A stretch of DNA of 64,000 nucleotides from the human T2T-CHM13v2.0 reference genome, Homo sapiens. The notes under the pieces are model-generated. The model made no database searches. It had not been told where the DNA came from and worked only from the letters and a program-made list of their open reading frames with translations. Position 1 is the stretch's first letter. Each line of letters begins with the position of its first letter. Below are positions 1 to 64,000 of the stretch, one piece after another. The stretch is taken from NCBI RefSeq assembly GCF_009914755.1, contig NC_060938.1, one strand, 5' to 3'. The position numbers and the translations under genes are program-made.

Positions 1-200
1 CCTGCAGGACTCCTTTCCTCATCCCAGGCTCGGAGGAGAGTTTGCTGGGACTGGTGGGCTGGTTTCCTGCTCTGGGGGGCGGATCACCTTCGGGGCCGCC
101 TCTTGGAGACAGGGGCGCCTAGGGAACGAACAGGTTCGCTTGAGTCACTTACCCGCCGCCGCCTAAGACATTGTGCCACCCTCAATCCGACAATCGAAGA
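1..200 (+). promoter_or_regulatory. GC/CpG-rich 5' end of SLC39A9 (edge of promoter CpG island / start of exon 1) with GC box and AP-1 site
   Basis: CpG-rich relative to the rest of the window; GGGCGG at 77-82; perfect TGAGTCA at 141-147. The TSS cannot be placed and may lie upstream of the window. Confidence 0.5.
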
Positions 201-524
201 AATCGATCATTCGCACATTTTCCCCATTGACTTTTCCCATCTCTGTTAACCCACGAGAATCTAATGACTGGCATCTGAGAACCCAGAGCCTGGGACCTTA
301 GATTGCTGTAAGCTTTCTCTGGTGCTAATATCAGCAAAAAGGGTCTGTTGCCGGGTACGTTCAAGAGGAAGGTGCCTCGTGAACACATCTGCTGGTGGGA
401 AGGCCTAAAGAACTGGAAAGCCCACTCTCTTGGAACCACCACACCTGTTTAAAGAACCTAAGCACCATTTAAAGCCACTGGAAATTTGTTGTCTAGTGGT
501 TGTGGGTGAATAAAGGAGGGCAGA
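1..524 (+). other. SLC39A9: Probable SLC39A9 5' UTR (exon 1 non-coding part)
   Basis: Repeat-free sequence contiguous with the ATG at 525 (context AGAATGG: A at -3, G at +4). The 5' boundary is unknown. Confidence 0.55.
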
Positions 525-620
525 ATGGATGATTTCATCTCCATTAGCCTGCTGTCTCTGGCTATGTTGGTGGGATGTTACGTGGCCGGAATCATTCCCT
601 TGGCTGTTAATTTCTCAGAG
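525..620 (+). CDS. SLC39A9: SLC39A9/ZIP9 coding exon 1 ([32 protein letters not shown])
   Basis: ATG at 525; 96 nt; donor GAG|GTAAGA; recognisable ZIP9 N-terminus/TM1. Confidence 0.97.
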
Positions 621-794
621 GTAAGAAATTCTCAATTTTCTGTCAGCTGTCAGGATGGCTGTGAGATAGTAGTTTTAGTTGCAAAGGGAAGCTGCTTCCC
701 TAGTTAAATCTCAAAGCTGAAGGTCTCATTAAGAAAGACTATCTTTTTTAAAAGATACATGACACTTAATAATAGAAAGAAACCTCATATTCAT

Positions 795-955
795 TAGTGG
801 AATTCTTAACCTGGGGTGGATAGATATTCCACGGAAGATCCTGGAGTATTCTGAATCCCCTAGAATTGCTTACAAAAATTTGAGGTTCTGTGCATTTACC
901 TGGAGAGAGGCACCATAACATTTCTTTTGATTCTCAGAGGTTTCATGGAATCAAG
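795..955. mobile_element. Degraded hAT-Charlie MITE remnant (Charlie4z-like)
   Basis: Contains ttcttaacctggggt...ctggagagagg..ccata..gattctcagagg, resembling a recalled Charlie4z consensus. Confidence 0.35.
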
Positions 956-987
956 ATTCCAGATTGTTATCAAGAAAATAAATGGAG

Positions 988-1235
988 GGCTGGGCGCGGT
1001 GGCTCACGCCTGTAATCTCAGCACTTTGGGAGGCTGAGGTGGAAGGATCGCTTGGGCCCAGGAGTTCTAGACCAGCCTGGGCAACGTGGCGGGACTTTGT
1101 CCCTACAAATGAGGCTGAGGCAGGAGGATCGCTTGACCCCAAGTGGTTGAGGCTGCAGTGAGCCGTGTTTGGGCCACTGCACTCCAGCCTGGACAGCAGA
1201 GTGAGATCCTGTCTCCAAAAAAGAAAAAAAAAGAA
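988..1235 (+). mobile_element. Alu (AluJ-like, internally deleted)
   Basis: GGCTGGGCGCGGTGGCTCACGCC start; A-tail; flanking aaatggag duplication; start of right arm missing. Confidence 0.9.
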
Positions 1236-2027
1236 ATGGAGAATGTTATTTTTCTACATGAACTGAAATCAATATAATAACTTCCTTTTGAGAAAGTCAA
1301 ACACACCTTTCTGAGGAAAGCTGTTTTGTTTTTTGGATGTCTGTACTAGAATGAATGTAAGAAAAAACTAAGATTGTTCTTAACTCACATTTCCTTTTAA
1401 AGAAGGGGAGCCTTGGAATTGATATTCTGAAGTTGTTTCAAATCTATTTGCTTAGCAATGAATTTTTGGTTAATACGTTTTGACATTTTCGTTAATTTGA
1501 TTGGCACCTTGAACAGACGTTAAGCGAGGGTCCCGGGAAGAGGGATAGATGAAAGCACTGTTCAGTGAACATGCTGATAGGTCCTTTAGGTAGGCAAAAG
1601 GAATTCACGAAGTGCACAGCGTTCAAAGATTTAGGGGGGAAAAACTACTACATTCAAAGGGAACAAGATTTCATGAGTTTGTCCTAGAGTTCAGCAGTAA
1701 AATAGGCCCTAGTTTCAGTGCCATTCCTGAAAGTACTTTCAAAGGAGGCCTGAAGTAGAAAGGAAAGGTATAAATGAAATATTAAGTACACCTTGAAGAA
1801 ACCTGAGGAAGAGGAGACATTACAGGTGAAAATAGCCTGTGGGTGGGAAAGAAGGTGGGACAAGGTGTTGTCAGTTTGAGGAAAAGTAAAGCCCATAGCC
1901 AGATGGAACAGATGCTTAAATTGTTGCTGTTCTTTTTCTGTTTCCTTTTTAATCTGTACCCCTCAGCATCTAATGATAGCATTTTAAAAAATTACGTGCA
2001 TTACCTAACTTCACTTAAAAAACTCAA

Positions 2028-2160
2028 GCTGGGTGCGGTGGGGCGCGCCTGTAGTCCTAGCTACTCAAGAGGATAAGGTAGGAGGATTGCTTGAACCCAG
2101 GAGTTGGCCTGGGCAACATTGAGACTCTTTCTCTTAAAAAAAAAAAAAAAGAAAATAAAA
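2028..2160 (+). mobile_element. Alu monomer (FLAM-like)
   Basis: gctgggtgcggtgg...cctgtagtcctagctact...gagactct followed by an A tail. Confidence 0.8.
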
Positions 2161-2309
2161 ATCAGTGACATATAGATGAGGAAACGGAGACTGGATAGGT
2201 TCATGAAGTTTGTTAGAATCAGAAGAGAGGTATTTTTTCAGTCTAGCTTTTCTGACTCAGACTAGTTCGTAGCCACTAAGCATTTCGGCAAAGGTACATG
2301 GTACATATA

Positions 2310-2505
2310 CATGGTAGCCTGTGTGCCAAATCCAGCCTGCAGACTGTTCCATTAGCAGAAGTTTATTATTGTTGTTCTTTACCAGTATTTCCTAGAGGCA
2401 AAGGTTGGGTCGGGCTGAGTAGCAGCTGTTAGGCACAGTCCTCCTTGCCCTTGAAGCCTGTTTCACTTATTTGGGTTACCTGCCTGCCCAGTACTTTGTG
2501 AACCT
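2310..2505. mobile_element. MER102-like hAT DNA transposon remnant
   Basis: cctgtttcacttattt..gttacctgcctg matches the recalled MER102 end; another copy lies in the opposite orientation at ~9650-9900. Confidence 0.5.
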
Positions 2506-3281
2506 GCTATGTTTCCTTTGACATAACCATATTTTCTTATAACTATATTAGAATTGAATTGACATTAGTAGGGCTGACATGTGTGAGATTTGGGTTGGTT
2601 TGTGTATTTTTAAACATATTGAAGTAACATTTATGAATAATCATAATTAATTCTGATAAGCAACCAGTAAAACTTTTTATTTCTATAAAATGCCTTTAAC
2701 TTTACCAATTCCAGTATTTTTTCAAACTACCTTGAATGATTATTGCAATATGCGGATATATACTATTTCCTTTTTCACTAGAAGGAAATGTTTACAGGAG
2801 TGGTGTTAATAACTGGGTCATTAATACAGATAATTAGTATGTCATGTCATTTGTGGCTTTCTTAAATTGACGGTCAGATGGTCTTTTCCAGCTGTAGGTC
2901 TTAAAATGCTAAAATCAGCATTCATAATATCTGTTTATTATTAGAGTAGATGCAATGCATTTTGAGCTATTAGAATAAAAAATGAAAGTTATATATAACT
3001 TAAAGACATCCTAGAATTCAACTAGGATTTCTATCTCCTAGGAACTAAACATATTTTCTAGGTAAATTATGCCATTATTATGGACCAATGTTGTAATGAA
3101 ACTAGTGAGATGGTAAATTTGTAAAAATAAATTTCATTCACGGGGGACTGGAAAGCACCATTTCTTTCCTTAGAAAATAATTCCCCAAACTCCTACACTG
3201 GATAAATGACTTGCCTTTTTAAGGAAGTCTGGCTTTCTTAGAGGCTAGTGTTACTGTTTTACAGTTCACTTTCGTTTACAT

Positions 3282-3503
3282 CAGGGGTGTCCAATCTTTT
3301 GGCTTCCCTGGGCCACATCAGAAGAAGAATTATCTCAAGCCACACATAAAATACACTAACACTAAGATAGGTGATGAGCTAAAAAAAAAAAATGCAAAAA
3401 AAAACTCATAATGTTTTAAGAAAGTTTATGAATTTGTGTAAGGCTTCATTCAAAGTGCTCCTGGGTTGCATGCGGCCCACGAGCCATGAGTTGGACAAGC
3501 TTG
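3282..3503 (+). mobile_element. MER30 (hAT-Charlie MITE)
   Basis: Runs CAGGGGTGTCCAATCTTTTGGC...GGACAAGCTTG; 8-bp TSD gtttacat/atttacat. Confidence 0.85.
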
Positions 3504-3953
3504 ATTTACATGAAAAGATATGCTTTTTATTCATGTTTTTAATCTTGCTGCTGCTTTCTCATTCAATACTTTTTCTAAAAATTTCTCAGAACAGGAATAA
3601 AAGTCAGATGATCAATTATGGCAAGATTAGTATTTAAAAACGAGTTAAAATTAGGTAGTCTGAAATTGCAGTAGTGGTGGGGTCTACCTGCCAGATGTGC
3701 CCACCAAGAGGTTTATGTGACATTGATTTCTCTGTCAGTTTCTCCTCACCCCAAAACTACCTTTCTTGATACTTTTGTGGCCTTCTTCCTTGCCCTTTGA
3801 CCTGGCAACTGTACTTTCATGCCTTAAAAATTTATAAAACAAAGGAAAAAAAATCCGATTCTCAAATGCAATTATAAGTAACTATGATAATCAGGATGTA
3901 AATTTTTTCAGTATACAGGAAAGAGAAACACTTTTAACTTTTAAAGGAGGCCA

Positions 3954-4273
3954 GCCAGGTGCTAAGTGGCTCACGCCTGTAATCCCAGCACTTTGGGAGG
4001 CTGAGGTGGGCGGATTACCTGAGGTCAGGAGTTCGAGACCAGCCTGGCCAACATGGCGAAACCCCATCTCTACTAAAAATACAAAAATTAGCTGGGCGTG
4101 GTGGCATGCGCCTGTAATCCCAGCTACTCAGGAGGCTGAGACAGGAGAATTGCTTGAACCCAGGAGGCGGAGGTTGCAGTGAGCCGAGTCCCACCATTGC
4201 ACTCCAGCCTGGGGAACAAGAGCAAAACTTTGTCTCAGAAAAAAATAAAAATAAATAAATAAAAATAAATAAA
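3954..4273 (+). mobile_element. AluS
   Basis: Full dimer; (AAAT)n tail; TSD taaaggaggcca. Confidence 0.92.
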
Positions 4274-4903
4274 TAAAGGAGGCCAAAGCATGCTTTACAC
4301 AAAGGAAGCCCTGTTTGGTAAGGGAGTGAGACCCGTTGGTTTATAGTTAACACTGTCTTATGTTTTTTCGATTGAATTGCTAATGAGTAGTTTTCTTTGG
4401 CTCTAAATAACAATGTTACATAAGTAGGTTGAGAGCCTATATTACCTAGTATAAACTCAGTGCTGCTGCAGTTGATAAATGGAGCTATGATACAAAAACA
4501 GATGGCTCAAGTGGGATTTCAGATTGATTATCTGAGGGTTGTTACTCACCTGAGTATGTCTCCTCTTTGTCACAGAGCTGGTAACAGAGAGCAAGCTGTT
4601 TTTGGCTCAGAGCTCTACAGCAATATTCCTCAAACTGCCTGGTAAAGGATCAGTTTTTGTTTTTAATTTTTATTTCAATCCATACCAATACACTTATAAA
4701 AATGAAATAGTAGGAAAATGAAGTGAAAAAAAGACATAGAAAATACAAGCCCAAATGTATTGTTAAATTCAACAGATAAAAAATTACTACTATAATTGTA
4801 ATAATCATATTGCTCTAAAAATTTCTGAAGGCTTTATCTCAGTTGCCATACTTTTTTTATTGCAGACCAGTTTGAGTTATAATGCCACATTTTTCATGTA
4901 TTA

Positions 4904-5385
<482 letters not shown>

Positions 5386-6008
5386 ACCAACAGCATAAAT
5401 CCATAAGTTGGCAGATGAAAGTAGTGCTATTCTTAGGATGATTTTAAAGATGAATATGATTAATAATGCACTGATTTCAAAAGGGACTGTCTGAGACAGT
5501 ATCATTCAAAGTCAATGTTACTACTTGAACAAGCTATTAAAATCCAAATCTCTTCTGTTAAATGACCTTCTAGGATTGTTGTGAGGTTGAAATAATATAA
5601 GCACAGGCTTAACACTATGTCTAGAACATAATAAAAACTTTCAAAAATATTGAGGCAGATTCTCAATACTGATTAGAAAAACTTGTAAAGATTTTCATTT
5701 TTATAACTTTGTTCTAATTTATAATTGTTAAACCTTTTATTTGGAAACAGACTTAATAATGGGAAGCTCCTCCCCCTCCTCCCCTTCGCAGTCATGGAAA
5801 CTTCTCGGCAATTTGTTTGGAATCCAAAGGTCTTGTTGTGGGGTTTGGTTTGCATTACTATTTACCATTCTATTTGGAGAGGCCAGGGCTTTTCCTCTAC
5901 CCTCCCTGCTTTATACTATTTTTCTTAGTATTTAACTCTCTTTTCTTCATTATACTTACTCTCATTTTAAGCTTTGTTTTGTTCTTTCGTGTTTTAAAGT
6001 TTTGTGTC

Positions 6009-6362
6009 TGTATTAGTCCATTCTTACACTGCTAATAAAGACATTTCTGAGACTGGGTAATTTATAAACGAAAGAGGTTTGATTGACTCACAATTCAGCA
6101 TAGCTGGGGAGGCCTAAGGAAACTTACAATCATGGCAGAAGAGGAGGCAAACACATCCTTCTTCATGGGGCGGCAGGATGGAGAAGTGCTGAGCAAAAGG
6201 GGGAAAGCCCCTTATAAAACCATCAGATCTCGTGAGAACTCACTGTCACAAGAACAGCAAGAACTCACTATCACAAGAACAGCATGACCTCCCACCAGGT
6301 CCCTCGCATGGGAACTACAACTCAAGATGAGATTTGGGTGGGGACACAACCAAACCATATCA
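6009..6362 (-). mobile_element. THE1 (MaLR) solo LTR
   Basis: Runs TGTATTAGTCC...AAACCATATCA; perfect 5-bp TSD gtgtc; internal 25-bp tandem duplication at 6235-6284. Confidence 0.9.
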
Positions 6363-6625
6363 GTGTCTGATTATAATAACTGACTCATTCATAATAAGTA
6401 TCTTTAGGGGTTTGAGTTACCCGCAAATCAAAGGTTTATTGTGTCTGAAGAACAGATTTATTCAGTATGCTTCTGCCTCTACAATAGGTTCTCTTTGAAG
6501 TAGATTTAACAATGTTACATTTTTAAGGACTTTTATATTGTCTGGTACATTGCTCTTACCCTCTTATGGTAATACAAGAGATTTTATACCTGTTTGGAAT
6601 TTCATTTGTAAATTCTAAGATTTGA

Positions 6626-6740
6626 GCCGGGCATGGTGGCTTATACCTGTAATCCCAGTGCTTTAGGAGGCTGAAGCTGGAAGTTTGCTTGAGGCCAGGA
6701 GTTTGAGACCAACCTGGGCAACAAGTGAGACCCTGTCTCA
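6626..6740 (+). mobile_element. FLAM_C-like Alu monomer
   Basis: gccgggcatggtggcttatacctgtaatccc...gagaccctgtctca. Confidence 0.8.
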
Positions 6741-6994
6741 GATGAATGAACGTAAATTATAAAATTTTAAACTTTGCAATCTCAGTAAATTTATCCATAT
6801 CTGGAAAGAAATCATCAGCTTGTCTTTTCTCAGATTGAACTACAGATTATTGTTTCATAAGGATCCTTGATAAAACTAAGTTTGGATCAAATAAAATCCG
6901 GTTGCAATATGATTCAATATTATTTTCCTGAAAAACTTTGTTTTCTCCAGGATACTATATTGATAAACATAATTAAGACTTATCTGCATAATAA

Positions 6995-7200
6995 TATTAA
7001 TAATGTTTATTGAGCTCTTTCTGTATACCAGGCAATGATATGCACTATCTTATTAATCCTCAGGACCAAGACTATGAGATACTGTTAAACCTCACTTTAC
7101 AAATGAGCAAACTCAGGCTTGAAGAGGTCACAGACTCTGGTAGAGGTGTGATTTGGAACTAAGTCATTTTGATTCCTGTTGCCAAATCAGTCACTTGACT
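6995..7200 (-). mobile_element. MIR
   Basis: atgtttattgag...taatcctc...ctttacaaatgagcaaactcaggc (MIR core, antisense). Confidence 0.6.
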
Positions 7201-7622
7201 ACTAAATGTTGCCTTTCCTAATGAATGCTGTGTAAAGAAGGAATGAAAATAGGATCTACCTAAATTGATGCCTTTAGCTCCCCAAATTAGGAACATCTTT
7301 CATACCTTCCACAGTATATCTCATGCTTTCTGCCTAGTCAGTGGAGTAGAACTTGAAACTCCAGAGGTAAACAGTCTCCAAATACCATTGAAACCTATAA
7401 GAAATAAGTTAATATGTCTTAGATGCCTTTTAAATTAACACCTGCCAATTTGGAATCTGAAGTAGTTCCTATTGTGAACTATCCAAGATGAATTTCACAC
7501 TTGACATCCTCACAGGTTAGTCGTAAATTGTGCTGTTCAAGAAGTGACATCCTTTTCAAGAGAAGATGACATGAAATGGATTCAGAATGTTTCTGTATAT
7601 GATAGTCTTAACCTCTCCTCTA

Positions 7623-7866
<244 letters not shown>

Positions 7867-7984
7867 CTAAGTATGAGTACTGGTATTTCTTAAAACCTAT
7901 AATGAAATTACAGAAATCTCAGTCTTCCTTGAATACTAATATTCAGTTTTTAACTTATTGAAATAAAATGGAAATAAATATTAG

Positions 7985-9546
<1,562 letters not shown>

Positions 9547-9649
9547 TGACTGATAGAGGTAGGTAATGGATCATAAAATCAAATAAGGCTGAACAGAGAA
9601 TTAAGCCTGGAGTAAAATAAGACAGCCCCAGTGTCATGATATATGGCAG

Positions 9650-9900
9650 CTGACCTTCAGTGTCAGTGCCTGGGAGTCATTAGGGAGAAGTGAGAACTGT
9701 GGGCATCTAAAGGGCACATATCATTTGATGACACCAAATCTTCCTATTTTTCCAAAGCTAGAAATCTGGATTTTTATATGAAGTCTCCTGAATTTTATCC
9801 TTTGGCTACTTATTCAAATATTGTATCAGTGCGTGGGCCAAACAACCCATGTTTGTGAGTCTACAAGCCTCTAGACTGCCTGATTTCTAAGCCCTCTGAA
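9650..9900. mobile_element. MER102-like hAT remnant
   Basis: gctagaaatctggatttttatatgaagtctcc...gtgggccaaaca resembles a recalled MER102 consensus. Confidence 0.55.
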
Positions 9901-10494
9901 TGTAGAAGGGGTGGGCAAGCAAGTAGAGGAAGTAAGTTACAGCATGGCAGTGGGGATGGGAGAGACAGAAAAACATTTTGAATTATTACACAACGTCAAA
10001 GTGCAGTTGTTTAGAATCACTTAGTAGAGGGGAAAACATCTCTATGTTCACATTAAAGACACTATGTTCTCTAATTTGACTATAGTATAATAATTAATGA
10101 CACATGTCAACTGATATGTCAGGTTCTACGTTGATTTTAACAGTAACCTTGAAAGGGAAGAATTCTTGTCCTGCTTGTAGATAAGGAAACTGGGCCTCAA
10201 GTTTAGTAAGTACAAATCCCCTATTTATATAGGCTTTAATTAAATTAACAATTTTTTAAAAGACGCTGTGGAAAATTTGGAAAATACGGTAACGTATAAA
10301 AGGAAAATAAAATTATCTATTATCCAACTGTTCAATTAGAATCACTAATAACATTTTTGTTTCTTTTTTTCTATTTGTTTGCATTTTTAACATAGTTAAT
10401 TATGGTTGATATGTACCATTTACATTCTCCCTTTTATAACCTGGTAGTATATCATAAGCATTTTCCTTTATTCTTAAAAACTTGTTCTAGTCAT

Positions 10495-10800
10495 TTGTTG
10501 TTGTTGTTGTTAAGGCAAGGTCTCACTTTCTTACCCAGGCTAGAGTGCAGTGGCATGTTTGTTTTGGTTCACTGTAGCCTCCGCACCCTGGGCCCAAGCG
10601 ATCCTTCTACCTCAACCTCCCTAGTAGGTGGGACTCAGGCATGTGCCACCAGGCCCAGCTAATTTTTGTATTTTTTTAGAGGCAAGGTCTCACTATGTTG
10701 CCCAGGCTGGTCTCAAACTCCTGGGCTCAAGTAATCAATCGTCTTGTCTTGGCCTCCCAAAGTGCTGGGATTGCCAGTAGGGGACCCTGTGCCCTGCCTT
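10495..10800 (-). mobile_element. AluJ
   Basis: Diverged antisense Alu dimer with (TTG)n tail. Confidence 0.85.
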
Positions 10801-11906
10801 GGGCATTTTAAAAAATGTCCTCATTACATTCAATTATGTACAGAAATTCTTAATATGCATTTAATATGTTTTTACATTTTTGTCATGATAATAGTGTTGC
10901 ATGAATATTTTCTTGTCTCAAGCATTGAGTGTATTTCAGATTATTTTTTTCAGGGATAGAATGATGGGGCTAAAGGGCATGAATGTTCTTCAGAAGGTTC
11001 TCAATCTATATTACCAGTTTTTTAAAATGCATTTTTACAACAAATGCAAATAACGCTATATTCTCACAAACATTATCATTATTCATTTTTAAAACTGTAC
11101 CAATTTCATAGAGGAAAAGGTATATTTACTATTTTAGTCTGCTCGGTTCAGTTGAACTCTTATGTATCAATGATATATTTGTTGGCAATGCTTTTCCAGG
11201 TTATTTTTCAATGGATTTTTGTTTGTTTTGGCTTTGTAGTTACATCAAACAATCTTACGGGATTTATATTTATTTCTTTTATGTTTAGAAAGGAATTTTA
11301 TGCAAAAAGAAAAATAAATTAATCTTATTTTCCAAGATTGGAGGAAATGGCATTAATAAAGTACTTGCTTGTTATTACTGCCTTAGAAGGTGTTAAGTAA
11401 CCTTGATGTCAAATGAGTTAGGAAATAGGAAGCTTATATGCCCCTGGCAACATGGCAGAATTGTAACTTCGTTCACTGGAACTTTCATTATTCTTGCAGT
11501 GGAGGTGCTTAGAAGCTTTTTTTTGCATGCTACTGATGATGTTGAAGACAAGTAATAACAACCCCTACTCTGCTAAGTGCACTAATATATCCTGCTCCTA
11601 CACAATAATAATACTAGTAGCAGTAGCCCCTTCTTACAGAGGAGGCCATGAAGCCCAGGAAGGTTAAAGACTTGTCCTGTTTCACACAGCTGCTCCTTAG
11701 AGCCAGGAAGCTTTTGGGCATCTTGTTTCAGCTGTAAGGACTTGAAGAACCAAATTAGATCTGAGTTTTCTTTATTATCTGTTACTAACACTTAGCAGCA
11801 GATAATGTAGTGGCTAAATTGACATTAAGAAATATCTCTTTCTTGAAGCAGGTTTGTTTGTAAGAATATGGGGGAAAACTTTGTTGCCTGAACAAGAGTT
11901 ACTTCA

Positions 11907-12390
<484 letters not shown>

Positions 12391-12922
12391 CTTTAAAAAT
12401 TGTTGGCTTGTCTTTAGGTGAACCAATTTGTTGACTGTTTCTGTGAGCAGGGAAAGAAAGACCATTTAATTACCTTGGTGTCTGCCAAGAAATATTAAAC
12501 TGACTTCAAAGCTTGTGCTGATGGTTAACGGCATAGAGTGCAAGCTGTTGTTTTAATTAATGTATCTAGCAGATCCTTTGGTTCAGTCAGGCTGCAACTG
12601 TGAACTTCTAAAATGAGATAACATAAAACCAATGGCATTGCACAGTTCATGCCTCTCCTGAGCAAATACTTCATTTCACTGACAGAAACTGTTGGTTTGG
12701 GAACTGTCTTTTGATCTTGAATGACACTTGGAATTTGTAGTTCTCCATTTAAATAAACTTTTTAGTGATTAACCATAAGCAAAAGAAAGAACCTGTCAGC
12801 ATTTTGTTAACTTTAATATAAACACAACTTGAGATTGAATCCCAAGTTGTGTGAAAGAATACAGCCATACAAATACATGAAACCACAATTCTAGCGCTTA
12901 AAATAAATCAGATTGAGTCTAA

Positions 12923-13238
<316 letters not shown>

Positions 13239-13265
13239 TATGGCCCTTTATTAAATGTATTTGCC

Positions 13266-13639
<374 letters not shown>

Positions 13640-14228
13640 TCACTGAAAATTCTTGATATAGTTACAAGGAATATATGAGGTCTATTTCCTGGCACAAATA
13701 TTCTAAAGAGGTTCCGCTACATTTGTGTAATTGTTTGTATCAGAGCCCAGTGGCCGGTACCAAGTCCCCAGTGCTTTGCTTGGTGGTGGGCATTTAATTC
13801 ATTCTTTCAATAAATATTTAGGGGAAACTGCTGTGTGCCAGATACTTCCTTATAAATTGAGAATTCAGCAGTAAATTAAAGATCTCTGCCCTGACAGAAT
13901 TGGTAATTTTGTGGGGAAGGGGTTACAGGGACAAACAGTAAACATAGTGTTGAGTGGATATTTAACTTCATTTGGTAAATAAATGCACTTAATTTCAAAG
14001 TGAACTGAAAACAATACAATAGTTTTACCTCACGCTGCCTTTCTTCGAAGGAAATACTGCAAAGCTAGATGATTCATTCAGATTTACCTTGATGGTCTCA
14101 TCCTACAAACTCAAATTCTTTGTTTCTGAATGTTTGATGGCATTATAATTTCATGTTTGCACTTAGATCAGGGTTTTCCAGCTTTTGGGTTTCATAGATC
14201 AGTCATATATTTAAAATTTCAAAGAATC

Positions 14229-14559
<331 letters not shown>

Positions 14560-15168
14560 TTAATTTTGCCATGTAAGGACACTAAAAATAAAAACAAAAA
14601 CTGTTGTCACCATCATTTCTTAAAAGAAAGGACATTATAACCAAAATTAGGTAGGATATAATCTCAGAATAAAAAATAGATCTTTATATTGAAGAAATAA
14701 AGCTTTATGATGTGCTCACTGTATTGTCCTTATTTTATTTTGTCATGAACCATTAGAAACTGTCAATAGAGAAGAATTACAACTATTTATGATTTTGTTT
14801 TTTCTCTCGGTGTTGCTGAGGGATTTTGCTGATTCATACTATTTTGAAAGGTTGCATGAATATCATCTTTTTTGGAGATAAATTTTTTTATAATGGATTG
14901 TATGTATTATGCTATGCAGTGAGCATTGTCATGGAGTGCAATGCTGAATCTAATCATCCCTGTAACCACTAACTAGCTTAGTCATGTGATCTTGGGCAAA
15001 TCACTTCTCATCTTTGGCCTTCGATTCTCCATCTATATATTGAGAGAAAATCATTTTTTATATTTTCTCCCAGTTCTTTAATTTGAATTGATAACTTTGG
15101 TAGCTAATATCCCTATTTTTAAAACATGGGTCTAAAGATTAATAAAAACCTTTACTGTGGCTTTCTAA

Positions 15169-15456
<288 letters not shown>

Positions 15457-15784
15457 TAGTTTTTCATGTGACCCTAGGGTAGAGTATTATGAAGCACTTG
15501 GTAAGTGCCTAGTGAATTGTGGGTTGATCCAGAATTGTGAACACCACTGGTTTCCCCATAATGTTACTGACATAAAATTGTGGTGAATTATTTTTGAGAA
15601 GTATCTGAATGGCAGATGAGATTGTTTAAGGAAAATTTTTGGAAGGGCCTTTTAGTATTCGAATTAGATCTCTGACCTTGATTTCAGAGAACTGCCGTGA
15701 GGAAAGAAGCCTTGTTAAAACTGAATATTCTAAAATGAATCCTTTCAGAAATCCTGGCTAAGTAAATTACTGCCCAGTTAATTT

Positions 15785-16685
15785 TTTTATAAATAGATAA
15801 TTTTATAGAATGAAAGGTACAGATCTTAATATAGGTTGATGAATTTTAGCAAATGTTTACAAATGTAACATCCCAATCAAGATTTAGAACATATCTGTTA
15901 TTCTAGAAAGTAACCTGATGCCACTTTCCAGTGAATCCCCACTGTGTGGCCACCCTCTCATCACTGGTCACCAGAGGCAGTCACTGTTCTGATTTCAATC
16001 TTTATAGATTAGTTTGGCCTGTTTTTAAACTTCATATACATTTATTCATACAGTATATACTCCTTTGTGTAAAGCTTCTTTCACTCAAACATCAGGAAAA
16101 TGTTTATGAGATTTATTCATTTATGTGCTGTATGTAGCCGCAGTTTATTCCTTTTTATTACCAAGTGGTATTCCATTGTTTAAATATACCACAATTTGTT
16201 TATCCATTCTCCTGTCGATGGACATCTGATCCAGATTGTGGCTATTCTTGATGTAGCTTCTATGAATATTCTTGTACAAGTTTTTTGTGGACATATGTTT
16301 TCATTTCTTTTGGGGAAATGAAAAAGGGGAATGCTAGTTTAACTTTATAAGGGACTGCTAATTTTCCAAAGTGGTTGTACCATTTTATGCTGCCACCAGC
16401 AATGTGTGAGTTTTCCAGTTGCTCTATATCTTGTAATTATTTAAAGTTGTCAGTCTTTTCAATTTTGGCCATTTTAATGGGTATGAAAAGGTATCTTGCA
16501 TAGTTTTGATTTACATTTTTCTGATGACTAAATGATGTTGAGCACCTTTTCATGGGCTTATTAGCCATTCATACATCTTTTGTGAAGTGTCTGTGCAGTG
16601 TTTTACCCATTTTTAATTGGTTGTTTGTCTTTTATTATTGAGTTGTAGAAGTTCTTTCTACTTCAAATACAAATCCTTTGTCAGC
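15785..16685 (-). mobile_element. Old L1M (L1MB/ME-type) 3' end
   Basis: Antisense L1 3' region motifs (ttattcctttttatt..gtggtattccattgt..tttatccattc; gatgttgagcaccttttcat). Confidence 0.7.
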
Positions 16686-17341
16686 GTCATGGAGTCTGTT
16701 CTGCCTCCCAAGCCAGTACCCCAACCACTGGAATACTCTCAGTTTACAAGTACCTAGTAGCCATTCTGAATGTATAAGGGTTGACCTGGCTGTGTGCTGG
16801 GGATCGGGGGGATTCTTCTCTTGCTATGTGGCAAGTATTAATTGGTGTTGACGTTGCAGCTTTAGTTTCCCCTTTTTCAATAGATACCTAGATCCCTTTC
16901 TTCCTCTCCAAACAAGGAGGGAGTGATGTTTCAACCAGCCTTTCAGCTAAAAAAAACTATTTTCCCATAGAGATAATATTTACAAAAGCTAGTTAGGCTC
17001 CCAGCCCCTCAGTCAGAAGTTCAGTAATGTATCAGAGATAATAGAGCTACTGTTTTTGCTAACTAACCTCTTTATTATTATTATTATTATACTTTTAAGT
17101 TATAGGGTACATGTGCACAATGTGCAGGTTTGTTACATATGTATACATGTGCCATGTTGGTTTGCTGCACCCATTAACTCGCCATTTACATTAGGTATTT
17201 CTCCTAATGCCATCCCTCCCCCAGCCCCCACCCCACGACAGGCCCTGGTGTGTGATGTTCCCCACCCTGTGTCCAAGTGTTACCCCATGACAGGCCCTGG
17301 TGTGAGATGTTCCCCACCCTGTGTCCAAGTGTTCTCATTGA

Positions 17342-21191
<3,850 letters not shown>

Positions 21192-21254
21192 TATGATGTT
21201 AGCTGGTTGCTTTGCCCGTTAGTTGGTGCAGTTTCTTCCTAGCATTGATGGTCT

Positions 21255-22273
21255 TTGCAATTTGTTATGTTTTTGCAGTGGCTGGTACTGGTTGTTCCTT
21301 TCCATGTTTAGTGCTTCCTTCAGGAGCTCTTGTAAGGCAAGCCTGGTGGTGACAAAATCTCTCAGCATTTGCTTGTCTATAAAGGATTTTATTTCTCCTT
21401 CACTTATTAAGCTTAGTTTGGCTGGATATTAAATTCTGGGTTGAAAATTCTTTTCTTTGAGAATGTTGAATATTGGCCCCCACTCTCTTCTGGCTTGTAG
21501 AGTTTCTGCTGAGAGATACGCTGTTAGTCTGATGGGCTTCCTTTTGTGGGTAACCTGACCTTTCTCTCTGGCTGCCCTTAACATTTTTTCTTTCATTTCA
21601 ACCTTGGTGAATCTGACAATTATGTGTCCTGGGGTTGCTCTTCTCGAGGAGTATCTTTGTGGTATTCTCTGTATTTCCTGAATTTGAATTTTGGCCTGCC
21701 TTGCTATGTTGGGGAAGTTCTCCTGGATAATATCCTGAAAAGTGTTTTCCAGCTTGGTTCCATTCTCTCCATCACTTTCAGGTACACCAATCAAACGTAG
21801 ATTTGGTCTTTTCACATAGTCCCATATTTATTGGAGGGTTTGTTCATTTCTTTTTACTCTTTTTTTCTCTAAACTTCTCACTTCATTTCATTAATTTGAT
21901 CTTCAATCACTGATACTTTCTTCCACTTGATCGAATCAGCTACTGAAGCTTGTGCATGTGTCACGTAGTTCTCATGCCATGGTTTTCAGCTACATCAGGT
22001 CATTTAAGGTCTTCTCTACATTGTTTATTCTCGTTAGCCATGCGTCTAATCTTTTTTCAAGGTTTTAAGCTTCCTTGCGATGGGTTTGAACATCCTCCTT
22101 TAGCTTGGAGAAGTTTGTTTTTACTGACCTTCTGAAGCCTACTTCTGTCAACTTGTCAAAGGAATTTCCATCCAGCTTTGATCCATTGCTGGCGAGGAGC
22201 TGCAGTCCTTTGGAGGAGAAGAGGTGCTCTGGTTTTTAGAATTTTCAGCTTTTCTGCTCTGGTTTCTCCCTGT
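21255..22273 (-). pseudogene. L1 ORF1 remnant
   Basis: Fragment KRPNLRLIGVPE...LQARREW..KNFQPRI; premature stop at 21429; start codon appears mutated. Confidence 0.85.
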
Positions 22274-23409
22274 ATTTGTGGTTTTATCTACCTTTGGTCT
22301 TTGATGATGGTCACCTACAGATGGGGTTTTGGTGTGGATGTCCTTTTTGTTGATGTTGATGCTATTCCTTTCTGTTTGTTAACAGTTTTCCTTCTAACAG
22401 TCAGGTCCCTCAGCTGCAGGTCTGTTGGAGTTTGCTGGAGGTCCACTCCAGATGCTGTTTGCCTTGGTATCACCAGCAGAGGCTGCAGAACAGCAAACAT
22501 TGCTGCCTGATCCTTCCTCTGGAAGCTTCGTCTCAGAGGGGCACCTGGCTGTATGAGTTGTCAGTCGGCACCTACTGGGAGGTATCTCCCACTTAGGCTA
22601 CACAGGAGTCAGAGACCCACTTGAGGAGGCAGTCTGTCTATTCTCAGAGCTCAGACACCATTCTGGGAAAACCACTGCTCTCTTCAGAGCTATCAGTCAG
22701 GAACGTTTAAGACTGCAGAAGTTTCTGCTGCCTTTTATTCAGCTATGCCCTGCCCCCAGAGGTGGAGTCTACGGAGGCAGGCAGGCCTCCTTGAGCTGCA
22801 GTGGGCTCTACCCAGTTCGAGCTTCCCGGCCATTTTGTTTACCTACTCCAGCCTCAGCAATGGCAGACGCCCCTCCCCCAGTCAGGCTGCCTCCTTGAAG
22901 TTGGATCTTGGACTGCTGCGCTAGCAGTGAATAAGGCTCCATGGGTGTGGGACTCGCTAAGCAAGGAGCGGGATATAATCTCCTGGTGTGCCGTTTGTTA
23001 AGACTGTTGGAAAAGCGCAGTATTTGGGTGGCAATGTCCCGATTTTCCAGGTACAGTCTGTCATGGCTTCCCTTGGCTAGGAAAGGGAAATCCCCTGACC
23101 CCTTGCGCTTCCCTGGGTGAGGTGTCACCCCGCCCTGCTTCAGCTCACCCTCCCTGGGCTGCACTCACTGTCCAACCCGTCCCAGTGAGATGAACCAGGT
23201 ACCTCAGTTGGAAATGCAGAAATCACCTGTCTTCTGCGTCGATCACACTGGGAGCTGCAGACCGGAATTGTTCCTATTCGGCCATCTTGGAATGGACCGC
23301 TTGTTTGCTAACTAACCTCTTAAAAGAAACAAACAGATGAAGTTCATGATGTACCATTAAATTATTGAAACTTTTTCATAAACAACATATATAATTATTC
23401 CCTTGTGGT

Positions 23410-23988
<579 letters not shown>

Positions 23989-24769
23989 GTTGTAGTTTTT
24001 AAGATCATTTTTCATACTTCTAAGATCCCAGTAAGTCATATTAGGGTATACTGCTGCTTCAAGAAACTTTGAAACCTAATCTTTTTGTATGACAAGAGGG
24101 AGTCCCTCAAACTTGGCTAAAAAGAAGACAATTAGGATTAAGTTGGATTAAAACCACAGAAGAATTTTAGCATTGATGTCTAAATACATTTTTTTCATCG
24201 TATGAGTAATACATGTTTATTGTAGGTAAATTATAAATGTTTTAAAAGTTATGTATTTATATATTGCAAGTTATAAATTTTAAGTAAAAAATTGTTAATG
24301 TTTAATATAACTTGTTCTACTTATAAATATTTTTTATAAATATGAGATTATCAATACATATTGATTGCCATCAGCTTTTTCCTCATAGCAGCATATTGTG
24401 ACTTCCTATATCCATTAACATATTTATTTCTTAATTTTTAATGGCTGAGTGGTGTGGTACTCTGATGAAATTTATAGTTTATTTAGCCAGTCTCCTTTAT
24501 TGGACATTTATTTTCAGGTTTGCATTAGTAATAAGCACAGTGGTCATCTTTGCACAATTCTTTCTTAGGATGAATTTCTAGAAGTAAAATTTCTGGATCA
24601 AAGAGTTCACATTTTTGAGGCTTTAAATCTAAATGCCAAACTGTAGTCTCCAGAGGTTGTAGCAATTCACATTCCTTCCAGTATTAAAGTGTACTCATTC
24701 TTCCTATCATGGATAGTAGACATTTTCCCAAATCATTGTTAACCTGGTCATTTAAAAAATTTCATCTCA

Positions 24770-25067
24770 GTCAGGCACAGTGGCTCACGCTTGTAATCTC
24801 AGCACTCTGGGAGACCGAAGCGGGCGGATCACCTGAGGTCAGGAGTTGGAGACCAGCCTGGGCAACATGGTGAAACCCCGTCTCTACTGAAAATACAAAA
24901 ATTAGCCAGATGTGGTGGTGCACGCCTGTAATCCCAGCTACCCGGGAGGCTGAGGCAGGATAATCGCTGGAACTTGGGAGGCGAAGGCTGCAGTGAGCCG
25001 AGACCACGCCACTGCCTCAAGCCTGAGCGACAGAGCAAGATTCTGTCTCAAAAAAAAAAAAAAAAAA
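24770..25067 (+). mobile_element. AluS, ~180 nt upstream of exon 2
   Basis: Full dimer; flanking aaaaatt(t)catctc duplication. Confidence 0.9.
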
Positions 25068-25245
25068 TTCATCTCTTTGTTTTACTTGGCATTACTCATG
25101 CAATTGATCATTTTTCATCTTCGCTGTCTATTGTAGATGTTGGTCTCACAAATGAGCAGCTCACAGTCTTGATTACAGATACTTGAGAAACTTTTTCCCA
25201 TTAATTAATCAAAGTTTGCAATTATTTCTTTTGCTTTCTCCCCAG

Positions 25246-25354
25246 GAACGACTGAAGCTGGTGACTGTTTTGGGTGCTGGCCTTCTCTGTGGAACTGCTC
25301 TGGCAGTCATCGTGCCTGAAGGAGTACATGCCCTTTATGAAGATATTCTTGAGG
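25246..25354 (+). CDS. SLC39A9: SLC39A9 coding exon 2 ([37 protein letters not shown])
   Basis: Acceptor tttctccccag|GAA; donor GAGG|gtgaga; 109 nt; ZIP TM2 motif [15 protein letters not shown]. Confidence 0.97.
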
Positions 25355-26804
25355 GTGAGAAAGGGAAGAGCATTATTTGAGATATGTTATTGACTTGGAG
25401 GGTTAGCAGGATGAAGCTTAGTGGTATGTTTTCTGAGCACAGTTCATGTTTACCATAGAGTTCTACCCTGAGAAGATTTGTTGAGAGATATCTTGATATC
25501 TTTGATATTGACACATCCTTAGCAGTTTGTCAACTGAATGTCCCAATTCATGAATACCACTTAATGTTTATTTGCCACAGTGCATGAATGAGTCATTTTA
25601 AGTTATGACAGTTCTTTTTTAATGCTTACTCAAACACTTCCCAAATCCCACATGATAGTGGCTGCATTTTTTGTTTAATTTAAAAATATATAGATATAAA
25701 TATTTAAATTTAAGGACCCTTTACAGTAAACTTTATAGATAATTGATGAGGACCCATGCAGTAAAGGATAACTGAAAAAATTAAAGAGGCCTTTCCTGAC
25801 CCTAATAGCAACAAGCAGAGGGAACAGTATAGCTGTGTGAGAGTAAATGCTTGGTGGTCAGCTTGGCTTACTCACCAGCAAAGTAATTTGGTCCTTCACA
25901 CAGCTGAAAAGCATACTTGATTCACATTTGTGACTTAGCAAAATCCGATTACTACATGTCATGAAACTTCACAGTTACCTGTGAAGGATTGACACCACAG
26001 CTGTTAAATCCATGAGCTGAATCCTCAAGTACCAAGTCTACCAGATGTTAAGAATAGTATAAAGAGGTAGGCACTTCCAAATTTCTTACTAGATACAATA
26101 TAATAAATACTTTTTCAGATCTTGGTAGAGGAAAAGAACTGTGTCCTTTATCCAGAATGGTGATGCTCTTAGGCCTGGGGTTTGATAGACAAAGAGTTTT
26201 GGCAGATATAAATGAGGATTGCAGAAGTGTTGCAAGATAGGACAGGGGCTGAGGAGTGGTCAGCTGCATTGGGGAACAGTAATAAATCAGGAGCCTTAAA
26301 GCAGTGGTCTCTACTTTTTTTATGGTCACACATCCTACAGAGGGAGGGAGGAATGATTTACATGCACTATTGCACTGATTTAATGTGTACATTATAAAAT
26401 ACACTCCTAAAACAGGAATATTTTTGAGACCTGAGATTTAAATATACATAGAACAGTATTTTCTTTCATATTCTAGTGGGTCATCTTGAATTTTTCTGGG
26501 ATGTGATTCCACTATAGAAATCACTATCCTAACATTTGTCCTTTTATGGGTGGCAGTTGTTTTCTAAAGTTGTCTGATAATGAAAATTCCTTGAGGAAGA
26601 GGCACATTTTAAAAGTATGATTTCCTGACCTCCAGGAAGGATCCCGGGAATATCTATTTTTAACAAGCTGTCTGCAATTCTTATGAAACAAGTTTCAGAA
26701 ACACTGGAGTAGAGGAAAGAAGTGCTTCAAGTATAGTTTCTTTGTGTTATTTTTAATATCAATTTGAGATATAATTTACATACCCTGTTTCAGGTATAGT
26801 TGGG

Positions 26805-27117
26805 GGTTTTGGGTTTTTTTTTTTATTTGTTTGTTTTGAGACATGGTCTCACTCTGTCGCCCAGGCTATAGTCCAGTTTTGCCATCACAGCTGAAATCTC
26901 TTGGGTTTAAGCAATCCTCCCACCTCAGCCTCCTGAGTAGCTGGGACTATAGTATAGATGCACACTGCTATGCCTGACTAATGTTTAATTTTTTTTTGTA
27001 GAGATAGAGTCTCCTTCTGTTGCCTAGGCTGGTTGCCAATTCCGGGACTCAAGCGATCCTCCCAAGTTGGCCTCCCAAAGTGCTGGGATTACAGGTGTGA
27101 GACACCTCACCCAGCCC
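26805..27117 (-). mobile_element. AluJ
   Basis: Diverged antisense dimer; flanking caggtRtagtt duplication. Confidence 0.85.
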
Positions 27118-27162
27118 AGGTGTAGTTTAAGACTAAAATTATCTACCGTGTGTTAGGTAGTG

Positions 27163-28111
27163 TGTAGAGAAAAACTCTCTCTAACCGTGTTTTTCCTGTG
27201 CTCTCACACCACAACAATCATAAACACAGAAGAAAAACTTCTGTAACCAGATGCGTGGCAATATCTCCCCACTACCAAGCAGTGGACACCAGCCAGGTGT
27301 CCTCCAATTTAATTCTGACGCTGTCTACCTGGAGGCAGTATCAGATCCCACAGATCTAGGGCTCAGTCCCCAAGACTGCTCCCTCCTTCACCCATCACCA
27401 GTCGCAAGCCTGGGCCTCTGGAACTTCTGACCAACTGGCTTCAAGTTGGGGTTCCCACAGCCCCCTCTTTGGGTTCAGTCAATTTGCAAGAGTGGGTCAC
27501 AGAACTCAGAGAAACACTTACATTTACCAGTTTACTAAGAATGATATTTTAAAGGATACAGATAAACAGCCAAACAGCCAGATGAAGAAATACAAAGACT
27601 AAGTAAGGTATGGAAGGGTCCTGGGTCCTGGAGCTTCTGACCCTGTGGAGTTGGGGTGCGCCACCCTCCTGGCACATGGATGAATTCTTCACCTTTCTAT
27701 CAGCCTTCATATATGTTCAGCTAGCCAGAAGTTCCCTGAACCCTGTCCTCTTGGGTTTTTATGGAAGTTTCAAGATGTTAGCATTCCTCCCCCAAGGGTT
27801 TAGGATCGTACCCTCTCATGGGAGCTTAAGACCCCAAGTCCTGCCTTGGGGCAGGTGAAAAGAGGGCAGGAGAAGGTCAGAAGCCTGCTGTTGAGGCCTA
27901 ACACACCCAACAGTATAACAAAAGACTGCAACAAAGGCTATGTAAGTTATGAACCAGGAACTGTGGACAAAAACCAATATATACACATAACGTTTGTGTG
28001 TGTGTGTATATGTTTGTAAGTGTATAGTGTATATACTATGTATATATGTGTTTACATATATACACATATGTACACACATACACACACACACATACATAAA
28101 ATAACACCACA
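27163..28111 (-). mobile_element. MER21-family ERV LTR, with a (TG)/(TA)/(CA) microsatellite near 27994-28097
   Basis: ctctcacaccacaacaatc...ttcaagttggggttcccac...cacagaactcag.gaaacacttac matches recalled MER21; TG...CA termini. Confidence 0.7.
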
Positions 28112-28159
28112 GGTTGCATTCCCTTATTTTCAGTTTTCCTGATTTTTGACCCAAAATAA

Positions 28160-28458
<299 letters not shown>

Positions 28459-28879
28459 TAATTTTGTGGTGTCATTTGAAAACAGATTACAAAGTGCTTT
28501 ATAAGTCTCTTCTGAAAATAAGCATTCTGGTCTCTTTAACCTTTCATCATAGATTAGTTTCCAGCCCTAAGTCATTTAAATTTTTTTAAAAATATTTTCA
28601 TTTATATATTTATCATTCACACTTTTGGTGTACACATCTACAAGTTTTGACAAATGCATAGAGAGTGATGTTATCACCACTACAATCAAAATACAGAATA
28701 GTTTTGTCACCCTAAAAAGTATGCTTGTGCTGTCCATTTGTAATGTTTTCTCCACTCTCAACCCCTGGCAACCACTGATCTCTGTCTATATAGTTTTGCC
28801 TTTTCAGAATGTCATAAATGGAATCATGTAACCTTTGGGTCTGGCTTCTTACTTAGCATAATGCATTTGAGGGTCAGTA

Positions 28880-30475
28880 TATGAAGGGAAAATGTGTATT
28901 ATGGAAAAACTATGCATGGATTTCAAAAAACTTTTTTGCACTAAAATGAACTTGCGCTAACTTGTTATAACATGTCTGAACAGGATCTACTTAGAGGCAC
29001 TAAGAAGGTTAAGACAGCAGTTTGAAAAGAGCCCATATTGGAGCAACATGAATTCTGCTAAGATAGAAACAAGAATAAACATCAAATTTATGGGGAAGGT
29101 TGGGTGTAAGAATGATAAAATCATTGATGGTTTACAAAAAGTTTATGGGGGCTGGGCATGGTGGCTCACGCCTATAATCCCAGCACTTTGGGAGTCAAGG
29201 CGGGTGGATCACAAGGTCAAGAGATCGAGACCATCCTGGCCAATATGGTGAAACCCCATCTCTACTAAAAATACAAAAATTAGCTAGGCGTGCTGGCGCA
29301 TGTCTGTAATCCCAGCTACTGGGAGACTGAGGTAGGAGAATCGCTTGAACCTGGGAGGCGGAGGTTGCAGTGAGCCGAGATTGTGCCATGCACCCCATCC
29401 TGGCGACAGAGCGAGACTCTGTCTCAAAAAAAAAAAAAAAAAGTTTACGGGGACAGTGCCCCAAAGAATTCAGCAGTTTACAAATGGCTAACTTGTTTTA
29501 AGAAGGGACAAGATGATGTTGAAAATGAAGCCTGCAGCAGCAGACCATCCACACCTATTTTCAAAGAAAAAATTAATTTTGTTCTTGCCCTAACTAAAGA
29601 AGACCAACAATTAACAACACAAAAAATAGCCAACCCCATAGCCCTCTAAATTGGTTCAGCTTACACAATTCTGACTGAAAATTTTACACTGAACAAACTT
29701 TCCACTCGATAGATGCCAAAACGGTTGTGCCCAGATCAGCTGCAGACAAGAGCAGAACTTTGAATGGAAATGGGACCCAAGTGGGATCAAGATCCTGGAG
29801 GTTTTTTTCAAAGAATTGTAACAGAAGATGAAACATGGCTTTACCAACGATCCTGAAGGCAAACCACATTCAAAGCAATGGCTACTGAGAAGTGGAAGTG
29901 GTCAGTCAAAGCAGAAGTGGGTCGGTTAAGAGCAAAGGTCACTGGCAACAGTATTTGGGGATGTGCAAGACATTTTACTTGTTGATTTTCTAGAGTGCCA
30001 ATGAACCATAACATCTGCGTATTATGAGATGCGTATTATGGTTTTTAAAAAGTTACCCAAAGTTTTAGCAGAAGAATGCCCAGAAATGCTTGATCAGAGT
30101 CCTCCACCACGACAATGTTCCTGCTCATTGCTCTCATCAGACAAGGGCAATTTTGCCAGGTTTTCAATAGGAAAGTTTTGGGCATCAGCTTTATAGTCCT
30201 GATTTGGCTCCTTCCAACTTCTTTTTGTTTCCTAATCTTAAAATCTATAAAGGGTACCCATTTTTCTTCAGTTAATAATGTAAAAAAGACTGCATTGACA
30301 TGGTTAAATTTCCAGGACCCTCAGTTATTTAGGGGTGAACTAAATAGCTGGTATCATCATTTACAAAAGTGTCTCACACTTGATAGAGCTTATGTTCAGT
30401 AATAATGTTTATATTTTTAAATTTTTTTAATCTTTTAATTCCATTTTTCCACAAGCTTTTTGAAGTCCCCTTATA
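28880..30475 (+). mobile_element. HSMAR2 mariner DNA transposon, near full length, interrupted by an Alu
   Basis: Transposase remnant MNSAKIETRINIKFM...[15 protein letters not shown]...IVTEDETW...HHDNVPAH...YSPDLAPSNF; right TIR ...tttttgaagtcccct + TA; left TIR partly deleted. Confidence 0.9.
29150..29442 (+). mobile_element. AluS (Sc-like) inside the HSMAR2 transposase
   Basis: TSD aaaaagtttaYggg. Confidence 0.92.
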
Positions 30476-30672
30476 TTCTGTGTATCAATAGTTTGTACCT
30501 TTTTTTTTTCTGAGTAGTATTTCATTGTTTGCATGAACCATGTTTGGCTATTCCTTCACCAGTTGGAAGATGTATATATGGGTGGTTCCTGGTTTGGGTG
30601 ACTATGAATAAAGTCACTATTAATGTACTGGTTTTTGTATGAACATGAGTTTTTATTTTTCTTGCATACTTA

Positions 30673-30940
<268 letters not shown>

Positions 30941-31774
30941 CTAAAGTGGCTGTAATATTTTGCATTCTCATCAATAATAGATGAGAGTTCCAGTTCTCCC
31001 CTTCCTTGTCAACACTTAGTGTTGTCTGTTTTGTTTTAGTTTTTTATTTTAGCCATTCTAATAGCAGCATAGTGATATCTCAGTGTGGTTTTAATTTGCA
31101 TTTCCCTGTGATGATGCTGAACATCTTTTCATATGCTTAATTGCCATTGTTATAGCTTCTGTGGTGATAGCAAACATTTTGTTCATTTTAAAAATTGAGT
31201 TTCCTTATTACTGAGTTTTGAGAGTCCTTTATATATTCTAGATACAAGTCCTTTATCAGATACATGTTCTGCAAACATTTTCTCCTAGTTCATGGCTTAT
31301 CTTTTCATTCTCTTAACAGTATCTTTTAGAGAGCAGTTTTTAATTCTGATGAAGTCCAATTTATCAGTTACTTCTTTTGAGATTTTGCTTTTGGTGTCAT
31401 ATCTAAAACCCCTTGCTGAGCCCGAATTCACAAAGTTATTCTCTTTTGTTTTCTTCTAGAACTTTTATGATTTTCAGTTCTACATTTAATCCTATGATCT
31501 ATTTTGAATGCAGGTGAAAGTTCATTTTTTGGCATATGGGTGGATATTCAGTAGTTCTAACACTATTTGTTGAAAAAAAATCCCTTCTCTATTGAATTAT
31601 CTTTGCACTTTTGTCAAAAATCAATTAACTGTGTTTGTGTTGGTCTATTTCTGGATTCTCTGTTCTGTTTTATTGATCTGTATGTTTACCTTTTACCAGC
31701 ACTACGTTGTCTTGATGTAGCTTTATAGCAAATCTTGAAATCAAGTAGTGGAGTCCTTCTTTGTTCTTATTTTT

Positions 31775-32169
<395 letters not shown>

Positions 32170-32712
32170 TAAATCATGCTGGGATTCTAACCAAGATTAA
32201 TCTATAAATTTGGGGGAGAATAGACATCTTAAGAATATTGTATTTTCCAACCCATGAGCCCAGTGTATCTCTCCATTTATTTAGATCTTCTTTGATTTAT
32301 TTCATCAGTGTTGTAATTTTAGCATACAGATCTGCAGATAGTTTATTGATTTATGCCTAAATATTTCATGTTTTTAGTAATTGTAAATAATACTTTTATA
32401 ATGTTTTCAATTTCTAGTATTCTAGTATATAAAAAGTTCTAATATAAGAAATTTCATTACGTATAGGCACTTTTTTGTAGATTCCTTGGGATTTGCTACG
32501 TAAATAATCATGTCGTCTGTGAATAGGGACAGCTTAACCTTTTCCTTTCCTATCTGCCTTTTTTTTTTTTTACCTTCCTTATTGCATTGACTAGACTATC
32601 CATTATGAGATTGATTAGGGATGAAAATGAACATTCTTGCCTTACTTTCATTCAGTCTTTCACCATTAAATATGAGGTTAGATATAGGTTTTTTATGGAT
32701 TCCCTGTTTCTC

Positions 32713-34292
32713 TTTTTTTTTTTTCAACTTTTATTTTAGATTCAGGGGGTACATGTACAGGTTTGTTACCTGGGTCTATTTCATGATGCTGAGGTTTGGG
32801 GTACAAATGATCCCATCACCCAGGCACTGAGCATACCAATAGTTTTTCACCTTTTACTGTCTTCCTTTCCTCCCCTTCTAGTAGTCCCCAGTTTCTATTA
32901 TTGCCATCTTTATGTCTATGAGTACCTGATGTTTAGTTCCCACTTGTAAGTGAGAACATGTGGTATTTGGTTTTCTGTTCCTGCATTAATTTACTTAGGA
33001 TAATAGCATCCAGCTTCATCCTCCTTGCTGCAAAGAACATGATTTCATTCTTTATATGGCTGAATGGTATTCCGTGGCGTATATGTACCACATTTTCTTT
33101 ATCCAGTCCACCGTTGATGGGCAACTAGGTTGATTCCATGTCCTTGCTATCGAGAATAGTGCTGTGATGAACATAAGAGTGCATGGTGTCTTTTTGGTAC
33201 AGTGATTTGTTTTCTTTTGGATAGATATGCAGTAACGGGATTGCAGGGTTGAATGTTAGCTCTGTTTTAAATTCTTCGAGAAATCTCCAAAACTGCTTTC
33301 CACAGTGACTGAACTAATTTACATTCCCATCAACAGTGTATAAGTGTTCCCTTTTCTCCCTAGCCTTGCCAGCATGTTGTTTTTTGACTTTTTAATAATA
33401 TCCATTCTGATTGGTGTAAGATGATATCTTATTTTGGTTTTGATTTGCATTTCTCTGCCGATTAGTGATTTGGAGTGGTTTTTCATGTTTGTTGGCAGCT
33501 TATATGTCTTTTTGAGAAGGGTCTGTTTATGTCTTTTGCCCATTTTTTAATGTGGTTGTCTTTTACTTGTTCCGTTTTTTAAGTTCCTTATAGATTGTGG
33601 ATACTAAACCTTTGTCAGATGTGTAGTTTGTGAATAATTTCTCCTATTCTGTAGGTTGTCTGTTTATTCTCTTGATAGTTTACTGTGTAGAGGCTGTTTA
33701 GTTTTATTAGGTCCTACTTGTCGGTTTTTGTTTTTGTTGCAATTGCTTTTGAGGACTTAGTCATAAATTCTTTCCCAAGGCTGATGTCCAGAGTGGTTTC
33801 CTAGGTTTTCTTCTAGGATTCTTATAGTTTGAGGTCTTACATTTAAATCTTTAATCCACCTTGAGTTAGTTTTTGTATTTGGTAAAAGGTAGGGGTCCAG
33901 TTTCATTCCCCTGGATATGGTTAGCCAACTATCCCAGCACCATTTATTGACTAGGGAGTCCTCCATGGTCACTTTGTTGAAGATCAGATGGCTGTCAGTA
34001 TATGGCTTTATTTCTGGGTTCTCTGTTCTGTTCCATTGGTATATGTGTCTGTTTTTCTACCAGGACCACACTGTTTTGGTTACTATAGTCTTATAGTGTA
34101 GTTTGAAATCAGGTAATGTGTTGCCTCTGGCTTTGTCCTTTTTGCTTAGGATTGCTTTGGCTATTTGGTCTGTTTTCTGGTTCCATATGAATTTTAGAAT
34201 AGTTTTTTTTAGTTCTGTAAAAAATGATGTTGGTAGTTTGATATAACATTGAATCTGTAGATTGCTTTGGGCAGTATGGCCATTTTAATGAT
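32713..34292 (-). mobile_element. 5'-truncated older primate L1 (L1PA15/16 or L1PB-like)
   Basis: T-tail + caacttttattttagattcagggggtacatgt...; ORF2 C-terminal remnants ([19 protein letters not shown]). Confidence 0.8.
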
Positions 34293-34899
34293 ATAAGGAA
34301 GTTCCATTCTGTTCCTAGTGTGCTGAGAGTGTTTATCTTGAATGGTTGTTGAATTTCATCAGGTGCTTTTTTCAGTCTGTTAATGGAGTGAATTGCAGTG
34401 ATTGATTTTCAAATGTTGAACTAGACTTGCATATACCCACCTCCTAGTTATTATATATAATTCTTTTTATATGCTGCTGGATTCAATTTACTAATATTTT
34501 ATTAAGGATTTTTGTGTTTCTGTTCATGAAGAATACTGGCCTGTGGTTTTCCTTTCTAACAACATCTATGTATGGTTTTATCAGGGTAATGCTGGCCTCT
34601 TAGATTTGGGAAGTGTTCCCTTCTCTTTTATATCCTAGAAGAGAATATATAAAATCAATAATATTTCTTCCATAAATATTTGTTAGAATTTATTGGTGAA
34701 TTTGCAATCTTGGCCTGGCATTTTCTATGATGGAAGGTTATTAACTATGAATTCAGTTTTTTAAATAGATAGATATAGGACTGTTCAAGTTACCTGTTTC
34801 TTCTTGAGTATGCTTTGGAAGTTGTGTCTTTCAAGTAATTGATTTATTTCCTCGTACTTTTTAAAGTTTCTTTAGGTGAAGCTCATTGATTTGAGGTTT

Positions 34900-35838
<939 letters not shown>

Positions 35839-36798
35839 GAATTTAATGCTATAAATTTCTTTCTAAGCACTGCTTTATTTGCATCTCAAAATTTTAGTGT
35901 GCTATATTTTTATCTTTATTTAGTTCAAAATATTTTCTAATTTTTCATGCAACTTCCTCTTTTACCCGTGTGTTACTTAGAATTGTGTGATTTAATTTGC
36001 AAATTTTTGAGTGGTGGTTTTTAAAATTTGGTTGGTTGCTTGGTTTTGCCCCCGATTCTTTCTGTTACTGATTTCTAGTTTAACTTTATTATGGTAAGAA
36101 AATATACTTAGTATGATTTGAAAACTTACAGATTTGTAAATGCTTTTTTAATGGTCCAGAATATGGTTTATCTTGTGGAACGTTCCATGCACACTTGAAA
36201 AGAATGTACATTCTCTTGTTCTGTAAATTTCAAGTCAAGTTGTTTGGTCTTCTATATCTTTGCTGATTTTCTGCTTCTATTACTAAGACAGGAGTATTGA
36301 AGTCTTCAAATATGATTGTGGATTTATCTGTTTCTCTTCATTTCTATTAGCTTTTGCTTTATGTATGTTGAAGCTCTTTGGTTAGGTACCTACATGTTTA
36401 GGAGTGCTATGCCATGGTGAATTGACCTTTTTAATCATTGTGCAATATCCCTCTTTATTCCTGGTAATATTTCTTGTTCACAAGTCTACTTCATCTAATT
36501 TTAATATAACCATTCAGTTTTCTCTTGATCAGTGTTTCCATGGTTATATCTTTCCCTTCTATCCTTTTATTTTTAGCCAGTGCCATTCATTTAAAGTGGA
36601 CTTCTTACAGATGGCATATAGTTGTATCATTTTTTTTAAACTCTAGTTTGACAACCTCTGTCTTCTAATTGATGTGTTTAGACGAGAGATTAGCAAACTT
36701 TTTCTGTAAAGCATCAGATAGTAAATATTTTAGACTTTGTGAGCCACGTGATCTTAATTTGTACTTCTTACCTCGGCCATTGTAGCCAGATTCCCTGA

Positions 36799-37140
<342 letters not shown>

Positions 37141-37271
37141 TGATCTCATCCAGTGAATTTACTACTTTAGATATTATATTTTTCAGTTCTAAAATTTCCA
37201 GTTCGTTTCTTTTTATAAGTGTCTGTTTCTCTGCTGAGGATGTTCATTTATTTGAGGAATTTTTACCTTTC

Positions 37272-37392
37272 GGCCAGGCGCAGTGGCTCACGCCTGTAAT
37301 CCCAGCACTTTGGGAAGCTCAGGTGGGGGAGGATCACTTGAGTATAGGAGTTCCAGACCAGCCTGGGCAACATAGCAAGACCCTGTCTCTAT
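37272..37392 (+). mobile_element. Alu left monomer/FLAM_C
   Basis: ggccaggcgcagtggctcacgcc...gaccctgtctcta. Confidence 0.82.
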
Positions 37393-38096
37393 TTTTTAAA
37401 AATTATTTTTCCAAAAGTATGTTATTTTTAGCTTAGAGAACATAGTTAGAGTAGCTGCTTTAAGTAAGTCTTTGAATGTTCCAGTATCTGAGTGATCTGT
37501 GGGTTGGGTTGATTGTCTTTTCCCTCGGTAATTGGTCAAAATTTCCTGTTTCTTTGTATGTCAAATAACTTTTGGTTGTATGCTGGACATTTTGAATATG
37601 ATAACTTGAGAATCTGAGTCCCGTCAAAATCTCTGGAGAATGTTTATTTCTTTTGTTTTAGCAGGAAGTTAACCTATTTAGATTCAGCCTAAAAGTTCTG
37701 TTTTGTTTTTGTTTTTTGTTTTTTGGATGATGGTTCTCATTTTAGCTGAGTTTTCAAAGCCTTTACAATGCTGCTTTGGCTATGTCCTGTGTATACTGAG
37801 TTCAGGGGTGAGCCTGGGACTTGTGCCGTTTATACATAGGATTAAAGAACCCCTCCCTCAGCTCTTTCCTCTCCAGTGTTCCTTCCACATTGTTTTGCAA
37901 ACAGACCCCATTTTCCTGGTCCTCTGTCAAGAAAGACAAGGTTTCTCTATAGAGCTGTGGCTGCATGCAACACTACATGTGTTGCCACCACATAGTTCCA
38001 TGTGACTTGGGCTTCTATCAAAAGAAAGTAACAGCAGAAAAGGCAGAACAGCATAACCAGGTTTCCCCCATACACTTCAGACCACTGGGATCCCTT

Positions 38097-38318
38097 GCTA
38101 GCTCCGCCTCCCGGGTTCATGCCATTCTCCTGCCTCAGCCTCCCGAGTAGCTGGGACTACAGGTGCCTGCCACCACACCCGGCTAATTTTTTGTATTTTT
38201 AGTAGAGACGGGGTTTCACCATGTTAGCCAGGATGGTCTTGATCTTCTGACCTCATGATCCACCTGCCTCGGCCTCCCAAAGTGCTGGGATTACAAGCGT
38301 GAGCCACCGCGCCCGGCC
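38097..38318 (-). mobile_element. AluY lacking its 3' end and poly(A)
   Basis: Y diagnostics; intact 5' end; flanked by ctgggatccctt direct repeats. Confidence 0.88.
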
Positions 38319-38734
38319 TGGGATCCCTTTTTCTATTTGCTCTGGCCAGAAAGATGGGGTTTTAACTGCCTTTGTTGCCACCATGCAGTTCTGCAACTGG
38401 GGCTGCCTTAAAGGCAGGACCAGGAAAGAAAAAAGAGGAGGTAAAGAAAAAAAGGGGAGACTTTCCTGTACTTCACTACCTCTTAGCAACCTCTTTTCCT
38501 GGTCCTTTGGCCGGAAAGACAGGGTTTTTCTAGAAGTTTTTGCTGCCTTGCCTTCACTTGCTGTTGTTTACTTTTTGTAGTCCTGAAGTAGTTGTTTTTT
38601 GGTGTGTTTTGTCCAGTTTTTGTTGTAATCAGTGGGTGATTGACGTCAAAATGCTCTTACTGTAACATGGCCAGCATCAGATGTCTCCAACATTCCTTTT
38701 AAAATGTAAAATGTTAATACCTCTGTTAAAGAAG

Positions 38735-39472
<738 letters not shown>

Positions 39473-40074
39473 CCCCCTCTTTCTTTATTGTAGACCAAAA
39501 CAACTTTTCTTCGTACTTCAAGAAAGACGTTTGTATACATGTTACTACAGCCTATGGTTTCGTTCTTCTGTGGACCTTATAATTATAATACATTGTTTTC
39601 AGAACTCAGTATATCATGTTAACTAAGTGCTCTGATGCTTTAATAAGCATTATTAAATACTAATTAATGTAAAAAGGAACCTCTTACTCTTCTGTAATTA
39701 TAGCTCTAAAATCACTGGAATTAGATGATTATCAGCTTTCACGTAAAAAAAAACTGTCTATAGAAACAAGTTTTAAGAACTTCAAAGATTGTTGGGTAAT
39801 GCAGCACTTTACTGTGCAGCCAAAATTTGAAAACATCTCAAAATTCTTTGGACTGTTAGAATTGGTATGTTTAGGAAGGTAGACTATTGGGTCAAAGATG
39901 AAAATATAAATGTGATGTATTGTCAAAACTGCTATTGTCAGCCATGGCTCAATGTAGATTATCCCACTCATTTTTATCAGTTCTGTAAGAATGCCATGTA
40001 TCAGATTCTTTATAGAGGTATGATTAACTGTGGCTTTTTCTGTCACTTTACTCTACATTAAATAAAATATAGGG

Positions 40075-40728
40075 GGCCCTAGCCAGAACAGTCAGGCAGA
40101 CAAAAAAGATAGAAGGCATTCAGATTGGAAAGGAAGAAGTAAAGTTGTCTCTGTTTTCAGATGAGATGATCTTATGCATAGAAATACCTAAGGATTCCAC
40201 ACACAAAAAAATTAGAACTAATAAACAAATGCAGTTAAGTTGCAGGATACAAAATCAGCATACAAATATCAGTTGCATTTTTATACACTAACAATGAACT
40301 ATTTGAAAAAGAAACTATGAAAACAATTTCATTCATAATAGCATCAGAGGGGGAGGGAAAGCATTAGGAGATATACCTAATGTAAATGAGGAGTTAATGG
40401 GTGCAGCACACCAACATGGCACATGTATACATATGTAACAAACCTACACGTTGCGCACATGTACCCTAGAACTTAAAGTATAATTTTTAAAAAAATAATA
40501 ATAGCATCAGAAAATAAAATAAAATAAAATACTTGGGCATAAATTTAACCAAGGAGGTAAAAGATCTATATGCTGAAAACTATAAAACATTGATTTAAAA
40601 AATTGGAGAAAATATAAGTAAGGTATTCTGTGTTCATGAATTGGAAGAATTAATATTGTTAAAATATCCGTAGTACCCAAAGTGATCTACAGATTTAATG
40701 CAACCCCTATCATAATTCCAGTGGCATT
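40075..40728 (+). mobile_element. Sense L1 ORF2 fragment (older L1M/L1PB)
   Basis: Encodes remnants of [20 protein letters not shown] and WIGRINIVK-type RT segments. Confidence 0.8.
40349..40497 (+). mobile_element. 149-bp 5'-truncated young L1PA 3' end nested in an older L1
   Basis: gcattaggagatatacctaatgtaaatga...cttaaagtataat; perfect 14-bp TSD ataatagcatcaga (40335-40348, 40498-40511). Confidence 0.9.
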
Positions 40729-41052
40729 TGCTATGGTTTGGATATTTGTCCCCTCCACATCTAGTGTTGAAACTTGATCCCAGTGTTGGAGGCGGGGCCT
40801 GGTGGGAGGTGTTTGGGTCATGAGGGTGGATCCGTCATGCACATATTGGTGCTATCCCCTTGCTGATGAGTGAGTTCTCCCTCTATAATTTAACAAGAGA
40901 ACTGGTTGTTTAAAAGAGCATGGCACCCCTCCCCTCTCTCGTCTTGTGAAATACTGACTCCTCTTCCCCTTCTGCAATGATTGGAAGCTTCCTGAGATCC
41001 TCAGATTCGTGCTTCTTGGACAGCCTGCAGAACTGTAAGCCAAATAAACCTT
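40729..41052 (+). mobile_element. MST (MaLR) LTR fragment
   Basis: TGCTATGGTTTGGATATTTGTCCCCTCC...cagcctgcagaactgt.agccaaataaacct. Confidence 0.8.
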
Positions 41053-41100
41053 AATAGAACGATCCTAAAATTCATATGTAACCACAAAAGGCCCTGAAGC

Positions 41101-41302
41101 CGGGGTAATTTATAAAGGTCAATTAAAGAGGTTTAGTTGACTCACAGTTCAGCATGGCTGGGGAGGCCTCAGGAAACTTACAATCGTGGCGGAAAGCGAA
41201 GGGGAAGCAAGGCACCTTCTTCACAAGGCCGCGGGAAGGAGAAGTGCTAAATGAAGAGGGGAAGGGCCCCTTAAAAACCATCAGATCTTGCAAGAACTCA
41301 CC
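41101..41302 (-). mobile_element. THE1/MST LTR fragment
   Basis: gggtaatttataaag...ggggaggcctcaggaaacttacaatc...aaccatcagatct. Confidence 0.8.
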
Positions 41303-42437
<1,135 letters not shown>

Positions 42438-43221
42438 TTTTTAAAGAAGGCTTAAACTGCTTAATCTGATTATAAATGATAAATGTCTAGTATGTTATTC
42501 TCTATTCATGAAATATAGCAAAGATAAGCTTTTTGGCCTTTTGAAGCATTTATGTTTTAAATGACAAATATGTTACTGTAAACTGGGATTATCAGCTGGC
42601 CAGGTATCATTTACTGCAGTTCAGAGTCTCCCAACCTCCATATTTCTAGAACTGAATTTAGACTGAAGGATGTGCCTCTTAAACTGCTCTGCCCTTTTGG
42701 TTTCTTGCTGGCAATTGTCTGCTGATATTTTATAAAGCTAAAAATTTTCTACTCAATTTGTTCCTTATTTGACATTTTTATCTCAGCCTAGGTATAAACT
42801 AGATGAATTTGATTGCAATTATTTTCATTGTTACTGCTCTTCATTTGCCTATTTTCATCAGAAAAAAACAGTGTATTTTCTGGTGAGATTGGCATGAATT
42901 TCTCAGATAAAGGAATATTTGGGGATGGTGTCCCTTTGGGAATATGATTGCTTTCTTGCATGGTGATTTGCTTCCACTTCCCAGGTGTTGAGAATAATAG
43001 GCAGTCAGAAGGTCTGCATGCCAAAGGCAGAAGACATTTGGGAATTTTTTCATCATGAACTTTAAGTTGAAGGAGTTAATGATTGGCTGGATTACAATAT
43101 AAAAAGTGGATGTCTTTACAGTAAAGTAAGTAGAGCTTGAAATACAAAGAATGGAAACTCCTACATGAAAATGTTTTTAGGGGAAAAACATATTTTCTCT
43201 TTATGGTTTATTCTGCTCTAG

Positions 43222-43419
43222 GAAAACACCACCAAGCAAGTGAAACACATAATGTGATTGCATCAGACAAAGCAGCAGAAAAATCAGTTGTCCATGAACA
43301 TGAGCACAGCCACGACCACACACAGCTGCATGCCTATATTGGTGTTTCCCTCGTTCTGGGCTTCGTTTTCATGTTGCTGGTGGACCAGATTGGTAACTCC
43401 CATGTGCATTCTACTGACG
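43222..43419 (+). CDS. SLC39A9: SLC39A9 coding exon 3 (His-rich loop HEHEHSHDH, TM3)
   Basis: Acceptor ttctgctctag|GA; donor GACG|gtgagt; 198 nt; phase 1-1; frame consistent with exon 2. Confidence 0.97.
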
Positions 43420-43666
43420 GTGAGTGGCTCCAAGGCTTTCTGGGCAGTGCAATACATTTGCAGTTGAGAAAGTTACAAACGATCAAATATTTCAGTCTGT
43501 ATCAGTGGCCATATTTAGTGCTAAAACTCTTGTCTTCCTTGGGTTCTAGTGAACATTTAACTAAGTGGGGAGAGCTAGTGAGTTGTGGCATGTGGCGCAA
43601 AGAAGTGTTTATTGGTTTATTACTTTGCTTGTCTTAAAGTTGTCACATTTGGTTGAGAGTCTAGGG

Positions 43667-45482
43667 CAGAAGTTCTTAACTTAGTTTTTTGCTGTGGAGC
43701 CCTTAGGCAGTCTAAAGACTGTGGACCTTTTATTGGAATATTGTTTTTAAATGTATAAAACATAGTACATAAGATCAAAGAGAAAACCACCTTTGTTGAA
43801 ATACAGTTACTAAAACATCAGAACAAATTTGTGATATAGTAATGTATGTCTTTATCAGTGCATTAAATAATGAGATAATACATTTAAATCCTAAACAAGT
43901 TAGAGTTGAATTTTATTTTCTAGGACATTAGTATGCTAGCTATTACATAATAATATGCTTGGCTTAAGAACATTAAATTATGAGGTAGTCTGTAACAAGG
44001 CAACATGTATGTCAAGTTAAACATCTAGTTGATTTTGGGTTTTTGTTTTGATGGTTATTGGTGTAGAAAATCTTGATTTACAAAGGTATTTTCTTACAAA
44101 TGTACCTAAACACATTTGTAGCTTGCTTTTTAAGGAATCATAAGCTTCTCTAAAGGACAACTAGAATTCCCCAAGACTTTTCAAATTTGACTCCAGTCAT
44201 AGTAACTGTTTTGTTTTAAGATCAATGAATTTATCCTTGGCTAGGTCAACATTTTTCATACGATTTATATTAATAAAAAAGGATTCTGATACATGATACA
44301 CTTCGATCCTGTGGTGATAGAAATAAATTTGAGAGTTATAAAACTTCTCCAGGGATTGATGTGTAGACATATTTTTTCAGATATGTCAGCAGGGAATTTT
44401 GCAGATAGGAAATATTGGAAAGCAGCATAAGTATCTTGGTCCCCAATGGGAGAGCCTTGTGACTATCACTGTTTGGTGGCTGAGTGACTGTTAGATGCAG
44501 AGCTACTTGATAGTTGCCCAGCTCCATCACATGAGCATCTGCAGACAGGAAAGCTGTAATCATGCAGTATGGCAGCAGTTCTATAAGTCCTTAATTTAAA
44601 GTAGTGATGAGTGAAAGCGATAATTTAAAGATAATCTACAACCGTAAAATAACCTGATTAGTCTGATTTCTACTGGCAGTAAAGATAGTGCTGATATTAC
44701 TTGTGGTTTATTGTCTGCATTCATAATTAAAGGAAATGAGGGGGCAGTCACCATGACTCACCTGTAATCCTAGCACTTTGGGAGGCCAAGATGGGCGGAT
44801 CCTTTTGAGTTCAGGAGTTTGAGACCAGCCTGGGCAACATGGCAAAACTCCATCTCTACAAAAAATACAATAATTAGCTGAGCATAGTGGTACGCACCTG
44901 GAGTCCCTGCTACTGGGGGACTGAGGCGGGAGGAACGCTTGAGCCCAGGAGGTTGAGGCTGCAGTGAGCTGAGATCACGCCACTGCACTCCAGCCTGGGT
45001 GACAAAGTGAGACCCTGTCTCAAAAATAATAATGATAATAAAAATAAAGGAAATGTGGCCAAGCGTGGTGGCTCATGCCTGTAATCCCAGCACTTTGAGA
45101 GGCTGAGGGGGAAGGTTCACTTGAGACCAGGAGTTCAAGATCAGCCTGGGAGACATGGTGAGACCCCATCTCTACGAAAAAAAAATAAATTACCCAAGCA
45201 TGATGAGGCATGCCTGTAGTCGCAGCTACTCAGGAGGCTTAGGTGGTAAGATCACTTGAGCCCAGAAGGTTGAGACTACATTGAGCCACGATCACACCAC
45301 TGCACTCCAGTTCAGCCTGAGCAAGAGAACAAGATCCCATCTCAAAAAAAATAAAGACAAAGGAAATGCTAAATTTCAGAGGTTAGTAAAAATAAAAACG
45401 CATTTTTTTCAAGTTAAAGTCACAGACATCCCCTGAATTCTACCTGTACTCACCTCTATAGACCCCAGGCTAAGAATCTTTG
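43667..45482 (+). mobile_element. MER119-like hAT element split into three pieces (43667-43876, 44570-44738, 45360-45482)
   Basis: Ends CAGAAGTTCTTAAC... and ...GACCCCAGGCTAAGAATCTTTG; the pieces are collinear with a recalled MER119 consensus. Confidence 0.65.
44742..45350 (+). mobile_element. Two tandem sense AluJ (~44742-45045, 45057-45350)
   Basis: Both full dimers; aaaggaaatg occurs before, between and after them. Confidence 0.88.
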
Positions 45483-45973
45483 GTCGACAGAAAAATCTGC
45501 AGAAAAGCAGACAAAAGACATGAACAGATAATCGCAATAAGATATTAAAATGGCCCTTAAACTTATGAAAAGATGTTCAATTTCACTTGAATACAAGTCA
45601 AAGCTATGCTGAGATACCGTTTCTTACCTGTCAGGCAAAAATTCAGAAGCTTAACAATACACCCGATTGGCAAAGCTGTGATAGAATAGGCACTCATATA
45701 TTGGGGTGGCAATGCAAAATGGTACAATGCCCATGGAGAGGAATTTGGCAGTATCTTACAAAACTACATATATGTTTACCCTTTGAAATCCCACTTCTAG
45801 GGATTTACTCAAATACAGCTCCAATATGAAAATACATATGCACAAGATTATTCAATGCAGCATTATTTATCATTGGAAAATACTTAAATGTTCAGTCATG
45901 GAGATTGGCTGAATGAACTATGGTATGTACACATAATGGAGTACTATGTAGCTGTAGAAAAGAATAAAGATTC

Positions 45974-46140
45974 AGGCAGAGCGCAGTGGCTCACCCCTTT
46001 AATCCCAGCATTTTGAGAGGCTGAGGTAGGATGATTACTTGAAACTGGAGTTCAAGGCTGCAGTGAGCTATGATCGCATAACTGCACTCCAGCCTGGGAG
46101 ACAATGCGAAACCCTGTCGCTCTAAAAAAAATAATAATAA
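45974..46140 (+). mobile_element. FRAM-like Alu monomer
   Basis: TSD aaaagaataaagattcagg on both sides. Confidence 0.8.
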
Positions 46141-46288
46141 AAGAATAAAGATTCAGGTATCTGTGAACTGATAGGGAGAGATTTCCAGGAGGTATTGTTA
46201 AATGGAAAAAAAAAAAGCAAAAAATGTAATGATCATCTAGCATATACTATGTTTTATGTAAGAAAGAAGGGGAAATAAGAAAAACATA

Positions 46289-46792
46289 CAGTTGACCTTT
46301 GAACAATATGAGTTTGAACTGTGTGAGTCCATTTATACATGGATTTTCTTTCAATAAAAGTTACACTGAGTGTGGCTGCCTCTCCTGCCCCCCTTCCACC
46401 TCCTTCACCTCTTCTACCTCTGCCACCCCTGAGACAGCAAGACCGACCCCTCCTCTTCCTCCTCATCCTCCTCAGCCTACTCAATGTGAAGATGATGAGG
46501 ATGAAAACCTTTATGATGATCCACTTCCACTTAATAGTAAATATATTTTCTCTTTCTTATGATTTTTAAATAACATTTTCTTTTACCTAGCTTACTTTTT
46601 TGTAAAAATACAGTATTAATACATATAACAAATAAAATACGTGTTAATCGACTTTGTTATCATTAAGACTTCTGATCAACAGTAGGCTATTAGTGGTTAA
46701 GTTTTTGGGGAGTGAAAAGTTGTATGTGGATTTTTGACTGTGTAGGGGGTCAACACTCCAACATCCACATTGTTCAGTGCAGTGGTCAAGTG
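46289..46792 (+). mobile_element. Tigger2-family (Tigger2a/2b) TcMar DNA transposon
   Basis: TA|CAGTTGACC.TTGAACAA ... TTGTTCA..GGTCAAGTG|TA termini with TA TSD; internal gccacccctgagacagcaagacc. Confidence 0.85.
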
Positions 46793-47738
46793 TATCTACT
46801 TACCTTTACAAAAAAGAAACAGAAGAAGAACTGGCTAGAAAACAAAAGACATTTATTAACTGCATGGGGTGAGGTGGAGGAGTTGAGAGGGCAAAAGGGT
46901 TTTGGGAGCACATGATATTCCCCTGAGCATGCCTTTTTGGTATAATTCTGACTTTTGGAAACATGTTAATGTTCTACATATTCAAAAAATAGAATGAAAC
47001 CAATATGGATGGGAGCGCTAACTGAAACAGATGAATTGTATTTCAAGTGAATAATACAATCACACTGAAGGGATTTAACAAAAACTAATTCAAGTAAATT
47101 ATGAATGTAGTATTTGACTACATATGTTTAGTCTTGGGTAGAGTTGGGAGAAAACCATAAACAAATACTGAACTCGTTGTTGTTGTTGTTGTTGTTTGTA
47201 ATGGAATGGGCAAAACAGTTCTGAAGCTGCTTTAGATGTTTTATAGGATTGAGTCAATGGGTCATGTTGATGTTGGTGGAGTCAGGGTTCTAAGTGTGGA
47301 AGAAGGAACACACAAGTATGGAGTGGAGGAAGGCAAGAAAGAACCCCTATAGGGACTTATTGGAATTGGAAGTATTGGACTCGGGATTTCTAAATGTATT
47401 TGGTTTTGTATATATATTTATATATACATATATATATATATATGTCCTAGCTCTGTCTGAAGATGGGGCCTAGAAATAAAGACATCCCACTAGCATGAGC
47501 AAGCCAGGGCCTTTCAGAGAAGACTCAGGGCTGATTCCAGGACAGGGGCAGGGTAAGTACAAGTGAGCTTGGAACATCTAGAACTGAAAAAAACAGAAGG
47601 AAGGAAGAAGATGGGAGCATGTCATAGGATATAGGAACCCTCTTAAAAGGGTTCCCACTGGCCACATGTGGGATAAGTTGAGCACCAACATAATTAAGAA
47701 CAGTAATAAAGCATAAACCATTCAAAAAATGGGAATCT

Positions 47739-48401
<663 letters not shown>

Positions 48402-48778
48402 TCAGCCTCCTTACAGGTAACTAAAAATGCTGGACAGAATTCAAAAAACCAGTGGAGAGCAACCCAAAGCAAGCAAATTCTGGAAGGGAGTCAACACTTA
48501 GAACAGGGTGCATTTCCTATTTTTACTGCTTTCAGTAGTCAGCCCCCTGTGGGACAGCTAAAACTCTGATAGAAAACTCAGTCTTTCTGGACTGAAGAAC
48601 CAGAGGACAGAGTTCAGGAGTTTCAGTGGTTACAGCACTGAAAATAAGGGAGAATCCTAGAACGAAGAGAAACTCAGCCCCAAATTCTGTATATGAACTG
48701 CCTCGGTCTCCAGCTGACCCTGAACCATGCTTGGCAGACTCCAGGTAGCTCAGCTGAAGATAATTATGAACTAAACTG

Positions 48779-49455
<677 letters not shown>

Positions 49456-50491
49456 CTACTTAAAGCAAAACAAACAAAAAAGTCACTCTTTGGAGGAATA
49501 TAACAAAATCTGACTATCCATGAGATAATGTTGGCAATGTCCAGGATATAATTCAGAATTAACACCACCAGTGAGCAGCAGATGTACATCCTGCACCTCT
49601 AGATGTGATACCCGGAGAAGCATCATCACCATTATAACATTTCATCCAAGAACCCGTAGTCTTAAGGACATACACACAAAAGTTTTTATTACTAAAAAAA
49701 CAAGAAAGGAGGAGAATATATTATCCAAAAATGGCAATGTCATAAAAGTCAAAGCGAGAGGAAATGTTCCAGATTAAAGGAGACTAAAGAGTTACAAGTA
49801 AGTGAAATGTGTGATTCTAGACTGGATCCTTCCTGGAAAGGAAACATGCCCTGAAGTAAGTACTTTATTGAGCAGTTGACAAAATTACAATATGCAAGAA
49901 AATTAGAAAAAGTGTCAGTGTTGATAACTGTACTGTGATGATGTAAGAAAATATCTTTTCTCTTAGAAAATACACATTGAAGCATCTGGGGATAAAGGGT
50001 TATTGATGTGTGCAACTTACTTTTAAATGTTAGAGAAAAAGAATGTGTGTGTGTACAGAGAGCGTGAGTATAAATGATGAAGCAAATGAGGCAAAATGTT
50101 AATCAATATATTGGTCCATCTGAGAAAAGGATGTATGAATTTTTTTTTACTATTCTTGCAACTTTACTGAAGGTTTAAAATTATTTCCAAATTAGAGTTT
50201 AAAAAAATTATGGGAGTAAGCTTAAAACAAAACAAAATAATTTTGGTCTAGAACGGTTTTTAATCTCCTTGTATTTACTATGTGTTAAATTTTTTTCCAT
50301 AGAGTTATATTTTTTAATAAAATCTTATCTTGGAAAGTTGATGTAAGAATAAATGGTTTTATTGTGCCTTACTCCAAACAGCAAATGAGAAGCACTGTTG
50401 GGTGGTATTGGACTCTGGCTGTATCACACAGTTGGCCACACTGGGCTCCAAGACATTTTTCTTGTGATTCTTGTCAGTTTCAATTTAACGT

Positions 50492-51942
<1,451 letters not shown>

Positions 51943-52874
51943 TGTGTGGGCGCAGTAGTAGCCAGTAATCCTATACAGAGAGTTAAATGTAGCTTGTGTT
52001 CCATTATTCTTCTTCCTGTTTTATCTCTGAAGTCATTATTTTTGCTGGCTTTCGTGTCTGATGACCTGGTTTTACCTATTTTCTGCAGAGTTTTATGTAT
52101 TATAAAATGTCAATAAAATGTATTTATTAAATTTATGCTAAACTGCAGTCTTTATAGGTTTATAAAAACTTTCTAATTTTAAAGCCTCTAATTGTTTAAG
52201 ATCCTAAGTATAACTGGATGATAAGCCTTTGTATAAAAAAAGGCCAGAGCCAGCTTGCACACAGTGTAATTTGACTGTTCCTTCCAGTTCAGGGTAGCAT
52301 TGAGCTATTTGCTGGCGCAGAGTGATTAGGGTCTTTAGCTTCCCTTCTTTGCAGTGTTTTAATAGGAAAATATCATTTATTAATAAGAGGTAATATCTTA
52401 CTTTACTTGTATACTTTTTCCATTGTAAACCCCTTCCTTTTGTATGCTGGACTCCTAAGAAGATTAAATCCCCTGTAACTTACTTGACTGATGTTCATCT
52501 GTCATTTTACCTGGCATTTTGATGTCCCCATCTTTTAACTTTATTTACTTGTATGTTTCCTACAATAGCAGTAACATCTTTATTTAATACACATAAATGC
52601 TTTTTTCACTCTTCAGCAAGGATTTATTAAGTAACTATTGGGTGCCTAGTGCTGTGCTACATTCTGTCAGACATGTTAAAGGAAAAGAGAGGTAGAAAAT
52701 TTAATGCTTTAGCATTTACAGTCCATCTGGGGATAGAAAACATTCAAGTGAAAATGGCTTTGTATATCTGAGGTGGTGTATAGAGGAACCTTTGAAGACT
52801 GCCTGCATAGATCACTAGGTCTAGGCAAGGGGAGAGTTGCTTTGAGCTGGAATCAATTTTTTAAATTTATTTTT

Positions 52875-53820
<946 letters not shown>

Positions 53821-53833
53821 TAAGATTAATTAT

Positions 53834-53981
53834 ATTAGGGAAAAATGAGAGTAGGGAACCTGATGCTAATTTAGGTTTGAGTGATGAAAATTTAGGTTAG
53901 GGTGATGGCAATAAAAATGTGACAGATGTTAGAATGAAGATAAAGTTGCAGGATGCTAAGGAAGAGATAGACAATGACAAT
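53834..53981 (+). repeat. Direct repeat copy A (upstream of exon 4)
   Basis: Near-identical to 54798-54964 apart from two indels. Confidence 0.92.
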
Positions 53982-54205
53982 TAGATTGGTCTGGAAAGAA
54001 ATGATCAGAGGCCATAGATCACTTTCCTTGGAATAGTAGAGGAAGAGGATTAAGGAATAGGAGGAAGTTGGGGCCATTGGGGGTTACACATTTCAGTGAT
54101 TTTTCTGTTAAGGTAGGGCTGAGTCAAATGAAGAGTTCCCTCTTAGCCACCTCTTCAGGACAGGGAAATCTTCTAAGGGTTTGAAGCAGAAAGAAAAAAG
54201 ATAGT

Positions 54206-54312
54206 GGCCGGGTGCGGTGGCTCACGCCTATCATCTCAACACTTTGGGAGGGTGAGGCGGGCGGATCATTGGAGGTCAGGAGTTTGAGACCAGCCTGGCC
54301 AACATTAGTGAA
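54206..54312 (+). mobile_element. Alu left-monomer fragment
   Basis: ggccgggtgcggtggctcacgcc...ccagcctggccaacat; ends ~80 nt before exon 4. Confidence 0.85.
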
Positions 54313-54391
54313 ATTCTTTCACCTCCAGACCAATGTTTGAACAGTTTCTGTCTCACATAGCTTAACGCTGTCTTTCTCATTTTCACTTTAG

Positions 54392-54460
54392 ATCCAGAAG
54401 CAGCAAGGTCTAGCAATTCCAAAATCACCACCACGCTGGGTCTGGTTGTCCATGCTGCAG
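54392..54460 (+). CDS. SLC39A9: SLC39A9 coding exon 4 ([23 protein letters not shown]-)
   Basis: Acceptor tttcactttag|AT; donor GCAG|gtaggg; 69 nt; phase 1-1; contains the TM4 His (H155). Confidence 0.95.
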
Positions 54461-54627
54461 GTAGGGTTGGATTGCAGTGGAACTTCTTTGTTTTCTATCG
54501 CACAGGGGAGACCTTAGTGTTTATATTTCAGGGACCGTCCTCATTGAATGCTCTTGGACTGGCCTTTGAGGAAAAGGTTTCTTAATGAAGTCCTCCAACA
54601 CAAGCACAAGCTTGGTGTGCTCAGTGT

Positions 54628-55080
54628 CAGGGGTTTGCAAGCTAAGAATGGTTTCTATACTTTTTAATGGTTTAAAAAAAAAAAGAGAGAGAGGAACATA
54701 CTGTAGCACATGAGAATTATATAATTCAAATTAAGGAAGTTTTATTGGAACACAGCCTTGCCCATGTATTTATGTATTGTTTGTGACAGTGAATTTGATT
54801 AGGGAAAAATGAGAGTAGGGAACCTATTGCTGATTTAGGTTTGTTTGAGTGATGAAAATTTAGGTTAGGGTGATGGCAATAAAAAATGGAGAAAGGCAAA
54901 TGTGACTGATGTTAGAATGAAGATAAAGTTGCAGGAGGCTGAGGAAGAGATAGACAATGACAATGATCCATCTCTTTTGTTTTTGTGCAACAGTGGCAGA
55001 ATTGAACAGTTGCAAGAGACCAAATAACTGCAAAGCCTCAAATATTTACTGTCTAGCTCTTAAGAAGAAGTTTGCTCTTT
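54628..55080 (+). mobile_element. MER58B-like hAT MITE interrupted by direct repeat copy B
   Basis: gctaagaatggttt..tttttaatggtt, tttattggaacacagcc and gcaaagcct.aaatatttact..ct.g...gtttgc match recalled MER58B. Confidence 0.75.
54798..54964 (+). repeat. Direct repeat copy B (downstream of exon 4)
   Basis: attagggaaaaatgagagtagggaacct...gaagagatagacaatgacaat, same as copy A. Confidence 0.92.
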
Positions 55081-55414
55081 TCATTCTTGGCTCTAGAATG
55101 TCATCTGGAAAAGAGCCTTGGCGCTTCTGTCCTGAACAGCTCTGTTACCAGTTTATATGCAAAGCACCAGTTTAAGCAGAAGTGGTATGCAGTGGAATGC
55201 AGAGATCTTAGCATTGCTGACAGGGTACACTTTAGAATCATAACCCAAACCTAGTCCTAGTAATAGAATTCTGTCAGTGGCAAAGAAAGGCATGTGAAAG
55301 GTGGTACACTGTTACCTGGCCCTTTCTAAGTATAATATGCTTTTCTAACAAATTTCATTCATTCAACCAGTGTTTACTTATTAAGTAGTAATCATCTATA
55401 TAGAGTTCTAGTAT

Positions 55415-55560
55415 CTTTATTTTATTTATTTCTTTTTTTGAGACGGAGTCTCACTCTGTTGCCGAGGCTGGAGTGCACTGGCACGATTCGGCTCATTGCA
55501 AGCTCCACCTCCCGGGTTTAAGCAATCCTCCTGCCTCAGCCTCCCAAGTAGCTGGGACTA
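55415..55560 (-). mobile_element. Alu right-arm fragment
   Basis: T-rich tail + gagacggagtctcactctg...gctgggacta. Confidence 0.85.
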
Positions 55561-55709
55561 TTTTGTTTCTTAACCTATAAGATTAAGAGATGCTTCCTTT
55601 GAAATTCTTCTTTGGTATTTCCCTTGTTAGAATTTGATTAACTAATCAATGGATTTTTGATTAGTTGGAAAATTGAATGTTAGTTTTCCAATAACAACAA
55701 CAGCAACCA

Positions 55710-55905
55710 AAATAACTAACATTGAATACTCTGGGCCAGATGCTATGCTCTTTACATAAGTTATCTCATTTAATCCTCATGAAAACCCTAAGAAATACAT
55801 ACTTCATTGAACACATTTTAAAGATAAGGCTGGCATGTAGAAAGGTTAAGTAACATTACTAGATCCAGCTGGACCTGACTGTAAAGCTCATACACTCAAC
55901 CACTA
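55710..55905 (-). mobile_element. MIR
   Basis: aacattgaatact...ttatctcatttaatcctcat...aggttaagtaac. Confidence 0.55.
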
Positions 55906-55962
55906 CACTGTTATTGTTGTTGTTGTTTATAGTATTTTATGTTTCCTTGTTTCCAAATATAG

Positions 55963-56048
55963 CTGATGGTGTTGCTTTGGGAGCAGCAGCATCTACTTCA
56001 CAGACCAGTGTCCAGTTAATTGTGTTTGTGGCAATCATGCTACATAAG
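55963..56048 (+). CDS. SLC39A9: SLC39A9 coding exon 5 ([29 protein letters not shown])
   Basis: Acceptor ccaaatatag|CT; donor AAG|gtaagc; 86 nt; completes the ZIP signature HAAADG and carries the TM5 His. Confidence 0.96.
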
Positions 56049-56180
56049 GTAAGCAACATTTTGGTGTAAGGTTTGGTATTGAGTGTATTCATAATTAAAA
56101 TTTCTCATGGTCCTTAATGTTTTTCCTGGAATGGGAACATTTTCTTCATTTCATAATTGCTATTCATTTTGGAAAATTGA

Positions 56181-56801
<621 letters not shown>

Positions 56802-56882
56802 TAGTCAAATGGCATATACTTCTTGATGTAGAAGCAACCCATACTTCTAGAATGATAATAAGAGATGATTTTTTATTTCCAG

Positions 56883-57017
56883 GCACCAGCTGCTTTTGGA
56901 CTGGTTTCCTTCTTGATGCATGCTGGCTTAGAGCGGAATCGAATCAGAAAGCACTTGCTGGTCTTTGCATTGGCAGCACCAGTTATGTCCATGGTGACAT
57001 ACTTAGGACTGAGTAAG
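56883..57017 (+). CDS. SLC39A9: SLC39A9 coding exon 6 ([45 protein letters not shown])
   Basis: Acceptor ttttatttccag|GCA; donor AAG|gtaagc; 135 nt; phase 0-0. Confidence 0.96.
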
Positions 57018-57428
57018 GTAAGCTAATCTATTCCCAGCTATCTAAACCAGTGTCTTGTGATCTCTTAGAATTTATGATCTCTTAGATTGAATTTTTCCAA
57101 TACATTACTCTCTCAAACTAAAGATAAAATTAGGAGTAAAAACTATACAGGGTAAATATCTTAATTCCAATGCGTCCTCTTCATATTAGCATTTTCTTAT
57201 TCATTTAATTTGAAAACTTCTTCCCTATCAATCAGTTCCAAGAATATTTGCATAAATATGATAGCGCTTCAATATTTAAAATAGTATAACGTAACCAGCC
57301 ATGCTAGCTTCATTTGACAGATATCTAATAAGTCAAATCTGTCCATATTTAATGTGAGGTAGACACCTGAAGCGTGAGTAACAAGCCACATAGCCGCTTT
57401 GAGAAGAGCAGCAGCTGGGCAGAGATTG

Positions 57429-58171
57429 CTGTCAAGAGTTTAAAAAACTGACATTGATTACTGAAGTGATAGAGTAATCTTTTAAAGGGAACAACATACT
57501 GCTCACTGAAAGAAGAGAAGGCTTTTCAGGTAAATGGAAAGGGTTTTTATAACACACTGTTAGCAACTAAGATCAACAAACCCTTCCTTAACGGGAACTT
57601 AGCCATTCTTGGTCTCATTTTTCACGTTCCTCCTCTTCTCCCAGCTCTCACGTCCCCAGATAGTAACTGTACAGTTCTTTCTATTGAATACTTTGTACTG
57701 AACATAGCTTCAGACCTGAGGTAACATGTGCTCTTCTGACTCCAAGCTGGACCTTCCCATGCCTTATAATCCTGTCTGTAGCTCTGAGCAACAACCCTCC
57801 GCATTTTACCCAGATGTCAACTGGCAGGCAACTGGAGGAAAATCTTAGAAGCAAACTGACTCAGGGCTAGTTGATGGGAACTGCTTTCCCCAACACCCTC
57901 TCTAAAGGTCATTGATTCTTCTGAGCATCAGTCAATTCAGTATTTGGCAGTAAAACCCATATTAATAGGAACATGTGAAAAATGAGATAAAGAATGGCTA
58001 AGTTCCTGTTAAGCAAGGGTTTGTTGATCTTAGATGCTAAGAGTGTGTTATAAAAACCCTTTCCATTTACCTGAAGAGCCTTCTCTTCTTTCAGTGAGCA
58101 GTATGTTGTTCCCTTTAACAGATTACTCTATCACTTCAGTAATCAGTGTCAGTTTTTTAACCTTTTGACAG
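57429..58171. repeat. Long inverted repeat (arms 57429-57631 and 57967-58171, 335-nt spacer) in intron 6
   Basis: Manual alignment gives 186/197 complementary positions without gaps, plus 6 bp after a 2-nt bulge; not recognisable as Alu or L1. Confidence 0.95.
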
Positions 58172-58305
58172 GAAGGTGCTGATAATTCTGGAGACATGGA
58201 GTTACTTGCTGCATCTATGGGATGTCCTTTTCTTAAAATTTTAATTAGTTGTCTTAGTCCATAGGTCTACTTTTTTAACAGAAAAGGTTGAAATTAGTTT
58301 TATAA

Positions 58306-58653
<348 letters not shown>

Positions 58654-58893
58654 GCTTAAGAGATATTTCTAGGCTCTATGAGGTCAACTACTGCATCTTG
58701 ATTACCACTGTATCTCAAGCACCTGGCCCAGAGCCTGCTGCATAGATGATGCTTGTTAAATATTAGTAGAATAAATAAATTTATGTCTGAAATTTAATAT
58801 CTGCAATAATATATTGTTGATTCTATCTCAAGAATAATACAAGCCAAACCTGTTGAACCAGCACTTAAAGTTCGTTTTAAAAAGCAATTGTGA

Positions 58894-59052
58894 ACCAGGA
58901 GCAGTGGCGCATACCTGTAGTCCCAGCTACTTGGGAAGCTGAGACAGGAGGATTGCTTGAGCCCAGGAGTTCCAGGCTGTAGTGTGTTATGATTGTGCCT
59001 GTGAATAGCCACTCAACTCCAGCCTGGGCAACATAGCGAGACCTCATCTCTA
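58894..59052 (+). mobile_element. FAM (fossil Alu monomer)
   Basis: Retains gtgcctgtgaatagccact..actccagcctgggcaacatagcgagac. Confidence 0.78.
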
Positions 59053-59089
59053 AAGACAGATACAGTCAATGAATGGATGGACAGAATGA

Positions 59090-59310
59090 TGGAACTGTGG
59101 TGAATATAGTTTAATAATAGTGTGTGGTACATATCAAAATTGCTAAGAGTAAATTTCAGATGTTCTCACCACAAAATATGATAAATATTTGAGATGACAG
59201 ATGTTAGTTTTATTTAATTAGTCCACATTTTATTCATGAATCATAATGTCACTTTATACCCTATAAATATATATAATTATAAATTGTTGATTTACAATAA
59301 ATTTTTTAAA
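59090..59310 (+). mobile_element. L1MA-type 3' end fragment
   Basis: aaaattgctaagag...atgttctcaccacaaaa...tataaatatatataattat...caataaa. Confidence 0.7.
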
Positions 59311-59515
59311 AAATCAATTGCGTACATCACTGATATTCTTAAACCCTTATTTGGAAGCTTCCCATGAATAACTTAAAGTTGCTGTGTTCTCTAGATGTCC
59401 CCAGTGTCCTAGACAGCACCAGTTAAGAACAGTGAGTGTTTTTTAACTGGGACTTCTTCCTGACCCTGAATTTTACTTGACTTAGTTTTTCCTCTTTCTC
59501 TCTTCTAATTCACAG

Positions 59516-59746
59516 AGCAGTAAAGAAGCCCTTTCAGAGGTGAACGCCACGGGAGTGGCCATGCTTTTCTCTGCCGGGACATTTCTTTATGTTGCCACAG
59601 TACATGTCCTCCCTGAGGTGGGCGGAATAGGGCACAGCCACAAGCCCGATGCCACGGGAGGGAGAGGCCTCAGCCGCCTGGAAGTGGCAGCCCTGGTTCT
59701 GGGTTGCCTCATCCCTCTCATCCTGTCAGTAGGACACCAGCATTAA
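59516..59746 (+). CDS. SLC39A9: SLC39A9 coding exon 7 ([34 protein letters not shown]...ILSVGHQH*)
   Basis: Acceptor ctaattcacag|AGC; TAA at 59744-59746; [11 protein letters not shown]7 motif. Total CDS 96+109+198+69+86+135+231=924 nt = 307 aa + stop. Confidence 0.96.
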
Positions 59747-62700
59747 ATGTTCAAGGTCCAGCCTTGGTCCAGGGCCGTTTGCCATCCAGTGAGAACAGCC
59801 GGCACGTGACAGCTACTCACTTCCTCAGTCTCTTGTCTCACCTTGCGCATCTCTACATGTATTCCTAGAGTCCAGAGGGGAGGTGAGGTTAAAACCTGAG
59901 TAATGGAAAAGCTTTTAGAGTAGAAACACATTTACGTTGCAGTTAGCTATAGACATCCCATTGTGTTATCTTTTAAAAGGCCCTTGACATTTTGCGTTTT
60001 AATATTTCTCTTAACCCTATTCTCAGGGAAGATGGAATTTAGTTTTAAGGAAAAGAGGAGAACTTCATACTCACAATGAAATAGTGATTATGAAAATACA
60101 GTGTTCTGTAATTAAGCTATGTCTCTTTCTTCTTAGTTTAGAGGCTCTGCTACTTTATCCATTGATTTTTAACATGGTTCCCACCATGTAAGACTGGTGC
60201 TTTAGCATCTATGCCACATGCGTTGATGGAAGGTCATAGCACCCACTCACTTAGATGCTAAAGGTGATTCTAGTTAATCTGGGATTAGGGTCAGGAAAAT
60301 GATAGCAAGACACATTGAAAGCTCTCTTTATACTCAAAAGAGATATCCATTGAAAAGGGATGTCTAGAGGGATTTAAACAGCTCCTTTGGCACGTGCCTC
60401 TCTGAATCCAGCCTGCCATTCCATCAAATGGAGCAGGAGAGGTGGGAGGAGCTTCTAAAGAGGTGACTGGTATTTTGTAGCATTCCTTGTCAAGTTCTCC
60501 TTTGCAGAATACCTGTCTCCACATTCCTAGAGAGGAGCCAAGTTCTAGTAGTTTCAGTTCTAGGCTTTCCTTCAAGAACAGTCAGATCACAAAGTGTCTT
60601 TGGAAATTAAGGGATATTAAATTTTAAGTGATTTTTGGATGGTTATTGATATCTTTGTAGTAGCTTTTTTTAAAAGACTACCAAAATGTATGGTTGTCCT
60701 TTTTTTTTGTTTTTTTTTTTTTAATTATTTCTCTTAGCAGATCAGCAATCCCTCTAGGGACCTAAATACTAGGTCAGCTTTGGCGACACTGTGTCTTCTC
60801 ACATAACCACCTGTAGCAAGATGGATCATAAATGAGAAGTGTTTGCCTATTGATTTAAAGCTTATTGGAATCATGTCTCTTGTCTCTTCGTCTTTTCTTT
60901 GCTTTTCTTCTAACTTTTCCCTCTAGCCTCTCCTCGCCACAATTTGCTGCTTACTGCTGGTGTTAATATTTGTGTGGGATGAATTCTTATCAGGACAACC
61001 ACTTCTCGAACTGTAATAATGAAGATAATAATATCTTTATTCTTTATCCCCCTTCAAAGAAATTACCTTTGTGTCAAATGCCGCTTTGTTGAGCCCTTAA
61101 AATACCACCTCCTCATGTGTAAATTGACACAATCACTAATCTGGTAATTTAAACAATTGAGATAGCAAAAGTGTTTAACAGACTAGGATAATTTTTTTTT
61201 CATATTTGCCAAAATTTTTGTAAACCCTGTCTTGTCAAATAAGTGTATAATATTGTATTATTAATTTATTTTTACTTTCTATACCATTTCAAAACACATT
61301 ACACTAAGGGGGAACCAAGACTAGTTTCTTCAGGGCAGTGGACGTAGTAGTTTGTAAAAACGTTTTCTATGACGCATAAGCTAGCATGCCTATGATTTAT
61401 TTCCTTCATGAATTTGTCACTGGATCAGCAGCTGTGGAAATAAAGCTTGTGAGCCCTCTGCTGGCCACAGTGAGGAAAGTAGCACAAATAGGATACAGTT
61501 GTATGTAGTCATTGGCAACAATTGCATACAATTTTACTACCAAGAGAAGGTATAGTATGGAAAGTCCAAATGACTTCCTTGATTGGATGTTAACAGCTGA
61601 CTGGTGTGAGACTTGAGGTTTCATCTAGTCCTTCAAAACTATATGGTTGCCTAGATTCTCTCTGGAAACTGACTTTGTCAAATAAATAGCAGATTGTAGT
61701 GTCTGGTTTGGTTTGGACAGTAGTGCTTTCTATCATATTGTTGTGTGCAATGGTAATTTGTTCTACTGGCCAAAGCCTCTTTCAGCAGTGCCTTGCCATC
61801 ATGCTTAAAAGTTTGGCTAGTATATCTTGCTGGATGGAGCCTTGAACTCCGGCAAGGATTGAACCATCTGACTTCCAAATTTGCCTTCCCCTCTGGACCT
61901 CACTATTAACAAGCAAACCTTTCAGGGCCCTCTTAGCTCTCAGAAGCTATGTATGGGCTTTCCCAGATTTTAAAGCTGCTGCCTCGAGAACTACTCATTT
62001 CTCTCCTGGTCAGCAGACAGAAATAGCCATACTAATCTCATAGGGCTCAAATGCATCTTCAGGCAGCAGGGAACCAAGCAGCGTGGCACAGGCCTTCTTG
62101 ACTGGAGGAAGAGCTTGCTGGCATGGTGGGCAGTATTCCAGGAGAGGCCATGTCCGTGTTCACTTCTTGGCACATTTCAGTTCCGTTTTCCTCTTGTTTA
62201 AAACTGCCTCTTTAGATGTGGATGCCTTAATGCTGTAACACATTTGAAAACATTGGCAATACTTAAGTTGCTGCCATGATTACAGATGGAATTATTGGCT
62301 ACCAAAGAGACGCAATTGATGATGAGAAGCATGATTCTTGCTTCCATATAACCAAAGTTAATCTTAATTGCAATTTGACTCCGTTTCCTTGGTAGGGATA
62401 GACTTTCTTCAGATTCCAAGTGCTCTCTTAAATGGCAAATTAAGTTAAAGAATACTACTGCTCCATTCCCCTCACTTATTCTCCAGTTAATTGCTTGTCA
62501 GTTCCATTTCAAGAAAGCAGTGATGTTCCAGGTTTGATTCAGTTTTCCTGTGCACACTATTGCCAAATTTTTTTTTAGCAAAGATTCTGCACTGGAACGT
62601 AGACAGTTGGAAACAGTACTACCTACCTAGAGGTTATGTGTTTTCTCTTTCTCCCCGCTTTCACCTCTTTCTTTCCCAATTCAAAACAGCCAAGTGAGCC

Positions 62701-63545
62701 CTGTTCTGGTATTTTGAATCATTAGAGAAAAGAAAGGGAGTGGCTGTTTTGAGTTGTCCTTTCTTTGCAGAAAGGAGAAAATGTGATTGTGTTTTTTTTT
62801 TACCAGCCTACTTCTAAGTGTCACTGCCTGGTTTTTCTCTTTTTCAAGGATTAGAACTAAGAGGACACACCAGCATCGGAGTGTATTAAGCCCCTGAAAC
62901 ACATGGTAGCTAGGGACTGAACACAGGAACCGTATGACAGCAGCACAAACCCCCAAAGGATGTTCCTGCCTTGTGGGCCCCTGAGCCCCTTGGGAGACTG
63001 AGAATCATGACCAGATTCATCCAGAACTGCTGCAGTGTTAAGTGAAAATCCTCTGTAGTTGTTCTGCAGAGGAACCTTCCTTCCATTAGAAAATTTCTGC
63101 TCAATACAGAATGGTCCACATCACCCAAAGTGCACTGTTGGAGATGCTGTGAAATTAAAACCTCTTTGTACCTGAGACATCTAGATTCACCTCAGGAGGC
63201 CTGAAGGAAATGTGTAACTTGTGGGAAAGAACTAGACAACCATTTAGGAATTCTCTAGATATACTCAGCCTAACCCAGTGGCTTAACACAAGGAGATTGG
63301 CTTTGATCTTTTTTTCTTGTGGCATCTTCCAGCAAGTTAGAAGTCTCATGGGATAAGACTGCAGTTCCCCTGGTTCAATAGCTGGAACAGTGATTTTAAA
63401 TGTCCCTTTTTCTGGATCCCTTGTAAACATGAAATCATTCCATGGATGGCTGCCTTATAATTTTGTCTCTTTCCACTTTAATTGTGAATGGTTAAAAAAA
63501 TGCTGTTTTCTGATATTAAATTTTTATTAGTGCATACCTTAATCT
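59747..63545 (+). other. SLC39A9: SLC39A9 3' UTR (~3.8 kb, no Alu/L1 recognised)
   Basis: Follows the stop codon; U-rich tracts (e.g. ~60700-60722); ends shortly after ATTAAA at 63515. The 3' end is approximate. Confidence 0.75.
63515..63520 (+). terminator. Polyadenylation signal ATTAAA (likely distal PAS)
   Basis: Variant PAS followed by U/GU-rich downstream sequence (ccttttggcagtttgtttgatg). Confidence 0.65.
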
Positions 63546-64000
63546 GAGTGGCTCATTACTTATCCTTTTGGCAGTTTGTTTGATGACCAGAATTGACCTG
63601 TATTTGAACATCAGAAAAGAGAATGAAAAGTTGTGATGGATGGTAGAAAGATGTACCTACCACAGGCACATCCTTTAGGGAAGGGAGGGAGAAAGGAGAG
63701 AGGGGAAATTAAGGACTTGATAGACCAATCTGCCCTGAAAGACACAAATGCATTGATAATTGTTTTTGCCTTGCTGTTGTTAGCAAATATTATTTACGAA
63801 GGTAGCTCTCTCTACTCTCAGAAAAGAGAAAGAGGCAACAGATCCAAACCACAGTGGATTCATTTCATAGGGCAGAGTTGTTATATGAGTAGATAGATGC
63901 TATGAACAACTGACCCTGGAAATTAAAGAGATTTGATTAGAAACGTGACGTGTGAATTTGATAAATGTTTTTCTCCCTCTGTGGACTTATGGTTAGTCAT

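What the first reader, a model, noticed from the sequence alone, without database searches (positions are those of the whole stretch)
57429..58171. ~200-bp near-perfect non-Alu hairpin in the last intron of SLC39A9, with strand-biased G-U wobbles
Seen: 57429-57625 is the reverse complement of 57975-58171 with only 11 differences in 197 ungapped positions (~94%). It extends 6 more bp past a 2-nt bulge and encloses a 335-nt loop. All 5 transition differences give G-U wobbles on the + (pre-mRNA) strand and none gives A-C (1/32 if direction were random). The other 6 are isolated transversions, so about 191/197 positions pair in RNA. The arms match no repeat I recognise and have no TSD or transposon-type termini. 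Known: dsRNA this long and perfect is a substrate for ADAR1/2 and Drosha/Dicer and can trigger PKR/MDA5 if exported; most human examples are Alu pairs. Inference: this is a possibly selected RNA structural element (editing substrate, splicing or intron-retention switch, or endo-siRNA source) controlling production of the terminal ZIP9 exon.
Basis: partly seen in the sequence, partly recalled or inferred. Interest (0 to 1): 0.82.

Follow-up and report, generated by a model that had tools for sequence, protein, structure and literature searches.

The report
Single-copy inverted duplication in SLC39A9 intron
The last intron of the zinc-transporter gene SLC39A9 holds a roughly 200-base stretch of unique DNA copied backwards next to itself, so the unspliced RNA should fold into a long double-stranded hairpin, but nothing I could test shows that the hairpin has been kept by selection or controls the gene.

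Summary
Arms 57426-57631 and 57967-58174 are 94% complementary around a 335-nt loop. The fold is far stronger than shuffles on both strands (z about -24).

The arms are not Alu and are not soft-masked. Arms and loop have no significant second copy in the T2T genome. A control shows the same search finds 79-83% copies of an old repeat. There is no target-site duplication, Rfam match or Pfam match.

Best reading: a locus-specific inverted duplication made in one step by template switching or fold-back priming. Arm divergence of 5.6-6% suggests roughly 13-60 Myr, depending on the rate assumed. It should form about 200 bp of intronic dsRNA and be a probable ADAR substrate.

The case for selection is weak:
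- The 5-of-5 G·U bias has P=0.03 one-sided, and one of the five is part of a tandem change.
- Pair-breaking differences are not depleted: 6 of 11 against 67% expected (P=0.28).

Orthologues, editing and small-RNA data could not be examined, so a function is unsupported rather than excluded.

The parts
57426..57631 (+). Left arm of the inverted duplication. The core is 57426-57625, with a 6-nt inner extension at 57626-57631.
   Evidence: Single-copy apart from the other arm.
57632..57966 (+). Loop or spacer: 335 nt of unique sequence with no internal palindrome.
   Evidence: One search finds only a self match in the genome, using a 349-nt query (57626-57974) that also spans the arms' inner extension and the 2-nt bulge. 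One search finds no further inverted or direct similarity. Searches find only short ORFs with no Pfam match.
57967..58174 (+). Right arm, the reverse complement of the left arm. It carries a 2-nt bulge at 57973-57974.
57482..57558 (+). Left side of the longest uninterrupted helix: 77 bp if G·U is allowed, pairing with 58042-58118. The longest run of Watson-Crick pairs only is 42 bp.
57527..57535 (+). Donor-like motif (8 of 9 consensus positions) buried in the 77-bp helix. Its function is unknown and it may be there by chance.
   Evidence: it is the only site scoring at least 8/9 in the last intron. The base rate is 10 such sites in 58,087 intronic nt of the window.
57624..57644 (+). Acceptor-like pyrimidine tract followed by AG, at the junction of stem and loop. 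Its function is unknown.
   Evidence: pyrimidine fraction 0.89, as high as the best real acceptor of the gene. No RefSeq exon uses it.

Best explanation
This is a locus-specific inverted duplication of unique intronic DNA. About 205 nt were copied in reverse orientation 335 nt away in one mutational event, by a replication template switch or by fold-back priming at a break. The two copies have since picked up about 6% point differences, apparently neutrally. Because both arms sit in one intron on the sense strand of a broadly expressed gene, the pre-mRNA should fold into a duplex of about 200 bp. In the nucleus such a duplex is an expected substrate for promiscuous A-to-I editing by ADAR1 or ADAR2, and it is then discarded with the intron. 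What is shown: the anatomy, the single-copy status, the lack of transposon hallmarks, and the predicted fold. What is inferred: the mechanism of origin, the age, the editing, and the absence of a regulatory role.
For: The arms and loop match only themselves and each other in the whole genome. The same search finds thousands of candidates for four control repeats from the window, including an old repeat whose best non-self copies are 79-83% identical. A profile of the two arms gives 211.6 and 210.1 bits on the arms. The other 36 matches score 17.0-25.1 bits with genome E-values of 0.032-10. I examined the best 8 of those. They cover different parts of the model, have no inverted partner above 6.4 bits, and are unrelated to each other except for one pair of copies of a common interspersed repeat. 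There is no target-site duplication of 4-10 bp at any of 19 x 5 tested boundaries, no Rfam family in the hairpin, no Pfam match for any of 5 ORFs, and no tandem repeat. Arm divergence is 11/197 to 12/200, a Jukes-Cantor distance of 0.058-0.0625. That is similar to the human-macaque genome divergence as I recall it. Pair-breaking differences are not depleted. Template switching is reported to create perfect inverted repeats in one event, mostly in sense-strand introns of primate genes (PMC10710096, passages read). Two surveys find that long dsRNA in transcripts is selected against rather than for. Both treat >300 bp and >96% pairing as the dangerous class, and this hairpin falls below both limits (PMC7006430, passages; PMC11838218, section 10).
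Against: All 5 transitions give G·U on the transcribed-sense strand and none gives A·C. A·C makes up 32.8% of differences in 339 other inverted pairs of the same window, so seeing none in 11 has P=0.013. Those pairs show no general G·U bias (5222 against 5395), so mutational strand asymmetry does not obviously explain the pattern. The + strand duplex is 17.7 kcal/mol more stable than the - strand duplex. The arms (about 205 nt) and spacer (335 nt) are much larger than the published short-range template switches. Those papers cite an example of up to 83 bases, a template within 100 nt, and an expected copied length of about 10 nt (PMC10710096 and PMC7954356, passages). No outgroup sequence was available, so neither the age nor the neutrality has been tested directly.
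Confidence: 0.68

Rival explanations
1. The hairpin is a selected RNA structural element. Under this reading it is kept because pairing regulates processing of the last intron. It might hide the donor-like site at 57527-57535, loop out the acceptor-like site at 57624-57644, or serve as an editing or small-RNA platform.
For: The G·U to A·C count is 5 to 0 on the sense strand, with P=0.031 one-sided. The + strand fold is more stable than the - strand fold (-414.7 against -402.6; arms alone -330.6 against -312.9). The only donor-like site scoring at least 8/9 in the intron lies in the longest helix.
Against: Six or seven transversion mismatches have been tolerated. Pair-breaking differences make up 6 of 11 against 0.669 expected (P=0.28). 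One of the five G·U pairs is part of a tandem change at 57611-57612. The motif observations were made after the fact. No RefSeq transcript uses the region. There is no Rfam match. Six literature searches found no paper on it. Published surveys find that conserved dsRNAs are short and weakly paired (median 65 bp in PMC11838218, Table 2) and that long dsRNAs are selected against (PMC7006430).
Confidence: 0.1
2. The inverted repeat is much older than its 6% divergence suggests. On this reading the arms are kept alike by gene conversion between them, without selection on the RNA.
For: Gene conversion between nearby inverted repeats is a known process (general knowledge, not tested here). The arms are more alike than any other inverted pair in the window.
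Against: The 12 differences are spread fairly evenly along the arms, with no long converted tract standing out; the longest identical run is 42 nt. The arms are short for efficient conversion. This could not be tested without outgroups.
Confidence: 0.1
3. The arms are the terminal inverted repeats of a non-autonomous DNA transposon, either catalogued or from a very low-copy family.
For: The architecture fits: two arms of about 205 nt around a 335-nt core, about 750 nt in all. A profile search gives 36 weak matches at E of 0.03-10, more than the E-values predict.
Against: No other copy at about 80% identity or above was found in a search that does find such copies for a control repeat. There is no target-site duplication. 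The best 8 of the 36 weak profile matches were examined: they are heterogeneous, lack an inverted partner, and do not resemble each other apart from two copies of a common interspersed repeat. The region is not soft-masked. As I recall, DNA transposons stopped moving in the anthropoid lineage about 37-40 Myr ago, which fits poorly with arms only about 3% from their common ancestor.
Confidence: 0.07
4. The feature is an assembly artefact, or an inverted duplication private to the CHM13 genome.
For: None was found. I list it only because inverted duplications can be chimeric read artefacts.
Against: The arms differ at 12 of 200 positions and by a 2-nt indel. An artefact or a recent private event would not produce that.
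Confidence: 0.02

Closest known systems
Inverted Alu pairs in introns (IRAlu dsRNA, the main human ADAR substrates)
   Same: Both are intramolecular duplexes of a few hundred bp formed in pre-mRNA by two nearby inverted copies on the sense strand. Both are expected to be edited and then removed with the intron. Fifteen such pairs lie in this same window.
   Different: The arms here are not Alu: no SRP or Alu-type Rfam hit and no soft-masking. They are single-copy in the genome. They pair better, 94% against 73-90%.
Hairpins created by template-switch mutations (PMC10710096; PMC7954356; passages read in both)
   Same: [quoted passage not shown] Such events lie mostly in sense-strand introns, and point mutations accumulate afterwards.
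   Different: The scale differs. The arms here are about 205 nt and the spacer 335 nt. The papers cite an example of up to 83 bases, and a short-range model with the template within 100 nt and an expected copied length of about 10 nt. The event itself is inferred here, because no ancestral state was seen.
Non-repetitive predicted dsRNAs in the dsRNAscan catalogue (PMC11838218; abstract, Tables 1-2 and section 10 read)
   Same: The category is the same: dsRNA whose arms overlap no annotated repeat. That paper predicts about half a million of these, of which 4,597 are edited.
   Different: This one is longer than the medians reported there (144 bp for edited, 75 bp for unedited). It falls below the >300 bp and >96% class singled out as putative MDA5 ligands. 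Whether this locus is in the catalogue could not be checked, because the tables are supplements.
Miniature or non-autonomous DNA transposons with long terminal inverted repeats
   Same: The layout matches: two long inverted termini around a short core, about 750 nt in all.
   Different: Three defining features were tested and not met: other copies, a target-site duplication and any transposase remnant.
Hairpin-RNA endo-siRNA loci of fly and mouse oocytes (recalled, not read here)
   Same: Both are long near-perfect hairpins transcribed by RNA polymerase II.
   Different: No small-RNA evidence was available. The hairpin is intronic and nuclear. The stem and loop are far from a Drosha substrate, and there is no miRNA annotation or Rfam hit.

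Membership tests
DNA transposon / MITE with terminal inverted repeats | Several dispersed copies in the genome | tested here: not met
   Searches find only self and arm-to-arm matches at E<=10. The control finds 79-83% copies of an old repeat (6,851 candidates). The profile search gives only 17-25-bit matches, and the best 8 examined are heterogeneous. Caveats: matches in closed regions are not shown, and only 150 of 51,810 candidates were scored.
DNA transposon / MITE with terminal inverted repeats | Target-site duplication flanking the termini | tested here: not met
   One search finds no direct repeat of 4-10 bp (one mismatch allowed from 7 bp) at 19 left boundaries x 5 offsets.
DNA transposon / MITE with terminal inverted repeats | Match to a catalogued consensus (Dfam or Repbase) | not testable with these tools
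   No repeat library is on hand. The region is not soft-masked in the RefSeq FASTA, but that masking looks copy-number based and could miss old families.
Inverted Alu pair | Both arms are Alu elements | tested here: not met
   the SRP- and Alu-type hits lie at 58373-59052 only, and none falls in 57426-58174; the arms are not in any masked Alu-like segment.
Locus-specific inverted duplication (template switch or fold-back) | Two adjacent inverted copies of sequence that is otherwise unique in the genome | tested here: met
Locus-specific inverted duplication (template switch or fold-back) | An ancestral state with a single arm in outgroup species | not testable with these tools
Locus-specific inverted duplication (template switch or fold-back) | Microhomology at a junction | tested here: inconclusive
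   The innermost 6 bp (57626-57631 with 57967-57972) are set off from the rest of the stem by a 2-nt bulge. That could be a fold-back priming site, or simply a later indel. The outer junctions show no similarity.
Conserved (selected) RNA structure | Covariation or compensatory changes among orthologues | not testable with these tools
   No orthologous sequences are available.
Conserved (selected) RNA structure | Excess of pair-preserving over pair-breaking differences between the arms | tested here: inconclusive
   G·U to A·C is 5 to 0 (P=0.031 one-sided), but pair-breaking differences are 6 of 11 against 0.669 expected (P=0.28).
Conserved (selected) RNA structure | Membership of a curated RNA family | tested here: not met
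   no Rfam match at E<=1 within the hairpin.
miRNA or hairpin-RNA small-RNA precursor | Annotated miRNA, or discrete 21-23-nt reads | not testable with these tools
   There is no miRNA row in the RefSeq annotation supplied and no Rfam miRNA hit in the hairpin. Small-RNA reads are not available.
ADAR hyper-editing substrate (editing-enriched region) | Long, mostly uninterrupted duplex within a transcribed unit | tested here: met
   the helix runs are 10, 41, 77, 6, 19, 24 and 14 bp, plus 6 more. The hairpin lies inside the SLC39A9 transcription unit by the annotation supplied.
ADAR hyper-editing substrate (editing-enriched region) | Clusters of A-to-G mismatches in RNA reads on both arms | not testable with these tools
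   Reads and editing databases are not available. The searches listed no paper on editing at this locus.

The most novel reading that the evidence does not exclude
The hairpin is kept by selection as a splicing safeguard for the last SLC39A9 intron. In this reading, pairing buries the only strong donor-like site of the intron (57527-57535) in a 77-bp helix. It also places a strong acceptor-like site (57624-57644) at the mouth of the loop. Cryptic exon use, including a 42-nt in-frame segment at 57488-57529, would then be suppressed, and ADAR editing or loss of pairing would switch it on. The 5-to-0 excess of G·U over A·C would be the trace of that selection.
Probability: 0.06. Interest if true: 0.6.

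Novelty: new member of a known kind. Interest (0 to 1): 0.25.

Why it matters
If it is what it appears to be, it is a clean and unusually large example of how a single replication or repair error can give a housekeeping gene a 200-bp double-stranded RNA made from unique sequence rather than Alu. Because the arms map uniquely, it would be a convenient natural reporter for nuclear ADAR editing and for the fate of intronic dsRNA. It carries little weight for SLC39A9 biology unless orthologue or minigene data show constraint.

Tried and rejected
Strand asymmetry as the cause of the G·U bias. The intronic + strand does have more G+T than A+C (30,927 against 27,230). However, 339 other inverted pairs of at least 150 nt in the window show no G·U excess: 5222 G·U against 5395 A·C, or 4089 against 4059 outside CpG. 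I therefore dropped this explanation and treat the bias as a small-sample result. That control counts non-independent pairs that share Alu copies.

Telling the original arm from the copy by strand composition. The G+T minus A+C value is -7 for the left arm and +16 for the right arm. Against 227 unmasked intronic windows (mean 12.5, sd 23.1) this is uninformative.

Telling the original arm from the copy by a repeat running across an arm boundary. The loop is unique. The weak similarity of the arm to an interspersed repeat in L011 and L014 (64-71% over 68-165 nt) stops inside the arms.

Distant family members. Of the 36 weak profile matches, I examined only the best 8, the ones that were returned as loci.

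Coding or transposase remnant. There are 5 ORFs of 40-60 aa, and none matches a Pfam family at E<=1.

Intronic polyadenylation near the hairpin. AATAAA occurs only at 58770 and 59296, and ATTAAA not at all.

Literature. SLC39A9 was searched together with 'inverted repeat', 'dsRNA', 'ADAR', 'A-to-I', 'hairpin' and 'cryptic exon'. Judged from titles and the start of each abstract, no listed paper deals with this intronic hairpin. I opened only 10.64898/2026.10.24.761493 (passages), which concerns a 16-bp helix in the 3'UTR. The supplementary tables of PMC11838218 and PMC7006430 may list this locus. Supplements are closed, and I did not ask for them.

Full report
**1. The observation**

- The repeat finder gives arms 57426-57625 and 57975-58174: 200 nt, 94% complementary, 349 nt apart.
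- A position-by-position comparison finds 12 differences in 200.
- The sequence shows six further pairs (57626-57631 with 57967-57972) beyond a 2-nt bulge (57973-57974), and a 335-nt loop (BLAST alignment).
- One detail needs correcting. The transversion at 57611 sits next to the transition at 57612, so these may be a single tandem event.

Folding 57400-58200 as RNA gives -414.7 kcal/mol on the + strand and -402.6 on the - strand. Shuffles give about -204 and -213, so z is about -24.7 and -23.5. The arms alone give -330.6 on the + strand and -312.9 on the - strand. The helix runs, allowing G·U, are 10, 41, 77, 6, 19, 24 and 14 bp, and the longest run of Watson-Crick pairs only is 42 bp.

The window holds 16 inverted pairs of at least 120 nt within 3 kb. 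Fifteen overlap masked, Alu-like segments. This is the only pair with 0% masking, and it pairs best.

**2. What it is**

The arms and the loop are single-copy.
- The whole element, the left arm and the loop each match only this locus at E<=10.
- The search is not blind to repeats. Four masked segments from the window gave 2,023 to 6,851 first-look candidates. One of them is an old repeat whose best non-self copies are only 79-83% identical.
- A sequence profile of the two arms scored 211.6 and 210.1 bits on the arms. The other 36 matches scored 17.0-25.1 bits with genome E-values of 0.032-10, and 150 of 51,810 candidates were scored.

I examined the best eight of those weak matches.
- They cover different parts of the model at roughly 55-65% identity by eye, for the 4 alignments printed.
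- None has an inverted partner above 6.4 bits.
- They are unrelated to one another, apart from L011 and L014. Those two share a 1.7-kb interspersed repeat (84.6% identical), and its similarity to the arm (64-71% over 68-165 nt) does not run past the arm ends.

I read all of these as chance-level matches.

Other hallmarks are absent. There is no target-site duplication of 4-10 bp around either end and no Rfam match in the hairpin; the eight matches in 56800-59600 all lie in the Alus at 58315-59052. There is no tandem repeat, no Pfam match for any of five short ORFs, and no further inverted or direct similarity in 57018-58320.

So this is neither an Alu pair nor a recognisable transposon. It is a local inverted duplication of unique intronic sequence.

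**3. Age and origin (inferred)**

The arms differ at 5.6-6.0% of positions, a Jukes-Cantor distance of 0.058-0.0625. The 95% interval on the raw proportion is about 2.8-10.5%. Using per-year rates I recall (0.5 to 2.2 x 10^-9), the point estimate is 13-62 Myr. The pairwise figure is close to the human-macaque divergence as I recall it. This points to an origin within primates, unless gene conversion has kept the arms alike.

Template switching during replication is documented to create perfect inverted repeats in one step, mostly in sense-strand introns (PMC10710096, passages). The published events are much smaller: an example of up to 83 bases, and a short-range model with the template within 100 nt and an expected copied length of about 10 nt (PMC7954356, passages).

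A fold-back priming event would also fit. The six innermost pairs, set off by a 2-nt bulge, could be the priming microhomology. That is conjecture, because the bulge may equally be a later indel.

**4. Is there a trace of selection on pairing?**

- Their transitions split 5222 G·U to 5395 A·C, or 4089 to 4059 outside CpG.
- Their transition-to-transversion ratio is about 2.

The neutral expectation is therefore about one half, even though the intronic + strand carries 13.6% more G+T than A+C.
- Five of five gives P=0.031 one-sided and 0.0625 two-sided.
- With the tandem change set aside, four of four gives P=0.0625.
- No A·C among 11 differences gives P=0.013.

This was noticed after the fact, in one of many features scanned.

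Against selection, transversions break pairing just as A·C does, and they are not depleted. Pair-breaking differences are 6 of 11 where 0.669 is expected (P=0.28), and transversions are if anything in excess (P=0.13 for six or more). Selection that removed A·C mismatches but tolerated six or seven transversion mismatches is not a coherent picture. I treat the bias as unexplained but weak.

**5. How it most likely works**

Both arms lie in the last intron, on the sense strand, and none of the eight RefSeq transcripts has an exon there.

The nascent RNA should therefore form a duplex of about 200 bp with a 335-nt loop. From established knowledge of ADARs (recalled), a duplex with helices of 41 and 77 bp should be edited promiscuously in the nucleus. 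The intron is then removed and degraded.

The duplex would reach cytoplasmic sensors only through intron retention. It also lies below the >300 bp and >96% class that two surveys treat as the dangerous one. Those surveys find that such structures are selected against in transcripts, not for (PMC7006430, passages; PMC11838218, section 10 and tables). A Drosha-type substrate is unlikely, given a stem of about 205 bp and a 335-nt loop.

No regulatory role is shown.

**6. Comparison with what is known**

The hairpin works like an intronic inverted Alu pair, but it is not one. Its origin resembles a template-switch hairpin at a larger scale. It belongs with the non-repetitive predicted dsRNAs of the dsRNAscan catalogue. 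That paper reports about half a million of these, with median lengths of 75 bp (unedited) and 144 bp (edited) (PMC11838218, Table 1). Whether this locus is listed there could not be checked, because the tables are supplements.

It fails three tests for membership of a transposon family: other copies, a target-site duplication, and a coding remnant.

Six literature searches pairing SLC39A9 with structure or editing terms listed no paper on it. The one relevant preprint concerns a 16-bp helix in the 3'UTR.

**7. Verdict**

The structural reading, a unique non-Alu hairpin, is supported. The functional reading is not.

The feature is a new example of a known kind of thing. It is of modest interest, mainly as a uniquely mappable natural dsRNA.

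Noticed in passing
window 57527-57535 (left arm), with 57488-57529: This is the only match of at least 8/9 to the donor splice consensus in the last intron, and it lies inside the 77-bp helix. The base rate is 10 such sites in 58,087 intronic nt. The 42 nt before it are open in the phase-0 frame left by exon 56883-57017, but the acceptor upstream is weak and no RefSeq exon exists there.
   Followed up: partly
window 57624-57644: An acceptor-like site sits exactly where the stem opens into the loop. Its pyrimidine fraction is 0.89 and it ends in AG, as good as the best real acceptor of the gene by my crude score.
   Followed up: partly
window 58373-58652 (-) and 58894-59052 (+): A second potential duplex lies in the same intron: an inverted Alu pair downstream of the hairpin (pairs I5 and I6; SRP-type Rfam hits). 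A TA-rich simple stretch lies at 58315-58341.
   Followed up: no
window introns, + strand: The sense strand carries more G+T than A+C (30,927 against 27,230, ratio 1.136), with T over A skew 0.081 and G over C skew 0.038. This is the compositional asymmetry expected of a transcribed strand. Inverted Alu pairs nevertheless show no G·U excess.
   Followed up: yes
window 57432-57566 (-) and 58034-58168 (+): Each arm carries the same 44-codon ORF in its own orientation. Neither has a Pfam match. This is probably chance.
   Followed up: partly
window 59747-63542 (SLC39A9 3'UTR; exact place not given in the text): A 2026 preprint (10.64898/2026.10.24.761493, passages read) reports a 16-bp helix in the SLC39A9 3'UTR that is bound by LIN28B in eCLIP. 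It is a different element from the intronic hairpin.
   Followed up: no
window 17065-23298: A block of about 6 kb of masked segments that are not Alu-like, presumably one long interspersed element. I did not examine it.
   Followed up: no
L011:252-1939 and L014:345-2007 (G000 C13 and C17): Two of the weak profile matches are copies of one interspersed repeat: 84.6% identical over 1,709 nt. Its similarity to the hairpin arm is 64-71% over 68-165 nt and is not significant at genome scale (E 0.34 and 0.94).
   Followed up: partly
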